Of a stretch of 34,043 bases of DNA, positions 1 to 34,043 are shown piece after piece (positions within the stretch are counted from its first letter, which is position 1; each line of letters begins with the position of its first letter). The notes beneath the pieces are model-generated. The model was not told the DNA's origin. It ran no database searches and saw nothing but the letters and a program-made list of their open reading frames with translations. The position numbers were made by a program, and so were the translations under genes. This DNA is from a virus, in UHGV virus genome UHGV-0081034, one strand, 5' to 3'.

Positions 1-113
1 ACTGGACGGGTACGGAGGACGATGAAGATGAACTGGACAAGACGGATGGTCCATCCGAAGAGGATGAAGATGCAGACGATCCAGAAGCCGATGATAATAA
101 GAGTAATGAGTAA
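1..113 (+). CDS. Portal protein, C-terminal 37 codons (continuation of the ORF that starts at 32663; acidic tail ...SEEDEDADDPEADDNKSNE*)
   Basis: Frame continuity: the last base of the window (g) plus bases 1-2 (ac) gives GAC, then an open frame to TAA at 111-113. Acidic C-terminus is typical of SPP1 gp6-like portals. Confidence 0.7.
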   Translation, partial: WTGTEDDEDELDKTDGPSEEDEDADDPEADDNKSNE

Positions 114-122
114 GGTGATTAA

Positions 123-1706
123 ATGGATATCATGGAAAGTCAGCAGATTGCTGAAGAGATTGACGGGTATTACATAGACCTGGAGAGTCAGATCATGCAG
201 AATATTGCCAAGCATCTAAGTGACTGGGGGCAGCCGATTGCATCCGATGAGTGGCAACTCCGCAAGCTCGCGGAAATCGGAAAGCTGGACCGAGAACATA
301 TCCTATTAATTGCAAGAATGTCGGGAATCAGTCAGACTGCAGCTATAAGGATGCTGAACGAGACGGTAGAGAAATCTATCAAGACGATCGACAGGGGACT
401 TCAAAAGGCGGCAAGAGATGGGCTCGCAGGTATTCCAGTAGCAGCAAAGAAGAGCAAGGATGTAAAGGATATGATGCAGATGTACCGAAAACAGACGAAA
501 GATTCTTTAAATACCTGTTGTACCACTATGCTGTACAAGGCGAATGTGGCGTATGTCGGACTTGTGAATGATATCACGAGAGAAGCACACATGATTCTGT
601 CAAGTTCTGCCACAGGCGTTGTATCCGGTGTAGAGTCCAGACAGCAGGCAATGGTGAAGTGCATTCGGAGGTTTTGTGAAAAAGGAATCCCGGCGTTTGT
701 TGATAAAGCTGGACGGGAGTGGACTCCTGAAGCCTATGTTAATATGTGCATGAGAAATACCGCCAAGAGAGTGGCAGACGAGGCACAGGATGCAAGGTGC
801 AGGGAAGCAGGAGTTAATCTGATTCTGATTGACAGCCATTCGGGAGCACGCCCGAAATGTGCAAAAGATCAGGGGAAAGTATTTGACCTGAATAACGGGA
901 GCGGATATACGCAAGACCTGCATGGGAAAAAAATAAGGTATTATCCGTGGAACTCATCCAGTTATGGAGAACCGGACGGAATCCTTGGAATTAATTGCCG
1001 TCATCACAAGTGGCCGTTCATTCCGGGGGTGAGTGTGCAGAGGTATTTTCCTATGGAAGACATGGCAGAGAATGACAGGCTGTATAAGCAGACGCAGATA
1101 CAGAGGGCTCTTGAGCGGGATGTCAGAAAGCAGAAGAGGCTCTGCATGATGTATGATGCTTCAGGAAATGAAGAAGCTTTCAAAGAGGCTGCTGTAAAGC
1201 TGAAAGGTGCAGAGAAGAAACTCAAGGGGTATGTAAGCGATACACCGGGACTGCACAGAAGATCTGACAGGGAGAGGGTGGTTGGGTTTGATAAGAGAGT
1301 ATCGGCTGAAGCTGTTGCGAAGAATAAGAAAGTACAAAAAGAAGTTGATATTAAGAAAAGAAATGATAAAATAAAAGCAGAGCTATCAGAAGCAAAAATA
1401 AAAGGTGTTCCACAAATCAGTCCAGATAAAATAGATGTTTCAAAATTTACATTTGACACTGCTCATATAAATGCAGAAAGAGAACATGGCGTTTCCAGGA
1501 ATGAAGCGGAAAGGTTTATAAAAGAAGCTGATATATCTCTTACACGCTGGAACGGAAGATTTGTAAATTATTACGGACCTAATGGAGCCGTGTATGTTGA
1601 TATGGAAAATAATAATATCCGAACAGCATTTAAGAAAGAGCAATTTGATGAACCAACATTGAAAATCAGGGAGGTGGCAGAAAAATATGGCATCAAAAAA
1701 GATTAA
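123..1706 (+). CDS. MuF / SPP1 gp7-like minor head (head morphogenesis) protein with an extended C-terminus (K-rich linker plus ~100-aa terminal domain; candidate polymorphic toxin domain)
   Basis: 527 aa. Central region carries Phage_Mu_F-like motifs (VFDLNNGSGYTQDLHGKK...GINCRHHKWPFIPG). RBS aaggtga before ATG 123. Position immediately after portal. C-terminal ~200 aa lies beyond the usual MuF core. Confidence 0.8.
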   Translation: MDIMESQQIAEEIDGYYIDLESQIMQNIAKHLSDWGQPIASDEWQLRKLAEIGKLDREHILLIARMSGISQTAAIRMLNETVEKSIKTIDRGLQKAARDGLAGIPVAAKKSKDVKDMMQMYRKQTKDSLNTCCTTMLYKANVAYVGLVNDITREAHMILSSSATGVVSGVESRQQAMVKCIRRFCEKGIPAFVDKAGREWTPEAYVNMCMRNTAKRVADEAQDARCREAGVNLILIDSHSGARPKCAKDQGKVFDLNNGSGYTQDLHGKKIRYYPWNSSSYGEPDGILGINCRHHKWPFIPGVSVQRYFPMEDMAENDRLYKQTQIQRALERDVRKQKRLCMMYDASGNEEAFKEAAVKLKGAEKKLKGYVSDTPGLHRRSDRERVVGFDKRVSAEAVAKNKKVQKEVDIKKRNDKIKAELSEAKIKGVPQISPDKIDVSKFTFDTAHINAEREHGVSRNEAERFIKEADISLTRWNGRFVNYYGPNGAVYVDMENNNIRTAFKKEQFDEPTLKIREVAEKYGIKKD

Positions 1707-1866
1707 ATGCCCGTTATTAGGGAATGAAATTGAAGATGGGATATGCTTTGATATTCACATGAATGTTGAAGGACTGGCACCTGATTGGACGATTCCGGAA
1801 GCAGTGCTAAAAGTCGAAGATTACAAGGAAATCTGTTCGAAGTGTTCAAATCATAGAGAGGACTAA
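1687..1866 (+). CDS. Small Cys-rich protein (59 aa, C8/C20/C50/C53) overlapping the 3' end of the MuF gene; candidate immunity protein or zinc ribbon
   Basis: ATG 1687 preceded by gggaggtgg at ~1669-1677. ORF MASKKIKCPLLGNEIEDGICFDIHMNVEGLAPDWTIPEAVLKVEDYKEICSKCSNHRED. Below the ORF-track length cutoff. Located exactly where MuF-toxin immunity genes sit. Confidence 0.35.
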   Translation: MASKKIKCPLLGNEIEDGICFDIHMNVEGLAPDWTIPEAVLKVEDYKEICSKCSNHRED

Positions 1867-1926
1867 TGCCACGGATCAGAACTGGTCGGTGGTATTTTTG
1901 TACTCTTTTTTAGGAGGTGATGCGGT

Positions 1927-2253
1927 TTGATTGCGGTAAACTTTACACCGCTTGGTCTGACGGTAGACGGCCATGCAGGATTTGCAAAAACCGGGAATGA
2001 TATCATATGTGCAGCGGTATCAGCATTAGCACAGGGACTTGTACATTCACTTGTATCCCTTACGGATGATGAGATTTCTTACCATTTTGCTGACGGACAT
2101 ATAGATATAAGTTATGAGAATCTATCAGAAAGAGGAAAACTTCTGGTCGATTCTTTTTTTATTGCTGTGAGTGATATTAATACGACTTACGGTGATGATT
2201 ATGTGAGAATTACGGCCGACGGGCGTAAAACGGAGAAGGGAGAAGCACGATGA
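1927..2253 (+). CDS. prp: Prp-family cysteine protease (ribosomal-processing protease homolog, DUF464)
   Basis: 108 aa with the diagnostic DGHAG ... DIICAAVSA His/Cys motifs of Prp. TTG start 6 nt after aggaggtga. Sits between MuF and scaffold, as in Prp-dependent Firmicutes phages. Confidence 0.85.
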   Translation: MIAVNFTPLGLTVDGHAGFAKTGNDIICAAVSALAQGLVHSLVSLTDDEISYHFADGHIDISYENLSERGKLLVDSFFIAVSDINTTYGDDYVRITADGRKTEKGEAR

Positions 2254-2906
2254 AGCTTATGAATATGAAAAAAAGATATTGGACATACGATCTGCAGTTA
2301 TTTGCAGAGGGGGATGGAGACGATTCCGGGGATGACGGAGAGGATGACGCGGAAGGCGATGACGATGATTCGGAAGAGGATGAAGACGACGCTGATCCAG
2401 AAGGTGATGAGAAGAAATTCTCCCAGAAAGAAGTAGATGAAGCTGTGAAAAAGCGTCTTGCAAGGGAACGCAGAAAATGGCAGAGAGAACAGCGGAAGAA
2501 AGCTGGAAGTAAAAAGAAACCTGACGGTAAGGAAAAAACCGGAGAAGATGGCAAAGAGGATGATGAAGAAACACAGGAACTCCGTAACAAGGCAGCCAAA
2601 GCGGAAGAGATGGAACTGAAATGGACGTGTCTGGAGCATGACGTGGACAAGTCCTGTGTAGATGATGTCCTTGCATTGGCTAGAGTGCATATGGCAAAAG
2701 ACGAGGATATGGACATCGAAGATGCAATCGACGAGGTATTGAAAAAGTATCCACAGTTTAAGGAGTCCTCTAAAGAGGATGATGATACCGATGACGATGA
2801 TACAAAGAAGAAGTCCTGGGGACAGAGACAGAACGGCGGAAGAAAAAAAACTTCAGGAGTTGAAGCTGCTTTTCTGAAAAGAAATCCGGGGCTTAAGATT
2901 GATTAA
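2250..2906 (+). CDS. Scaffolding protein with N-terminal Prp-type leader (…YDLQLFA|EG) and an extremely acidic mature N-terminus
   Basis: 218 aa, K/E/D-rich and helical-looking. Precedes the major capsid gene. Carries an LQLFA motif matching the Prp cleavage consensus (L27 N-terminus LNLQFFA). Alternative in-frame starts at 2259 and 2265 give a 14-aa leader. Confidence 0.7.
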   Translation: MKLMNMKKRYWTYDLQLFAEGDGDDSGDDGEDDAEGDDDDSEEDEDDADPEGDEKKFSQKEVDEAVKKRLARERRKWQREQRKKAGSKKKPDGKEKTGEDGKEDDEETQELRNKAAKAEEMELKWTCLEHDVDKSCVDDVLALARVHMAKDEDMDIEDAIDEVLKKYPQFKESSKEDDDTDDDDTKKKSWGQRQNGGRKKTSGVEAAFLKRNPGLKID

Positions 2907-2919
2907 AGGAGAAAAAAAG

Positions 2920-3822
2920 ATGAAAAATAAAAAAGTTATTATGTTTTTACAGCTGTTTGCACATTCACATCAGGAAAGATGGTCTACTCTTGTAGATGCA
3001 AAGCTGAGACAGACACTCGTTACAAGAGATAATTATATTTTCAATACGAATTACGAAGGAAGCCCGACAGCTGGAAAGGTCAAGATTCCGGTAAGAGATA
3101 CGGAGGTCACGGTAAAAGCCTACGACAAAGCGACAGGTGTAGATCTTGAAACTGGAACCACAACCTACATTGACCTTAACATTGATCAGGACATGGCAGT
3201 CAATGAACTGATCGACGGTTATGATGCCGCGGCCGTTCCAGATAATATTGTTGCAGATCGCCTGGATTCTGCTGGATACTCTCTTGCACTGGACATGGAT
3301 AAAAAGTCTATCAATCTGCTTGAGACTACAAGTGGAATAAAGGTATGTGCTACCAAAACAGCAGCAACAGACTCTACAGCATACAAAGAAGTTCTGGATG
3401 CAAAGACATATCTGACAAGAACCGGAGTTCCACAGGCAGGACGCTGGCTGATCTGTTCTCCTGAATTCATGGCAGTGCTTATGATGGATGATCATTTTAT
3501 CCGTCAGGGAGATCTGTCCCAAGAACTGAAGAATGCAGGAGCGGTTGGATCTGTAGCGGGATTCGCAGTATTTGAGTCTGGCAACACAATGTATGCGAAT
3601 GCGACGATCGTCGGATCCAAGAAGACAACAACAGAGTTTATTGCCGGTCATCCAAACTGGTGCCACCGTGTCCAGGAGTGGGCTGTACAGGTGCACGCCC
3701 AGGATCTTGCCGGATCCGGTAAATTCATTGGAGCATCTGCGGTGCAGGGGCGTAAGATCTTCGGTCTTAAAATCTCCAAACCACAGACTGTGTATGTCAA
3801 GAGAACCGAAGCTGCAGCGTAA
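2920..3822 (+). CDS. Major capsid protein with N-terminal Prp-type leader (MKNKKVIMFLQLFA|HS)
   Basis: ATG 2920 follows aaaggag. The upstream ATG 2899 overlaps the RBS and the scaffold stop. ~300 aa directly after scaffold. Carries an LQLFA motif. Confidence 0.75.
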   Translation: MKNKKVIMFLQLFAHSHQERWSTLVDAKLRQTLVTRDNYIFNTNYEGSPTAGKVKIPVRDTEVTVKAYDKATGVDLETGTTTYIDLNIDQDMAVNELIDGYDAAAVPDNIVADRLDSAGYSLALDMDKKSINLLETTSGIKVCATKTAATDSTAYKEVLDAKTYLTRTGVPQAGRWLICSPEFMAVLMMDDHFIRQGDLSQELKNAGAVGSVAGFAVFESGNTMYANATIVGSKKTTTEFIAGHPNWCHRVQEWAVQVHAQDLAGSGKFIGASAVQGRKIFGLKISKPQTVYVKRTEAAA

Positions 3823-3835
3823 GGAGCTGATCTAA

Positions 3836-4219
3836 ATGTATGTAGATGAGTCATATTATTATGATACTTTCAACGGAGAGTCGGTAGAGTCCGCCGACTT
3901 TCCTGGATTATGCAGAAGAGCTGGAGAACTGATTGAGGAACTGACACTGTATCGGTTGACAGAAACAGGATTTCTTGTGATGCCGGCAGAGATGCAGACA
4001 GCTGTAAAGAATGCTGTGTGCGCGCAGATAGAATATCTGGACGCTAACGGTGGCGCTGAGATGGATATGGGGAATGGAATGTCAGGAGCAACGCTTGGCA
4101 AGTTTTCGTACTCTGGAGCATCTTCCGGTTCCGGATCAACGGAACAGTCGATATTTTCGCCAAGAGCGGAGAGAATACTCTGGCCAACTGGGTTGACTTA
4201 CCGGGGAGGTAGATATTGA
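3836..4219 (+). CDS. Head-tail connector protein (gp6/SPP1 gp15-like)
   Basis: 127 aa. Position immediately after the capsid gene. Start overlaps the late operon tightly. Family assignment rests on synteny and size. Confidence 0.5.
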   Translation: MYVDESYYYDTFNGESVESADFPGLCRRAGELIEELTLYRLTETGFLVMPAEMQTAVKNAVCAQIEYLDANGGAEMDMGNGMSGATLGKFSYSGASSGSGSTEQSIFSPRAERILWPTGLTYRGGRY

Positions 4220-4566
4220 TGAGACCGATTTCAAAGAAATTGTTAATCCATACAGTTACGCTGTATAAGAAAATCAGTACAGATAAATGGGGAAGCGAGA
4301 AGTTGGATACCGGACAGACATTATCCAATATCAGAATAGAGCCTTCCAAGCAGATTATTCGTGATAAGAATAACGCAGAGGTACAGTTGGCTGCTACGCT
4401 TTTCTATGACTGTCGCAACAGTAGGCCTTCTGATGTTTCTTTTGAGGTTGATCAGATTATTGATTTTAACGGACAGAAGCATCAGATTAAGACGGTAGAG
4501 CCTCTGTATGATAACTCGAAGCTACATCATTATGAAATAGGAATGGTGAGATATGGCAAAAATTAA
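4216..4566 (+). CDS. Head closure / head-tail adaptor protein (SPP1 gp16-like)
   Basis: 116 aa. ATGA overlap with the upstream gene. Synteny-based call. Confidence 0.45.
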   Translation: MMRPISKKLLIHTVTLYKKISTDKWGSEKLDTGQTLSNIRIEPSKQIIRDKNNAEVQLAATLFYDCRNSRPSDVSFEVDQIIDFNGQKHQIKTVEPLYDNSKLHHYEIGMVRYGKN

Positions 4567-4957
4567 CACTCGTGTTACGCTACATACGTCACGAGCAGTG
4601 GCAATGATTAAGGCGGCAAGCAATGATGCCCTGACTGTTATGGGGAATCAGGCATTGCAAGATGTATCTAAACATGTACCCCGTGATCAGGGAACATTAG
4701 AGAGTAGCGGATTGTCGGGCAGTGATACAAAGGCCGTGGATGGTAAATATACTATGCGTTGGAATACACCGTATGCTCAATATCTCTGGAACGGAGATGT
4801 GATGTACGGAAATCCAACGGAAAGGCGATATGGTCCAAAAAAGATTTCATTCACATCTGCACTTGCGCATGAGGAATGGGCGAAGTACGCAAGAGAAGTA
4901 TACGGCGAACAGTGGAAGCAAGTGTATCAGGCAGCGCTAAAAAGGAGGCTTAAGTGA
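4553..4957 (+). CDS. HK97 gp10-like tail completion / neck protein
   Basis: 134 aa. Translationally coupled to neighbours. Synteny between the head closure and tail tube genes. Confidence 0.5.
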   Translation: MAKINTRVTLHTSRAVAMIKAASNDALTVMGNQALQDVSKHVPRDQGTLESSGLSGSDTKAVDGKYTMRWNTPYAQYLWNGDVMYGNPTERRYGPKKISFTSALAHEEWAKYAREVYGEQWKQVYQAALKRRLK

Positions 4958-5340
4958 TGCTGACAGAATTATTAGAACTAATTGCAGATACGGCAGAGAA
5001 GAACTGCAATCTCGGCACGGAGATTTCCCTGGAAGAGCTTCCCAAAGATGGAGGAATCTATGCTGAGCTTGGAGAAGGATTTACGGAATCGACAAGCTAC
5101 AACAAGCAGGAAGTCAAGACAATCCCGGTATTGTTCTTGTGCCGGCATGCAGATCAGAAGCGTTGCCTGGAACAACTGTGTGAGATTGTCGGATACCTGC
5201 AGGGATTAAAGAAGTATCCACAAGGAAAGACATTTTCGTGGCTGGATACATCCATTGCCAAGGAACCAAGTAAAATAGGGCGAGATGAAGACGGAGTATA
5301 CCATTACTCCTGCATCTTGAACTGCAAGATATATTGTTAA
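4954..5340 (+). CDS. Tail terminator / tail-to-head joining protein (SPP1 gp17-like)
   Basis: 128 aa. ATGA overlap with the upstream gene. Sits immediately before the tail tube gene. Confidence 0.4.
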   Translation: MMLTELLELIADTAEKNCNLGTEISLEELPKDGGIYAELGEGFTESTSYNKQEVKTIPVLFLCRHADQKRCLEQLCEIVGYLQGLKKYPQGKTFSWLDTSIAKEPSKIGRDEDGVYHYSCILNCKIYC

Positions 5341-5354
5341 GAAAGGGTGATATT

Positions 5355-5846
5355 ATGAAGAACATGGATTTACAGATATTCGCGGAGCCAGATGTCCCAA
5401 GTAATCCGATTACTCCGGAAATCAACTATGAGACAGAGGCGTTCATCAACACGTCTCCGGCGGAAGGACAGCCTACCTGGGCGTCGCTTGCAAATCTGAC
5501 AACCAATATGGCGCAGAGCTTAAATGAGGTCATTCAACAGCTTACTTATTACGCCGACAAAGGCTGGGGATCCAGTGAGGTAACAGGTGCACAGCTTACA
5601 TTAACGCTGACAGGCTCAGTGAAGCCAGGAGATGATGCGTGTGATTACATTCTGGGTGACGATGTGATGTATGGACTCGGTGAGAAGAGAAAGACGCACA
5701 TGAAGATTCAGAAGGGCAAGAAAGTAATTATCTGGCCAATCACGTTGGCAAATATTACTCCGGCTTATGGAGATGCGAACAATATCAATTCACTGACTGT
5801 GACTATTCATGGTAATGGACGTCCGTCAATTGGAACAACAGTGTAG
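5355..5846 (+). CDS. Major tail (tube) protein, by position, carrying an N-terminal Prp-type leader MKNMDLQIFA|EP
   Basis: ATG 5355 follows aagggtga. 163 aa. Followed by a strong terminator and then the tail assembly chaperones and tape measure gene. LQIFA motif at residues 6-10. Confidence 0.55.
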   Translation: MKNMDLQIFAEPDVPSNPITPEINYETEAFINTSPAEGQPTWASLANLTTNMAQSLNEVIQQLTYYADKGWGSSEVTGAQLTLTLTGSVKPGDDACDYILGDDVMYGLGEKRKTHMKIQKGKKVIIWPITLANITPAYGDANNINSLTVTIHGNGRPSIGTTV

Positions 5847-5870
5847 GGAGGGCATAGCTCTCCCTTTTTA
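5846..5870 (+). terminator. Rho-independent terminator after the tail tube gene (GGGAGGGC…GCTCTCCC + TTTTT)
   Basis: Stem-loop at 5846-5864 followed by a T5 run. Classic attenuation point between the major tail gene and the chaperone/TMP genes. Confidence 0.6.
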
Positions 5871-5883
5871 GGAGGTAAAGATC

Positions 5884-6327
5884 ATGGCATATCAGGCAAA
5901 ACGAAACAAAAGATTTGAGGAAGACTTCGAACTGGTCGATGAAAACGGCGTTGTGCAGCACACATTAAAAGTATCCTTGGATGCAGATGATATGGTCGCA
6001 AAGATCAATCGGAAATACACGGCACTGGTCAAAGCGCTTTCGGATGTGCAGGAAATCAAAAGAAAAGAAGCCAGCAACGAACAGTTAAGTGATGCGGTCG
6101 AGATGCTTGGAAGAGCAGAAATTGACATGTTTGAAGCTGTATTTGGAGCAGAGGGGACAGAGGTCATTCAGCAGTTCTACAAAGACCATTACATTGAGAT
6201 GGCAAAGGAAGTCATTCCATTTATCACCGGAGTTGTTATTCCAAGGCTTACTGAAATTAAGGCGGAAAATAAGAAAGTATTGGTGAGTCAGTATAATCGC
6301 GCGAAAAAGAGACGGAGATTCTGGTAA
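5884..6327 (+). CDS. Tail assembly chaperone (G-like)
   Basis: 147 aa, acidic. Sits immediately upstream of the tape measure region. Ends in a TAATG overlap with the next ORF, which lies in the -1 frame. Confidence 0.6.
   Translation: MAYQAKRNKRFEEDFELVDENGVVQHTLKVSLDADDMVAKINRKYTALVKALSDVQEIKRKEASNEQLSDAVEMLGRAEIDMFEAVFGAEGTEVIQQFYKDHYIEMAKEVIPFITGVVIPRLTEIKAENKKVLVSQYNRAKKRRRFW
6303..6309 (+). promoter_or_regulatory. Candidate -1 programmed frameshift heptamer G_AAA_AAG producing a G-T chaperone fusion
   Basis: Zero-frame codons GCG AAA AAG. The -1 frame is open from 6297 through ATG 6327 into the 200-aa downstream ORF. Confidence 0.35.
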
Positions 6328-6929
6328 TGGGAGTCTTGACAGAGCTTCCGTCCTATCGTATTTGCACAGACAAAGGGAGATTTGACATCAACCCGGCTTT
6401 TGATGTTGTCCTTGAGGTACAGAGGCTGTACAAAGAGGAATCGCTGACGGATTATGAAAAGATTCAACAGGCGTTGAATATGTTGGTTCGAAACAGGTGG
6501 AATCTCAGGTTATTGAAACCGGCAGAACAGTTGAAGCTCATGCAGGATATCACAAGCAGATATATTGAAGTGGAAAAGCGCCCACAGATTAAGAAGAGTC
6601 CAGTTCCAGTGTTGGATTTTGAACGGGACGGAGATTATATCTATGCTTCATTCATGCAGGCATACAGGATTGATCTGATTGACGAGCAGGGAAGATTACC
6701 CTGGAAAAAGTTCTTGTATCTGTTCAATGGATTGCCGGTGGATACAAAAATCAAACAGATTATGCGGATCAGGCAGATGCCGGTTCCGGAATACAACGGT
6801 AAGAATTCAAAAGAGATACAGGAAATCAATGAGATGAAATCTTATTATGCTCTTCCGGTGCAAGGCGGAGGAGGACAGTCTGGATTAGATCTATTGTTCC
6901 ATACATTGGAGGGAATGGCAAAGAGATGA
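6327..6929 (+). CDS. Tail assembly chaperone T-part (also expressed as a GT fusion by -1 frameshift)
   Basis: 200 aa. In -1 frame relative to 5884-6327. Canonical G/GT arrangement before the tape measure gene. Confidence 0.55.
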   Translation: MGVLTELPSYRICTDKGRFDINPAFDVVLEVQRLYKEESLTDYEKIQQALNMLVRNRWNLRLLKPAEQLKLMQDITSRYIEVEKRPQIKKSPVPVLDFERDGDYIYASFMQAYRIDLIDEQGRLPWKKFLYLFNGLPVDTKIKQIMRIRQMPVPEYNGKNSKEIQEINEMKSYYALPVQGGGGQSGLDLLFHTLEGMAKR

Positions 6930-7078
6930 TAGCAGACGGAAAGAAAATTAAAAAGGTAGAGTGTCCACATTGCGGACATAAACAGAACATATTTTACCAA
7001 ACAGGAGCCAGTTGCAGAGGGCTCTTTTTTAAGTGCAAAAATCCAGACTGCAGAAAAGAATTTGAAATAAGACTATAA
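6926..7078 (+). CDS. Small zinc-ribbon protein (50 aa; CPHC … C … CKNPDC), Com-like
   Basis: ATG 6926 overlaps the stop of the upstream gene (ATGA). Two Cys pairs spaced as in a zinc ribbon. Below the ORF-track cutoff. Confidence 0.4.
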   Translation: MIADGKKIKKVECPHCGHKQNIFYQTGASCRGLFFKCKNPDCRKEFEIRL

Positions 7079-7118
7079 CAGCCATTGTGCCACTGTGCCG
7101 GCGAGACGATAAAGGCAG

Positions 7119-9530
7119 GTGGCATATGTGAGCAAGAGTAGTGGCGGAGAGGTTACTTATGAATTAACTGCTGATGACAGTAATCTGGAGTCAGATCTGA
7201 ATGAAGCCGGAAAGAAAATTGAAAAATCAGCCAAGAAGACAGCAAAGAAATCAGAAGAGGCAGAGAAGGAAAGTGCTGAGGTAAAGAAATCTGTTAAAGC
7301 GGACGTTACCAAAAAGAATGAAGAGGAAAATGATAAACAGGAGCAGGATGATGATGATTCGTATTCAAACCGCGAGGAGTCCGCCAAATCGCATGGATCT
7401 AAGCTGACGACAATAGCTTCAGGAACGGCTAAAGCTATCGGAGCAGGTATGCTTGCTGCAGGAACTGCGATTGTTGGAGTTGGTGTTGCCGCTGTAAAGA
7501 GCGCGAATGATATCGACCAGGCAATGAATCAGTACATTGCCAGCACCGGAAAAAGTACCGAGGAAACAGAACGGTACAAGAAGATCATGGAGGATATCTA
7601 TACAAATAATTACGGTGATTCCTTCGAGGATATCGGCGAGGCAATGGCATCAATCACTCAGAATCTTGGTGATCTTGATGACGCATCACTGCAGACCGTA
7701 ACCGAATCAGCGTTCGCATTGCGCGATACGTTCGGATACGAGATACCGGAATCCACAAGAGCTGCTAAAGCTATGATGGATAACTTCGGTACGTCCGGCG
7801 AAGAAGCGATGAACCTCATTGCAGCAGGTGCACAGAATGGATTGGACTATTCCGGAGAGCTTCTTGACAGTATCTCAGAGTATTCAGTACAGTTTGCGAA
7901 AGTCGGACTGGATGCCGATGACATGTTTAAGATTTTCCAGAAGGGTGCAGAATCCGGAGCTTTCAATCTGGACAAGGTCGGTGATGCAGTAAAAGAGTTC
8001 TCTATCCGGGCAATCGATGGATCAGATACCACTGTAGATGGCTTTAAACGCATCGGCTTGAATGCTGACGAGATGGCGGCAAAATTCTCTGCCGGCGGCG
8101 ACACTGCGAAAGAAGCATTCCAGGAAACGATTGCAGCACTTGCCGCTATGGAGGATCCGTTGGAGCAGAACACAGCCGGTGTCGATCTGTTTGGCACCAT
8201 GTGGGAAGACCTCGGTCCTGAAGCTGTAACAGCGTTGGCAAGCATCGAGGACGGAGCTTACGACACTGCAGGCGCAATGCAGCAGATCAAAGACATCAAA
8301 TACGATGATATCGGCTCTGTATTTGAAGGTCTCAAAAGAAGCTTAGAGGTATTGATTGTTCCATTAGGAGAGCAGTTGATACCGCTTCTGGCGGAGATTA
8401 TTGATGATACGCTTCCTATGTTGGAATCGGCGTTGCCGTCAATAGTGGATGCCGTGTCGGATGTGATAGAGGCATTACAGCCAGCTATCGAAGAGATCCT
8501 TCCAGTGTTAATGGATTCTCTGGCAGAAATCGGAGAGCCATTGATGGATCTGGCTAACGAGATTTTTCCAGTACTGTTGGATGCAGTCAATGAAATACTT
8601 CCGTTAGCAGCGCAACTGGTTGGAGAAGTTCTTCCGGTCATAACAGATCTGCTGAATATGCTACTTCCACCGTTGGTGGAGATCATAAGCGCATTATTAC
8701 CGCCGCTTATTGAATTGGTGTCTGCATTGATGCCGATATTCGAAGCAGTAATAAGCGTGTTACAACCAATCTTAGATCTGTTTATTAGCTTACTCACGCC
8801 GATTGTCGATCTGATTGCTCAGGGAATCACACCGCTGGTAAATGCGATTGTTCCACTGATCCAGATTATTGCATCAAACCTTATTCCACTGCTTCGCATT
8901 ATGGGAAGCGTGTTCTCTGGTGTGCTTTCATCGGTATTGTCTACTGTTACGAGTATTATTGGAAATATAAGCAATATCTTTCGTAATTTGATTGATTTTA
9001 TCAAGAATATATTTACAGGAAACTGGCGTGCTGCATGGCAGAATGTGAAGAATATCTTTTCAAATGCAATATCCGGACTGGCAACAATCTTTAAGGCACC
9101 AATGAATGCCATTGTCGATGGGTGGAATAGTTTGGCAAGCAGTATTGGAAGCGTATCTGTTCCGGATTGGGTGCCGATTGCCGGAGGAAAAAGCTTTAGC
9201 TTGCCAAAGATGAGCCGATTGAAAGTCGGACTGGATTATGTACCAAGAGATATGTTCCCGGCATTTCTGGATGAAGGCGAATGGGTGTTGACTAAGGAAG
9301 AAGCGAATCTGCTTCGTTCTTTTGGAGGCCTTGAGGGCATGATTGGAAAAATTGACAGGAGTACACGAGACAGTGTGAATGTTACGGTGCAAGGTGGAAA
9401 AGGAATGGAGATAGATTATGACAAACTTGGCAAGGCCACAGCTGATGCGTTGATTAGTGCTGGTGTTGGATTTAAGTGTGATGAGCGTGTGTTTGCAAAA
9501 TTAATAAAGGATCTGATTGATTATGTATGA
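7119..9530 (+). CDS. Tail tape measure protein
   Basis: 803 aa. K/E-rich N-terminus, hydrophobic central segments, and a long C-terminal region of ~11-aa periodic LP.L/IP.L repeats. GTG start. Typical position. Confidence 0.9.
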   Translation: MAYVSKSSGGEVTYELTADDSNLESDLNEAGKKIEKSAKKTAKKSEEAEKESAEVKKSVKADVTKKNEEENDKQEQDDDDSYSNREESAKSHGSKLTTIASGTAKAIGAGMLAAGTAIVGVGVAAVKSANDIDQAMNQYIASTGKSTEETERYKKIMEDIYTNNYGDSFEDIGEAMASITQNLGDLDDASLQTVTESAFALRDTFGYEIPESTRAAKAMMDNFGTSGEEAMNLIAAGAQNGLDYSGELLDSISEYSVQFAKVGLDADDMFKIFQKGAESGAFNLDKVGDAVKEFSIRAIDGSDTTVDGFKRIGLNADEMAAKFSAGGDTAKEAFQETIAALAAMEDPLEQNTAGVDLFGTMWEDLGPEAVTALASIEDGAYDTAGAMQQIKDIKYDDIGSVFEGLKRSLEVLIVPLGEQLIPLLAEIIDDTLPMLESALPSIVDAVSDVIEALQPAIEEILPVLMDSLAEIGEPLMDLANEIFPVLLDAVNEILPLAAQLVGEVLPVITDLLNMLLPPLVEIISALLPPLIELVSALMPIFEAVISVLQPILDLFISLLTPIVDLIAQGITPLVNAIVPLIQIIASNLIPLLRIMGSVFSGVLSSVLSTVTSIIGNISNIFRNLIDFIKNIFTGNWRAAWQNVKNIFSNAISGLATIFKAPMNAIVDGWNSLASSIGSVSVPDWVPIAGGKSFSLPKMSRLKVGLDYVPRDMFPAFLDEGEWVLTKEEANLLRSFGGLEGMIGKIDRSTRDSVNVTVQGGKGMEIDYDKLGKATADALISAGVGFKCDERVFAKLIKDLIDYV

Positions 9531-10371
9531 TGTTTACTATGTTGGAGCGCAGAACTCCGAAAAGATTGATTTCTGCCAGTGGCCGTATATGGTTACTGGC
9601 GGTGATATATTCGATGGATCGTATGATGCGATTGAGGATGATGGTCATATACAGGGATGGGAACGAAAGATTACAGAAAGGAAACTTGAAATAGAAATCA
9701 GAGCTACGGGAGAATCATTTGCGCAGGCAATTGACAACATTGAGAGTGTGGCTGAGAAAGACATATTGAACACAACTCCAGGAAAACTGTATGTAGGAAA
9801 CAGCTACATGAAATGCTGGATCACAGGAACGAATAAAGACCGATGGATCAACGATCTTGATAGCATCAGCAACGAGCTTTCTATCAAGTCGGATTATCCG
9901 TACTGGATCACGGAAGAACCATTTTCTTTTCAAAAACAAGGTAAAGGAGTGGCTGTCACATCTGGGTGGCTTGAGTATCCATATGAGTATCCATACGAAT
10001 ATTCAAAAGCTATAAATCTCAAACAGATTCGAAACAGCAATTATACGGCGAGCGGATTCAAGATGATCATCTATGGCCCCTGTATTAATCCACTAATCCG
10101 AGTTGCAGGACATATCTACGAATTGCGTACTACCTTGTACGAAGGAGAATATGCAATTATCGATTCAAGCACTCGTTACGCGAAGGATAGACGAGTTGTA
10201 AAGATAAAAAATGATGGTTCAGAGGAAAATCTCATTAACAGCAAGAACAACGAAAGCTCTATATGGGAGAAGATTCCTCCAGGAATAAGCATTGTATCTT
10301 GGAGTGGAGCGTTTGGTTTTGACATTATCCTATTCAACGAAAGGGGGACCCCGAGATGGACTTTACGATAA
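9517..10371 (+). CDS. Distal tail protein (Dit)-like
   Basis: 284 aa. TTG 9517 or ATG 9523 start overlapping the TMP stop. Synteny: TMP, then Dit, then Tal. Confidence 0.55.
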   Translation: MIMYDVYYVGAQNSEKIDFCQWPYMVTGGDIFDGSYDAIEDDGHIQGWERKITERKLEIEIRATGESFAQAIDNIESVAEKDILNTTPGKLYVGNSYMKCWITGTNKDRWINDLDSISNELSIKSDYPYWITEEPFSFQKQGKGVAVTSGWLEYPYEYPYEYSKAINLKQIRNSNYTASGFKMIIYGPCINPLIRVAGHIYELRTTLYEGEYAIIDSSTRYAKDRRVVKIKNDGSEENLINSKNNESSIWEKIPPGISIVSWSGAFGFDIILFNERGTPRWTLR

Positions 10372-11348
10372 CAGATATCAACGGCCAGGAACAGGGGTTT
10401 CTGAATCATTGCGGTGTCAACATTACTGTTGGATCTGAAAATAATTTTGAAATAAAGATTCAAAGCTCTTTATATGATTCAACGATTCACGGAAAAAACT
10501 GCCGATTTTTTTGCCCCGGTACTGAGTATGGAGGACTGATTAGAAGTCCCCATCCAGTGACTGTGGACAATCTTGTGAAGCTTACCGGTCCAACTTGGCG
10601 GGGACTGTTGAATCAAAGAGCAATCAATCCGGCGAAAAATGATTATGTATATTTGAACGGTGAAGCAAATAGTGTCTTGAATTCCTACATAAAGAGGCTG
10701 GGGCTATCAGAAGTATTTTCTGTGTCAGGAGAAGATAGTGGAATTCAGCTGAATAACTATCAGGTTCCGCTACAGTCTATGCTGTTGGATGCCTTTGACG
10801 GAGCATTGGAGGAGGTTAATGCGCGCGTAGCAATTAAATATATACAAGGAGCTGCGAATGATAAAGGATATGTACTTCTTAATGTTGTCCCGGTAAAGGA
10901 TCATTCAGAGAATATTGAATTGAGCGAAGACGGAAGCGTAAAGCTTGATATCTTAGACTATAAAAATGGAGTAAATCATCTAATATGTTTGGGATCTGGC
11001 GAATTAACAGCTCGAATACAGATGGATCTATATGCCTGGCCAGATGGGAGCATTCGAAAGACTCAATATTACACGGGAATGGACCTCATTGAGGAGTATT
11101 ACGAAAATACAAATGCGGACACTCTTGCGGAGCTGGAGGAAGCTGGGAAAAAAAGAATGTCCGATATTATGGATTATAAACAGTTAAAGATATCGGTTGG
11201 CGATACGGAGCTTGAGCTTGGAGATATTGTTGGTGGACGTGAGAGAATCACAGGAATCAGCATGGCATCTCCGGTTGTACGAAAAGATCTAACAGTTACC
11301 GGGAAAGGGCGCGTAACAATGGAGTATAAGTTGAAAGGAGAAGATTAG
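10356..11348 (+). CDS. Tail-associated (Tal-like) minor structural protein
   Basis: 330 aa. Overlaps the Dit stop. Synteny. Confidence 0.45.
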   Translation: MDFTITDINGQEQGFLNHCGVNITVGSENNFEIKIQSSLYDSTIHGKNCRFFCPGTEYGGLIRSPHPVTVDNLVKLTGPTWRGLLNQRAINPAKNDYVYLNGEANSVLNSYIKRLGLSEVFSVSGEDSGIQLNNYQVPLQSMLLDAFDGALEEVNARVAIKYIQGAANDKGYVLLNVVPVKDHSENIELSEDGSVKLDILDYKNGVNHLICLGSGELTARIQMDLYAWPDGSIRKTQYYTGMDLIEEYYENTNADTLAELEEAGKKRMSDIMDYKQLKISVGDTELELGDIVGGRERITGISMASPVVRKDLTVTGKGRVTMEYKLKGED

Positions 11349-11349
11349 G

Positions 11350-12225
11350 ATGGCCGATTTTATTGACACAAGCCTTATTGATGGATATGCTGGCGGACCC
11401 CATATTACAGAAAAACAGGTTGGATCAGCAAATCAAGGAATTGTTGGAGCTGGGGATTATGTATTAGAAGTTGGGCAGTGCGCGAAAGCCCAAGTGTTGA
11501 CTAATAATAGCGTCAGAATTTTTGATGCAGTATATTCAATCCAAGGAAGAAGAGATGCGATTGATGCAAACGATTATTCGGATGTAACGATTGCGAATGG
11601 AACTCAAGGGATGAATAGAAATGATATTATCGTTCGTAGATATAGAAAAGATGAGAAGACAGAAATTGAAACAGTTGAATACGGAGTGAAAAAAGGGACT
11701 CCAGCGTCAAAAGCAACAGATCCGGAGGTAACTACAGGTGATATTCGAAAAGGAGATCTGTTGCATGAAATGAAACTTTATCGGGTAAAAATTGAAGGAT
11801 TGAATATTGTAGCAGTGGAGCAGCTGTTTGAGATTCTGCCGCCTATCAATCAATTGTATAAATATCTGCAAAAAAAGGCAGATACCTATATCCTTGGATT
11901 ATCGGTATCCGGACAGCTAACGGGGGAATATCTGAACAGCAAGCCAATCTATGCAAAGATGGTTGATGTTGGAGCACTGCCGAATAACACCACTAAGACA
12001 GTAAGTACTGGGTTAAGCAATCTTGACTATGTGTGGATCGACCCCGCAAACAGTTTTTGCTTCAGTGGCGGTGCAAGTTATCCTATCCCATATGTGGATC
12101 CAAAAGCTGTTGCCAATTCTATAGGTGTAAGAATAACGGGGAATGGAGCCAATATTGTTGTATCGACGGGGACTAACTGGAGCAGCTACGCCGGAATCGT
12201 GACTGTTAAATACACGAAGAAATGA
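11350..12225 (+). CDS. Baseplate / tail fiber structural protein
   Basis: 291 aa. Follows Tal. Gly/Thr/Asn-rich C-terminal half. Confidence 0.4.
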   Translation: MADFIDTSLIDGYAGGPHITEKQVGSANQGIVGAGDYVLEVGQCAKAQVLTNNSVRIFDAVYSIQGRRDAIDANDYSDVTIANGTQGMNRNDIIVRRYRKDEKTEIETVEYGVKKGTPASKATDPEVTTGDIRKGDLLHEMKLYRVKIEGLNIVAVEQLFEILPPINQLYKYLQKKADTYILGLSVSGQLTGEYLNSKPIYAKMVDVGALPNNTTKTVSTGLSNLDYVWIDPANSFCFSGGASYPIPYVDPKAVANSIGVRITGNGANIVVSTGTNWSSYAGIVTVKYTKK

Positions 12226-12234
12226 GGGGATTAA

Positions 12235-12540
12235 ATGATACGAGGAACAACACCTGTTCTAGAATTTGAACTACCATTTGATACAGAACTGATTGCAGAA
12301 GCGTATGTAACGATATCCCAGAACCAGAAAGCAGTTTTTGAAAAGAATTTTGCAGAATGTATCCATTCAGGAAAGTTACTGAAAGTAAATCTGTCACAGG
12401 AAGACACTCTGAAATTGGAATCATGTTGTAATCCACGTGCTGAAATACAGGTACGGGTGCGGACAAAAGAAGGAGAAGCACTTGCATCAGACATTATATC
12501 GGTGCATGTTGGTAGGATTTTGAAGGATGGTGTAATCTGA
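12235..12540 (+). CDS. Hypothetical tail-module protein
   Basis: 101-aa ORF, tightly packed in the late operon. Confidence 0.4.
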   Translation: MIRGTTPVLEFELPFDTELIAEAYVTISQNQKAVFEKNFAECIHSGKLLKVNLSQEDTLKLESCCNPRAEIQVRVRTKEGEALASDIISVHVGRILKDGVI

Positions 12541-12827
12541 TGAGACTTGAACTAAAATTCAGTGAGCAGAAGAGAAAGATTGAAGTTGGATTCAGTCAAA
12601 GCAAGAATGGCTTTCAGGCAAAATTTCAACACTTCCAGCAAGCCACGGAACGTAAAGAAGTAGATTATTATGAGGGTACATACAAGGTTGTCCCAAAAGT
12701 AACAGAGCAGAAACTTGAGACACGACAGAAATTCCTAACAGAGGATGTAATAGTGAAAGAGATTCCGTATTTCGATGTAAGCAATGAGTCAGGCGGATCA
12801 ACAGTATATATCGGAAATGAGGTATAA
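12540..12827 (+). CDS. Hypothetical tail-module protein
   Basis: 95-aa ORF. ATGA overlap with the upstream gene. Confidence 0.4.
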   Translation: MRLELKFSEQKRKIEVGFSQSKNGFQAKFQHFQQATERKEVDYYEGTYKVVPKVTEQKLETRQKFLTEDVIVKEIPYFDVSNESGGSTVYIGNEV

Positions 12828-12830
12828 ATA

Positions 12831-13406
12831 ATGGCAGTAAGCAAAGTAGTATATGGTGGAAAAACATTAATTGATTTAACGGGTGATACAGTAACGGAAG
12901 ACAAACTTCTCAAAGGTGCTACAGCGCATGGAAAAGATGGAGAAGTTGTCACAGGAGTGTGCACGTTCGATGTGGACTCCAATGACGCAACCGCAGCAGT
13001 TGCGGAGATCTTAAAAGGTAAAACAGTCTATGCAAGAGGGAAGAAGCTAGTTGGAACGATGCCGAATAATGGAGCAGTAAAAGGCGTAATCTCGAACAAA
13101 GATGACAGCTATGTAATTGCTCAAGGATATCATGACGGTAGCGGAACAGTCGGAATTTCGGAAACAGAGAAAGAAAAGCTCATTCCGTCAAATATCCGTG
13201 AAGGTATCAACATTCTCGGTGTCGATGGGCAGATGTCTGGTAGTGAAGGAATGAAACCACAATCCAAGACAATAACTCCAAGTAGCGCACAGCAGACGAT
13301 TCTTCCGGACGAAGGTTATAATTGTCTCTCACAGGTAGTTGTTGAAAAGATTCCTTATGTTGAATCAGAAAACAGTGCAGGTGGGCTTACAGTAACAATC
13401 GGTTAG
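12831..13406 (+). CDS. Tail fiber / receptor-binding candidate with 'LLxGATAHxxxGxxVxG' repeat units
   Basis: 191 aa. N-terminus (KVVYGGKTLIDLTGDTVTEDKLLKGATAHGKDGEVVTG) is paralogous to the N-terminus of the next ORF. Confidence 0.5.
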   Translation: MAVSKVVYGGKTLIDLTGDTVTEDKLLKGATAHGKDGEVVTGVCTFDVDSNDATAAVAEILKGKTVYARGKKLVGTMPNNGAVKGVISNKDDSYVIAQGYHDGSGTVGISETEKEKLIPSNIREGINILGVDGQMSGSEGMKPQSKTITPSSAQQTILPDEGYNCLSQVVVEKIPYVESENSAGGLTVTIG

Positions 13407-13423
13407 TTAGAGAGGAGCAAAAT

Positions 13424-14335
13424 ATGGACGTAAATAAAATCGAATACGATGGACGTGTATTACTGGATTTGACAGAGGACACAGTTGCGGAAGACCAACT
13501 GTTAGAAGGTGCAACAGCTCACGATAGGTCTGGACAAAGGATAGTTGGTGCGCTGATTAATCTTGCAGAAGACACTGTAGCACCAGAAAATCTGCTGGCT
13601 GGTGCTACAGCTCATGATAGTAGCGGACAGCGAATTGTTGGAACGATGATACAGTCAAGCGGAACAGACACATCAGATGCTACGGCATTACCAGAGGACA
13701 TTGTGTCAGGGAAGACAGCTTATGTTGACGGAGAAAAAGTCACTGGAAGTATGGCATCGCTTGGTGCAAGCAAGCCTACAGTTGGTAATGGACGAGTTAC
13801 TATGAGTAAATATAATGGAGATCTTTATATGACTCTTAACAACGTTTCTCTTGACAACGCATCAGCGTACCTAAAAAAGGGAGGCAGCATTAGAGTTTTT
13901 GGCGATGGTTCATTAGGTTCATACTTCGGTGACGCAACGCCAGAAGATGTGCGAAAAGGGAAGAAATTCACATCCAAGGATGGTGTCGCTATCGGAACAA
14001 TGGAAGCATCTAGCGGAGGTTCTGGTGGTGTACAGGTAAAAACCGGAACAACATCATCTCCTACTATCAATACTGGCTTGTCTAAGATTGATAAGCTGAT
14101 AATCTATGCCGATAAAATCACATCAGTAGGTGTTGTAACTGCTGTGTATTCCGCAGATGTAGGAAAAGCAAAGGTGACATTCTGTGGTGATTACAGCGTG
14201 TACTCAAAACCTTGTGGAATCACAGATAGATCTGGTTTTAGCGTGTCTGGTGGTACATTCTCTTGGACAGAATCAGTGAAAGAATATAAATTCATGAATA
14301 ATGCTGCCTATAATTGGATTGCGATCGGAAACTAA
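13424..14335 (+). CDS. Tail fiber / receptor-binding candidate, paralog of 12831-13406 with at least three tandem ~30-aa 'GATAHD' repeat units
   Basis: 303 aa. Units include LLDLTEDTVAEDQLLEGATAHDRSGQRIVGA, LINLAEDTVAPENLLAGATAHDSSGQRIVGT and EDIVSGKTAYVDGEKVTGSM. Confidence 0.5.
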   Translation: MDVNKIEYDGRVLLDLTEDTVAEDQLLEGATAHDRSGQRIVGALINLAEDTVAPENLLAGATAHDSSGQRIVGTMIQSSGTDTSDATALPEDIVSGKTAYVDGEKVTGSMASLGASKPTVGNGRVTMSKYNGDLYMTLNNVSLDNASAYLKKGGSIRVFGDGSLGSYFGDATPEDVRKGKKFTSKDGVAIGTMEASSGGSGGVQVKTGTTSSPTINTGLSKIDKLIIYADKITSVGVVTAVYSADVGKAKVTFCGDYSVYSKPCGITDRSGFSVSGGTFSWTESVKEYKFMNNAAYNWIAIGN

Positions 14336-14373
14336 AACAAAATCAGAACTATAAGTATTTAAGGAGAATGGTG

Positions 14374-14682
14374 ATGGAATATGTAGGTAGAGAAGAGCAT
14401 GCAGAGTTCGCCAAAAGAATTGATGATGAGCAGCACAGGCAGAACAAGAGAATCGATTCTCTTGAGCAGACGGTAAAGGAGATCAGCTCCCTTGCAACAT
14501 CCGTGGAGAAACTTGCAAACAATATGGCAAACATGGTGAAAGAGCAGGAAAAGCAAGGAAAACGACTGGAAGCTCTTGAAGGAAAAGACGGGGAGATGTG
14601 GCGCACTGTCGTTAAGTATGTACTGACCACAGCCATTGGTATTGTGATTGGAATTGTAGCGATGCAGATTGGTCTTAAATAA
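14374..14682 (+). CDS. xhlA: XhlA-like lysis-module protein (coiled coil plus C-terminal TM helix)
   Basis: ATG 14374 sits 7 nt after aaggag. ~102 aa with an N-terminal coiled coil and C-terminal TTAIGIVIGIVAMQIGL. Sits before the holin, as in the PBSX lysis cassette. Confidence 0.55.
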   Translation: MEYVGREEHAEFAKRIDDEQHRQNKRIDSLEQTVKEISSLATSVEKLANNMANMVKEQEKQGKRLEALEGKDGEMWRTVVKYVLTTAIGIVIGIVAMQIGLK

Positions 14683-14698
14683 TAGGAGGAATAAAATT

Positions 14699-15022
14699 AT
14701 GGAAATTGAAACATTAATGCAGTACATGAGTTACATTTTGGCAGGAATTGGAGTGCTGGCTTTCTTGGTCAGCGTAATCGTGCAGGCAATCAAGGAGATG
14801 CCGGCGCTGAAAAAAGTGCAGACGAATGTTGTGGCACTGATTACATCACTGATCCTGACCCCAGTAGCAGTAATCGTCTTGTGTACCTATTATCAGATAG
14901 CAATTGAGTGGTATTACATTTTCGCATCATTTGTTGCTGCATTCATCGTCTATTTAGTGAGTACTGGTGGCTGGGAACGTGTGACAGAAATGTGGAATCG
15001 GAATACATATAAGAAAAAGTAG
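14699..15022 (+). CDS. Holin (3 predicted TM helices)
   Basis: ATG 14699 sits 9 nt after aggagg. 107 aa with three hydrophobic segments and a charged C-terminus (NRNTYKKK). Immediately upstream of the endolysin. Confidence 0.65.
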   Translation: MEIETLMQYMSYILAGIGVLAFLVSVIVQAIKEMPALKKVQTNVVALITSLILTPVAVIVLCTYYQIAIEWYYIFASFVAAFIVYLVSTGGWERVTEMWNRNTYKKK

Positions 15023-15070
15023 AATTGTACCGGTGCAAGAGATGCATAGAAGACATGAAAGGAGAGTAAT

Positions 15071-16243
15071 ATGAAATTATTTTTAATTGCTGGACACGGA
15101 GAGGGAGATCCAGGAGCTGAAGGTGGAGGATACACCGAAGCAGAACGAGTCAGAGCGTTGGCCGCCAAAATTAAAGAACTTGGCGGAGAAGCGGTCATTC
15201 TTGGGGATACGAGTAAAAACTGGTACAGAGATAAGCTGATAAGTACTTACAACTTCTCGGAAGATTCAAACATTTTAGAGCTGCATATGGATGCAGGCGG
15301 TGGATCGGCACGAGGCGGACATATCATCATCAAAGAGGGATTCGCTCCAGACGAATACGATTTGTCACTTGCTCTTTTTATCTCTACATTAATGCCGGGA
15401 AGAGCCGAGAATATCAAGTATCGTTCTGACCTGGCAAATGTAAACCGGGCTGCCAAGAGAGGGCTGAATTATCGTTTAATGGAATGCGGATTTATTGACA
15501 ATGATCAGGACAGAAAAATTTTTAATGATCATATTGCGGAAATCGCGGAAGGAATCCTCAGGGCTTTCGGAATTATTGTGACGAAAAAAACGACGGGAAA
15601 ATGGATAAAAGACAAAGTCGGTGACTGGTGGCAGGATCCGGATGGAAGCTATCCACGGAACTGTTGGAGAAAAATAGCAGGGACATTTTACTGGTTTAAC
15701 GAGAAAGGGTACGTTGTCCAGAATCAGTGGATTCAGTACCAGGGAAATTTCTACTGGCTTAACGGAACAGGGGGAATGCGGACCGGCTGGAATAAGATTG
15801 ACGGGGAATGGTACTTCCTGAATGATGGAGTAGTCGCACCAAAGAAACCGGTTGGGGCTATGTTAACCGGTTGGGTTCTGGCAGGTGGAAACTATTTCTA
15901 TCTACGACCGAAGAGAGAAGGAAAACATGCACAGGGAACACTGCTGGAAGGTGAGTTAAAAGGATATGCCGGTAACGACTATTATCTTGTTAAATCCGGA
16001 GAAGACAGACGTTATCAGACAGGCCAGATGCTTACCGGATGGAGACAGGCAGGAGATGATTATTACTGGTACAATATGAAAGCAACATCGGCATCTCCGC
16101 TCGGTGCCATGTATAAGAACAAATGGCTGAGCCTTAAGGAAGCTGATTACTATTTTAAATCAGACGGCAAGATGGCGAAAAATGAAACGCTAACGATCAA
16201 CGGAAAGAAGTACACATTCAGTCCGACAGGATATCTGCAGTAA
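15071..16243 (+). CDS. Endolysin: N-acetylmuramoyl-L-alanine amidase (Amidase_3-type) with C-terminal choline-binding-like cell-wall-binding repeats
   Basis: N-terminal LIAGHGEGDPGA motif. C-terminal aromatic GW/YW repeats (WYFLNDGV, NYFYLRP, DYYWYNM). Confidence 0.85.
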   Translation: MKLFLIAGHGEGDPGAEGGGYTEAERVRALAAKIKELGGEAVILGDTSKNWYRDKLISTYNFSEDSNILELHMDAGGGSARGGHIIIKEGFAPDEYDLSLALFISTLMPGRAENIKYRSDLANVNRAAKRGLNYRLMECGFIDNDQDRKIFNDHIAEIAEGILRAFGIIVTKKTTGKWIKDKVGDWWQDPDGSYPRNCWRKIAGTFYWFNEKGYVVQNQWIQYQGNFYWLNGTGGMRTGWNKIDGEWYFLNDGVVAPKKPVGAMLTGWVLAGGNYFYLRPKREGKHAQGTLLEGELKGYAGNDYYLVKSGEDRRYQTGQMLTGWRQAGDDYYWYNMKATSASPLGAMYKNKWLSLKEADYYFKSDGKMAKNETLTINGKKYTFSPTGYLQ

Positions 16244-16249
16244 TAAGAT

Positions 16250-16272
16250 CCCCGGAGTGGTAAGCTCCGGGG
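16250..16272 (+). terminator. Stem-loop after the endolysin gene (CCCCGGAG-tggtaag-CTCCGGGG)
   Basis: Perfect 8-bp GC-rich stem 7 nt after the stop codon. No clean T-run, so it may be a weak terminator or stability element. Confidence 0.35.
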
Positions 16273-16291
16273 TGAATATTGTATCATCTTT

Positions 16292-16325
16292 TTCGTGTTG
16301 CATTTTGATGCATTTCGTGTTGCAT
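16292..16325. repeat. Two copies of the 12-mer TTCGTGTTGCAT (16292-16303, 16314-16325); candidate integrase arm-type binding sites (P arm)
   Basis: Exact 12-nt repeats. The same 12-mer occurs twice more in tandem at 16520-16543, on the other side of the attP core. Confidence 0.4.
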
Positions 16326-16383
16326 AGGATTCTAAAATAACTGAAATATTTATAATATGCTAGAATGATTCTAAATAATAAAA

Positions 16384-16421
16384 ATGCGGGAAACCCTTGA
16401 TTTATAAGGGATATCCCGCAT
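16384..16421 (-). terminator. Rho-independent terminator on the minus strand, immediately downstream of the tRNA-derived attP core
   Basis: Minus-strand sense AATGCGGGATATCCCTT-ataaatc-AAGGGTTTCCCGCA followed by TTTT. Looks like a tRNA gene terminator carried in attP. Confidence 0.5.
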
Positions 16422-16451
16422 TCGTTGTAAATTCGCACTTTCATTAAAAAG

Positions 16452-16474
16452 TGGACCTGGCGGGAATCGAACCC
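16452..16474 (-). other. attP core candidate: 3' portion of a tRNA gene (T-arm plus acceptor 3' strand, GGGTTCGATTCCCGCCAGGTCCA on the minus strand)
   Basis: GGTTCGATTCC T-loop consensus followed by a 7-nt acceptor strand and discriminator A. The upstream tRNA body is absent, since pairing partners for the T-stem and acceptor are missing. Adjacent to the integrase 3' end. Confidence 0.55.
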
Positions 16475-16504
16475 AAAAGATTTTTGCCAAAAGTGGCGGT
16501 TTTA

Positions 16505-17617
16505 TCACGCTTTCTTCGGTTCGTGTTGCATTTCGTGTTGCATGATTTGAGTGAAATGCTCGTTTATCTTGTCAGTAAACTTCTTTTCCTCGGACTCAAT
16601 GGTGCCACGGTACACCTTTTTGAGCACTTTGTCAGACTTCCACCCACCACGTTTCATGATGTACTGATCCGGAATATTAAGCGCATGCATGATGGATGCA
16701 GTGTAGTGACGGAGATCATGATATCGAAACTCTGGAACACCGGCAGAGCGTAGCACCTTCTTGAAGTTCTTGGACAAGTCTTCCGGGTGCATTTTAACAA
16801 GTGGACCACTTTCAATATCATCAAATTTTCTGATTACAAATTCTGGCATAATCACATGTCTGCAACTACTCTGTGTCTTAGGCCCTTTGGTCACGATTCC
16901 TTTTCTACCACGTACACGTGTCTCTCTGATCCGAATAGAGTTTCCGGTGATATCTTCCTTTGTCAGACCGAACACTTCTCCTCTTCGAAGACTTCCAAAC
17001 GCTGCAAGGAGTACGGCCTTTTCCATCTCAGTTCCTTCAATGTACTTGATCAGTTTCTCGATGTCCTCATCAGATGGAACATATCCGTCAAAATCTTTTG
17101 GAGCTGGTAACGTGACTCTAAATATTGTTCCAGGAGAATACATCCCTATGACAGCCGTAAATAGTCCATAAGCGTTCTTTACTGTCTTAGGTGATAACTT
17201 TATTGAGATTGCATTTACCCACGCTTGTACGTCCTCTTGAGACAGCTTACGTAGGCTTATGTTCTCGATTTGCTTTATCTGATTCCTTACGATTGTTTCA
17301 TATCCACGCAATGTGGTTTCAGACAGCACATTCTCTTTTAATTTAATGTAATTAGTGAACGCTTCTTTTACAGTCCAGTTCTCAGGACGTTTCTTCCGGT
17401 CCTTTTCTGCGAGAAACTGTGCAGCCTGTGCTTCAGCTGACTGTTTTCCTCGTTTACCTGGAAGATCACTGGTGAATGATTCATAGATTCTTTTCTGCTT
17501 CTGCTTTTTTGTTTTCGGATCAATGACTGGTTTTCCATCCTTATCCACCATATTTTCATAGTGTGAGAATACCAGACATCTCCATGATCCGGAAGGTAAC
17601 TTCTTAGCTGTTGCCAT
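16505..17617 (-). CDS. int: Tyrosine site-specific integrase
   Basis: 370 aa. C-terminal catalytic region with the HDLRHYTAS / R…H.LRH…Y arrangement. N-terminal arm-binding-type domain. Adjacent to attP. Confidence 0.9.
   Translation of the reverse strand: MATAKKLPSGSWRCLVFSHYENMVDKDGKPVIDPKTKKQKQKRIYESFTSDLPGKRGKQSAEAQAAQFLAEKDRKKRPENWTVKEAFTNYIKLKENVLSETTLRGYETIVRNQIKQIENISLRKLSQEDVQAWVNAISIKLSPKTVKNAYGLFTAVIGMYSPGTIFRVTLPAPKDFDGYVPSDEDIEKLIKYIEGTEMEKAVLLAAFGSLRRGEVFGLTKEDITGNSIRIRETRVRGRKGIVTKGPKTQSSCRHVIMPEFVIRKFDDIESGPLVKMHPEDLSKNFKKVLRSAGVPEFRYHDLRHYTASIMHALNIPDQYIMKRGGWKSDKVLKKVYRGTIESEEKKFTDKINEHFTQIMQHEMQHEPKKA
16520..16543. repeat. Tandem TTCGTGTTGCAT x2 inside the integrase 3' end (encoding MQHEMQHE); candidate P' arm-type sites
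   Basis: Exact copies of the 12-mer seen at 16292-16325. Symmetric placement around the tRNA-like core. Confidence 0.4.
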
Positions 17618-17815
17618 ACAATCATCTCCTTTTTATAAAAAATGGTATAAAAATAACAGCCTAGCAACAGAACAAGAGTTCTGATTGATTGACTGCTCCG
17701 AAGATGATACAATATTCATTGGATTTTGGAGTATCTCTTCGGAGTTACTAAAAGAAGCATATTGACGTATGTTTCTTCCAGTTGACCGTTCCTGTTGACG
17801 CAGGAGCGGTTATTT

Positions 17816-18361
17816 TTATTTCAGCAAATCTGCAATACAGATCTTAAGGTCATCATAGATTCCAACAGGAATCTCATCATCAAAAGAATATTGATTGAAG
17901 TCTTCTATATCACCAAAGAGGTAAGTCTGAACAGTCTCTTTCATTGGATTCACGATCCAGTATTCACGAACACCGGCTGTGCGGTATTTGAATAGCTTGG
18001 TAAGGTAATCCATACGCTGACTGCTTGGTGATACGATTTCGATAATGAAATCTGGGGCACCATTGCATCCATGGTCATTAATCCGGTTTGGATCACAGAT
18101 TACGGAGACATCTGGTTCTACATAGTTATGATCATCCTGATTCAGAAAAACAGCAAATGGAGCAGGCAGAACTTCGCAAGGACCTCCATGGGATTTAATA
18201 TAATCCCGGATTGTTGCGGAAAGTTCCATTACAAGTTTCTGATGAAGATAACTCGGTGGAGCCATGTCATAGATCTGACCGTCAATCAGTTCTGCACGCT
18301 GCCCATCAGGAAGAGCGTAGATGTCTTTGATTGTGTAGTTGTTTGATTTTGGTAATGGCAT
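17816..18361 (-). CDS. Uma2-family (DUF820) PD-(D/E)xK putative endonuclease
   Basis: ATG 18361 follows aagga. ~181 aa with the PDFIIEIVSPSS … GVREYWIVNP hallmark of Uma2 proteins. The track start at 18397 lacks an RBS. Confidence 0.65.
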   Translation of the reverse strand: MPLPKSNNYTIKDIYALPDGQRAELIDGQIYDMAPPSYLHQKLVMELSATIRDYIKSHGGPCEVLPAPFAVFLNQDDHNYVEPDVSVICDPNRINDHGCNGAPDFIIEIVSPSSQRMDYLTKLFKYRTAGVREYWIVNPMKETVQTYLFGDIEDFNQYSFDDEIPVGIYDDLKICIADLLK

Positions 18362-18409
18362 GTGTTCACATCCTTTTGTAATATTATAAAGAAACAATTC
18401 ATAAATAGC

Positions 18410-19282
18410 CTATCCAATTAAGTTGTTTTGTGATGCAGTATCAATTTCCATTGGCGGAATTTCAAGATTGGAAAAAAGCAATTCTTTTCCTTGGACATGT
18501 GTATTAACAGAATAATCCAAATAAATATTTTGGCGCTTGCTTTTTTGATAGAGCTTTCGAATTTCTGGATGATCATCGTAGCTCACCAACCAAGGATATG
18601 ATTTATTTTTAATAAATTTGGCTAATCTTATATGCATACTTTTATCATAAGAATAGCGATACAAAGTAGGCCCCTTTTCATAATAAGGAGGATCGACATA
18701 TACAAATGTGTTATAATTTCTTTTATATTTTGTTTTTTCGTTTAAAAAATCAAGAGCATCCATATTGTATATTTCAATTCTGTCGGAGAAACAAGATAAC
18801 TCACGGATACTTTTAATAATTTTTTCCTTGTTAAAGCGACAATCAATTTTGTATTGTGATTCCTGTTTCATTCCTCCGAGTGGATTCGCATTTAATATAC
18901 CAGAAAAACTTGTTCTATTTAGGTACAATCCGGCAAATCCTATTTCTAGCGGAGATTTATTTGTAAGGTATGAAGAATTTCGGTATTGCGAATAATGCAT
19001 CCAATTATCTAACGTAATGTCAACGTTTTCAATTAGAGTTATTAAATTGTTGGTATCATTCATTACTGATAACCAGAAATAATAAATTAAAGGATCTAAT
19101 TCGTTAATTATTGCTTTTGAAATCGTTTTTGATTCAAGTAATGCTAAGGAAACTGCTGCGCTACCAGCATAAGGCTCATATAAGGTGCAATTAGTAAGAT
19201 GTTCTGTTTCAAGTAGTTTTTTTATGTAGGGAACTAATTTTGATTTTGCACCTGGATAACGCAAAGGATTTTTAATTGGCAT
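18410..19282 (-). CDS. dam: DNA adenine (N6) methyltransferase, Dam / D12 class
   Basis: 290 aa. N-terminal LRYPGAKSKL and YEPYAGSAAV (AdoMet) motifs and a DPPY catalytic motif (YVDPPYY). Very AT-rich gene. Confidence 0.8.
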   Translation of the reverse strand: MPIKNPLRYPGAKSKLVPYIKKLLETEHLTNCTLYEPYAGSAAVSLALLESKTISKAIINELDPLIYYFWLSVMNDTNNLITLIENVDITLDNWMHYSQYRNSSYLTNKSPLEIGFAGLYLNRTSFSGILNANPLGGMKQESQYKIDCRFNKEKIIKSIRELSCFSDRIEIYNMDALDFLNEKTKYKRNYNTFVYVDPPYYEKGPTLYRYSYDKSMHIRLAKFIKNKSYPWLVSYDDHPEIRKLYQKSKRQNIYLDYSVNTHVQGKELLFSNLEIPPMEIDTASQNNLIG

Positions 19283-19334
19283 AAAATCACCTCCTAAATT
19301 TTATTATACATAAAAATAATATATTTGGCCAGAA

Positions 19335-20906
19335 TTATTCGAGTATATCCAAAATAGGAATATCATTTTGTAACGCTAATTGATTGAATATTTCAACATA
19401 ATTGTTCAAAAACAGTTGATATTCGGAAGGGCGAGTGAGTTTCCAATAATTATATAACTTGGAATTACCTCTTCCCCAGTATTTTTCTTGTTCTTTGAAC
19501 CATTTTTTGTATTGCTGAGGGTCGGCGTTACGATCAATTAGTGTAGGATAATTTGCAAAACATTTTTTCTTATCATATTCGCCTAACTCAGTATCCCAAA
19601 AAGAATCTGTTTCGTCCAAAGAATAAAGAAACCTGTAAAACATTTCTTCAGGACAAGTAGTGCCAGGAAGAAACATTACATATTTTCCACGATATTGTTT
19701 AATCTTTTTGCAAATTGATTGCTTATTTTTATCACCATCAAGAATCAAGATACTTTCACAAACGGGTTTTAGTTTTACTCGTAATAATTCAAGGTATGAT
19801 TCAGCACCAATAGAACATGGGCTAAAAACAATATTTTTTCTAAAACCACCATTAAGGAGTGACTTAACAAATGATTGCGCTACATCATCTTCGGTAAAAA
19901 TTGTAATTTTAGGTATGACATCTGGAGTACCTTTAACTGAACCAGATAATTCTAAAATTACATCGTCAATAGAAGTAGTAGGCTTATTTTTTACCAAATT
20001 TCCTTCTTTCTTTAAATATACAAGTTTAGTTTCTTTTGGATTGTATTTATCAAAAAAAGTAGCTTTTAACACAGAAGGAGAGTGTGTTGTAAAAATAAAT
20101 TGTATTTTATAATCACCGGCATATTTATAAAGACGCTTAATGAGCCTCATTTGTGACAAAGGATGAAAAGTTGATTCAATTTCATCAATCAGCAGAATTC
20201 CACCTTTATAATCATTTGGATATTTTTGCATTAGGCGTCTAAAGGATAATACAGAAATTAGAATTTTCCCTAAGTTGTCTTGACCAGCAGAAATAGATAG
20301 CGCATCTTGATCATTTGGGTGAATAGATGCAGTATATTTTATTCCAGAATGTATAGTATCAATTTCTATATTATCTGATAGATCTGACATAATGTCTTTA
20401 TACTCCAATGTTAAAAATTTCTTTTCTTCAGGAGTGAGCTGATTTAAGTATTCAAAAGAGTCTTCTTCGCCAATAGGAGAAACTCTTTTTAAGCTTAAAT
20501 AATAAACAGGAACTTGTGGGTATCCGGTTCCAGCACCTTTACCTTCAGTAGACCAAAAGCGAGGAATTGGATCTGATTTATCACGATATATACTATGTGC
20601 TTCAAAATAATCATTTTTGTATATATTAGGATATAAATTTAAACGCCATTTATGCGTTCCAGGAATATCTTTATCTGAAAGTTTAAATTTTTCTGCAAAT
20701 TGTGAACGATATTTGTAATTATCAATGGAACTTTCGCCATACATGGGATTATTTTTATTTATAGAAAAGGTTTGTCCTAAAATACCTAGAGTGGTAGTTT
20801 TCATAGTTCCATTATGACCAACTATTGCGGTTAGTTTTGTACCTAAATCAAAATCTACATTTTCAAGAGCTCTAAACTTATCTATGTGTACGCTTTTAAT
20901 TATCAT
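19335..20906 (-). CDS. OLD-family ATPase-nuclease (N-terminal ABC-type ATPase plus C-terminal Toprim-like domain); class 1 OLD or fused PARIS-like defence protein
   Basis: 523 aa. Walker A-like GHNGTMKTT, Walker B LLIDEIESTFHP, H-loop TTHSP. C-terminal IFTEDD … ILILDGDKN resembles Toprim E / DxD. Very AT-rich, with its own promoter region at 20907-21025. Confidence 0.6.
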   Translation of the reverse strand: MIIKSVHIDKFRALENVDFDLGTKLTAIVGHNGTMKTTTLGILGQTFSINKNNPMYGESSIDNYKYRSQFAEKFKLSDKDIPGTHKWRLNLYPNIYKNDYFEAHSIYRDKSDPIPRFWSTEGKGAGTGYPQVPVYYLSLKRVSPIGEEDSFEYLNQLTPEEKKFLTLEYKDIMSDLSDNIEIDTIHSGIKYTASIHPNDQDALSISAGQDNLGKILISVLSFRRLMQKYPNDYKGGILLIDEIESTFHPLSQMRLIKRLYKYAGDYKIQFIFTTHSPSVLKATFFDKYNPKETKLVYLKKEGNLVKNKPTTSIDDVILELSGSVKGTPDVIPKITIFTEDDVAQSFVKSLLNGGFRKNIVFSPCSIGAESYLELLRVKLKPVCESILILDGDKNKQSICKKIKQYRGKYVMFLPGTTCPEEMFYRFLYSLDETDSFWDTELGEYDKKKCFANYPTLIDRNADPQQYKKWFKEQEKYWGRGNSKLYNYWKLTRPSEYQLFLNNYVEIFNQLALQNDIPILDILE

Positions 20907-21025
20907 GTGACAACCTCTTATCTTATTATGTGTAATATATATATCCTAAGTAGATGAATTTTTATCATATAAATAGGATATATAATGTCTGTTATATGTG
21001 ATTTCTGCAATAAATTGTAGATGAT

Positions 21026-21472
21026 TTATTTATCAATATTTTTAAATTTCATTATCTTGTTATCATATCCAGCAATTCTTGCAATTTGTGATTTATTTAT
21101 ACCAGGATTCTCATAGATCAGTTCATCTGGTATCAGCAGTTCTGCCGCAAAAGTATTTGCTTCAATCTCCATCTTGGAAGTCAGCAGAAGAGTCTTATTT
21201 CTAATGAAATAACAATTTTCCTTCCGGTGCATAATTGAATGAGCCAGTTCGTGAGCCATGACAAGGGTTCTTTCATGTTCCTCTAAATCTTCATTAAGGA
21301 AGATGCACTTATGATTCTTGAGAAACATATAGCATCCAGCGTTTGATCCAAGCGGACCGGTCTGGACTTCTACATTCAGATATTCTGCAAGCCTAAAAGG
21401 GTTTCTGGTTTCATATTTTTTGACGTAATAAGCAACTAAACGCTTAACATCATGTGCTTTCAATTGCAACAC
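21026..21472 (-). CDS. immA: ImmA/IrrE-family metallopeptidase (anti-repressor protease)
   Basis: 148 aa with an HEXXH motif (AHELAHSIMH). Immediately downstream of, and stop-start adjacent to, an XRE repressor, as in ImmR/ImmA pairs. Confidence 0.8.
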   Translation of the reverse strand: MLQLKAHDVKRLVAYYVKKYETRNPFRLAEYLNVEVQTGPLGSNAGCYMFLKNHKCIFLNEDLEEHERTLVMAHELAHSIMHRKENCYFIRNKTLLLTSKMEIEANTFAAELLIPDELIYENPGINKSQIARIAGYDNKIMKFKNIDK

Positions 21473-21892
21473 CTACTTTTTATTCTTGTTAGGATTGTAT
21501 TTTTCCTTATTGATAGGTTTCAACCGGCGCATCATTAATTCAATTTGTCCCAGAAGCAGTTCTGTGTCTTCTTCCGGAATAGGTTCACCATCGTAGGAGA
21601 GCGGACCATCAGCACCATTCATTAATTTACCACGGAGATTCTCTAAATCCTTTGCAATGTCTCTTTCATCTTTTGGAGTGATTGCATAAGGATCCTCTTT
21701 CTTTTCTTCACCAGTGAAGTATTCGGTTGGAACTCCGAAGTAATCAGCTATTTTCTGCAATTTTTCCATCTTAGGAGTATATTTCCCTTGTTTCCAACTT
21801 GTGAGAGTAGCAGTTGTTACTCCTGTTTCTTTTGATACTCGATAAGCGGTTACATTATTTTTCTTTAGTAATTCTTCAAATTTTTCATACAT
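21473..21892 (-). CDS. immR: XRE-family HTH repressor (ImmR / CI-like)
   Basis: 139 aa. N-terminal HTH_XRE (…VSKETGVTTATLTSWKQGKYTPKMEKLQKIADYFGV…). Divergent from the Cro-like gene. Confidence 0.8.
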   Translation of the reverse strand: MYEKFEELLKKNNVTAYRVSKETGVTTATLTSWKQGKYTPKMEKLQKIADYFGVPTEYFTGEEKKEDPYAITPKDERDIAKDLENLRGKLMNGADGPLSYDGEPIPEEDTELLLGQIELMMRRLKPINKEKYNPNKNKK

Positions 21893-21913
21893 AGTTTTCC
21901 CTTTCTAAAATAA

Positions 21914-22056
21914 CTTAGAAATCTATGCTAATAAATATTGACAAGCTTAGAAAACTATGCTAATATACAAACATAGCTTAGATAACTAAGTTAAAACAAT
22001 ATAAGGTTTCTTAGATAACTTAGATGGTACTTAGATTATATAAGAAACCTTAGATA
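21914..22056. repeat. Operator array: at least six copies of CTTAGA(T/A)A, including the palindrome CTTAGATAACTAAG (21977-21990)
   Basis: Copies at 21914, 21946, 21977, 22010, 22019, 22030 and 22049. They overlap both predicted promoters. Confidence 0.45.
21938..21966 (+). promoter_or_regulatory. Rightward sigma-70-type promoter for the Cro-like gene: TTGACA-17-TAATAT
   Basis: -35 at 21938-21943, -10 at 21961-21966, 17-nt spacer. ~110-nt leader to GTG 22083. Confidence 0.55.
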
Positions 22057-22063
22057 GTGTCAA
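22035..22063 (-). promoter_or_regulatory. Leftward consensus promoter TTGACA-17-TATAAT (minus strand), facing the rightward promoter; candidate repressor promoter
   Basis: Minus-strand -35 at 22063-22058 and -10 at 22040-22035. Transcripts would converge with those from the rightward promoter over ~55 bp. Confidence 0.5.
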
Positions 22064-22082
22064 TATCTAAGGAGGTGTAATA

Positions 22083-22268
22083 GTGTACGAAAAATTCCAA
22101 TTATTATTGGACAAAACGAACAAAACGCCATACCAAGTATCAAAAGATACAGGGATTTCAACAGCAACGTTGTCTAACTGGAAGAATGGCGTATATGTTC
22201 CAAAGGCTGACAAATTGCTTACAATAGCGAAATACTTCGGTGTTCCTATTGAGTATTTCTTGGAGTAG
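22083..22268 (+). CDS. Cro-like XRE HTH protein, paralogous to the N-terminal domain of the repressor
   Basis: 61 aa. MYEKFQLLLDKTNKTPYQVSKDTGISTATLSNWKNGVYVPKADKLLTIAKYFGVPIEYF aligns with repressor residues 1-60 at >50% identity. GTG start after aggagg. Confidence 0.7.
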   Translation: MYEKFQLLLDKTNKTPYQVSKDTGISTATLSNWKNGVYVPKADKLLTIAKYFGVPIEYFLE

Positions 22269-22356
22269 AAGAGCGAGGCATTTCTATCAATAAGTTGGAG
22301 GAGGAAGCGGAATAGGATTAGAGGAAAACAAGTACAAACCGTAGGAGGTGAATAAA

Positions 22357-22524
22357 GTGGAGAAATACATCGAAGCATTAAAGGGAATTTCCTATTTTGA
22401 ATGGATTAAGTTACGAGAAGGTATGGACAATGAATTTAACCGGTTAATCGGTGAATCCAAGAGGAAACTCGAACTCACCGATGTGGAGCGTGTAGGAAAA
22501 ACTATCCGTTCACAATTTGGATAA
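22357..22524 (+). CDS. Small hypothetical protein (55 aa)
   Basis: GTG 22357 sits 7 nt after aggaggtg. Below the ORF-track cutoff. Weak call. Confidence 0.3.
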   Translation: MEKYIEALKGISYFEWIKLREGMDNEFNRLIGESKRKLELTDVERVGKTIRSQFG

Positions 22525-22747
22525 ACATAGGGTTGATTCTCCAATCATTCCCTTTGTAATAAACGTGAACATAATCAAGACCATAAAAGCTATGTTCAAG
22601 TTCTTTATCCTTATTGCATGGAGAATAGATGGGAGCCCCCTCTTCCCACCAGAGATACGGTGATTTTCCGTATTCGCTGATTTTGCTGTCTGGGTCATCG
22701 TTAAGACATACCCACTCACCAGCAAGGCAAGCGTAAACTTTATTCAT
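22502..22747 (-). CDS. Hypothetical protein (81 aa), antisense-oriented within the early region
   Basis: ATG 22747 preceded by aaagaaagggg. The longer track ORF from 22903 has a hydrophobic, RBS-less extension that overlaps the next gene. Confidence 0.35.
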   Translation of the reverse strand: MNKVYACLAGEWVCLNDDPDSKISEYGKSPYLWWEEGAPIYSPCNKDKELEHSFYGLDYVHVYYKGNDWRINPMFIQIVNG

Positions 22748-22844
22748 ATAGTAAACCCCTTTCTTTATACTCGGCATGGCAGTGCCTGTATTTAAAGTAT
22801 AGGAGAATAGGACAACTATTACAAGAGAAGAGAGGTGAGAAGAG

Positions 22845-23093
22845 ATGCCAAAATTAAAAATATCTGACAGGGAAAGGCAGAACAGAATACTTCTTGCAAT
22901 CATTGAGTCAGGAAAGACTATGACAGCTATTGATACTCAGAAACTTTCAAAACTGACCGGTATCCCGCCGAGCACTCTGTACCAAAGATTAAGTCAGCCG
23001 GATAATATCCGAATCAGTGAATTAAGAGAAATCCTAAGGGTACTCAAAATCACTGATGAGGAAAAGGCGAAGATTGGTAGGGAAGTGATATGA
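22845..23093 (+). CDS. Small HTH-like early protein
   Basis: 82 aa. RBS gagaggtga. Helix-turn-helix-like segment LSKLTGIPPSTLYQRL. Confidence 0.4.
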   Translation: MPKLKISDRERQNRILLAIIESGKTMTAIDTQKLSKLTGIPPSTLYQRLSQPDNIRISELREILRVLKITDEEKAKIGREVI

Positions 23094-23183
23094 GAGATTG
23101 TAGTTTCTGTAAAAAGAAAAACATATGCATGGAAAGAAGCAGATGCATTCCGTGTGCATCATTTAAGAAAGAAGGTGAGAAAA

Positions 23184-23366
23184 ATGAATCAGATCGACAT
23201 GATCGACATCCAAAGAAGAGCAATTCAGATAGTTGATATCAAGAGACAGCCAAGAAGAATTAAGAACAATTATAGAGAAGAAACAATATCAGCTGTCATG
23301 ACAGTAGTTGCGATGGGATTGGTAGTTGTCTTAGGAATCGCAACATGGATTGCCTTCGGATATTAA
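23184..23366 (+). CDS. Small membrane-anchored protein (C-terminal TM helix)
   Basis: ATG 23184 follows gaaggtga. ~60 aa. C-terminal AVMTVVAMGLVVVLGIATWIAFGY. Confidence 0.35.
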   Translation: MNQIDMIDIQRRAIQIVDIKRQPRRIKNNYREETISAVMTVVAMGLVVVLGIATWIAFGY

Positions 23367-23486
23367 AAAAGAGTGCCATAGCAAAGGCGGCAACCTTCAG
23401 GCACTCAGGTAAAAAACCAACTTAATAATACCAAATTGAAAGAGAGAACGCAATGAAAAAAGAAGAGAAAGGAGGTTACATAAATC

Positions 23487-24146
23487 ATGGAGCAACCATT
23501 CGAGATATTTGATTTTAAAGATGAAGCAGATTGGCTGAATGGAAGAATGAATGGTATCGGAGGAAGTGATGCAAGTGCTGTTGTTGGAGTGAACCCATAC
23601 AAGAGTAATATAGATCTGTTTGAAGAGAAGATTGGAAGAAGATTTCCGGAAGATATTTCCGGTAAGGCTTGTGTGATCTATGGAAAGTATGCAGAAGAAC
23701 CGATCAGAGAATTGTTTAAACTGGACTATCCGGAATATAAAGTAGAGCATCATGAGTTCAGAATCTTGCGAAGTATTGAGCATCCATTTATGCATGCTTC
23801 ACTTGATGGAGAGTTAACAGATCAGGATGGAAGAAAAGGAGTCTTGGAAATTAAAACAACTAACATTTTGCAGAGTATGCAGAAAGAGAAGTGGAGAGAT
23901 CGTGTTCCGGATAATTATTACATACAGGTTTTACATTATCTACTTGTCACAGGATATGAGTTCGTTGAATTGTGTGTCCATCTGAGAACAGAATGGGGCG
24001 GAGAGAAGCGAACGACAGTGAAACATTATCACATAGAAAGAGCAGAGGTTCAGGATGATCTGGACATGCTGCTAAGAGAAGAACAGAAATTCTGGAATTA
24101 TGTAGAGAGTGGCAGGAAGCCACCGCTCATACTTCCAGAGATATAA
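23487..24146 (+). CDS. YqaJ-type viral recombination exonuclease (lambda Exo-like PD-(D/E)xK)
   Basis: 219 aa. GIGGSDASAVVG motif near the N-terminus and an ELK/D..E core typical of YqaJ. Positioned upstream of RecT. Confidence 0.8.
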   Translation: MEQPFEIFDFKDEADWLNGRMNGIGGSDASAVVGVNPYKSNIDLFEEKIGRRFPEDISGKACVIYGKYAEEPIRELFKLDYPEYKVEHHEFRILRSIEHPFMHASLDGELTDQDGRKGVLEIKTTNILQSMQKEKWRDRVPDNYYIQVLHYLLVTGYEFVELCVHLRTEWGGEKRTTVKHYHIERAEVQDDLDMLLREEQKFWNYVESGRKPPLILPEI

Positions 24147-24163
24147 ATACAAGGAGGAACAAA

Positions 24164-25039
24164 ATGGAATTAAGAATTACTAATCCGGAAGAAAATGGAT
24201 TTTTGAAAGAGATCCAGTGGAACCAAGAGGAAGTCAAATCATGGGTTGCTGCAAGAGTGCAGGATTATAAGACAATCGCATATACTGCAGATCAGGCGAA
24301 AGACATGAAGAGAGATCGTGCAGATCTTAATAAGTTAAAAGCTGCATTCGAAGACGAGAGAAAGCGTCTGAAGAAAGCATGTATGGAACCATATAACCGG
24401 TTTGAACAGCAAGTACGAGAAATCACAGCACTGATTGATGAACCAATCCAGTTAATTGACTCTCAGCTGTCTGAAATCGAAGAGAGACGCAAGCAGCTGA
24501 AACAGAAAGAGATAGAAGAACTTTTTGAAACGATCGGATTTCAGGACTTCATTACGCTGGAAAGAATCATGGATCCGAAGTGGCTGAATGTAACAGTATC
24601 TCTTAACAAGATTGAAGAGCAGATGAAGAACTTGCTGTTTCGAGTCGGTACAGAAGTTTCTACGATCAATAGTCTTCCGGAGTTTAGCTTTGAAGCACTG
24701 GAGAATTACAAGAAGACGCTTGACTTAAATATGGCCATTGCAGAAGGACAGAGACTTGCAGACATTCAGAAGCGGAAACAGCAGTATGAAGAAGAACAGA
24801 AACGTATTGCTGAAGAAAAAGCAAGACAGGAAGCAGAAGAACTTACAGCTAAGCAGCAGGAAGGTGATGAGACAGTCAAAGAAGCTACACCGGTTAATGA
24901 GACTGTTATTGTAAGAGAAGAGCCAGTTGCTGCAGACCTGATCCAGTTAGACTTCCGTGTATTCGGAACAAGAGAGCAGATCATGGCATTGCGTAACTAT
25001 ATGATTGAGAATCAGATTAAATTTGGAAAGGTGGAATAA
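24164..25039 (+). CDS. DUF1351-like coiled-coil protein (RecT-associated accessory)
   Basis: 291 aa, strongly helical and charged. Sits between the exonuclease and RecT, as in many Firmicutes phages. Confidence 0.4.
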   Translation: MELRITNPEENGFLKEIQWNQEEVKSWVAARVQDYKTIAYTADQAKDMKRDRADLNKLKAAFEDERKRLKKACMEPYNRFEQQVREITALIDEPIQLIDSQLSEIEERRKQLKQKEIEELFETIGFQDFITLERIMDPKWLNVTVSLNKIEEQMKNLLFRVGTEVSTINSLPEFSFEALENYKKTLDLNMAIAEGQRLADIQKRKQQYEEEQKRIAEEKARQEAEELTAKQQEGDETVKEATPVNETVIVREEPVAADLIQLDFRVFGTREQIMALRNYMIENQIKFGKVE

Positions 25040-25042
25040 AAG

Positions 25043-25957
25043 ATGGCAGTACAGAACAGTTTAGCAAACAGACAGACGAAAACAGGAATGGCTGCATACC
25101 TGACGCAGGATGCAGTAAAGAAACAGATCAACAGTGTGGTTGGTGGAAAGAATGGGACAAGATTCATTTCCAGTATCGTATCAGCAGTTCAGACAACACC
25201 GGCTCTGCAGGAGTGTACAAATCCAAGCATCCTGTCAGCAGCATTACTCGGAGAAGCATTGAACCTTTCCCCGTCTCCACAGCTTGGCCAGTTCTATATG
25301 GTCCCGTTCGATAACAAGAAGAAAGGCTGCAAGGAAGCGCAGTTTCAGCTTGGCTACAAGGGATATATTCAGTTGGCAGAACGTTCCGGATACTACAAGA
25401 AATTAAATGTTCTTGCAATCAAGGAAGGGGAATTAATTCAGTATGATCCTCTGAATGAAGAAATCGAGGTGGAACTGATCGATGATGATGTGGTTCGCGA
25501 AGAGACTCCGGCAATGGGATATTATGCCATGTTTGAGTATGAGAATGGATTCCGCAAGACCATGTACTGGTCCAAGAAGAAAATGCTTGCACATGCGGAG
25601 AAGTATTCCCAGGCATTTAAGAGAAATGGTGGAGCAAAGTCCTTGGAGCTTCTGGAACAGGGAAAGATTCCGGAAAAGGACCTATGGAAATATTCTTCCT
25701 TCTGGTTTAAGGACTTTGATGGAATGGCCATGAAGACGATGCTCCGTCAGCTGATCAGTAAATGGGGAATCATGAGCATTGATCTCCAGACAGCACTTGA
25801 TAAGGATATGGCAGTCATCCATGAAGATGGAACAACGGATTATGTTGAGACTCAGACAGAACAGGATAATGTTGTTGCTGATCAGGAGTTGCAGGAGGTA
25901 AAAGAGAACAAAAAGGAACAGCCGGCAGGAAGTATTGAAGAGGAGTTCTTCCAGTAG
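25043..25957 (+). CDS. recT: RecT-family single-strand annealing recombinase
   Basis: 304 aa. Conserved RecT-core features (…GYKGYIQLAERSGYYKKL…) and partner YqaJ upstream. Confidence 0.8.
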   Translation: MAVQNSLANRQTKTGMAAYLTQDAVKKQINSVVGGKNGTRFISSIVSAVQTTPALQECTNPSILSAALLGEALNLSPSPQLGQFYMVPFDNKKKGCKEAQFQLGYKGYIQLAERSGYYKKLNVLAIKEGELIQYDPLNEEIEVELIDDDVVREETPAMGYYAMFEYENGFRKTMYWSKKKMLAHAEKYSQAFKRNGGAKSLELLEQGKIPEKDLWKYSSFWFKDFDGMAMKTMLRQLISKWGIMSIDLQTALDKDMAVIHEDGTTDYVETQTEQDNVVADQELQEVKENKKEQPAGSIEEEFFQ

Positions 25958-26065
25958 AAAATAGTTATCTCCTTATAAATTGAACATATGTCACACACGC
26001 AACTTATAAACAATGTTTCTCCTGTACTGGATACGCTGGTCCGGTACAGGAAGAAAGGGGAAGGA

Positions 26066-26506
26066 ATGAAATCAGTAATATTTCATGTTCCTGGCAAACC
26101 GCAGGGAAAGGCAAGAGCCAGGACTGTTTACAATAAAAGCTTAGGCCATTCAGTCAGCTATACACCCGAGAATGATCTGCTGTATGAGAATCTGATCAAA
26201 GCAATGTATATCACTGCTGCCAAAGGAACAAAATTTGACAAAGACATACCGGTAGCACTTCGAATCGTAGCAAGGTTTGAGCCACCGAAGAGTATCTCAA
26301 AGAAGAAAGCCCAGCAGATGCTGGCAGGCGAACTTCATGTCATGAAGAAACCGGATATCGATAATATAGTAAAAGTTGTAGCGGACGCGCTGAATGGCGT
26401 AGCCTACAAAGATGATACGCAGATTGTGTTTGTCGCTGCGAAGAAAGCATATTCAGCCGAGGAAGGACTGGATGTGATCGTGGAGGAATATAAAGCAACA
26501 GAATAA
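26066..26506 (+). CDS. rusA: RusA-family Holliday junction resolvase
   Basis: ATG 26066 follows aaagggg. VPGKPQGKARAR and KPDIDNIVKVVADALNG…DDTQIV motifs characteristic of RusA. Confidence 0.75.
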   Translation: MKSVIFHVPGKPQGKARARTVYNKSLGHSVSYTPENDLLYENLIKAMYITAAKGTKFDKDIPVALRIVARFEPPKSISKKKAQQMLAGELHVMKKPDIDNIVKVVADALNGVAYKDDTQIVFVAAKKAYSAEEGLDVIVEEYKATE

Positions 26507-26517
26507 ACAGGAAGGCG

Positions 26518-27363
26518 GTGGCAGCGTTGCCAAGACCAAGAAAGAATGGGTTAGACTACTTTCCACTTGATGTTGATTTCCTTGACGATCCTAAAATAAA
26601 GATACTAAAAGCCAGATATGGACGAGATGGTATCGTATTTTATATCTACCTGTTATGTGAGATATATAAGCAGGGATATTACCTGCAGGTAGATGAAGAT
26701 TTTGAATATATTATATCTGATGATCTAAAAATTGATCAGAACAAGGCGAAGCAGGTCTTGAACTTCTTGCTGTCACGGTCACTGTTTGATAACACACTTT
26801 TTCAGTCGGACAAGGTCTTGACCTCTGCCGGAATACAGAAAAGATTTCAACTTGCAGTTAGAGAACGAGCAAGGAAAAATCCGATAGAAGTTGGAAGGTA
26901 CTGGCTTTTAAAAAAAGAAGAAACAGAACCTTTTATTAAGTGCACCCATTTTAGTGATTTATCCGAGATAAAAGAGAGTTATTCCCGGAAAAACGATTGT
27001 AATTCCACGGAAAAATCCCTAAAGAAAAGTAAAGTAAAGAATATAGATAATATATTAGGATTCAGCCCGGAACTTGAACAGGCATTTCAGATGTATATTC
27101 TTGTCCGTTCTAATAATTATGGAGACATGATACCGGAACAGATTCAGGCACTTCGAGAGGATTTGATCCAATTGAGCGATTCAGAAGTTGAACGCATTGC
27201 TATTGTTAAGAAGGCAACAGCAGGAGGATGGAAATCATTTTATAAGACACCAGGCAAGGAGAAGCAGAGCAGAACTAAGAAGGCAGCAGTTAAGGACAAT
27301 AACAATTTTAAGAGAAGACAGTATGATATGGATGATCTTGAGAATCGACTGTTGGGAAGGTAG
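26518..27363 (+). CDS. Phage replisome organizer / replication initiation protein (Lin1244-type N-terminal domain)
   Basis: 281 aa. N-terminal DYFPLDVDFLDDPKIKILKARYGRDGIVFYIYLLCEIYKQGYY matches the DUF4373-type N-terminal domain. GTG start. Confidence 0.55.
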   Translation: MAALPRPRKNGLDYFPLDVDFLDDPKIKILKARYGRDGIVFYIYLLCEIYKQGYYLQVDEDFEYIISDDLKIDQNKAKQVLNFLLSRSLFDNTLFQSDKVLTSAGIQKRFQLAVRERARKNPIEVGRYWLLKKEETEPFIKCTHFSDLSEIKESYSRKNDCNSTEKSLKKSKVKNIDNILGFSPELEQAFQMYILVRSNNYGDMIPEQIQALREDLIQLSDSEVERIAIVKKATAGGWKSFYKTPGKEKQSRTKKAAVKDNNNFKRRQYDMDDLENRLLGR

Positions 27364-27369
27364 AGAAGA

Positions 27370-27687
27370 ATGGGTGAAGGTAAAATAAGAAAATGTATTA
27401 TCTGCGGACGGCTCATCACGGCATCAAGAAGATATGCATACTGCAGTGATGAGTGTGCAGATTATGCTAGCAAAGAGCGTGCTAGAACAAAAATGCGTGA
27501 AATACAAAAGGAACATAGAAAATTTATTACAGAGACCAGGCAAAAGAAAAATATGAAGAAGCCTGGAAGAAAGTCAAAGCGGTACAGAAATGAGCTCATA
27601 AGAATAGCAGCGGAAGCAAGAGAGCATGGTATGAGCTATGGACAGTATGTTGGAATTTATGAATACCAGAAGGGGATGAAAATTTAA
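27370..27687 (+). CDS. Zinc-ribbon small protein, basic C-terminus
   Basis: 105 aa. CIICG…YCSDEC. Lys/Arg-rich. Confidence 0.45.
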   Translation: MGEGKIRKCIICGRLITASRRYAYCSDECADYASKERARTKMREIQKEHRKFITETRQKKNMKKPGRKSKRYRNELIRIAAEAREHGMSYGQYVGIYEYQKGMKI

Positions 27688-27688
27688 A

Positions 27689-28090
27689 ATGAGTAGAATG
27701 ATGGACGCAGATAAATTTCTTTCCTGGCTGAGTGAGGTCGAGGGTGAGATCAGGAAAGAGAAGATGAAAGACTGTCAGCCGGATCGGTATGATGACGGGC
27801 TAATGGCGGCAACAGGAACCGTCAGGGAGTATGTTGAGAAGATGTGCAAGATCGACGAGGCAGAGGGAAAGGCGGATCAGAGTTGGATTCCATGCAGTGA
27901 ACGATTTCCAGACGGCGATAGATATATTCTTGTATCGTTTGAAAACTTCACAATACCAGATATTGCACGATATGAAGAAGATGGCGAGGGCGGAGCATTT
28001 TATCCGAGAGATGATGAAAGACCTTATTCAAGCTACGGACTATTTGTCAATGCTTGGATGCCATTACCAGAGTCGTACAGAGAGGAGTAA
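27689..28090 (+). CDS. DUF551-like phage protein
   Basis: 133 aa. W-x-P-C-S-E-R-F-P-D … AWMPLPE motif pattern reminiscent of DUF551. Confidence 0.45.
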   Translation: MSRMMDADKFLSWLSEVEGEIRKEKMKDCQPDRYDDGLMAATGTVREYVEKMCKIDEAEGKADQSWIPCSERFPDGDRYILVSFENFTIPDIARYEEDGEGGAFYPRDDERPYSSYGLFVNAWMPLPESYREE

Positions 28091-28092
28091 GC

Positions 28093-28419
28093 ATGTCAGA
28101 GAGATTAACAACATACCACTGCGGAAAAGCAGTGATTAAGGACAAGAATAAGCTGTCAGAAGCTATGGAGAAGTTAGCTGAGTTTGAAGAAAAAGAAAAA
28201 TGTGGAGAATGGCTTGACGCTATCGAACTTGCGAAAATTGCTATTGCACTGCAAGGCCTGAAGCGGATTCCAGTAAAGCCGATTATCTTAGATGTACTGA
28301 ACGGAGATATCGACTATGTATGCCCTTTATGCGATAAAGAGGTAATGTCGGATGCGGAAAGCAGAAACAACTATTGTGGCGAATGCGGTTGTAAATTTGA
28401 TTGGAGTGGTGAACAGTGA
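28093..28419 (+). CDS. Zinc-ribbon small protein
   Basis: ATG 28093 follows agaggag. C-terminal CPLCDK … CGECGC. Confidence 0.45.
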   Translation: MSERLTTYHCGKAVIKDKNKLSEAMEKLAEFEEKEKCGEWLDAIELAKIAIALQGLKRIPVKPIILDVLNGDIDYVCPLCDKEVMSDAESRNNYCGECGCKFDWSGEQ

Positions 28420-28724
28420 AAAGAAGTACAGACACACGCTGGAGTCCTGCAGAGATCCAGCAGAATCAAAAAGAACATTATGCTGCTATGGCAGAGCATC
28501 CGCCTGACCGGAAGGCAAGCGAGAAGTTTCATCGGCCGGCATACCAAGCAGGCAATCTGATCAAAGCACAGGGGCAGCAGTTGTGGCATGGAGATGTGGC
28601 GGAGTATTTGGCGAGAAAGTACAAGATAGGAGATGATGCCAATGGAGAAGAGACTGGAAGAGAACAATGTGAAGAACGAGAACAACCGGAAAAAAGAGTA
28701 TCTGAGAGGATACAGAGCCAATAG
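28416..28724 (+). CDS. Hypothetical protein (GTG start; overlaps the next gene by ~90 nt)
   Basis: 102-aa ORF from the track. Coding status uncertain because of the large overlap. Confidence 0.3.
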   Translation: MKRSTDTRWSPAEIQQNQKEHYAAMAEHPPDRKASEKFHRPAYQAGNLIKAQGQQLWHGDVAEYLARKYKIGDDANGEETGREQCEEREQPEKRVSERIQSQ

Positions 28725-29091
28725 AAGACGAATCAGCAGAATTGACGATGAGGTAAGAGAACTTAGGGAACTTGCAGAATCTACGAAAGCAACAGACTAT
28801 TCGGGGATGCCACATGGTAGTGGAAATCAGAAAGATCTGTCAGATGAATTGGCAAGAATTGATTCACTGGAAAAGAGATTACAGAAAGAAAAAAGCAAAT
28901 GCATCGAATCATATATATCCATTGAAAATCAGATTAAGACAGTGAAGAATGAAGATGAGAACGATGTACTGTTTTACAGATACATTAAGGGATTGCGTTT
29001 TTGGGAAATCGCTGAAAAGATGGATTGTACAGAACAGTGGGTTCATAAGTTGCATGGGAGAGCATTAGGACGTTTAAAAATACCAAAATAA
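28633..29091 (+). CDS. Sigma-70 region-4-like HTH protein; candidate late-gene transcriptional activator (ArpU/RinA-like)
   Basis: 152 aa. C-terminal LFYRYIKGLRFWEIAEKMDCTEQWVHKLHGRALGRL resembles sigma r4. Last regulatory gene before the packaging module. Confidence 0.55.
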   Translation: MMPMEKRLEENNVKNENNRKKEYLRGYRANRRRISRIDDEVRELRELAESTKATDYSGMPHGSGNQKDLSDELARIDSLEKRLQKEKSKCIESYISIENQIKTVKNEDENDVLFYRYIKGLRFWEIAEKMDCTEQWVHKLHGRALGRLKIPK

Positions 29092-29290
29092 TTTATTATA
29101 GTTTATTGAAGTTTAGTATAAATGTGTGAGAGAATTACAATGAGCCGAGGACGGAAAACCGAAGGCTCGTCCTCTCTTTGTATAAAACCTAAGAAGCACC
29201 TGCACAGGGATGTGTGGGTGTTTTTCTGTTGTATAATGTCGAAGTTTGGGATATTATGGAAATAGGGTTTATATAGACGGAGGAATGATT

Positions 29291-30226
29291 ATGGCAAAGA
29301 AAAAAGAAAATGTTGTGAGAAGAAGTTTATATTATTATGACTTATCTTGGAAGTATTTCGATGAAAAGTCTGGAGAATATGTTAGTGTAAAAAGAAAAGA
29401 AGAAAAGTTTGAGAATTTTCTAAAAAAATTCTGTTTCAAAGAAAAGAAAGTAAACGTTAAATACATATCCACGACAGAGAATGAAGATAATTTATTTATT
29501 ATTACAGATAAAATAGAAAATGATAAAATATATTTTAGGATAGTTTTATGTAAAACTAATGCACTTCCTTTAATAGAGCAGGACGGTGAACTAGAAGAAT
29601 TAGAAAAATATATTAATAAAAAGCAAAATATTGCAGAAATAACACATTGTGTATTTTTTAAAGACACTAATATCGTAGGAAGTGAATTTAACTTTTCAGG
29701 AGCAAGAATATCAGCATTGAACTGGTATATTCCAAAAATTCTGAACATATGTGGAGATAATCAAAAATTATATCAAATTAAATTTATGCCCAAAATTGAT
29801 AATGATTCCTATAAGAAATTGGCTAAGAATGAAACAATAACATTATTCGATATGACATTTAAGCCAGATTCAGAGGCATATAAAAACGTTTTAGCACATA
29901 ATAGTTTGTTTAGTGGAGCTGTGAAAAATGTCCCGGATGCAGAAATAATAGAAATAACATTAAAGAGAAGAAAAAATAAGACAAACAGTTATACGGGGAT
30001 GAATGACGTTTTATCATCAGATGATTTGAAAGAATTGTTGACTAAGTATAGAGATGATATTGGGAAATTATATATAAGTCAGGGTTCGTATTGTGATGCA
30101 ATTGATTTATTATCAGATAAACTAGTTAGCAAGGTAGATATAGTTCGGACTAAAAAAAGAACAATAGATTCAAAAGATGTATATAAAAAGATAGAAGAAT
30201 TCTATAAAGAAGAGGTAAAGCCTTAA
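29291..30226 (+). CDS. Hypothetical 311-aa soluble protein in a very AT-rich moron (candidate defence/abortive-infection component)
   Basis: ATG 29291 follows ggagg. Lys/Asn/Ile-rich with 16 ATA codons. No recognisable catalytic motif by eye. Sharp drop in GC relative to flanking phage genes. Confidence 0.5.
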   Translation: MAKKKENVVRRSLYYYDLSWKYFDEKSGEYVSVKRKEEKFENFLKKFCFKEKKVNVKYISTTENEDNLFIITDKIENDKIYFRIVLCKTNALPLIEQDGELEELEKYINKKQNIAEITHCVFFKDTNIVGSEFNFSGARISALNWYIPKILNICGDNQKLYQIKFMPKIDNDSYKKLAKNETITLFDMTFKPDSEAYKNVLAHNSLFSGAVKNVPDAEIIEITLKRRKNKTNSYTGMNDVLSSDDLKELLTKYRDDIGKLYISQGSYCDAIDLLSDKLVSKVDIVRTKKRTIDSKDVYKKIEEFYKEEVKP

Positions 30227-30247
30227 TATTGGGAGAAAATCAATAGA

Positions 30248-30712
30248 ATGGAAAAAACATGGGCGAACAAAATTGATAAAGTAATCATTATCTTTTTACC
30301 GATTTTGATTGGAATCGCAGGAAATATTATATGTAATAAGTGCGGTAAACAACTATTAATAGTTGACAAGGAAAAAGGAATCGATTTATTGAAGACGATT
30401 TTAGATATATGGGGAATATTGCTCGGTTTTATTTTTACGGCAACATCAATCTTATTAACTATTGGAGAAAATCAGTATGTGAAATTGCTAAAAGATACAA
30501 ATCATTTTCCTAATATATTATTTTCATATGTAATGGCAGGAACGTATTTGTTAATGGCAATTACTTTCGGAATAGTATTGCTATTTGTGGACATATGGGG
30601 AGAATGTATTTTTAATATTTTTTTATGCTTAAACATAATAATTATTGTATCTATGGCAATGTGTGTAAAGTTTCTTTTTAATATAATTTTAAACATGGAT
30701 AGAAAGAGATGA
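30248..30712 (+). CDS. Small integral membrane protein (4 predicted TM helices) paired with the preceding gene
   Basis: 154 aa. Hydrophobic stretches at ~10-30, 50-72, 93-115 and 122-145. Same AT-rich composition. Followed by a strong terminator. Confidence 0.55.
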   Translation: MEKTWANKIDKVIIIFLPILIGIAGNIICNKCGKQLLIVDKEKGIDLLKTILDIWGILLGFIFTATSILLTIGENQYVKLLKDTNHFPNILFSYVMAGTYLLMAITFGIVLLFVDIWGECIFNIFLCLNIIIIVSMAMCVKFLFNIILNMDRKR

Positions 30713-30723
30713 TTAATTACAAG

Positions 30724-30746
30724 GCACCCTCCGGGGTGCTTTTCTT
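30724..30746 (+). terminator. Rho-independent terminator (GCACCC-tccg-GGGTGC + TTTTCTT)
   Basis: Perfect 6-bp GC stem with tetraloop and T-run, 12 nt after the membrane-protein stop. Confidence 0.6.
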
Positions 30747-30760
30747 ATCCCCAAAAACCC

Positions 30761-30832
30761 GGACCATTAGTTCAGTGGTAGAACATTCGCCTCATAAGCG
30801 AAATGTCGTAGGTTCGATTCCTGCATGGTCCA
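30761..30832 (+). tRNA. tRNA with anticodon CAT (elongator-type; Met, or more likely Ile2/lysidine)
   Basis: 72-nt cloverleaf: acceptor GGACCAT/ATGGTCC, D-arm GTTC-AGTGGTA-GAAC, anticodon arm TTCGC-CTCATAA-GCGAA, variable loop ATGTC, T-arm GTAGG-TTCGATT-CCTGC, discriminator A. 1:72 is G:C and there is no GGG/CCC anticodon stem, so it is not an initiator. C4:G69 and C5:G68 match E. coli-type tRNA-Ile2 identity pairs. Confidence 0.8.
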
Positions 30833-30861
30833 TGAAATAAACCAGAATTGAAGGTGGTGAA

Positions 30862-31371
30862 GTGGCGAATGAATACAACCTAAAACCGGTACGAAGCAAG
30901 AGGGAAGCAAGAGAGCGTGGAAGAAACGGTGGTATAAAGTCCGGTGAAGCAAGACGCAGGAAGGCAGCCCTTAGAGATACAATGAATAAGCTCCTGACTA
31001 TGCAGGTGGATGTCGAAGGACTGTCTGATGTGATACGTGCTGACAGTGGAGAGAATACCACTTATGAGGATGTGATCACAATGGCAATGATCCAGGAAGC
31101 TATGCTGGGGAACGTGAAAGCGTATCAGGCCATCATGCAAGTGGTCGGGCAGACGGATAAGTCAGAAGAGGATCTGGAAGAGCAGAAGATTCGGACAGAC
31201 AGAGCCAAGAGAGCTAGAGATCAGGAACTTGGTGATACAGATGGGAAGAATGAGAACATCAATGATTTTTTGAAAGCGATAAAGCCGAGTCAGGAAGATC
31301 TCAACAATTTGTTCACTGGTGAGCAGGAGGAAGAATATGCCGAGGAAACAGAAGAAACCGACGAGATTTAA
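30862..31371 (+). CDS. terS: Terminase small subunit
   Basis: 169 aa. Basic N-terminus and acidic C-terminus. GTG start after aaggtgg. Overlaps the terL start. Confidence 0.6.
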   Translation: MANEYNLKPVRSKREARERGRNGGIKSGEARRRKAALRDTMNKLLTMQVDVEGLSDVIRADSGENTTYEDVITMAMIQEAMLGNVKAYQAIMQVVGQTDKSEEDLEEQKIRTDRAKRARDQELGDTDGKNENINDFLKAIKPSQEDLNNLFTGEQEEEYAEETEETDEI

Positions 31372-32650
31372 GTTTGCTCCTTTTTCCGAGCAACAGCAGA
31401 GGCTTATGCATTGGTGGAGACCACCACTTGCAAGTTCTTCTTGTGATTTCGTGATTGCTGATGGAGCTATCCGATCGGGAAAGACGATAGCGTGTATCAT
31501 AGGTTTTCTCACATGGTCACAAGAGATGCATTCTGGGAAATCGTTTGTCCTTGCCGGTAAGACAATGGGAGCACTTAAGAAGAATGTGATTCGACCAATG
31601 CTTCAGATTCTTGAAGCGTGGGGATGGCCGTATGAATATATCAGATCGGGGACAGATGCAAGGATTGAGATCGGGAGTAATACATACTACCTGTACGGAG
31701 CGAATACCGAAGCGGCACAGGATGCCCTCCAGGGATTGACTGCTGCTGGCGCATATCTGGACGAGGCGGCGCTATTCCCTAAAAGCTTCGTGGATCAGGC
31801 GATTGGACGCTGCTCTGTGGAGGGTGCAAAGATCTGGATGAACTGTAACCCAGCAGGACCACACCATTATATCCGGGAAGAGTACATTCTTCAGGCAAAA
31901 CAAAAGAAAGTCTACCATCTGCATTTCATGATGACGGATAATCTTACGTTATCTTCGAAGGTGTTGGAACGATACCGCAGAGCATGGCCACATGGAAGTG
32001 TGTTCTACAAGCGTTTCATTCTTGGAAAATGGGTAGCTGCTGATGGTCTTATCTACCAGCAGTTCGCGGACCATGTAGAAGATTATCTTATTGATCAGAA
32101 GTGGTTAGATGAAAATCAAATAGCATATGCAGTGATTGGAGTCGATTTCGGTGGTACGAAGTCGGCTCATTCTTTTACCCTTACAGGATTTACAAAAGGG
32201 TATAAGCGGGTGGTTGTGTTGGATGAATATTACCGAAAGGAGCGTATCAATCCAAAGCAATTACAGGAAGACTTTATTGACTTTGTAAGAAGAGCACAGA
32301 GTCGATACAAAGTATATGAAGCATACTGTGACAGTGCTGAACAGGCTTTGATTGCAGGCTTTGAGAGTGCGGTGATTCATGAACATATAGTGATAGAGAT
32401 CAAGAATGCAATTAAAGGATCTATCAATGATCGGATCGCATTCTACAACAGTCTGATTGCCCAGCACAGGTGGAAAGTTATGCGGCATTGTACGCATATC
32501 ATTGCAGCATTTGAAGAAGCGGTATATGACGAGAAAAAGAAGAGCATGGATGTCCGGCTGGATGATGGCGAAATGAACGTGGATAGTTTGGACAGTACAG
32601 AATACAGCACAGAAAACGTACAGGAAGACATTTTGTACATAGCAGCGTAG
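31337..32650 (+). CDS. terL: Terminase large subunit (PBSX/XtmB-type, headful packaging)
   Basis: ATG 31337 follows aggagg. Walker A-like DGAIRSGKT and ATPase coupling motif LDEAA. C-terminal RNaseH-like nuclease region. Confidence 0.85.
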   Translation: MPRKQKKPTRFKFAPFSEQQQRLMHWWRPPLASSSCDFVIADGAIRSGKTIACIIGFLTWSQEMHSGKSFVLAGKTMGALKKNVIRPMLQILEAWGWPYEYIRSGTDARIEIGSNTYYLYGANTEAAQDALQGLTAAGAYLDEAALFPKSFVDQAIGRCSVEGAKIWMNCNPAGPHHYIREEYILQAKQKKVYHLHFMMTDNLTLSSKVLERYRRAWPHGSVFYKRFILGKWVAADGLIYQQFADHVEDYLIDQKWLDENQIAYAVIGVDFGGTKSAHSFTLTGFTKGYKRVVVLDEYYRKERINPKQLQEDFIDFVRRAQSRYKVYEAYCDSAEQALIAGFESAVIHEHIVIEIKNAIKGSINDRIAFYNSLIAQHRWKVMRHCTHIIAAFEEAVYDEKKKSMDVRLDDGEMNVDSLDSTEYSTENVQEDILYIAA

Positions 32651-32662
32651 GGGGTGAGAAAG

Positions 32663-34043
32663 ATGAGTACGACAGTAAACAGAGCAGTGAAATCATATCT
32701 TTTAAAGCGCGAATTCAATGTTGTATCAGACGATACATACAACCATATAGATGAGTGGCTTGACTGGTATCAGAATGATGTGGAGAAATTCCATAAGTAC
32801 AGTGTATACAACGGCGTAGTCATGACAAAACAGGATCGGTATAAGCTTGGCATGGCCAAGACGGTTAGTGAAGACTGGGCAAATCTTCTCCTGAATGAAA
32901 AGGTGGCGATTCACGCAGGAGGATATGATGCAAGGCTGACGGAAATCCTTCGGGCAAATAACTTCCAAACACGTGCAAATCAGCTACTAGAATTGTCCTT
33001 TGCGCTTGGAACAGGGGCATTTGTAGAATATAAAAATGCAGAGGGGGATGTGGTTATTGATTACATTCGGGCAGATATGATCTATCCTCTGGCATGGGAT
33101 AACGGAGACGTGACAGAATGCGCTTTCGGAACTCCTAAAGTTGTGGATGGGAAAAAGGTGATTTACATTCAGATTCACCGGTTTGGACGCAGCGAGGAGG
33201 AGAAAGGTGATGAGTACTATATCGAAAATAGATATATAGATCAGGAATCAGGGAAAGAGATTGATGCACCGGAAGATATTGTGGAAATTGTCGGCACGGA
33301 AAGCGTAGAGCCACTTTTTCAGCTGGTTACTCCCAACATTTGCAATAATATTGACTTGGACAGTCCACTGGGCATATCAATTTATGCAAATGCACTTGAC
33401 GAAGTGAAAGGATGTGATTTGATCTATGACAGCTATATGAATGAGTATGTTCTAGGTCGCAAGAGGATCATGGTTCCACTGAGTCAGGCGAAACGACAGA
33501 TGGAAGCTGACGGGGTTACAAATCCGGTATTTGATCCGAACGATACAGTCTACTACATTCTGCCTGAAGATCGGAATGGGGAGAACAAGCTGACTGAGGT
33601 GGATATGACGATCCGGGCATCGGATCATGAATTAGGAATGCAGAGAGCGTTAGATCTGCTCAGCTTCAAGTGTGGAATGGGTGCAGGACGCTATAAATTC
33701 GAGCAGGGCGGTGTAAAGACAGCTACAGAGGTTATATCTGACAAGTCTGATCTGTATCAGAATCGGCAGAAGCACTGCATTATTATATCTGCTGCAATCA
33801 TTAACCTGATCCGGGCTGTATCTTTCCTTGATCAGGGCGGAGTAGTAGACGCGACAGTGGATTTTGATGACTCCATTATTGAGGACAGTAATACAATTAT
33901 TGATAAGAATATCAAGTTGGTTGGTGCTGGACTCAGATCAAAGGTTAAGGCAATCATGGAGATCAATAAGTGCTCCGAGGAGGAAGCACAGGAAGAGTTG
34001 GAACGAATCAAAGAAGATGGACAAATTACCGGTCAGGACATTG
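32663..34043 (+). CDS. Portal protein (N-terminal 460 codons; ORF continues in frame into positions 1-113)
   Basis: ATG 32663 follows gggggtgag. SPP1 gp6-like portal by size and position after terL. Open to the end of the window. Confidence 0.85.
   Translation, partial: MSTTVNRAVKSYLLKREFNVVSDDTYNHIDEWLDWYQNDVEKFHKYSVYNGVVMTKQDRYKLGMAKTVSEDWANLLLNEKVAIHAGGYDARLTEILRANNFQTRANQLLELSFALGTGAFVEYKNAEGDVVIDYIRADMIYPLAWDNGDVTECAFGTPKVVDGKKVIYIQIHRFGRSEEEKGDEYYIENRYIDQESGKEIDAPEDIVEIVGTESVEPLFQLVTPNICNNIDLDSPLGISIYANALDEVKGCDLIYDSYMNEYVLGRKRIMVPLSQAKRQMEADGVTNPVFDPNDTVYYILPEDRNGENKLTEVDMTIRASDHELGMQRALDLLSFKCGMGAGRYKFEQGGVKTATEVISDKSDLYQNRQKHCIIISAAIINLIRAVSFLDQGGVVDATVDFDDSIIEDSNTIIDKNIKLVGAGLRSKVKAIMEINKCSEEEAQEELERIKEDGQITGQDI

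Follow-up and report, generated by a model that had tools for sequence, protein, structure and literature searches.

Polymorphic toxins are carried by minor head proteins of the MuF superfamily in temperate phages of gut Firmicutes, and metagenomes of the human gut are rich in such systems (Jamet et al. 2017, PMC5576092; Apk2, PMC12226406). These proteins consist of an N-terminal MuF-superfamily body, encoded directly 3′ of the portal gene, and a variable C-terminal extension, with a small ORF (<150 aa) located directly downstream. Temperate phages are the expected carriers of MuF toxins, the Pfam family PF06152 is counted as MuF2 inside the MuF superfamily, and for approximately two thirds of the MuF C-terminal extensions no domain has been assigned (PMC5576092). 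The neutralization of MuF-type toxins by downstream immunity proteins was shown experimentally (PMC12226406, PMC11699363).

Related principles are found in other systems. PBECR domains on MuF and portal proteins are C-terminal RNases of the BECR fold that are presumed to be packaged and injected, and their active site combines an N-terminal His with a Ser/Thr in strand 4, according to the part of the work by Iyer et al. considered here (2017, PMC5512222). BrnT, the free toxin of the type II system BrnT/BrnA (PF04365; PDB 7vd7, 3u97), comprises ~90 aa that form a helix and a four-stranded sheet. In CdiA-CT/CdiI and other toxin/immunity cassettes with orphan immunity genes, the tip of a toxin is transferred to different carriers jointly with its partner, whose gene stays behind as an orphan once the toxin has been replaced.

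Here we analyzed a DNA stretch of 34,043 nt, the virus genome UHGV-0081034 (from here: the window), in which the 3′ end of a minor head protein gene encodes an additional domain, from here called the module, and overlaps a small gene for a 59-aa protein with four conserved cysteines (Cys4 protein). With moderate confidence, we interpret this arrangement as a cassette of the MuF polymorphic-toxin type in which one gene encodes an effector and the other its inhibitor. The cassette is not a new kind of system but a so far uncatalogued case of the established combination of MuF toxin and immunity protein. With the MuF toxins named above it shares the MuF-superfamily body (here PF06152), the gene position directly 3′ of the portal gene, a variable C-terminal extension, a small ORF downstream and the temperate host phage. 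It differs from the catalogued examples in that the module corresponds to none of their toxin domains, has no Pfam model and would join the class termed by Jamet et al. extensions without known domain, and in that its partner is a 59-aa Cys4 protein whose gene overlaps the putative toxin gene and is occasionally fused to it.

The MuF2 head protein gene and its phage context

The larger ORF starts with ATG, occupies positions 123..1706 on the + strand and encodes a MuF2 minor head protein of 527 aa. In the hmmscan comparison with Pfam, residues 7–371 (positions 141..1235, + strand) matched PF06152 (Phage_min_cap2) with an E value of 7e-91, and not PF04233 (Phage_Mu_F). PHROG 581 (‘minor head protein’) aligned with residues 5–449 (E 4e-105), and the NCBI label of the protein is ‘minor capsid protein’. 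Because the PF06152 match extends to residue 371, the core ends near this residue and not at ~330, where the original prediction had placed its end. Further downstream follow a Lys-rich linker (residues ~395–429) and the module (residues 430–527, positions 1410..1703, + strand).

The second ORF (positions 1687..1866, + strand) encodes the Cys4 protein, begins with ATG in the +1 frame with respect to the larger ORF and overlaps its last 20 nt. Both ORFs, their overlap and the quoted peptides were present exactly as the original prediction had described them. Neither is a chance feature, as the exact 59-aa sequence is recorded on 291 contigs and clustering of the module family at 50% leaves 405 representatives.

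The portal gene wraps across the ends of the window and its stop codon lies just before position 123; in identical relatives (L002–L007) the gene order is terminase, SPP1_portal and head protein gene. Genes typical for temperate phages are present within the window, encoding a tyrosine integrase, a CI-like HTH repressor and ImmA/IrrE. Contigs reaching 365 kb in length also carry identical genes, and contigs assigned to the genomes of Blautia, Roseburia and [Ruminococcus] torques contain related loci. Among deposited phages, megablast yielded no match to the first 6 kb of the window, and tblastn with the module sequence identified a single unannotated gut phage (39% identity).

Joint transfer of the module and the Cys4 gene

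When phages with unrelated MuF bodies (L015, L016, L019, L036, L040, L045 and L047) were compared with the window by blastn, the similarity was limited to the segment from ~1357/1397 through 1862/1915. This segment corresponds to a mobile cassette (positions 1357..1915, + strand) that begins in the end of the linker, where an N-D-K-I-K…I-K-G helix is conserved, and further comprises the module, the Cys4 gene and a 3′ hairpin. The same module occurs on both PF04233 (MuF1) and PF06152 (MuF2) bodies; it was seen on MuF proteins only and on no other family of polymorphic toxins. As a cassette of ~550 bp, the module and the Cys4 gene move and diverge jointly between unrelated MuF1 and MuF2 genes. 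The assumption that the C-terminal ~100 aa lie outside the MuF body was supported in that they constitute a separate, horizontally exchanged module present on both types of body. In its mobility the cassette resembles CdiA-CT/CdiI, but the junction is marked by the helix motif above instead of VENN, delivery would be by capsid ejection instead of a secretion system, and the putative immunity protein is rich in Cys and far smaller.

Behind the module, the Cys4 gene was present in 80/80 viral loci as well as in each of 7 close relatives, hence no module without this partner was found among ~87 module loci. It is nearly always in the +1 frame, with an overlap of 10–53 nt, and the divergence of the two proteins is correlated (r 0.92), which is explained by linkage alone. 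In the opposite direction the association is looser, as the module is missing from 18 of the 102 loci identified via the Cys4 protein. In L099, a relative of this phage, a different C-terminal domain has taken the place of the module, with the Cys4 gene and the entire downstream region being kept, and in L152/L154 and L188 the Cys4 gene is preceded by other C-terminal domains of MuF proteins and the small ORFs that belong to them. Moreover, there are chromosomal orphan Cys4 genes (L008, L094), tandem copies in bacterial chromosomes (L106/L111) and fusions of Cys4 with unrelated N-terminal parts (L095, L107, L109). This asymmetry, in which the module always comes with Cys4 whereas Cys4 is also found without the module, fits a toxin and its immunity protein.

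The residues C8, C20, C50, C53, P9 and H56 are conserved across the Cys4 family, which comprises 68 cluster representatives. The protein matches phrog_27009 (E 3e-10), to which no function is assigned in that resource, and its AF2 model has a pLDDT of 87.5. Searches of the Cys4 protein together with a Pfam scan of 23 homologs assigned it to no Pfam, NCBIfam or PADLOC family. In the PDB neither a sequence-profile nor a structural relative was found, and the structure comparison revealed no known immunity or antitoxin fold resembling it.

A Shine-Dalgarno-like sequence, AGGGAGGTGG (positions 1668..1677, + strand), with GGAGG at 1670–1674, is located 12 nt 5′ of the Cys4 start codon, within the R-E-V codons of the module. 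All intact loci have a GGAGG or GGAG element 10–13 nt 5′ of their ATG, despite variation of the large-ORF residues encoded over this site (REV, LEV, MEV, KEM, LEI). The small Cys-rich ORF is conserved in relatives, with its own ATG and Shine-Dalgarno sequence and in strict linkage to the module. Neither of the two observations that would have contradicted the original prediction was made, i.e. a standard structural MuF extension in place of the C-terminal domain or a lack of the small ORF in related phages. For an internal promoter that could drive Cys4 expression in the lysogenic state, promoter-like matches occurred at chance level only, one of them too near to the ATG. Just 3′ of the Cys4 stop codon, a stable hairpin (1865–1896) is followed by a U-rich tract (together positions 1865..1911, + strand). 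Folding of the RNA from 1860 to 1930 gave –20.9 kcal/mol (z –2.6), and a simple terminator scan did not call the hairpin. In L152/L154/L096 the hairpin region was transferred along with the Cys4 gene, and in L095 this holds for a part of it (~1860–1900).

The separate start of the Cys4 gene bears on the possibility that no independent small gene exists and that ribosomes undergo a programmed +1 shift at the A-rich overlap (atc aaa aaa gat taa), yielding a MuF-module-Cys4 fusion. The A6 run inside the overlap of this phage, the prevailing +1 frame and the in-frame fusions known from other loci would be compatible with it. However, both initiation signals, ATG and Shine-Dalgarno site, are kept in all intact loci, a stop codon in the +1 frame lies only 0–8 codons 5′ of the ATG, and the overlap varies in length and sequence without conservation of the A-run. 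The fusions themselves also speak against frameshifting. MuF1, module and Cys4 form a single polypeptide in two divergent lineages, P0171 and P0197 (2/144 representatives), the first of which was obtained identically from three samples and has a normal terminase-portal-MuF-scaffold context, while the second comes from one sample; both are plain in-frame ORFs with no frameshift site. Short in-frame ‘fusions’ (P0043/L091 and L072/L074) were rejected as not natural because the MuF gene itself is frameshifted in these loci. These observations largely refute a programmed frameshift, which we consider very improbable.

Predicted fold and candidate active site of the module

The AF2 model of the module (pLDDT 88) contains the BECR-defining helix (residues 30–39) and four strands (residues 42–46, 51–55, 59–64 and 69–75). 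Among 64 diverse representatives, H19, G59 and T72 are invariant in the numbering of the module. H19, which corresponds to H448 of the full protein (1464–1466), sits just upstream of the modelled helix, and T72, which corresponds to T501 (1623–1625), lies inside the last strand. Further conserved residues are D445, R453, H455, W476, G478, Y483/Y484, G488 and R500. The conservation of polar residues of catalytic type across these representatives argues for an active site, with H448 and T501 as candidates for catalysis. Together, the predicted fold and the conserved His/Thr pair fit a toxin of the BECR/RelE RNase type with BrnT as the closest counterpart.

The similarity to BrnT includes the local motifs F-x-[WF]-D…H-G-V…[DE]-A in the N-terminal part and I-R-[IT] in the last strand, besides the size and the arrangement of helix and sheet. 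There is, however, no statistically significant sequence relation between BrnT and the module in hmmscan or profile-profile comparison, and hhalign of the module with 7vd7 or with the BrnT alignment gave a probability of ~1% or less. Unlike the free toxin BrnT, the module is the C-terminal domain of a virion protein, and its adjacent partner is the Cys4 mini-protein instead of a BrnA-type antitoxin.

The original prediction had named the PBECR-type RNases as an example for this domain. The predicted fold and the His/Thr pair agree with the BECR/RelE class and, with regard to the idea of a C-terminal, injected BECR-fold RNase and the active-site logic, with the PBECR domains described in the considered part of Iyer et al. 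(PMC5512222). The more specific label ‘PBECR-type’ is unsupported because there was no model match and the Foldseek comparison with the PDB was not significant. The Pfam scan of the query and 64 module members detected no PBECR, Ntox, RelE or BrnT match (for PBECR1-5 none at E ≤ 1). The comparison with toxin libraries proposed along with the prediction therefore linked the module to no toxin family. PHROGs, NCBIfam and PADLOC searches of the module identified no family, and a PDB sequence-profile search found nothing. A further difference is the constant Cys4 partner of the module, whereas no inhibitor gene is mentioned for PBECR in that part of the paper (PMC5512222). Charge complementarity between a basic RNase and an acidic inhibitor was considered and found not to be clearly present, as the module is near-neutral (mean pI 6.4) whereas classic RelE toxins are basic.

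The near-neutral charge, the lack of significant sequence or Foldseek relations to active toxins and the location of both genes within the head-gene operon would also be expected if the module were an inert nucleic-acid-binding or structural BECR-like head domain and Cys4 a neighboring small assembly or regulatory protein. There is precedent for such a role, since Iyer et al. (2017, PMC5512222) described an inactive PBECR domain with a predicted RNA-binding role in Mu gp30 and proposed an inert domain of this type for the C-terminal part of Mu protein F. Against this stand the strict conservation of H448, T501, R453, H455, D445 and R500 in the 64 diverse representatives, the exchange of the cassette between unrelated head proteins while most MuF proteins lack it (PMC5576092), and the chromosomal Cys4 copies outside any phage. 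We therefore judge an inert extension to be distinctly unlikely and maintain the interpretation of the module as a putative effector domain.

Cys4 as putative inhibitor and a model for its action

Judging from comparative genomics, the Cys4 protein is probably a metal-binding partner and inhibitor of the module. The fused lineages P0171 and P0197 are awkward for a simple dissociable immunity protein. These rare fusions allow an alternative reading in which Cys4 is an obligatory accessory subunit, so that the pair, mostly split and rarely fused, would act jointly after delivery. Cys4 might then be a zinc-binding piece for substrate or ribosome recognition, a stabilizer or a packaging chaperone. 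The constant presence of Cys4 next to the module, a coupled translation at about 1:1 and the dissimilarity of Cys4 to any known immunity fold are in line with an accessory function as well. Opposed to it are the loci in which the Cys4 gene persists without the module, i.e. after the module swap in L099, 3′ of unrelated MuF C-terminal domains, solo or in tandem in bacterial chromosomes, or joined to unrelated N-terminal regions. A subunit without its enzyme has no obvious use, whereas an inhibitor does. Fused toxin-antitoxin proteins such as CapRel and EzeT exist, so the fusions are compatible with inhibition. An accessory subunit appears unlikely to us, and the inhibitor remains the preferred interpretation.

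According to the preferred interpretation, the events could proceed as follows. The MuF2 body would place the head protein inside the capsid, at the portal. In phage SPP1, gp7 is portal-bound and present in 1–2 copies per capsid. With its body in this position, the module can be regarded as a passenger delivered with the DNA, and its ~98 residues would enter the next cell together with the DNA. There, judging from the model and the conservation, the module may act as a small endoribonuclease that requires no metal and whose fold belongs to the BECR/RelE class, with BrnT as the nearest counterpart; H448/T501 would be the likely catalytic pair, aided by R453, H455 and R500. In the producer cell, Cys4 would be made from its own start by translational coupling in a ratio of ~1:1, probably folding round a Zn(Cys)4 site and binding to the module, which would thereby be kept inactive during late gene expression. 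Free Cys4 genes in other phages or in chromosomes would shield cells from injected modules.

An extension of this model, which we put forward as speculative and rather doubtful, is that Cys4 is a portable anti-effector. Originally, it would have served to inhibit the capsid-delivered RNase encoded next to it, and it would later have been captured by rival phages and chromosomes, as orphans, tandem copies or fusions with other domains, to disarm injected modules, while in the fused lineages it would be an autoinhibitor in cis, freed only upon ejection or unfolding. If true, this would constitute a defense against a virion-borne effector by ‘immunity-gene piracy’, and the fused lineages would represent injection-activated RNases.

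Temperate phages of the human gut are believed to carry MuF toxins frequently, but only few of these have been assayed so far. The cassette turns one unassigned MuF extension into a large and well-delimited family, for which it offers a catalytic hypothesis (H448/T501) and an obligatory partner of 59 aa, a size that is easy for biochemistry. The module and Cys4 provide two new domain models for abundant ‘hypothetical’ genes of gut phages. Moreover, the cassette is a clean system to ask whether head proteins inject RNases, how such an enzyme stays silent in the producer and whether orphan inhibitor genes protect bacteria and other phages.

The two genes and their setting in the phage genome

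The large open reading frame (123-1706, + strand) encodes 527 aa, and the small one (1687-1866, + strand, 59 aa) overlaps its last 20 nt, as the original prediction had claimed, and lies in the +1 frame relative to it. Residues 7-371 of the large protein matched the Pfam model PF06152, Phage_min_cap2 (E 7e-91), and residues 5-449 matched PHROG 581 'minor head protein'. Because PF06152 was named 'MuF2' within the MuF superfamily (Jamet et al. 2017, PMC5576092), the predicted MuF label can stand in a wide sense, but the core extends to about residue 371 and does not stop at about residue 330 as proposed. Neither the last 98–129 residues of this protein nor the small ORF had a matching model in Pfam, NCBIfam or PADLOC. 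The small ORF matched phrog_27009, a PHROG family annotated as of unknown function. In NCBI the pair carries the names 'minor capsid protein' and 'hypothetical protein' (Caudoviricetes sp.), and both proteins occur, identical or near-identical, on hundreds of metagenomic contigs.

An SPP1-type portal gene (497 aa; 32650-34043 joined to 1-113) immediately precedes the MuF gene and reads continuously over the window ends; therefore, the window represents a complete temperate phage genome of ~34 kb in circularly permuted form. Its portal is 99% identical to that of the related locus L002. Downstream of the small gene follow a Prp cysteine protease gene (1927-2253, PF04327) and, from ORF calls, a scaffold-like (2250-2906) and a capsid-like gene (2899-3822), the latter with homologs in relatives that match Phage_capsid_4. 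Further genes encode a tape-measure protein, an amidase, a tyrosine integrase, a CI-like repressor with ImmA/IrrE and a large terminase. Contigs with related loci have been assigned to genomes of Blautia, Roseburia, [Ruminococcus] torques, other Lachnospiraceae, Oscillospiraceae and some Fusobacteriaceae.

We noticed 'LQLF|A' motifs at residues 15-19 of the scaffold-like and 17-21 of the capsid-like protein, conserved in the relatives L007, L099 and L012, which look similar to the site at which Prp cleaves ribosomal protein L27 and the head proteins of phage 80alpha. The motif is absent from the MuF protein and from the small protein. Beside the integrase, the segment 17816-20906 (- strand) carries genes for an AAA_15 ATPase (19335-20906, with strong PADLOC matches to the PtuA, GajA, AriA and HEC-04 models), a Uma2-family endonuclease (17816-18397) and a D12-class adenine methyltransferase (18410-19282), which may be prophage-borne defence genes.

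The Cys4 gene is translated separately

The small protein is represented by 68 clusters, mostly of 56–60 aa, in which C8, C20, C50 and C53 as well as P9 and H56 are conserved, also in divergent versions of 59–67 aa. Judged from their conservation, the four cysteines of this Cys4 protein probably bind zinc. Its AlphaFold2 model is confident (pLDDT 87.5) and consists of a hairpin followed by helices, with no PDB relative by structure or sequence and no Pfam family.

Every intact locus keeps the Cys4 ATG and a GGAGG/GGAG motif 10–13 nt 5′ of it, despite differing residues of the large ORF at this place. The +1 frame is closed by a stop 0–8 codons before the ATG, and the overlap is between 11 and 53 nt long, depending on the locus. 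The kept start codon and Shine-Dalgarno-like motif, the closed frame and the variable overlap favour translational coupling and make it highly improbable that the Cys4 region is the product of a programmed frameshift on an A-run. Hence, the small ORF is a real gene, translated separately with coupling.

A mobile cassette with an obligatory partner

Searching 1.84 billion representatives with a profile gave 405 members of the family of the module (here the ~98 C-terminal residues 430–527), which nearly always lies at the extreme C-terminus. Long members have bodies of PF04233 (MuF1) or PF06152 (MuF2), and at least four unrelated tails precede the homologs of residues 399-527. In seven loci with unrelated MuF bodies (L015, L016, L019, L036, L040, L045 and L047), blastn similarity to the window was limited to about 1357-1915, a span that covers the linker end, the module, the Cys4 gene and a 3′ hairpin and excludes the MuF body and the Prp gene. 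Similarity confined to this span, together with the varied bodies, is the behaviour of a polymorphic-toxin tip cassette. The two-gene cassette at MuF 3′ ends is thus mobile.

The conserved stretch N-D-K-I-K-x-E-[LI]-x-x-A-x-I-K-G (window 1359-1403, residues 413-427) delimits the cassette at its 5′ side on every type of carrier and may be a junction motif, with a role like that of VENN in CdiA, or a processing site. The interval from the Cys4 stop to the Prp start contains a stable hairpin and, after it, a U-rich tract (1865-1911; -20.9 kcal/mol for 1860-1930, z -2.6). This element was not called by a simple terminator scan. It moves together with the Cys4 gene in the loci L152/L154/L096 and may act as a partial terminator inside the head operon or stabilise the mRNA.

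Other mobile DNA interrupts the MuF-module gene in some relatives. In L032 (1394-3255) and L033 the module borders on a large serine recombinase gene, which truncates it at 'FDTAHIN', and in L001 (1-2785) the MuF N-terminus is replaced, with a SNIPE/T5orf172 gene upstream. In the proteins P0042/P0044 (L191 2582-2836), a Tn916-Xis-like ORF runs into the final 25 residues of the module, beside PemK and resolvase fragments; as the contig ends 13 nt past the ORF, a chimeric assembly is possible.

The Cys4 gene directly follows the module in 80/80 viral loci found through the module, including L081-L084 with a divergent 67-aa copy missed by tblastn, and in 7/7 close relatives. The partner is therefore obligatory for the module. 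The two co-diverge (r 0.92), with faster evolution in Cys4; linkage alone accounts for this correlation. Among 102 loci found through Cys4, the module is directly upstream in 84 and absent in 18. In L099, a relative of the window phage, similarity is lost within the MuF gene, picks up again at 1696, at the Cys4 start, and extends from there over Prp, scaffold and capsid; the place of the module is taken by another C-terminal domain and two small ORFs. L152/L154 and L188 have MuF genes whose C-terminus is of the HELGH type or DUF6883 and which have small ORFs of their own; the Cys4 gene comes after these, and DNA similarity of L152/L154 to the window comprises the Cys4 gene and hairpin only. 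Orphan Cys4 genes also occur on chromosomes, amid housekeeping genes (L008, L094) and as tandem copies in Oscillospiraceae and Clostridia MAGs (L106, 295-738; L111, 3267-3662). In L095, L107 and L109 Cys4 is fused to unrelated N-terminal regions. An inhibitor is useful alone; a toxin is unable to persist without its inhibitor. This asymmetry and the replacement of the tip with retention of the partner form the pattern shown by toxin/immunity cassettes.

A second small-ORF family of 74–81 aa, with no match in Pfam, lies directly 5′ of the Cys4 gene wherever the MuF C-terminal domain differs (L099 3250-3474, L152 2229-2474, L154 2224-2469, L096 333-644) and is fused to the Cys4 domain in L096. 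In the Fusobacteriaceae loci L107 (2748-3662) and L109 (2784-3671) the Cys4 domain is C-terminal on uncharacterised proteins of ~300 aa. The 54-aa N-terminal domain of the L095 fusion (3336-3677) resembles the 55-aa ORF after the DUF6883-type MuF gene in L188.

In two of 144 representatives, P0171 (590 aa) and P0197 (501 aa), both of them MuF1 proteins of full length, the module continues in frame into the Cys4 domain. Three independent samples encode an identical P0171 in the normal terminase-portal-MuF-scaffold context; P0197 was seen in one sample. These fusions are strong evidence that module and Cys4 act together physically, and are less easily reconciled with a simple immunity protein that dissociates. 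They keep alive the alternative that Cys4 is an accessory subunit of the module, which we consider rather unlikely, and also a possible cis-autoinhibition of the module by Cys4 in the fused proteins. Short fusions (P0043/L091, L072/L074) were discounted because the MuF gene is frameshifted in those contigs.

Predicted fold and role of the module

The AlphaFold2 model of the module, for which 18 homologs were used, is confident (pLDDT 88.3, pTM 0.80). An irregular N-terminal segment is followed by a helix (30-39), four strands (42-46, 51-55, 59-64 and 69-75) and a second helix (81-94). Entries listed against it were 7vd7_A, the toxin of a Salmonella toxin-antitoxin complex (6.1; 70 residues aligned, 20% identity), the CdiA-CT entries 5i4q (4.7) and 8ey4 (4.2), BrnT (3u97, 4.4), RelE3 (3bpq, 4.2) and colicin D (5znm, 4.1). 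Among 64 diverse representatives, down to 33% identity, H19, G59 and T72 (H448, G488 and T501 of the MuF protein) are strictly invariant, T501 being located in strand 4, and D16, R24, H26, A33, W47, G49 and I70 nearly so. Predicted fold and conservation pattern together fit a BECR/RelE-type endoRNase.

Foldseek with the module model yielded no match with E under 0.2, although its weak matches repeatedly include small toxins of the RelE, HigB and CdiA-CT kinds. No Pfam toxin model matched any of the 64 members, profile comparisons with BrnT were not significant, and the module is near-neutral, lacking the classic basic charge. Because of these caveats, we describe the module as predicted to work like a BECR/BrnT-type RNase and do not file it under the BrnT or PBECR families. 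That it is a non-toxic structural or binding extension appears improbable.

The studied MuF protein gp7 of SPP1 is portal-bound with 1–2 copies per capsid (PMC5576092), and neutralisation by downstream immunity proteins has been demonstrated for MuF-type Apk2 toxins and, analogously, for Bxa (PMC12226406, PMC11699363). The probable and best explanation is that the module is an RNase which would be delivered along with the DNA, that the Cys4 protein would keep it inactive in the producer cell, and that free Cys4 genes would protect other cells.

Systems that combine a MuF polymorphic toxin and an immunity gene downstream of it are already known as a kind. What is new is the module as a large family absent from Pfam, which would belong in Jamet's 'unknown extension' class, and an uncatalogued Cys4 partner family with orphan copies and rare fusions. 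For the specialist, the two families are useful and the surprise is small.

Follow-up and report, generated by a model that had tools for sequence, protein, structure and literature searches.

Immunity by Gabija, PARIS, retrons and P2 Old depends centrally on OLD-type ABC-ATPase/Toprim proteins, whose silencing and sensing are still being worked out. By definition, class 1 OLD genes stand alone. Among OLD-type Toprim nucleases, P2 Old and AriB have been studied best; both are abortive tRNases that do not read methylation. HEC-04 and IbfA (Salmonella/E. coli plasmid) are single-gene ABC ATPase-TOPRIM defences with no methylase partner, and the Walker A lysine and the E/D/D triad of HEC-04 are essential for defence (Payne et al. 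2024 preprint). A different effector is found in PD-lambda-5 (ECOR7 proteins RCQ13837.1/RCQ13838.1), an experimentally validated, broad and prophage-borne system made up of a ParB/HEPN protein and a methylase (Vassallo et al. 2022). Its cloning required an mrr-deleted host, and it was described as a compacted 'RM+Abi' in the same study.

We analysed a 34,043-nucleotide stretch of the UHGV virus genome UHGV-0081034 (the window), which derives from a temperate Lachnospiraceae (Mediterraneibacter-like) phage. As the initial annotation had reported, an island in the lysogeny region holds three co-oriented minus-strand ORFs, encoding proteins of 523 and 290 aa and a Uma2 protein (Table 1). All three genes had been placed far below the GC content of the phage. 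This was true of the ATPase gene (0.308; GC3 0.19) and the methylase gene (0.309) but not of the Uma2 gene (0.412), the rest of the window having a GC content of 0.418. For the first two genes, the difference (0.31 versus 0.42) bears out the proposed horizontal acquisition of an accessory cassette, which lies downstream of the repressor operon, with the repressor and metalloprotease genes in the same orientation. We conclude that these two genes probably form a variant, so far undescribed, of a known anti-phage system.

Table 1. Positions of the island's genes and neighbouring features in the window
Feature	Position	Strand	Evidence
ABC ATPase-OLD-type Toprim fusion, 523 aa, putative effector of the module	19335..20906	-	ORF and domain/fold evidence
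Deviant Walker A, G30-H-N-G-T-M35-K36-T37	20796..20819	-	sequence
C-terminal region, residues 285-523: Toprim (E339-D340, D390-G-D392 metal-binding) and helical tail	19338..20054	-	
PD-lambda-5_B-family alpha-class (D12) DNA amino-methyltransferase, 290 aa, putative modification component	18410..19282	-	
Promoter-like site TGGCCA-17-TATAAT in the 52-nt gap ahead of the methylase gene	19303..19331	-	10/12 consensus matches
Uma2 (PD-(D/E)xK) putative nuclease, single-gene passenger	17816..18361	-	Pfam, PADLOC; ORF extends to 18397
13-bp stem-loop directly after the Uma2 stop	17783..17812	.	terminator-like scan and sequence
cI-like HTH repressor	21473-21892	-	Pfam HTH_3 6.5e-11
IrrE/ImmA-like metalloprotease	21026-21472	-	Pfam Peptidase_M78 6e-19
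Sigma-70 promoter of perfect consensus (TTGACA-17-TATAAT) ahead of the repressor gene	22035..22063	-	12/12 consensus matches
Tyrosine integrase, bounding the accessory region	16505..17617	-	Pfam Phage_integrase and SAM-like domains

The 523-aa protein matched the Pfam families AAA_15 (8e-19) and AAA_21 (2e-12) and, over part of its length, the PADLOC models of AriA, HEC-04 and the retron I-B ATPase-Toprim protein (~1e-19). Its AF2 model (pLDDT 90.3) matched ABC, OLD and SMC-head folds in Foldseek, with OLD 6p74, GajA and the Eco8 effector as top matches. The residues expected of an OLD-family ATPase were present and invariant (Walker A K36, signature S206-A-G-Q-D210, Walker B D241-E242 and H-loop H275), and so was an acidic E ... 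DxD arrangement in the C-terminal part (E339/D390/D392). In Pfam, PADLOC and NCBIfam, the C-terminal half and the middle insert had no Toprim, DUF4435 or OLD profile match; the C-terminal half alone matched a single profile, HEC-04 (E=0.0015), and a profile built from this domain retrieved only spurious syntaxin matches from PDB sequences. The Toprim assignment therefore rests on fold and motifs. Taken together, these data identify the protein as a fusion of an ABC ATPase with an OLD-type Toprim domain, in agreement with the OLD-like protein that had been proposed. A possible decay of the flanking genes was ruled out: in a set of 83 related loci, K36, D241/E242, H275, E339/D340 and D390/D392 were intact in every untruncated locus.

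None of the classes suggested beforehand (class 1 OLD, a fused PARIS protein or Gabija GajA) fits this protein by PADLOC and Pfam profiles and gene neighbours. Class 1 OLD, represented by P2 Old and the Thermus scotoductus OLD (6p74), gave the best full-length structural match (Foldseek E=8e-15) and shares the order of N-terminal ABC ATPase and C-terminal Toprim; its prophage-encoded exclusion is also a precedent. However, identity amounts to 16%, the P-loop deviates, the top PADLOC matches do not include the Old model, and the window's ATPase has an obligate methylase neighbour and so is not a solitary gene. Gabija (class 2 OLD) differs in its helicase: there is no adjacent GajB/UvrD-PcrA-like gene in the island, where the neighbours are a D12 methylase and an IrrE-like protease. 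The match to AriA of PARIS (class 4) covers residues 216-279 only, no AriB/DUF4435 match was found with PADLOC and Pfam, and the partner is a methylase. HEC-04 and IbfA are similar in being ~520-aa fusions with the same domain order, in which the Walker B, H-loop, and E and DGD Toprim motifs align. HEC-04 was the second-best PADLOC match, but a partial one (68 bits, profile positions 231-404 of 494) that falls short of full length. A HEC-04-like plasmid protein was ~21% identical, the P-loop of HEC-04 and IbfA is the canonical GxxGxGKS, and the gene in the window does not stand alone.

The P-loop of the window's ATPase reads G-H-N-G-T-M-K-T, with Met in place of the second Gly, as had been noticed at the outset. 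Among 115 close homologues, position 35 was M in 86, L in 23, Q in five and S in one, and never G. Over the 83 loci Q predominated, the window's clade had M, and G was confined to the most distant members; K36 was invariant. This family-specific change largely coincided with the methylase linkage described below. Judged from these alignments, Gln, Met or Leu at the second Walker A Gly is a real hallmark of the family. Decay as the origin of Met35 was rejected, since the position is Gln, Met or Leu family-wide and every other catalytic residue is intact. The conserved non-glycine P-loop offers a handle on how ATP binding tunes OLD nucleases.

The 290-aa protein matched Pfam MethyltransfD12 (2e-20) and, with residues 3-280 aligned to positions 4-278 of 291, the PADLOC profile PD-Lambda-5_B (PDLC04018; E=1.3e-94). 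This profile match places it, over its full length, in the PD-lambda-5_B family, in which DPPY and EP[FY]AG were invariant (72/72 members). The earlier name 'Dam methylase' could not be upheld: the score with NCBIfam Dam TIGR00571 was 82.6, below the cut-off of 114.85, none of the E. coli Dam, T4 Dam and DpnM structures matched at E<1, and the only solved homologue is M.CbeI, an N4-cytosine methylase. DPPY was discarded as a marker of m6A versus m4C, since DPPYY is present in M.CbeI too, which makes m4C. The window shows no depletion of GATC (168 observed, 118 expected), and counts of GATC and other palindromes there gave no usable signal of the methylase target.

We investigated the neighbourhood of ATPase homologues in the 83 loci, which spanned Bacillota, Bacteroidota, Pseudomonadota, Verrucomicrobia, Planctomycetes and archaea. 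In 76 of them the ATPase gene had a methylase gene of a single clade (E<=1e-45) as its neighbour, so the ATPase is not the 'solo OLD' of the initial annotation. Nearly all adjacent pairs (47/49) were co-oriented, with gaps mostly between -8 and +30 nt and with either gene first, and ATPase and methylase had co-diversified (Mantel r=0.66, p=0.001). These results demonstrate a linkage that is obligate and phylum-spanning, with operon-like spacing. The ATPase occurred without the methylase in three loci, one of them beside type I HsdR; the methylase clade in turn can be found without the ATPase. The pair often lay beside a prophage integrase, as at prophage ends in Streptococcus, Citrobacter, C. 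butyricum and E. coli JJ1886, and two-gene loci flanked by unrelated housekeeping genes also existed, including in non-phage chromosomal settings. The family is far from rare, with relatives encoded in 354 places among 185,579 species (one representative genome each), and the C-terminal domain forms 648 clusters at 50% identity.

In about 30 of the 83 loci the ATPase and methylase were joined by PD-lambda-5_A (ParB/HEPN). No homologue of PD-lambda-5_A was detected in a six-frame translation of the window, and the window's clade, whose members are 41-99% identical, never carries it. The ATPase-methylase pair is thus autonomous without PD-lambda-5_A. We considered whether the larger neighbours in two-gene loci were hidden PD-lambda-5_A variants and rejected this: by Pfam they were mostly unrelated genes (PLP enzyme, MatE, histidine kinase, ABC-2 permease), and a few were defence genes (an NgoFVII-like enzyme, a type ISP enzyme and an AAA_21 protein). 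Nor is the 523-aa protein itself PD-lambda-5_A, as might be assumed from the strong methylase match; PD-lambda-5_A is a ParB/HEPN protein, and no model of it matches. In three-gene loci, co-diversification with the methylase was much tighter for PD-lambda-5_A (r=0.93) than for the ATPase (r=0.65), a difference that makes the ATPase look like a modular add-on and not a cognate restriction partner. The same methylase clade also has other partners, namely ParB/HEPN alone or a HerA plus NurA-like module, and these pairings fit a common self-marking methylase with swappable effectors.

The window's pair thus resembles PD-lambda-5 in its full-length B member and in being compact, two-gene and prophage-borne. 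It differs in lacking the ParB/HEPN protein and having an ABC-ATPase/Toprim protein instead, and PADLOC would not call it PD-lambda-5. We found no curated model of the gene pair, and a literature search that drew mostly on papers outside subscription journals yielded no published description of it. The two genes currently carry no more than the labels 'AAA family ATPase' and 'DNA adenine methylase', respectively, and defence finders would miss the pair.

We propose, with about even confidence for and against, that the pair is a two-gene methylation-coupled anti-phage module, a PD-lambda-5 variant in which the OLD/HEC-04-like ATPase-Toprim protein replaces the ParB/HEPN effector. A methylation-linked defence pair had been suggested earlier; a pair is indeed present, but it consists of the ATPase-Toprim protein and the methylase, and its role in defence is presumed. 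The genes form a foreign, low-GC moron within the lysogeny operon and would be expressed together with the repressor in the lysogen. The methylase would then mark the resident DNA, chromosome and prophage alike, and the ATPase-Toprim nuclease would be restrained by the methyl mark or by the methylase. Entry of unmodified foreign DNA would release the nuclease and block the superinfecting phage. The presumed mechanism could be restriction-like or abortive, and the nuclease might act either on DNA, the substrate of GajA, or on tRNA, which P2 Old and AriB cleave. What the loci show is an obligate linkage and an operon structure; a block of the nuclease by cognate methylation, the mark of a classical restriction-modification system, is putative. 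Dependence on methylation is likewise conjectural: HEC-04 and IbfA defend alone without a methylase, so the ATPase-Toprim protein may not need methylation at all. A further-reaching idea, which we advance only tentatively, is that 'methylase-coupled OLD' is a new and widespread class of the OLD family, defined by gene context. Here the ATPase-Toprim protein with its re-engineered P-loop would be the restriction endonuclease of a minimal two-gene restriction-modification system, and thereby a new type of RM enzyme, and the methylase a universal self-marker for ParB/HEPN, ATPase-Toprim and HerA-NurA effectors.

If the proposed methylation-coupled module is correct, it would widen the validated PD-lambda-5 to a modular family in which a single methylase serves three or more effectors, as alternatives or stacked, and the methylase-tied proteins may give one branch of the OLD family a simple answer to the question of silencing, namely that self DNA is marked. 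With the pair present in E. coli (at least 85 of 5,426 complete genomes, including ST131 JJ1886), the family is open to direct testing.

The ATPase-Toprim protein could instead guard a restriction-modification system as an abortive sentinel, as PARIS and PrrC do. The methylase, with or without PD-lambda-5_A, would then be the primary defence and the ATPase-Toprim protein a second-line suicide effector. It would either monitor or bind the methylase or respond to anti-restriction proteins of the phage and, once triggered, would cut tRNA or other nucleic acid non-specifically and abort the infection, methylation of the target being irrelevant. Such behaviour has parallels: the Toprim nucleases P2 Old and AriB are tRNases switched on by phage cues, the anti-restriction protein Ocr triggers PARIS, and OLD-ABC plus TOPRIM modules are described in the literature as backup suicidal effectors on BREX and RM-like systems. 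PrrC-EcoprrI, another 'RM + Abi' arrangement, also has an ABC-ATPase-nuclease genetically tied to a DNA-modification system, but PrrC is a HEPN anticodon nuclease within a complete type I system, whereas the locus studied here has a Toprim protein and a small alpha-class methylase only. The complete PD-lambda-5 A+B next to the ATPase in the three-gene loci, the closer co-diversification of PD-lambda-5_A with the methylase, the methylase-less homologue beside HsdR and the 'RM+Abi' description of PD-lambda-5 itself all speak for a guard. However, the window and about 40 other loci have only the methylase and no restriction partner to be guarded, the two-gene form is stable across the window's clade, and the ATPase is tied to one specific methylase clade, not to RM systems generally. 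We therefore regard a sentinel as somewhat unlikely.

Two independent functions that merely travel together, a stand-alone abortive ATPase-Toprim protein of the HEC-04/IbfA kind and an orphan methylase with a role in epigenetic regulation or in shielding phage or mobile-element DNA from host restriction, seem improbable to us. HEC-04 and IbfA do work as single genes, phage orphan methylases are common, the methylase clade is also found without the ATPase, and the methylase gene is preceded by a candidate promoter of its own. Against this, the two genes are neighbours in 76 of 83 loci from many phyla, in either order and with overlapping or near-touching frames; the pair also occurs among housekeeping genes outside phages, the Mantel correlation is significant, and the P-loop change largely coincides with the methylase linkage. 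The initial annotation had suggested another grouping, a restriction-like pair of methylase and Uma2 with the OLD-like protein as a solo exclusion gene. The Uma2 gene is co-oriented with the methylase gene, lies 48 nt downstream with no terminator ahead of it, and matches the defence candidate PDC-S03. Yet the conserved neighbour of the methylase is the ATPase, and Uma2 accompanied the pair in only two of the 83 loci, one of which was the same prophage. With a GC content at the phage average in addition, unlike the other two genes, a three-gene unit is very improbable.

On account of this composition and rare company, the Uma2 gene is a separate single-gene passenger outside the conserved pair. 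Its assignment held up, with matches to Pfam Uma2 (PF05685; 2e-31) and, over the full-length domain, to PADLOC PDC-S03 (1e-48; residues 13-192 on profile positions 1-186 of 188), PDC systems being untested candidates. An AAGGA ribosome-binding site makes the ATG at 18361 the more likely start, and it is this start that leaves the previously reported gap of 48 nt to the methylase gene.

Ribosome-binding sites also precede the ATPase ATG (AAGAGG) and the methylase gene (AGGAGG). No terminator-like site was found by scanning between the cI and Uma2 genes, and, to judge by its consensus match, the sigma-70 promoter upstream of cI could serve the entire unit from cI to Uma2 in the lysogen. The promoter-like site ahead of the methylase gene would make independent expression of the methylase possible. 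The stem-loop 3' of Uma2 is likely the end of the transcription unit; its T-run is on the plus strand, so that a function on the minus strand is presumed. A megablast search of phage records gave no match to the island. A comparable arrangement occurs in Streptococcus phage phiGBSVK-D, which shares the order repressor, small ORF, ATPase, methylase and integrase.

Spanning ~34 kb, the window looks like the complete genome of a temperate phage in circularly permuted form. It opens with structural genes, and these are followed by holin and lysin genes, the integrase, a lysogeny module, genes for replication, a late regulator and, last, the terminase genes. The circular permutation is deduced from the position of the lysin gene directly before the integrase gene; the 261-nt gap between them (16244-16504) is likely the attP region. 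As the initial annotation had it, three co-oriented minus-strand ORFs lie between the integrase and the protease and repressor genes. It had also described all three as low in GC, which holds for the ATPase gene (0.308; GC3 0.19) and the methylase gene (0.309; GC3 0.24) but not for the Uma2 gene (0.412), which is indistinguishable from the rest of the window (0.418). The compositionally foreign island therefore contains only the ATPase and methylase genes and spans 18410-20906, not 17816-21025. A locus with a nearly identical ATPase (L004; 99%) and the same gene order, including Uma2, was found on an uncultured Mediterraneibacter MAG contig from human gut, so the phage host is probably a Lachnospiraceae.

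Positions of the features discussed (window coordinates unless a locus is named)
Feature	Position	Strand
Integrase	16505-17617	minus
Uma2 ORF	17816-18397	minus
Methylase ORF, 290 aa	18410-19282	minus
ATPase ORF, 523 aa	19335-20906	minus
IrrE-like protease + cI-like repressor	21026-21892	minus
Two ORFs of second low-GC patch (326-aa protein; 154-aa membrane-spanning-looking protein)	29246-30712	plus
ATPase-methylase pair of E. coli JJ1886	L089 5048-7760 = NC_022648.1 2973353-2976065	
HerA/NurA-like locus L018	7596-11302	
HerA/NurA-like locus L049		
HerA/NurA-like locus L069	2573-5988	
HerA/NurA-like locus L078		
HerA/NurA-like locus L084	4381-7801	

By tblastn against phage records, the ATPase gene adjoined a methylase gene of the same clade in Vibrio phage ValB1MD-2, Citrobacter phage phiNP and Streptococcus phages, the last sharing with the window the order cI, small ORF, ATPase, methylase, integrase. 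When one genome per species was scanned, ATPase relatives turned out to be encoded at 354 places. For a linkage census we took the best 80 of these plus three phage loci and called the methylase at E<=1e-45; it stood beside the ATPase in 76 of the 83 loci, and the exceptions were mostly contig ends. Directly adjacent pairs were co-oriented in 47 of 49 cases, in either gene order, with gaps mostly of -8 to +30 nt. Many two-gene loci were flanked by ordinary housekeeping genes and others lay at prophage ends. Among 5,426 complete E. coli genomes, no fewer than 85 encode the pair. One is ST131 strain JJ1886, where it directly follows a prophage integrase gene and bears no annotation beyond 'AAA family ATPase' and 'DNA adenine methylase'. 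The prophage in question has yfdP/Q/R genes, and the pair occupies its extreme end, with the integrase on one side and the host gene glaH on the other, a convenient experimental model.

Methylase-less homologues of the ATPase occurred at three loci: L074 and L079, both with the canonical Walker A glycine and the latter followed immediately by a type I HsdR gene, and L060, which keeps Gln and neighbours an unannotated 598-aa protein. Weak matches to the window ATPase occur on about 200 conjugative plasmids of E. coli and Salmonella. The one examined, E. coli pEC316_3 (L087 2465-4956), encodes a 521-aa HEC-04-like ATPase-Toprim protein whose gene converges on that of a 289-aa HEPN-like protein (PDC-S64/DUF3644 matches), with no methylase partner.

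In Pfam, the 523-aa protein matched AAA_15 and AAA_21, both ABC-type ATPase families, and nothing else; PADLOC gave ~130 generic ABC-ATPase matches near 1e-19. The best of these were AriA, HEC-04 and the retron I-B ATPase-Toprim effector, of which the latter two reach into residues 330-427; neither PADLOC-DB v2 nor NCBIfam release 20 holds a specific model for the family. An alignment of 65 homologues showed K36, the signature S206-A-G-Q-D210, Walker B D241-E242 and H-loop H275 to be invariant, as are E339-D340 and D390 of D390-G-D392 in the C-terminal part (G391 and D392 being conserved at >=90%, not strictly invariant). The AlphaFold model was confident (pLDDT 90.3) and had its best full-length PDB matches among OLD-family nucleases, namely Thermus OLD 6p74 (E=8e-15), GajA and the retron Eco8 effector, followed by PtuA and SMC heads. 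In BLASTP with the HEC-04-like plasmid protein (PADLOC HEC-04 match 1e-32), Walker B, the H-loop, TED/VED and LDGD/LDGD aligned; in HEC-04 the Walker A Lys and an E/D/D triad are needed for defence. Sequence profiles gave the Toprim domain no support. We accept the OLD-like identity proposed initially, an ABC ATPase with a predicted OLD-type Toprim, the Toprim part being assigned from fold and motifs. The C-terminal domain family comprised 648 clusters (50% identity; E<=1e-10) among 1.84 billion representatives, always at the C-terminus in full-length proteins of 500-570 aa.

The unusual Walker A noted earlier, G-H-N-G-T-M-K-T, is real and differs from the canonical GMNGSGKS of the HEC-04-like relative. 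Among 115 close homologues the second-glycine position held M in 86, L in 23, Q in 5, S in 1 and G in none. Over the 83 loci it was mostly Q, with M in the window's clade, and canonical G was confined to the most distant members, including two of the three methylase-less loci. The non-glycine Walker A is a conserved family trait. Decay of the ATPase was ruled out, as the remaining ATPase and nuclease residues were intact in every untruncated locus.

The methylase matched the Pfam D12 class (2e-20) and, by far most strongly and at full length, PADLOC PD-Lambda-5_B (1.3e-94). Its SAM-binding EP[FY]AG and catalytic DPPY motifs were invariant in 72 of 72 family members. The Dam (GATC) identity assigned to it earlier was not supported, because its NCBIfam Dam score of 82.6 lies under the cut-off of 114.85 and its sole solved homologue is 7M6B, M.CbeI (E=4e-21), according to its depositors an alpha-class N4-cytosine methylase that also has DPPYY. 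The PDB title of 7M6B nevertheless reads 'adenine-specific' methyltransferase, a conflict through which the 'DNA adenine methylase' annotation of the clade may be unreliable. An indirect hint on specificity is that cloning of the E. coli PD-lambda-5 system required an mrr-deleted host, which implies an active, non-Dam modification.

Two genes, 'ParB/HEPN, methyltransferase', make up PD-lambda-5, a validated system of broad range that is borne on prophages and regarded by its authors as a compacted 'RM+Abi'. Its ParB/HEPN component, PD-lambda-5_A (A), lay between or beside the ATPase and methylase genes in ~30 of the 83 loci (e.g. L021, 2.5e-195; L031, 1.4e-93). In four loci a HerA + NurA-like pair was embedded there in place of A, and seems to be a third effector option for the methylase clade. 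The clade also occurs with A but no ATPase in Marinobacter and Pseudomonas phages, and with the HerA module alone in Vibrio phage 10N.286.54.E5_PE002. Across these pairings the methylase is thus the constant element, and effectors are exchanged or stacked. Neither A nor HerA/NurA is encoded in the window, and A is absent throughout the window's clade (ten loci, 41-99% identity), so the two-gene form is a stable lineage, not a recent wreck. In ValB1MD-2 (gp41/gp42; L001 6467-8019) PD-lambda-5_A is seemingly split into adjacent ORFs of 265 and 252 aa, which may reflect a frameshift or an error in sequencing, or may be a true two-part form.

The overall Mantel correlation between ATPase and methylase was r=0.66 (p=0.001). 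In three-gene loci, A and methylase co-diversified at r=0.93, against 0.65 for ATPase and methylase. Mean distances in 25 such loci (e.g. L014, L017, L021, L031) were 0.72 for A, 0.52 for the methylase and 0.49 for the ATPase. That A is the most divergent yet tracks the methylase so closely suggests a co-evolving specificity or interface shared by the two.

We propose, with about even confidence, that the pair is a methylation-coupled defence module. The methylase would mark resident DNA, the OLD-like ATPase-Toprim protein would be an effector restrained by the methyl mark or by the methylase, and unmodified incoming DNA would release it. This proposal is based on a linkage that is obligate, specific to one methylase clade and found across many phyla, on retention of the methylase in lineages without A, on the operon structure, and on the PD-lambda-5 precedent, where the same methylase is validated with a different nuclease. 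The main rival, possible though clearly less probable, is that the ATPase-Toprim protein is a PARIS- or PrrC-like abortive sentinel on a modification system, probably a tRNase. Current knowledge of P2 Old and AriB favours this rival, as does the Aravind group's view that OLD-ABC/TOPRIM modules act as backup effectors in RM-like systems; the looser co-diversification of the ATPase with the methylase and the homologue adjoining HsdR point the same way.

The linkage data are a poor fit to independent hitch-hiking of ATPase and methylase, which we consider improbable. They fit no better the functional methylase-Uma2 pair of the initial annotation, a very unlikely arrangement given that Uma2 adjoined the pair in two of the 83 loci, one of them the same prophage, against 76 for methylase beside ATPase. 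Both parts of the proposed defence module are of known kinds, and its design is a variation on PD-lambda-5 and RM+Abi arrangements. The OLD scheme, with classes 1-4 defined by gene context, has no methylase-linked class, and we found no description of the pair in the literature searched, of which coverage was incomplete. The finding would be of greater interest if the Toprim protein proved to be a methylation-sensitive restriction enzyme.

Uma2 is a genuine PD-(D/E)xK protein (Uma2 match 2e-31) that also matches the single-gene candidate PDC-S03 (1e-48), and we treat it as an independent passenger that may be co-transcribed with the pair. The ATG at 18361, with its AAGGA ribosome-binding site, is the probable start codon and gives a 48-nt gap to the methylase gene. 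A perfect consensus sigma-70 promoter precedes the repressor gene (22063-22035), a scan found no terminator-like sites between genes from cI to Uma2, and a 13-bp stem-loop follows the Uma2 stop. The two island genes each have a strong ribosome-binding site, and just ahead of the methylase gene lies a promoter-like site (10/12 consensus matches). These consensus matches would fit expression of the cassette in the lysogen.

A second low-GC patch (0.27-0.32), which may be a second moron, sits between a late-regulator-like gene (Sigma70_r4/DUF1492, 28633-29091) and the terminase genes; its two proteins had no Pfam or PADLOC match. Just past it the phage encodes a tRNA-Met (CAT; 30761-30832). This deserves mention since tRNAs are cleaved by the Toprim nucleases of OLD and PARIS, and tRNAs supplied by a phage can rescue infection.

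Follow-up and report, generated by a model that had tools for sequence, protein, structure and literature searches.

The window analysed here, the whole 34,043-bp stretch of DNA, is a temperate siphovirus genome with genes for an integrase (16505-17617), an amidase endolysin, a tape measure protein, a terminase, YqaJ and RecT. The repressor that it encodes is identical to one found in a Mediterraneibacter genome assembled from a metagenome (MAG), and the host of the phage is a human-gut Mediterraneibacter (Lachnospiraceae). The region of interest consists of a gene for an ImmA-like protease (21026-21472, minus strand), a gene for an ImmR-like immunity repressor (21473-21892, minus strand), a 190-bp spacer and a divergent cro gene (22083-22268, plus strand). 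The repressor/ImmA pair is located between the integrase gene on one side and cro and the replication genes on the other, which is the canonical site. The initial annotation had described an XRE-type HTH repressor followed by an HEXXH protease of the ImmA type, and this is indeed the order of the genes: a 139-aa HTH_3 protein (Pfam E=6.5e-11) abuts a 148-aa M78 protein with the motif HELAH.

The repressor matched only HTH_3, HTH_19 and HTH_26 in Pfam, and an S24/LexA autocleavage domain was absent by the same search, residues 60-139 included. It has 1642 homologues at E<=1e-5, one of which carries the name "Repressor protein CI". In the AlphaFold2 model (mean pLDDT 79.9) a five-helix XRE HTH (residues 1-60) is followed by a linker, a helix (73-91), a loop (92-106) and a second helix (107-131). 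The loop is conserved, with G96, P97, G102, I105 and P106 invariant in the alignment of homologues. ImmR has been modelled with two C-terminal helices joined by a linker, where ImmA cuts at F95-M96 (PMC8960796), and the predicted topology of the C-terminal part of our repressor (helix, loop and helix after the HTH) matches this arrangement, the loop being a putative cleavage site. The closest solved relative by sequence was the repressor of phi106 (9sf2, E=3.9e-5 in a search of PDB sequences), and in the same database the DNA-binding domain of ICEBs1 ImmR gave no match at E<=1e-3. The nearest folds in Foldseek were the phi106 repressor and the IrrE-cleaved DdrO, with P22 c2 also among the matches; all of them were weak (best E=0.012) because the relative orientation of the two domains of the repressor is uncertain.

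The protease belongs to the M78/COG2856 zinc metalloproteases (Peptidase_M78 E=6.3e-19; PHROG 87 "metallo-protease" E=1.7e-25), with the HEXXH motif at residues 74-78 (H74-E-L-A-H78). Its GTG start codon abuts the stop codon of the repressor gene, and in close relatives the protein is 84-90% identical and its position unchanged. Against PDB sequences it had no match at E<=0.01, and so none to IrrE. Repressor and protease do fall in Pfam families that they share with the ICEBs1 pair. On the other side of the spacer, Cro is a protein of 61 aa consisting of an HTH only (HTH_19, E=6e-12). Its gene has a GTG start codon 7 nt after the ribosome-binding site AAGGAGGTG at 22069-22077, and its position is unchanged in all relatives. 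The suggestion that Cro is a paralogue of the N-terminal HTH of the repressor was borne out, with 38 of 59 residues identical to repressor residues 1-59 (64%, E=6e-27).

Two promoters are predicted in the spacer, facing each other. The rightward one, PR (lytic, for cro; 21938-21966, plus strand), reads TTGACA-17-TAATAT, a 10/12 match, with the -35 TTGACA at 21938-21943, a 17-nt spacer and the TG-extended -10 TGCTAATAT at 21958-21966, the extension being a feature beyond those described in the initial annotation. The leftward one, PL (lysogenic, for the repressor and ImmA genes; 22035-22063, minus strand), is a 12/12 match to TTGACA-17-TATAAT with the -35 TTGACA at 22063-22058, a 17-nt spacer and the -10 TATAAT at 22040-22035. 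Both are sigma-A-type consensus (hexamer) matches only. Placing +1 7 nt after each -10, PR would start at ~21973 and give a cro leader of ~110 nt, and PL would start at ~22028 and give a leader of ~135 nt; the -35 of PL is 20 bp from the cro start. By arithmetic from these positions, transcription would converge over ~56 bp (21973-22028), where the 5' ends of the leaders would be complementary, and the ~55 bp of convergence proposed before agrees with this. The face-to-face pair itself was found exactly where it had been annotated: PR and PL are the only matches that reach at least 10/12 within the spacer. Of the annotated features their layout is the least certain, and it gains support from the comparison with relatives.

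The face-to-face geometry recurs in over 100 related loci, together with a 31-33-bp operator periodicity and matching recognition helices in repressor and Cro, even where the operator sequence is different. The best promoter pair was face to face in all 71 unique related spacers (viral contigs with promoter matches of at least 9/12 on both strands); the overlap had a median of 62 bp. When 52 spacers, dereplicated to less than 70% identity, were put to a strand-symmetric test, 26 favoured the face-to-face arrangement in both halves and 8 the back-to-back one. The latter came from the more remote homologues, which shows that the method has no bias to one geometry. Homologous switches form two discrete classes, with overlaps of +41 to +96 bp or of -90 to -128 bp, and the face-to-face range of 41-96 bp holds save for two outliers at 25 and 116. 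Since the more distant homologous switches are classically back to back, the face-to-face geometry is a property of one clade and not the product of chance. A near-consensus homologue of PR is found at an unchanged position across the family (median 49.5 bp from the ATG of the repressor), as is a homologue of the leftward promoter beside cro, which in some relatives is an 8-9/12 match with a TG extension. In the nine close relatives all six positions of the PL -10 and five of the six of its -35 are invariant, and the predicted elements overall are 78% invariant versus 55% for the rest of the spacer (p=0.002). The layout of the switch is also that of two cultured phages, phiRgPS_6 of R. gnavus (ATCC 29149) and AC844P1 of Anaerostipes caccae, and an Enterocloster relative with 48% repressor identity (L191) has the same face-to-face geometry. 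One relative, P0007, is abundant and was seen on 334 contigs.

The true promoters could still be back to back or elsewhere, the consensus matches being non-functional or having another role, for example the production, by the leftward element, of nothing but a short antisense RNA against the cro leader. Back-to-back homologous switches do exist, the calls were made by matching hexamers, and in mononucleotide shuffles of this AT-rich spacer a match of at least 10/12 arose on one strand in 12% of cases (on both strands in 2%). However, the spacer of the window contains no back-to-back pair at 9/12 or better, and lowering the threshold to 8/12 and including TG-extended -10s revealed nothing credible for that arrangement. 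There is no terminator-like site between PL and the repressor gene either, and even in spacers of less than 70% identity the two facing promoters are found at the same position with a near-consensus sequence. We consider a different promoter arrangement unlikely.

With regard to induction, derepression by ImmA cleavage of the repressor is supported, on sequence and model, by the lack of an S24 domain, by the ImmR-like C-terminal model and by the coupling between the two genes. All 41 repressors that share the C-terminal type of this repressor have an HEXXH ORF directly downstream, and repressors with another type of C-terminus are accompanied by a different HEXXH protein. An anti-repressor or some other signal might inactivate the repressor instead, leaving the M78 protein with another substrate; the solved structure of the phi106 repressor, the closest by both sequence and fold, is that of a complex with the small anti-repressor AimX, and the relative phiRgPS_6 carries a gene annotated as "DNA-binding anti-repressor". 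But the strict coupling of repressor and protease types, the abutting genes (suggestive of translational coupling) and the conserved loop within a modelled ImmR-like topology all argue against it, and no arbitrium or Ant-like gene was noticed beside the switch in the window. Induction without ImmA cleavage thus seems quite improbable.

A CapH/CapP-type pair, that is, a damage-responsive regulator of adjacent defence-like cargo and not the master immunity repressor, was also considered. In PADLOC the protease matched capP (E=9e-16) and the repressor capH (E=1e-5), and directly downstream, on the same strand as the pair, there are defence-like genes for an AAA ATPase, a Dam methylase and a Uma2 nuclease. 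Such a role is very improbable, given that the pair sits at the canonical position between the integrase and the cro/replication genes, that the ORFs examined showed no second candidate for a repressor and that the predicted operators overlap the early lytic promoter. It was set aside because, from one relative to another, the repressor, ImmA and Cro stay constant but the cargo that follows ImmA differs in gene number and size.

The spacer is rich in repeats, of which six to seven copies of CTTAGA(T/A)A had been annotated. CTTAGAWA has 6 matches in the window, all within 21914-22071, when 3.3 would be expected window-wide and ~0.02 per 190-bp stretch. The shorter CTTAGA has 8 of its 16 window copies in the spacer, seven on the plus strand at 21914-22054 and one inverted at 22066-22071; the seven plus-strand copies are those already recognised, and the inverted one had been missed. 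The predicted operator is better described as four 14-bp sites CTWAG-N4-CTWWG plus extra half-sites. The pattern CTWAGNNNNCTWWG has 4 sites in the window, all in the spacer, versus 0.28 expected window-wide, and is found nowhere else in the window where distal operators for DNA looping might lie.

The first of these predicted operators, O1 (CTTAGAAATCTATG, 21914-21927), lies upstream of the -35 of PR, in the leader of the leftward transcript. It belongs to a 20-nt repeat family (D1) and 11 of its 14 positions are invariant in the nine close relatives. O2 (CTTAGAAAACTATG, 21946-21959) is inside the PR spacer, between -35 and -10, with 12/14 positions invariant in close relatives, and a similar spacer-embedded copy is present in relatives with other operator motifs (L038, L044 and L110). 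O3 (CTTAGATAACTAAG, 21977-21990) covers ~+5 to +18 of PR and is the best palindrome (13/14), matching the pattern on both strands; its relative position is kept in other immunity types. O4 (CTTAGATAACTTAG, 22010-22023) covers ~+6 to +19 of PL. All four are on the plus strand and are spaced by 32, 31 and 33 bp, equivalent to three helical turns. Each promoter has one operator copy in its spacer and one just past its predicted start (~+5 to +19).

Operator assignments other than O1-O4 are degenerate. An isolated half-site CTTAGAT (22030-22036, plus strand) abuts the -10 of PL and, being CTTTGAT in most close relatives, is weak or dispensable. A degenerate operator ATAAGAAACCTTAG plus a half-site CTTAGAT (22039-22055, plus strand; repeats D3 and I1) is found inside the PL spacer and doubles as the right arm of an inverted repeat. 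The left arm of this 11-bp perfect repeat, I1, is AAGGTTTCTTA (22002-22012, plus strand; partner at 22041-22051), and the two bracket the -10 and the predicted start of PL. An equivalent of I1 with at least 10/11 complementary positions occurs in 56 of 99 related spacers versus 7.9 in shuffles. The inverted CTTAGATA copy (22064-22071, minus strand; repeat I4) overlaps the cro ribosome-binding site and forms the palindrome CTTAGATA-N7-TATCTAAG (22049-22056 and 22064-22071), centred on the -35 of PL. The right arm of I4 is non-essential, since it has been lost in L011.

Among relatives, direct 7-mer repeats at each of the 31-33 bp offsets were found in 10-13 of 34 dereplicated loci, versus ~0.9 expected, and at 63-64 bp offsets in 7-8 loci. 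The arrangement of sites around PR recurs with unrelated operator sequences. Furthermore, the repeated hexamer of the spacer changes with the type of recognition helix in related loci, and the recognition helices of repressor and Cro are a better match when both come from one locus (0.64) than when they come from different loci (0.49, permutation p<1e-4). The proposal that repressor and Cro read shared predicted sites is supported indirectly by these patterns. The cro leader folds better than shuffles (-27.9 kcal/mol, z=-3.25) with one hairpin touching the ribosome-binding site, the leftward leader shows no unusual degree of structure (z=-1.5), and the leader hairpins coincide with DNA palindromes, so that folding cannot separate an RNA role from that of protein sites. 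An Rfam scan of 21400-22700 at E<=1 revealed no known RNA family, its only two matches being chance ones to miRNA models (21.6 and 21.3 bits versus a gathering score of 88). That the repeats are mainly RNA structures of the long leaders, acting in stability, cro translation or antisense pairing, is hardly credible despite the folding of the cro leader and the recurrence of I1, as the repeats occupy classic operator positions in and just after the promoters, are mostly direct and phased by three turns, follow the recognition helix and, when inverted, have perfectly complementary arms that are not G-U tolerant.

Taking the repeats as operators, repressor dimers in a lysogen would bind cooperatively along one face of the DNA at O1-O3 and shut PR, and PL would fire on through its ~135-nt leader to express the repressor, ImmA, the downstream cargo and the integrase genes. 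Negative autoregulation would come from repressor sitting at O4 and in the PL spacer, together with the roadblocks at O1-O3. Induction would begin with the activation of ImmA, for which DNA damage is the probable trigger, as in ICEBs1; the protease would then cut the repressor in the conserved loop between the two C-terminal helices, opening PR. Commitment to the lytic state would follow when Cro, with a near-identical recognition helix, binds the same family of sites and preferentially silences PL. Head-on transcription over the ~56-bp overlap, possibly with pairing of the leaders, would ensure that only one of the two states holds at a time, as in coliphage 186; we infer this transcriptional interference between PR and PL by analogy. 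One counterpoint is that O1-O3 lie in the path of transcription from PL, and the throttling of repressor synthesis by repressor bound there could exceed what a stable lysogen tolerates. We find it reasonably probable that the locus is the immunity and lysis-lysogeny switch of a temperate Mediterraneibacter siphovirus and works in this way. The parts of the switch come from common phage families and offer little new; the locus is well built and well preserved, yet ordinary, and represents no new mechanism by itself.

The predicted promoters resemble those of coliphages 186 and P2 in that the lytic and the lysogenic one are convergent and overlap over a short distance. In 186, CI assembles as a 14-mer wheel, Apl is excisionase-like and induction depends on the Tum anti-repressor. 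The regulators of the window are presumably unrelated to these proteins, and the Pfam families found (HTH_3/XRE and M78) give no hint of homology to 186 CI or Apl. The phylum of the host is also different. Moreover, in 186 pL is weak and pR strong, whereas PL here is a perfect consensus, and therefore the direction of any interference is not set by the analogy. The convergent arrangement of 186 causes interference that is relieved by the repressor (PMC3675496). The resemblance is one of predicted function, an analogy and not membership.

Convergent promoters and 186-like interference have already been predicted for the ImmR/ImmA prophages of Clostridium clostridioforme LM41 (PMC11318856), so the convergent-promoter interpretation is not new. 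LM41 phi5 and phi12 (CP125626.1) are, like the phage of the window, prophages of Lachnospiraceae (Clostridium (Enterocloster) clostridioforme) with an ImmA/IrrE metalloprotease by an HTH repressor and a divergent second HTH gene. We liken them by description; that prediction was made with PhagePromoter on the two prophages, without comparative or operator analysis (PMC11318856).

ICEBs1 of Bacillus subtilis shares with the switch an XRE repressor without S24, an M78 protease gene co-transcribed after it, an integrase gene in the same orientation, multiple repressor sites in a divergent control region (predicted sites in our case) and a repressor ending in two helices and a linker (the AlphaFold2 model in our case). 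In contrast, the PDB search detected nothing alike in sequence outside the HTH fold, ICEBs1 has xis and not a Cro paralogue as its opposing gene, and PimmR and Pxis are described as divergent whereas PR and PL are predicted to converge. The fold shared with P22 c2 is placed in the "434 Cro family" by the ImmR study (PMC8960796). In CI/Cro switches of the phage 434/P22 type, Cro is likewise homologous to the N-terminal HTH of the repressor and reads the repressor's operators with different preferences (the shared sites are predicted in the window), but the repressor has an S24 autocleavage domain, the promoters are back to back and the operators are three. The closest solved proteins are the repressors of the Bacillus phi105/phi106 type and Deinococcus DdrO/IrrE, with an HTH and a helical C-terminal domain; DdrO is inactivated by an M78 protease and the phi106 repressor is controlled by the arbitrium anti-repressor AimX. 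Both show low identity to our repressor (17-23%) along with the weak Foldseek E-values.

Although the human gut is rich in temperate phages of Lachnospiraceae, none of their switches has, to our knowledge, been studied experimentally. A literature search also found no experimentally characterised convergent-promoter switch in Gram-positive phages. We would suggest, tentatively and with rather more doubt than confidence, that gut phages of Lachnospiraceae forming one large clade, which spans dozens of immunity types and includes cultured phages of R. gnavus and Anaerostipes, share a distinct switch design: convergent promoters with complementary leaders of 50-80 nt, operators phased by three turns, co-evolving Cro and repressor paralogues and induction triggered by a protease. 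Interference or antisense pairing would be integral to bistability in this design, which would have evolved independently, from back-to-back ancestors, as a Gram-positive counterpart of 186/P2. If the face-to-face layout is real, it provides a testable model of how many gut prophages hold and release lysogeny, with defined operators, two promoters, a likely cleavage loop and two cultured phages to work with. It would also open another lineage, unrelated to the first, to the study of transcriptional interference as part of a switch. In a search of the DNA of cultured phages, it was the cro gene alone that matched, at 69-76% identity.

The window is the genome of a temperate siphovirus, with genes for a terminase, a P22-like coat protein, a tape measure protein, an amidase endolysin and a tyrosine integrase (16505-17617, minus strand). 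Its lysogeny switch comprises two divergent genes and the 190-bp spacer between them. The repressor gene (21473-21892, minus strand) codes for a 139-aa protein with an XRE-type HTH (HTH_3, E=6.5e-11), in which a domain search found no S24 peptidase domain. Its stop is abutted by the GTG start of an ImmA-type protease gene (21026-21472, minus strand; 148 aa, Peptidase_M78 E=6.3e-19, H74ELAH78), confirming the HTH repressor followed by an HEXXH protease described in the initial annotation. On the other side of the spacer, the gene of a 61-aa Cro-like HTH protein (22083-22268, plus strand) starts at a GTG located 7 nt 3' of AAGGAGGTG; as had been claimed, the protein resembles the repressor N-terminus, with 64% identity to residues 1-59 (E=6e-27). 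In PHROGs, repressor and Cro both fall in phrog_8 and the protease in phrog_87 ("metallo-protease", E=1.7e-25), which are common phage families. A 12-nt inverted repeat across both start regions (21880-21891 and 22084-22095) was rejected as a regulatory element; it is paralogous coding sequence, found because both genes open with MYEKF codons on opposite strands.

A consensus scan recovered the two facing promoters predicted in the initial annotation, a rightward one for cro (PR, 21938-21966, plus strand, TTGACA-17-TAATAT, 10/12 consensus positions and a TG extension) and a leftward one for the repressor and ImmA (PL, 22063-22035, minus strand, TTGACA-17-TATAAT, 12/12). Matches of at least 10/12 on both strands appeared in 2% of spacer shuffles. 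Assuming +1 to be 7 nt after each -10, the predicted starts are ~21973 (PR) and ~22028 (PL) and the transcripts would overlap by ~56 bp, close to the ~55 bp claimed from the sequence. As each promoter adjoins the gene that is not its own, leaders of ~110 nt and ~135 nt are predicted. We considered that the true promoters could lie elsewhere; a looser scan (down to 8/12) gave no credible back-to-back alternative in the spacer. In nine close relatives 78% of the positions in the predicted elements were invariant versus 55% in the rest of the spacer (p=0.002).

Searches with the repressor and Cro yielded 160 viral-contig and 80 genome loci; repressor, HEXXH protein and divergent Cro paralogue are constant features of these. 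In the viral loci the best promoters were face-to-face in all 71 unique spacers with at least 9/12 on both strands (median predicted overlap 62 bp), in line with the arrangement predicted for the window, and this geometry persisted to ~42% repressor identity. The genome loci and the pooled set formed two classes, face-to-face (+41 to +96 bp) and back-to-back (-90 to -128 bp), the latter made up largely of more remote homologues (Oscillospiraceae, Bacillus, Geobacillus and Lentibacillus). A strand-symmetric test of 52 spacers below 70% identity gave 26 face-to-face in both halves, 8 back-to-back and 18 mixed or tied. Both the two classes and this outcome indicate therefore that the scan is unbiased and the geometry a clade trait. 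The layout of the cultured phage phiRgPS_6 matches that of the window. The predicted start-to-start overlaps of the face-to-face spacers (loci L001-L240) cluster at 51-57, 61-66, 73-75 and 79-82 bp, which hints weakly that the two promoters are helically phased. In phage AC844P1 (OP172635.1, 16568-16906), the deposited cro annotation is lengthened 5' to 112 aa and covers most of the control region. Homology places its true start at the codon of the conserved (M)YEKF N-terminus, which leaves a spacer of ~220 bp that carries the same rightward promoter.

The CTTAGA(T/A)A array annotated initially was confirmed, with six matches to CTTAGAWA in the 34-kb window, all inside 21914-22071 (as are 8 of the 16 copies of CTTAGA), and its unit is better described as the 14-bp site CTWAG-N4-CTWWG. 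This site is found four times in the window, always in the repressor-cro spacer, with 0.28 expected window-wide. These predicted operators (O1-O4) start at 21914, 21946, 21977 and 22010, at spacings of 32, 31 and 33 bp. O2 lies inside the spacer of PR, O3 at ~+5 to +18 of PR and O4 at ~+6 to +19 of PL, and the spacer of PL holds one degenerate operator copy and one half-site; therefore both promoters have the same layout, with one site in the spacer and another just past the start. The PL -35 lies at the centre of a palindrome, CTTAGATA-N7-TATCTAAG, that also overlaps the cro ribosome-binding site. We also considered that the repeats could be RNA structures; the repeated hexamer varies by immunity type (CTTAGA, AGCTAA, ATACTA, TCATAA, GTAGAA, GAAGTA and others) and follows the recognition-helix sequence across these types. 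In this helix (residues 25-35), repressor and Cro of one locus resemble each other more (0.64) than those of different loci do (0.49, permutation p<1e-4), and the layout of PR sites (5' of the -35, in the spacer and just past the start) recurs with unrelated motifs. Exact 7-mer direct repeats in 34 dereplicated face-to-face spacers peaked at offsets of 31-33 bp (10-13 loci per offset versus ~0.9 expected), with a second peak at 63-64 bp, and the 31-33-bp phasing suggests cooperative binding along a single face of the DNA. Separately, a perfect 11-bp inverted repeat (22002-22012 and 22041-22051) flanks the PL -10 and predicted start, and equivalents of other sequence (at least 10/11 complementary) were found in 56 of 99 related spacers versus 7.9 in shuffles. 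The repeat could represent either two protein sites, separated by about four helical turns, or a cro-leader hairpin.

The AlphaFold2 model of the repressor (mean pLDDT 79.9) has the HTH at residues 1-60, a helix at 73-91, a loop at 92-106 and a helix at 107-131. This modelled tail would be the same helix-linker-helix as in ICEBs1 ImmR, which is cut by ImmA at F95-M96 within the linker (PMC8960796). In alignment A1 the C-terminal part was more conserved than the HTH, with loop residues G96, P97, G102, I105 and P106 invariant. Downstream of each of the 41 distinct repressors that share this C-terminal type, at a distance of 0-53 bp, there is an HEXXH ORF of 136-149 aa, and other C-terminal types are paired with different HEXXH proteins. 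The best solved relatives, with weak scores, were the phi106 repressor (9sf2) and DdrO, the latter cleaved by the M78 protease IrrE. Induction via an anti-repressor instead of cleavage was considered beside this coupling. Some relatives (L012 and L013, both at 3001-3648; proteins P0001-P0005) code for a 215-aa repressor with two tandem HTH copies that keeps the same tail, and ImmA is still the next gene.

We infer that in the lysogen the repressor on O1-O3 would turn PR off, and repressor, ImmA and downstream cargo would be made from PL, with autoregulation through the PL sites and through O1-O3 as roadblocks in the PL leader. On induction, activated ImmA would cut the loop of the repressor tail and PR would fire; Cro would occupy the same family of sites, silencing PL. 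Transcription from the two promoters would run head-on and sharpen the choice between both states, perhaps with help from pairing of the complementary leaders. In phage 186 a weak pL is suppressed by a strong pR (PMC3675496), whereas PL here has a perfect consensus and any interference could run in either direction. ImmR/ImmA modules are well known in phages, and convergent promoters between an ImmR-like and a second HTH gene, with 186-like interference, were already proposed for phi5 and phi12 of C. clostridioforme LM41 (PMC11318856). A literature search found no experimental study of a convergent-promoter switch of this kind in a Gram-positive phage; what is added here is the evidence from many relatives and a refined operator map.

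Three cargo genes, all on the minus strand, are located between ImmA and the integrase (17816-20906): a Uma2 nuclease, putative restriction endonuclease (17816-18397; Pfam E=2e-31, PADLOC candidate system PDC-S03 E=1e-48), a D12 adenine methylase (18410-19282; PADLOC PD-Lambda-5_B E=1e-94) and an AAA_15 ATPase (19335-20906; AriA/PtuA/GajA-like, E about 1e-20). Together they may form an island for defence or restriction-modification that is transcribed from PL in lysogens. The slot carries different cargo in different relatives, for which reason the reading of the repressor/M78 pair as a CapH/CapP-type regulator of the adjoining genes was set aside. An identical repressor was found in a contig (L161) of a Mediterraneibacter metagenome-assembled genome from the Hadza gut, and the match to cultured phages at the DNA level covers cro only (69-76% identity, Anaerostipes AC844P1-3 and R. 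gnavus phiRgPS_6). Rightward of cro are YqaJ, DUF1351 and RecT genes, and within this rightward early operon there is a small reverse gene (22502-22747, minus strand). PHROG 3240 (unknown function, E=2e-28) matches only residues 53-132 of its 133-aa ORF, so the ATG at 22747 is probably the true start. A minus-strand gene is also found at the equivalent position in phiRgPS_6 (gp25) and AC844P1.

Follow-up and report, generated by a model that had tools for sequence, protein, structure and literature searches.

To our knowledge, the rexA-rexB genes of phage lambda constitute the oldest known abortive-infection system. They are two adjacent and co-oriented genes, the first encoding a soluble protein of 279 aa and the second a membrane protein of 144 aa (PF15969/PF15968, PDB 8TWQ), and they lie 3' of cI in the PRM operon. 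RexB is an inner-membrane protein of about 16 kDa with four transmembrane (TM) helices, and RexA possesses a split globular domain that is interrupted by a dimerisation domain of four strands and four helices (PMC11077077). The trigger of the lambda system and its cell-death model are still debated.

Rex-like pairs have also been described from other prophages. The RexABpp genes of P. putida prophage P1 (PP_5643/PP_5644) lie 3' of a CI-like repressor (PMC12894663), and Sbash (gp30/gp31), CarolAnn (gp44/gp43), Toast (gp42) and Butters (gp30/gp31) combine, as prophages, RexA-like DNA-binding dimers with RexB-like membrane proteins. Actinobacteriophage Rex-like pairs exclude heterologous phages; the RexA-like members of these pairs are longer, at 337-372 aa, and are encoded in or near immunity regions. 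Rex-like genes adjoin the repressor in CarolAnn and Toast, but this location is not universal among such systems, since Sbash, Butters and Rubeelu differ.

A locus of comparable layout is present in the window analysed here, the whole stretch of 34,043 nucleotides from viral genome UHGV-0081034. Like lambda rexA-rexB, this cassette comprises a gene for a soluble protein followed by one for a four-TM protein (311 and 154 aa), is carried by a temperate phage and encodes two proteins of basic pI, and both proteins appear, by profile-profile comparison, to be remotely homologous to their lambda counterparts. It differs from the lambda genes, which belong to enterobacteria, in its Gram-positive (Lachnospiraceae-type) host, in its placement between a late regulator and the terminase with terminators of its own, and in belonging to a family that reaches Archaea and defence-island sites outside prophages. 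Its position also distinguishes it from the P. putida pair, which was compared by description, and from the repressor-adjacent genes of CarolAnn and Toast.

A two-gene insert of foreign composition

The cassette consists of two closely packed plus-strand genes, ORF-A and ORF-B (Table 1), with GC contents of 26.9% and 27.3%, compared with 40.9% for the window and 42-49% for the immediate flanks. ATA accounts for 26 of the 56 isoleucine codons in these genes, versus 66 of 332 across twelve further genes of the phage. The original prediction of an insert rich in A/T and in ATA codons is thereby borne out: the cassette is an insulated two-gene moron of foreign composition in a temperate phage of the Lachnospiraceae type (gut Firmicute).

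The insert had been placed between a late activator and the packaging genes, which is correct except that a tRNA(CAT) gene intervenes on the packaging side. The upstream neighbour matches Sigma70_r4 (1.3e-6) and, weakly, antiterminator Q, and the downstream neighbour is the large terminase. Repressor-like HTH and M78 genes are found about 7.4 kb away on the opposite strand; the cassette occupies the interval from the sigma-r4-like gene to the terminase and does not adjoin a CI-like repressor in an immunity region. No flanking direct or inverted repeats suggestive of a mobile cassette were found, the Rfam scan revealed the tRNA only and no cis-regulatory RNA, and megablast of positions 27000-33000 against phages matched the tRNA alone, in Dorea phage DO134P1.

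Table 1. Coordinates of the cassette, its signals and its neighbours in the window.
Feature	Position	Strand	Detail and basis
Repressor-like HTH and M78 genes	21026..21892	-	
Sigma70_r4-like ORF	28633..29091		
Upstream terminator-like hairpin	29192..29225	+	15-bp stem, U-run; terminator scan
Candidate cassette promoter	29229..29257	+	TTGTAT 29229-29234, 17-nt spacer, TATTAT 29252-29257; read from sequence
ORF-A, 311-aa soluble RexA-like protein	29291..30226	+	ATG 29291, SD GGAGG 29279-29283
ORF-B, 154-aa RexB-like four-helix membrane protein	30248..30712	+	SD GGGAG 30231-30235
Intrinsic terminator, 3' end of cassette	30721..30746	+	GC-rich 9-bp stem, 4-nt loop, UUUUCUU
tRNA(CAT)	30761..30832		
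Large terminase	31319..32650		

Transcriptional signals

The upstream hairpin (dG about -20 kcal/mol, z -3.8) serves to insulate the cassette from the gene of the sigma-like regulator. One relative (L002) carries a hairpin at the equivalent place whose stem differs in sequence (dG -20.5, z -4.9). At the 3' end, the terminator that had been predicted to cap the cassette is present as a hairpin at 30721-30742 followed by a U-tract (dG -15.3 kcal/mol, z -3.5), and none of 200 shuffled sequences was as stable.

The extended -10 element that had been proposed at about 29224-29232 fared less well. The motif concerned, TGTATAAT, lies at 29230-29237, is not a canonical TGnTATAAT and is not conserved, for it reads TGCGTAAT in close relatives, with TATAAT changed to CGTAAT in L001, L002 and L004. 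A candidate promoter that overlaps this motif has its TTG and TATTAT invariant in the same three relatives. It is weak, with three of six positions at -35, and falls under the threshold of a consensus scan; its promoter activity is one that we infer from sequence.

The soluble protein and its probable relationship to RexA

The mechanical open reading frame of the first gene begins at a TTG (29246; 326 aa), whereas the ATG with a Shine-Dalgarno sequence 7 nt 5' of it yields the 311-aa protein. This protein is rich in lysine and asparagine (46 and 22 of 311 residues), as the original prediction had stated, and its predicted solubility agrees with the lack of any hydrophobic segment (19-residue hydropathy maximum 0.76). 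Neither cassette protein had a significant match in Pfam, NCBIfam, PADLOC or PHROGs, the top scores going to PHROG families of unknown function (E 4e-4 to 0.3), and no homology of ORF-A to a structural or housekeeping family was found. The ORF-A-family profile returned noise only against PDB sequences (E 0.46). By tblastn, ORF-A matched no plasmid; among 50,697 phage records a Geoglobus virus was the sole match, and no actinophage Rex-like protein was matched.

ORF-A has 69 close homologues and a wider family of 782 clusters at 50% identity, in which the cluster names of distant members are uninformative. The ORF-A residues R11, E96, H119/C120, E132/N134/R139 and D276/K277 are invariant. Some of these distant relatives (P0065-P0067) match DUF6731 (PF20505) at 28.6-43.2 bits over nearly the full length of the model, and another (P0038) reaches 24.5 bits, just under the gathering threshold of 27 bits. 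ORF-A itself does not match the DUF6731 HMM at E <= 1 and is linked to the DUF6731-matching relatives at E 1e-39 to 1e-69. The DUF6731-like members carry an equivalent four-TM partner (L011). A full-text literature search found no paper mentioning DUF6731.

The AlphaFold2 model of ORF-A (pLDDT 83.9) comprises an N-terminal beta-sheet with helices (residues 8-153), a middle domain (161-263) and a C-terminal strand and helix (279-309), an order of elements that agrees with the split topology described for RexA (PMC11077077). Foldseek ranked RexA first for this model (E 1.1e-5, probability 1.00) and RdgC second. Superposition on RexA succeeds for a single domain at a time, which keeps the global TM-score low, at 0.32-0.35. 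A fold search of BFVD gave uncharacterised viral proteins and weak RdgC matches only. The predicted structure shows ORF-A with the fold of lambda RexA, a split globular domain with an inserted dimerisation domain. Likeness to E. coli RdgC (PDB 2OWL) and to the kinetochore proteins CENP-N/CHL4/IML3 is much weaker than to RexA, and these proteins have recombination or kinetochore roles and no membrane partner. The identification of ORF-A as a stand-alone RdgC was therefore rejected, on the weaker structural match and the obligatory TM partner.

Profile comparison provides a second line of evidence. When 183 members of the ORF-A family were aligned with 47 RexA-family proteins in hhalign, the match extended over 231 columns with a probability of 97.5% and an E-value of 8.3e-12, at about 13% identity, compared with E 0.26 and 0.38 for reversed controls. 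Distant members of the family reach as much as 34.8 bits with the RexA HMM. Scanned directly against the RexA models of Pfam (PF15969) and PADLOC (PDLC02339), ORF-A gave no match at E <= 1; the positive controls, lambda RexA and Thiomicrospira RexA, scored 9e-110 and 4.9e-52. A profile of the narrow 31-sequence ORF-A clade alone fell short of significance against RexA (E 0.03-0.38), including when lambda RexA was taken as a single or as four sequences. The RexA sequence link thus hangs on bridging through the distant DUF6731-like members, and for RexA and RexB alike significance arose only once both of the compared profiles had been broadened. The conclusion to which these profiles point is that ORF-A is probably a remote superfamily relative of RexA, outside the curated RexA family.

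The membrane protein

ORF-B starts 21 nt past the ORF-A stop codon and encodes a protein of 17.5 kDa. The four TM helices that had been predicted for it appear in the hydropathy profile as TM-length stretches at 6-33, 44-74 and 90-150, the last counted as two, and in the AlphaFold2 model (pLDDT 77) as long helices at 5-32, 41-72, 87-114 and 119-153. The protein has 25 close homologues, and the residues W55, LGF 59-61, A65, SIL 67-69 and H86 are strictly conserved. In hhalign, the ORF-B family aligned collinearly with the RexB family from end to end over 139 columns (probability 94.2%, E 1.1e-7), a score to be read beside a reversed control of E 0.011 and the tendency of TM composition to inflate profile scores of TM proteins. 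The probability was 29.5% against a narrow enterobacterial RexB profile alone, a six-sequence ORF-B alignment was not significant against lambda RexB, and ORF-B did not match the RexB models of Pfam (PF15968) or PADLOC (PDLC02340) at E <= 1.

The homology and linkage evidence would all fit equally well with a reversal of the two roles after the manner of Butters gp30/gp31, whereby ORF-A would be the effector, toxic or antiviral (for instance as a DNA clamp), and ORF-B would only sequester and silence it until infection sets it free. The Butters system has been described in these terms (PMC12894663), and RexA-fold proteins bind DNA. Such a reversal is nevertheless considered unlikely, given that four out of five RexAB-like systems on record have the membrane protein as effector and that the strict conservation of the ORF-B motifs would also suit an active channel or effector.

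Pairing, distribution and genomic context

The co-occurrence of the two genes is complete in the loci examined, with homologues of ORF-A and ORF-B adjacent in 31 of 31. Of the two bioinformatic outcomes that the original prediction had named as refuting it, a clear structural or housekeeping homology of the first protein and a failure of the genes to co-occur, neither was observed. A B homologue lies directly downstream in all 22 loci reached through ORF-A, and an A homologue directly upstream in all nine reached through ORF-B. This order is that of lambda and of the distant RexA loci L052 and L054. The pair is common in Lachnospiraceae prophages of the human and animal gut and is also present in a Thermoplasmatota metagenome-assembled genome, a planctomycete and Geoglobus pleomorphic virus 1 (gp18/gp19). 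Stop-free frames would arise in small number by chance in such AT-rich DNA, and neither protein matches a known family directly, yet chance open reading frames or a decaying, functionless remnant are an extremely improbable explanation. The close homologues (69 and 25) possess invariant motifs, the ORF-A clusters are numerous, the fold predictions are confident, both genes have a good Shine-Dalgarno sequence, and this reading is refuted by the conservation of the pair from Firmicutes to Archaea.

The insertion site varies by phage and includes the terminase-portal junction, a site 3' of a tail protein and a site before terS. The GC content of the pair is 6-20 points under that of its flanks in all 15 Firmicute or gut-metagenome loci measured. 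Elsewhere the pair adjoins a Type I HsdR (L015) or a Hachiman HamA (L021), defence-like surroundings of the kind in which the original prediction had proposed to look for it, or is flanked by IS transposases (L022). Variable site, foreign GC content and non-prophage occurrence are features of accessory cargo and not of a core developmental gene. The same phage window carries a second defence moron as well, and the phage may serve as an example of defence stacking by prophages.

These features also bear on a role in the phage life cycle, with the RexA-like protein as a modulator of lysogeny and lysis tuned by ORF-B, or with a holin-like membrane function in lysis timing. Lambda RexA stabilises the lytic state without RexB and biases the CI-Cro switch, and the authors of the lambda RexA work doubt that exclusion is its 'true' function; moreover, the pair in L011 is near an Amidase_2 endolysin, and the present cassette is just 3' of a late regulator. 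A life-cycle role is nonetheless decidedly unlikely, in view of the distance and opposite strand of the repressor, the differing position of the pair among phages, its presence beside HsdR, HamA and IS elements outside recognisable prophages and in an archaeal pleolipovirus of non-lytic type, and the foreign composition of the cassette. A holin or lysis function was rejected on the variable position and the pleolipovirus and defence-island occurrences.

Occurrence outside prophages beside other defence genes would also be consistent with a Kiwa-like system that does not kill the cell. ORF-B would sense the disturbance of the membrane by an attaching phage or by the injection of DNA and activate or position ORF-A, which would bind the incoming phage DNA and block replication or late transcription. 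Kiwa, to which the original prediction had compared the cassette, is likewise a two-gene system, in which a four-pass membrane protein is joined by a cytoplasmic protein that binds DNA and whose central channel is positively charged (PMC13434031), and the modelled fold of ORF-A appears to be of the DNA-clamp type found in the RexA/RdgC group. Lambda RexA DNA-binding mutants are reported still to defend. The gene order is opposite, however, as kwaA (four TM) precedes kwaB (DUF4868), neither cassette protein matched a PADLOC or Pfam model at E <= 1 (KwaA/KwaB included in PADLOC if present), Kiwa was absent among the best structural matches listed, and a literature search joining Kiwa, KwaB and RdgC found no paper. 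A mechanism of this kind is regarded as improbable. The suggested likeness to CBASS or Pycsar with a TM effector, for which PADLOC likewise gave no match at E <= 1, was rejected, since no cyclase or sensing domain was matched, ORF-A has a predicted RexA fold and ORF-B consists of TM helices only.

A probable RexAB-type exclusion module

The explanation that best accommodates these observations, and one that we consider probable, is that the cassette represents a two-component phage-exclusion module of RexAB type, which a temperate phage of the Lachnospiraceae type carries as a moron. The novelty that had been claimed for it holds insofar as the Pfam and PADLOC models of RexA and RexB miss the pair, but its gene order, protein sizes and four-TM partner are those of lambda rexA-rexB. 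The cassette is therefore probably an uncatalogued and very distant relative of rexA-rexB, of a known defence type and not a new kind of system.

A mechanism may be proposed on the model of lambda RexAB, RexABpp of P. putida and the actinophage pairs. In the lysogen, the pair would be transcribed from its own weak promoter, and ORF-A would form a dimer in the cytoplasm, bind DNA non-specifically and serve to sense superinfecting phage, the trigger being perhaps a phage protein or a DNA-protein intermediate of replication or recombination. Activated ORF-A would then engage ORF-B, probably through cytoplasmic loop 2 of ORF-B, which is conserved and contains the invariant His86, upon which ORF-B would oligomerise or open, rendering the membrane depolarised or leaky and causing a drop in ATP and growth arrest. 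The superinfecting phage would be aborted and the prophage-carrying population spared.

Implications

The proposed association of the orphan DUF6731 and an unnamed four-TM family with the Rex class, including the DUF6731-RexA link made here, provides an annotation for hundreds of 'hypothetical' gene pairs. It also exposes a gap in current tools, in that the PADLOC models for RexA and RexB find lambda-like proteins and miss the DUF6731-like branch. What is gained concerns extent and annotation and not principle. The means by which RexA senses infection and RexB harms the membrane have been an open question for 70 years, and this family offers compact, diverse candidate Rex homologues for its study.

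The balance of evidence leans slightly toward the DUF6731-like protein and its invariant four-TM partner being a large, unrecognised branch of the Rex superfamily that spans gut Firmicute prophages, Planctomycetes, Thermoplasmatota and an archaeal pleolipovirus. It is also somewhat favoured that this branch resides not only in phages but also in defence islands and has been missed by current defence-finder models. If so, its trigger and effector chemistry might not follow those of lambda in the envelopes of monoderms and archaea, and immunity by a Rex-type sensor and membrane effector would be ancient and common to Bacteria and Archaea, not a curiosity of lambda and actinophages.

The AT-rich cassette and its boundaries

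The two AT-rich genes, ORF-A and ORF-B, lie between a gene for a Sigma70_r4/antiterminator-Q-like protein and that for the large terminase (see the table), the neighbours named in the original prediction. Both forward-strand genes foreseen there, tightly spaced and including one for a 311-aa product, are present, and the shift to an AT- and ATA-rich composition is as abrupt as it had been described: GC content is 26.9% in ORF-A and 27.3% in ORF-B versus 40.9% in the window and 42-49% in the adjacent genes, and ATA encodes isoleucine at 26 of 56 positions in the pair versus 66 of 332 in a set of twelve other window genes. The ORF-A protein is lysine-rich (46 K) and has no hydrophobic stretch. 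The four transmembrane (TM) helices expected in ORF-B are borne out by hydropathy, which gives four segments of TM length, and by its AlphaFold model (pLDDT 77, pTM 0.70), with helices at residues 5-32, 41-72, 87-114 and 119-153 and a short helix (76-83) within the second loop.

Positions of features of the window, on the given strand
Feature	Position	Strand	Remarks
Uma2 putative restriction endonuclease	17816-18397	-	
D12-class N6-adenine methyltransferase	18410-19282	-	PADLOC PD-Lambda-5_B match, 2e-94
AAA_15/AAA_21 ATPase	19335-20906	-	522 aa; PtuA/AriA/GajA/HEC-04-like matches
Peptidase_M78 / ImmA-IrrE gene	21026-21472	-	follows HTH_3 gene
HTH_3 repressor-like gene	21473-21892	-	
Sigma70_r4 / antiterminator-Q-like protein	28633-29091		upstream neighbour
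Terminator-like hairpin	29192-29225	+	strong; dG about -20; directly 5' of cassette
ORF-A, mechanical ORF	start TTG 29246	+	326 aa
ORF-A	start ATG 29291	+	311 aa; GGAGG (29279-29283) 7 nt ahead
ORF-B	30248-30712	+	154 aa; own GGGAG; 21-nt gap after ORF-A stop
3' hairpin	30721-30742, U-tract to 30746	+	dG -15.3 kcal/mol, z -3.5
tRNA, anticodon CAT	30761-30832	+	directly after cassette terminator; tRNA-Met by ARAGORN; Rfam 74 bits
Large terminase	31319-32650		downstream neighbour

The predicted terminator does close the cassette. The upstream hairpin, which like the tRNA had been overlooked in the original prediction, is retained in related phages (L002, 7895-7945) with a different, compensated stem sequence, suggesting that selection keeps the late-regulator gene and the cassette transcriptionally insulated from each other. 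The proposed extended -10 did not hold up: the sequence TGTATAAT, located at 29230-29237, differs from the canonical TGnTATAAT and, in close relatives, is replaced by TGCGTAAT. A conserved element upstream of ORF-A, consisting of TTG (29229-31), a 17-nt spacer and TATTAT (29252-57), is a plausible, if weak, candidate promoter.

The tRNA shares 88% identity over about 105 nt with the tRNA-Met region of Dorea phage DO134P1. Its anticodon stem lacks the three G-C pairs of an initiator, so it is not of that type, and since the neighbouring cassette is so rich in ATA it could be a lysidine-modified tRNA-Ile2 reading AUA, with tRNA-Met as the alternative.

Relationship of the pair to RexA and RexB

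Neither ORF-A nor ORF-B has a significant match in Pfam, NCBIfam, PADLOC or PHROGs, and a profile search of PDB sequences likewise gave none. Among 5.8 billion proteins ORF-A has 69 homologues, all of about 300-320 aa and none of them named, the most distant of which (34-45% identity) match Pfam DUF6731, a family for which a literature search returned no paper. When 1.84 billion representatives were searched with a profile, 782 clusters were recovered at E <= 1e-3, of which 398 reach E <= 1e-10.

Confidence is high (pLDDT 83.9, pTM 0.70) for the structural model of ORF-A, which was built from 31 aligned sequences. Foldseek against the PDB ranked lambda RexA first (8TWQ; E 1.1e-5, prob 1.00), followed by E. 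coli RdgC, and the match list is the fold group given in the RexA structure paper (PMC11077077). The order of elements in the model, with an N-terminal sheet and helices, an inserted four-strand/four-helix domain and a C-terminal strand and long helix, is the split-domain topology of RexA (PMC11077077). The global TM-score is low, about 0.33, consistent with the mobile hinge between the two domains described by the same authors (PMC11077077).

A profile of the narrow ORF-A clade gave no significant match to RexA (E 0.03-0.38). Comparison by hhalign of broadened profiles, of 183 ORF-A family members and of 47 RexA-family proteins including distant ones of 309-320 aa, gave Prob 97.5% and E 8.3e-12 over 231 columns; with either alignment reversed the E-values were 0.26 and 0.38. 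The most conserved motifs of the ORF-A family fall opposite RexA motifs (I-x-G-x-E-x-N-F-x-G-x-R...L..Y-L with I-I-G-F-A-R-T-I-Y-G-P...L..F-L; I-E-I-x-L-K-R-R-K with L-E-I-V-I-K-P-K; I-D-L-L-x-D-K-L-V-S with G-D-I-L-T-x-H-Y-L-S), and distant family members reach scores of up to 34.8 bits with a RexA HMM. Judged from these sequence comparisons, ORF-A is a remote member of the RexA superfamily and lies outside the curated RexA family.

ORF-B has 25 close homologues, and the proteins encoded immediately 3' of distant ORF-A homologues are homologues of it too, sharing W55, L59-G60-F61, A65, S67-I68-L69 and H86. A profile of 38 B sequences matched one of ten enterobacterial RexB proteins and three partners of distant RexA proteins (L052, L054, L056) with Prob 94.2% and E 1.1e-7, and the two run collinearly across 139 of about 150 positions (reversed control, E 0.011); this match is supportive rather than conclusive, as hydrophobic composition may inflate such scores. 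ORF-B also resembles RexB in length (154 versus 144 aa) and in its four TM helices.

In structure and architecture the cassette agrees with RexAB. However, the curated sequence families (Pfam PF15969/PF15968, PADLOC RexA/RexB) do not detect it, although the same models detect both lambda and a Thiomicrospira relative, and it lies outside an immunity region, a location that not all Rex-like systems share. Comparisons with Kiwa, CBASS/Pycsar and RdgC placed the cassette in none of these.

Linkage and genomic context

The pair recurs elsewhere, as the original prediction would have it: a B homologue lies immediately downstream on the same strand at 22 of 22 loci recovered with ORF-A (the window counted), and an A homologue immediately upstream at all nine recovered with ORF-B. 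Its position varies among phages. The order sigma-like gene, pair, terminase is found in the window and in L001-L006, L017, L018, L020 and L062-L065; elsewhere the pair lies between large terminase and portal (L010, L016), behind a 2,694-aa NlpC/P60 tail protein (L007), ahead of a GP3-type packaging gene (L009) or close to an Amidase_2 endolysin (L011). No phage genes were seen around the pair in Acetatifactor, where it comes right behind the R subunit of a Type I restriction enzyme (L015), in a Thermoplasmatota MAG, where Hachiman HamA is its neighbour (L021, 1291-2789), or in a planctomycete, where it is flanked by IS66/IS1 transposases and an HTH-M78 regulator (L022, 4833-6289). In the archaeal pleolipovirus Geoglobus ahangari pleomorphic virus 1 (BK065157.1; L012, 2785-4249) the pair is gp18 and gp19, adjoining a RelE/ParE toxin gene; the Rex literature searched was not found to mention Rex-type pairs in Archaea. 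The GC content of the pair is lower than that of its flanks by 6-20 points in the Firmicute and gut-metagenome loci. This context and composition are characteristic of mobile, defence-type accessory cargo. The defence role originally proposed is supported.

A distant true RexA (PF15969, 309 aa) with a 152-aa partner (L054/L055, 4001-5327; GC 11 points under the flanks) lies in an apparently non-prophage part of a chromosome, between a Tex-like protein and sulfate transporters; lambda-family Rex pairs therefore occur outside prophages too.

The window holds another AT-rich moron (17816-20906, minus strand, GC 0.30-0.35), flanked by the integrase (16505-17617) and the repressor module and probably encoding a defence system of the PD-Lambda-5-like or ATPase-methylase type; the phage would therefore stack at least two defence cassettes. 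The HTH_3 and Peptidase_M78 genes, which form the usual Firmicute prophage pair of repressor and anti-repressor protease, also match the PADLOC capP/capH and RmrA models, which share those domains.

Proposed mechanism and significance

Homology of the pair to RexAB is very probable, and action as a Rex-type exclusion system by a lambda-like mechanism is fairly likely. The cassette itself offers fold, remote homology, architecture, linkage, terminator insulation and foreign composition; the steps of action are extrapolated from those of lambda RexAB, P. putida RexABpp and the actinophage systems. The pair would be expressed in the lysogen, where ORF-A, as a DNA-binding dimer, would sense superinfection and activate ORF-B, which would then damage or depolarise the membrane, leading to growth arrest and abortion of the infecting phage. 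The same homology would also accommodate a reversal as in the actinophage Butters, with ORF-A as effector and ORF-B as membrane anchor or antidote, or a non-abortive, Kiwa-like mechanism with the membrane protein as sensor and the DNA-binding protein as the one that blocks phage DNA. A life-cycle role, either the switch modulation shown for lambda RexA or the timing of lysis, is less likely because the repressor is distant and on the opposite strand (21026-21892), the cassette changes position between phages, and the pair is also found outside prophages.

The architecture had been thought uncatalogued; this claim is not supported, because a soluble protein followed by one with four TM helices is the order of rexA-rexB. 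The cassette is a highly divergent new member of the RexAB class and not a categorically new system. What is new is that DUF6731 and its unnamed four-TM partner are tied to Rex, and that this branch, which goes undetected by current defence catalogues, extends across gut Firmicute prophages, defence islands, Archaea and an archaeal virus.

Follow-up and report, generated by a model that had tools for sequence, protein, structure and literature searches.

The window analyzed here, the whole stretch of 34,043 nucleotides, represents an entire temperate phage genome of ~34 kb, and an identical integrase was found in metagenome contigs of 34.1 kb. ARAGORN detected one tRNA gene in the window, a 72-nt gene with the anticodon CAT at positions 30761–30832 of the plus strand, which was matched from end to end by the Rfam model RF00005 (74.4 bits, E = 1e-14). 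A late regulator is encoded upstream of a slot filled with AT-rich cargo genes and of the tRNA, and the terminase genes lie downstream. The features of this region are as follows.

28633–29091, plus strand: late transcription regulator, sigma-70 region 4 / ArpU / Q-like (Pfam Sigma70_r4, DUF1492, Phage_antitermQ (weak); phrog_36)
29192–29225, plus strand: terminator-like hairpin, downstream of the regulator and within the conserved block 29141–29285
29291–30226, plus strand: AT-rich cargo gene, 311 aa from ATG, GC 27%, 16 ATA codons; common only to the loci L051 and L062
30248–30712, plus strand: AT-rich cargo gene, the translation of which is a small hydrophobic (membrane) protein, GC 27%, 10 ATA in 154 codons; weak phrog_17119
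30724–30745, plus strand: GC-rich hairpin GCACCC-UCCG-GGGUGC with a T-run, a terminator-like match on a palindromic stem
30761–30832, plus strand: tRNA gene, CAT, Ile2-type (A3:U70, C4:G69, C5:G68, U12:A23, C29:G41, A37, A38, A73)
30862–31371, plus strand: terS, small terminase subunit (phrog_2412; terS of the syntenic Dorea phage DO134P1)
31319–32650, plus strand: terL, large terminase subunit (Pfam Terminase_6N, phrog_2)

Alignment of the window with the family loci revealed that the relatives share three blocks, namely the regulator region, 29141–29285 and the unit of hairpin, tRNA and terS, the last of which is kept in ~60 related gut phages. The stretch 29285–30721 was common only to L051 and L062, and the other relatives carried different inserts of ~0.4–1.4 kb. 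The third conserved block begins at ~30721 and includes the GC-rich hairpin, which lies 15 nt upstream of the tRNA, is kept together with it and, by its sequence, probably acts as the terminator of the cargo cassette. Searches of Pfam, PHROGs, PADLOC, NCBIfam and PDB gave no match for the 311-aa cargo protein and no functional match for the membrane cargo protein, for which weak phrog_17119 was the only hit.

On the downstream side, terS starts 29 nt past the tRNA and is followed by terL and a portal gene. A similar layout was observed at 67 family loci whose sequence extends far enough downstream: in most of them an ORF of 102–170 aa starts 16–37 nt after the tRNA and, in most of these cases, is followed by an ORF of ~414–487 aa; these ORF sizes indicate that several terminase types are represented, and that the tRNA-terS junction is conserved across them. 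The Dorea phage DO134P1 also has tRNA, terS and terL in the same order, and there the tRNA is labelled tRNA-Met(cat), a name derived from the anticodon only. The tRNA thus belongs to the phage backbone, where it stands at the beginning of the packaging operon, and not to a moron.

The tRNA folds into a regular cloverleaf (GGACCAU-UA-GUUC-AGUGGUA-GAAC-A-UUCGC-CUCAUAA-GCGAA-AUGUC-GUAGG-UUCGAUU-CCUGC-AUGGUCC-A), in which every stem is paired and the single G.U pair lies in the T stem. The acceptor stem GGACCAU/AUGGUCC consists of G1:C72, G2:C71, A3:U70, C4:G69, C5:G68, A6:U67 and U7:A66, the discriminator is A73, and CCA is not encoded. The D stem is GUUC/GAAC, including U12:A23, and the anticodon stem UUCGC/GCGAA, including C29:G41, encloses the anticodon loop CUCAUAA. 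An initiator tRNA was ruled out by the Watson-Crick pair at 1:72, by an anticodon stem without GGG/CCC and by the lack of A11:U24, so that the elongator type assigned in the preliminary description on the basis of G1:C72 and the anticodon stem was borne out.

In order to find related genes, IMG/VR was scanned by the anticodon arm, which yielded 86 loci, ~60 of them with this tRNA; the invariance of the anticodon arm in this collection is imposed by the search pattern. When the 28 distinct 72-nt versions of the family were aligned, 99.5% of cells paired and compensatory changes were observed at 3:70, 4:69, 49:65 and 50:64, indicating that the cloverleaf is under selection. By this comparative evidence the phage gene is a real, selected tRNA. 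Individual acceptor pairs differed in their constancy: position 5:68 was C:G in 27 of the 28 versions, and 3:70 was A:U in 27, G:C in one and C:G in none (the wider viral scan added further G:C members). Position 4:69, on the other hand, was C:G in 12, U:A in 11 and U.G in 4 versions, and C4:G69 is thus not a fixed feature of the family.

Identity of the CAT tRNA

To decide between Ile2 and Met, we compared the phage gene with reference tRNAs. In the classification of CAT tRNAs from 234 genomes by Silva et al. 2006, A3, G3, U70 or C70 never occurred in Met or fMet genes, and C4:G69 and C5:G68 were frequent in Ile(CAT) (PMC1635315); the Ile2 model of tRNAscan-SE 2.0 was trained on the same classification (PMC8450103). 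The 3:70 pair of the phage tRNA is A:U, not C:G, and A3:U70 excludes both Met and fMet under this rule. The preliminary description had pointed to C4:G69 and C5:G68 as a contrast to elongator tRNA-Met; both pairs are indeed present, whereas E. coli metT (GGCUACG) has U4:A69 and A5:U68. In addition, the Met-type GGCU acceptor, which occurs in metT and in the tRNA arrays described below, is absent from the phage tRNA, whose acceptor begins with GGAC.

Two Clostridia contigs carrying arrays of 36–37 tRNAs, with exactly three CAT genes each, provided an internal reference. Each array contained one initiator type, one GGCU type like metT and a third gene with the acceptor GGAUCCG or AGACCCA. The third gene, with A3:U70 and C5:G68, is Ile2 by elimination, as read from these sequences, and in one of the arrays (L098) it was almost a paralogue of the tRNA-Ile(GAU) of the same array.

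Similarity searches pointed in the same direction. In 5,426 complete E. coli genomes, full-length matches to the phage tRNA were confined to CAT genes annotated as tRNA-Ile. Among annotated phage tRNAs, the best match next to that of the Dorea phage was an Enterococcus phage tRNA-Ile(CAT) called by tRNAscan-SE (76% identical). A Lachnospiraceae chromosomal CAT tRNA located between recD2 and recG was 80% identical. Overall, pairwise identity of the phage tRNA was 71–80% to Ile2-type references and 67–70% to Met types.

The assignment was also evaluated with two kinds of home-made models, for which the Met training sets were small (8–9 sequences, drawn from three lineages) and the labelling of the classes depends in part on the acceptor-stem rule. 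A TFAM-like PSSM, built from tRNAs outside the family of the phage tRNA, gave log2 odds of +52 for the Ile2 type over the Met type, and still +24 when the acceptor stem was left out. Covariance models built from 35 Ile2-type and 8 Met-type sequences scored the phage tRNA at 85.1 and 70.4 bits, respectively, a difference of +14.7 bits, compared with −10.7 to −16.9 for Met controls and +3.0 for T4 tRNA-Ile, which was outside the training set. Furthermore, the E. coli IleRS identity set, which is said to go back to Nureki et al. 1994 and reportedly comprises A73, C4:G69, U12:A23, C29:G41, A37 and A38, is complete in the phage sequence.

These seven lines of evidence agree, as do all the discriminators applied, and they support placing the phage tRNA, by sequence, with tRNA-Ile2 and not with tRNA-Met. 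The earlier call of Ile2 identity thus gained support from A3:U70 and from our own PSSM and covariance models. The weight that had been put on C4:G69 as a determinant for TilS was too strong, although the pair itself is there, because 4:69 varies within the family and TilS determinants are species-specific: the E. coli enzyme relies on 4:69 and 5:68, that of Burkholderia on 3:70 and the D loop (PMC12514573). The annotation should accordingly read tRNA-Ile2(CAT) instead of tRNA-Met, and this applies also to DO134P1 and to dozens of gut phages in IMG/VR whose tRNAs were named from the anticodon.

Host locus and a proposed supply of AUA decoding

Beside the integrase gene, the window contains a 22-nt tRNA-like 3' end (16452–16473, minus strand), which has 19 of 22 bases like those of the phage tRNA 3' end. 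It was identified as the 3' end of tmRNA, since L298 carries a complete tmRNA (tag ANDNFELAAA) ending at this core. In human-gut metagenome contigs the same tmRNA was joined to window position 16451 and downward at 95–99% identity, and tmRNA-prophage junctions were observed in L298, L377, L393 and L398. The attP core spans at least 22 nt, and ssrA is restored. As these junction sequences indicate, the phage integrates into ssrA, the tmRNA gene, of a gut member of the Lachnospiraceae and restores it; a close prophage, L121, was found in [Ruminococcus] faecis JCM 15917.

The native locus contains, ~415 nt past ssrA and convergent with it, a chromosomal CAT tRNA, which integration leaves intact. 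This tRNA has the acceptor GGACCUU, with A3:U70, C4:G69 and C5:G68, and was labelled Ile2 by the same rule; it shares acceptor pairs 1–5 and 7 (6 of 7) with the phage tRNA at an overall identity of 73%, and its identity with the Enterococcus-phage tRNA-Ile(CAT) is 81%. Another CAT tRNA, of the GUGCCGU type, is common in Lachnospiraceae genomes and was considered as the host tRNA-Ile2. It was rejected because its flanks, with genes for Rep, SSB and ParA, are >90% conserved between species; it lies on a mobile element and is therefore unusable as a host reference.

Codon usage was then counted gene by gene. The figure of 16 ATA among 311 codons, given in the preliminary description for the adjacent gene, was exact when counted from the ATG at 29291, and the per-gene count confirmed that the cargo is elevated (56 ATA per 1000 codons and ATA/Ile of about 0.46–0.47 for the two cargo genes, 24.6 and 0.30 for the ATPase and Dam genes of the island, and 13.9 and 0.20 for all other phage genes, respectively; 16.6 and 0.22 for the whole phage). 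ATA was also frequent, as had been claimed, in the membrane gene (10 of 154 codons) and in the ATPase/Dam genes, but the core genes are sparse in ATA only relatively, with 15 ATA in the tape-measure gene and 10 in the minor capsid gene.

For the host, nine ORFs upstream of ssrA (3,997 codons) gave 6.8 ATA per 1000 and ATA/Ile of 0.10; this pool was confined to genes upstream of ssrA because downstream contigs such as L329 look chimeric (GC3 0.6–0.7). A noisier pool of 67 ORFs gave 9.2 per 1000 and 0.13, and purL of [Ruminococcus] faecis had 1 ATA in 890 codons. ATA use relative to the host was thus ~2-fold for the whole phage and ~8-fold for the cargo. Other Lachnospiraceae ranged from 0 to 44 ATA per 1000; that host ATA use is only ~2-fold lower, and variable within the family, speaks against a role in codon supply.

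Within the terL lineage, the carriers of the CAT tRNA had 17.9 ATA per 1000, compared with 13.5 in relatives without tRNA (Mann-Whitney p = 0.04, and p = 0.12 when ATA/Ile was compared instead, on samples that are not phylogenetically independent). The association of the tRNA with ATA usage is weak, and the small excess of carriers over non-carriers likewise speaks against supply. For the other tRNAs found at this position in terL-lineage relatives, no excess of the cognate codons ACG, AAA, GAA and GTA was observed.

The reading that we favor, with fair confidence, is that the gene encodes a functional phage-borne tRNA-Ile2 (CAT), the benefit of which would most likely be a general supply of AUA decoding for the whole phage and not a cargo-specific one. 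Starting from what is established, namely the gene with its cloverleaf and Ile2-type signature, its position and conservation, and the counts of codons, we infer that the tRNA would be made as the first part of the late (packaging) transcript, released from it by RNase P and RNase Z, and completed by a host enzyme that adds CCA. Host TilS would then turn C34 into lysidine, and IleRS would charge the modified tRNA, which is predicted to read AUA only. The selective advantage would lie in the extra AUA-decoding capacity available phage-wide, where ATA use is about twice that of host genes.

The tRNA slot and alternative roles

The position upstream of terS turned out to be variable. In a survey of 41 loci whose terL proteins are 46–99% identical (nearly all at least 75%), an Ile2-like CAT tRNA was present in 10 and no tRNA in ~21, and the remaining loci had Thr-CGU, Lys-UUU, Val-UAC, a tRNA with a UUC anticodon or an initiator-like CAT tRNA. 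That about half of the close relatives lack any tRNA and others have a different one in the slot is a further observation against supply. In some pairs of loci the exchange was confined to a part of the tRNA: L216 (UUC) and L218 (CAT) agree in their acceptor stems and T arms and at 298 of 300 positions downstream, but have different D arms and anticodon arms; in L239 (CGU) and L229 (CAT), which share the acceptor stem and have 90% identity in their flanks, the tRNAs are only 73% identical. The variable slot with its swapped anticodon arms is the more useful lead from this locus and could provide a natural experiment for weighing codon supply against counter-defence as explanations of single phage tRNAs.

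Alternatively, as the preliminary description also suggested, a tRNA of Ile2 identity could be kept as a nuclease-resistant spare for a host tRNA cut by a defence system (OLD/PARIS-type Toprim nucleases, retron effectors or PrrC-like enzymes), which would allow late translation to continue. Neutralization of PARIS, retron and P2-OLD nucleases by phage tRNAs is known, with resistance mapping to the anticodon arm (PMC11464382 and PMC11555353; PMC12445682), and paired CNG motifs in anticodon stems are the cleavage sites of P2 OLD (PMC12445682). The paired CNG motif at 28–30/40–42 is absent from the phage tRNA (UCG/CGA) and present in the host-locus tRNA (CCG/CGG), as would suit a resistant copy. 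The differing slot contents of close terL relatives, some with swapped anticodon arms in nearly identical flanks, also favor this reading, as does the finding that cognate-codon use does not follow the type of tRNA carried. However, the slot CAT tRNAs of L218, L229 and L238 retain the motif (CCG/CGG), the anticodon loop has the canonical sequence CUCAUAA and is identical to that of the host-locus tRNA, and the ATPase/Toprim-like island of the phage itself is unlinked to the tRNA. We know of no nuclease that targets tRNA-Ile2, and none was found in this analysis. On balance, a role as a spare is possible but unlikely. The related proposal, that in this lineage of Lachnospiraceae phages the slot before terS serves as a cassette for exchangeable tRNAs, in which the CNG-free Ile2 gene would be an arms-race allele against tRNA-cleaving defences and not a codon supply, is doubtful to a similar degree.

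The preliminary description had proposed that the tRNA boosts the translation of the adjacent acquired genes and of an OLD/Dam island. The island encodes a 523-aa ABC ATPase that matches AriA, PtuA and ATPase-Toprim models, and a Dam-like partner that matches PD-Lambda-5_B. The placement of the tRNA directly downstream of the cargo, and the higher ATA frequencies of cargo and island genes than elsewhere in the phage, would fit a tRNA acquired with, or kept for, these genes. The conservation pattern does not: ~60 relatives keep the hairpin, tRNA and terS, and the cargo occurs in L051 and L062 only. The ATPase was found in just four IMG/VR contigs, none of which is in the tRNA list, and a linkage between tRNA and island was rejected on this basis. 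Moreover, the ATA/Ile value of the cargo (0.46) is close to that predicted from the share of A at third positions (0.50), indicating that its ATA-richness simply reflects AT-richness, and the cargo amounts to 480 of ~10,700 codons and 27 of the 178 ATA codons of the phage. As ATA use also differs little between carriers and non-carriers of the tRNA, the proposed purpose was not supported, and we consider it quite improbable that the tRNA serves the cargo or the island.

Could the tRNA instead be an elongator tRNA-Met, charged by MetRS and reading AUG? The CAT anticodon is compatible with this, and both ARAGORN and the Prokka-style annotation of the Dorea phage record say Met. E. coli MetRS accepts unmodified tRNA-Ile2 as a substrate (PMC1635315), so a fraction escaping TilS would act as tRNA-Met. 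On the other hand, the ARAGORN label derives from the anticodon only, and the evidence given above, namely a 3:70 pair never seen in Met or fMet genes, an acceptor without GGCU, a score 14.7 bits lower with the Met-type covariance model and the lower identity to Met types, leaves tRNA-Met very improbable.

Finally, tRNA-dependent lysogeny, in which integration disrupts the host tRNA-Ile2 gene and the phage carries a replacement, exists for tRNA-Ile2-CAT in the Gordonia phages OneUp and Mollymur (PMC10865867) and was suggested here by the tRNA-like 3' end beside the integrase gene, but it was rejected and has practically no chance of being correct, because that fragment is the end of tmRNA, its core rebuilds ssrA, which the tmRNA-prophage junctions identify as attB, and the nearby host CAT tRNA stays whole.

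Comparison with known systems

A phage-borne tRNA that decodes AUA is a well-known kind of cargo, and the biological gain from this case is modest; it adds an example from gut Lachnospiraceae to the familiar pattern of temperate phages with an AUA decoder, provided that the favored reading as a functional tRNA-Ile2 is right. The classical case of an AUA decoder in a phage is T4 tRNA-Ile. Like the present tRNA, it is annotated as isoleucyl, has the gene anticodon CAT and carries C4:G69 and C5:G68; unlike it, it belongs to a lytic phage of E. coli, lies in a cluster of eight tRNAs and favored the Ile2-type over the Met-type model by only +3 bits.

The layout is mirrored by ileZ of Shiga-toxin phage 933W, where the order is Q, terminators, ileZ (CAT), argN, argO, stx2AB and late genes. 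There too, a prophage-borne CAT gene annotated as tRNA-Ile lies near a moron (stx2AB) and upstream of late genes, and the codon it decodes is a rare one in the host. The differences are the proteobacterial host, C3:G70 (acceptor GGCCCUU), an encoded CCA and the setting, since ileZ belongs to a cluster of three tRNAs with its own annotated promoter, whereas here a single tRNA directly precedes terS.

Among bacterial genes, tRNA-Ile2 of the Bacillus/Enterococcus type and of Lachnospiraceae chromosomes is 73–80% identical to the phage tRNA and shares with it the GGACC-type acceptor, A73, the loop CUCAUAA, C29:G41, G30:C40 and a GUAGG/CCUAC-like T stem. The phage copy differs from the host-locus tRNA in its D stem (with U11:A24, compared with GCUC/GAGC), in its D loop (7 and 9 nt, respectively) and in its anticodon stem (UUCGC/GCGAA, compared with ACCGG/CCGGU).

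The Gordonia phages OneUp and Mollymur likewise are temperate and carry a tRNA-Ile2-CAT gene, but they destroy the host tRNA-Ile2 gene on integration (PMC10865867), whereas the attB used here is ssrA and is restored. A parallel in codon usage is provided by the temperate siphophages of Latilactobacillus curvatus, in which tRNA-Ile2(CAU) is the commonest phage tRNA, ATA makes up 15.7% of Ile codons compared with 4.3% in the host, and a phage without tRNA has a similar ATA excess (PMC10688831). In both cases temperate phages of Firmicutes use ATA above the level of the host (here, ATA/Ile of 0.22 compared with ~0.10) and carriers of the tRNA resemble non-carriers; the hosts are Lactobacillaceae in the one case and Lachnospiraceae in the other, and a fixed position beside terS, as observed here, is not described for the Latilactobacillus phages (PMC10688831).

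A variable tRNA slot upstream of terS

Among the loci that encode a large terminase subunit related to that of the window phage (L208-L254), the tRNA slot immediately 5' of terS varied in content: an Ile2-like CAT tRNA, an initiator-like CAT tRNA, Thr-CGU, Lys-UUU, Val-UAC, a tRNA with a UUC anticodon, or no tRNA at all occupied this position.

Location of the slot and examples of its tRNAs
~480-940 nt upstream of terL: tRNA slot, loci L208-L254
L216:4458-4529, L218:7409-7482, L239:2228-2299: slot tRNAs
L229:641-714, L237:7150-7223, L238:6991-7064: further slot tRNAs

In some pairs of these loci, the D arm and the anticodon arm differed while the acceptor stem was the same and the flanks were near-identical. 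Between L216 and L218, 298 of 300 downstream bases were in common, whereas the tRNAs were identical at merely 59 of 74 positions.

The attachment site and the neighbouring host tRNA

The attP core of the phage corresponds to the 3' end of tmRNA, and the phage therefore integrates into ssrA of a human-gut member of the Lachnospiraceae. The tmRNA-prophage junction was visible in metagenome contigs, and the host tmRNA encodes the tag peptide ANDNFELAAA. A chromosomal CAT tRNA lies ~415 nt past the ssrA 3' end in convergent orientation, directly adjoining the phage attB.

Features at the attachment site
Window 16452-16473 (-): attP core, 3' end of tmRNA
L298:270-612; L377, L393, L398: tmRNA-prophage junctions
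L320:889-963, L317:7038-7113, L410:5000-5075, plus four other loci from metagenomes: chromosomal CAT tRNA by ssrA

This tRNA has the acceptor GGACCUU and the anticodon stem ACCGG/CCGGU. Since L210, L217 and L218 have slot tRNAs with exactly this anticodon arm, and the D arm is identical in L217 and L218 only, the sequences suggest that host and phage tRNA copies have exchanged sequence.

CAT tRNAs elsewhere

A second type of CAT tRNA, with the acceptor GUGCCGU (G3:C70, C4:G69, C5:G68), was found in L092, L096:3579-3652, L105, L126, L135, L139, L174, L182, L193, L200 and L202. The mobile element that carries it also has genes for Rep_ORF2/G2P, SSB and ParA. When at least 11 species of Lachnospiraceae were compared, identity in the flanks of this element was mostly ~90% or higher; in [Ruminococcus] faecis this tRNA adjoins purL. 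Clostridia MAG contigs bearing arrays of 36-37 tRNA genes, three CAT tRNAs in each (L098:3985-7527; L157:142-5088; L192), served as internal controls. Pyrinomonadaceae genomes (L097, L100, L123, L127, L129, L136 and others) have CAT tRNAs combining an initiator-like acceptor, UGCGGAG/CUCCGCA (U1:A72), with a D stem of elongator type and the anticodon stem UUCGC/GCGAA; a normal CAT tRNA of the GGCU Met type is also present in this family.

Cargo and defence-like genes of the window

Window 29291-30712 (+): AT-rich two-gene cassette
Window 17816-20906 (-): three-gene defence-like island

The cassette, encoding a soluble protein of 311 aa and a multi-pass membrane protein of 154 aa, occupies a slot of variable cargo that is bounded by the late regulator on one side and the tRNA on the other. 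Searches of Pfam, PADLOC, NCBIfam and PDB gave no match to either protein, and the sole match in PHROGs was a weak one to the membrane protein; the two genes may form an exclusion or defence pair that has so far gone unrecognised. The island has no linkage to the window tRNA and is rare (four contigs in IMG/VR). Its genes encode a Uma2 family protein matching PDC-S03 in PADLOC, a Dam-like methyltransferase whose match to PD-Lambda-5_B has E = 1e-94, and an ABC ATPase of 523 aa that matches AriA, PtuA, GajA and ATPase-Toprim.
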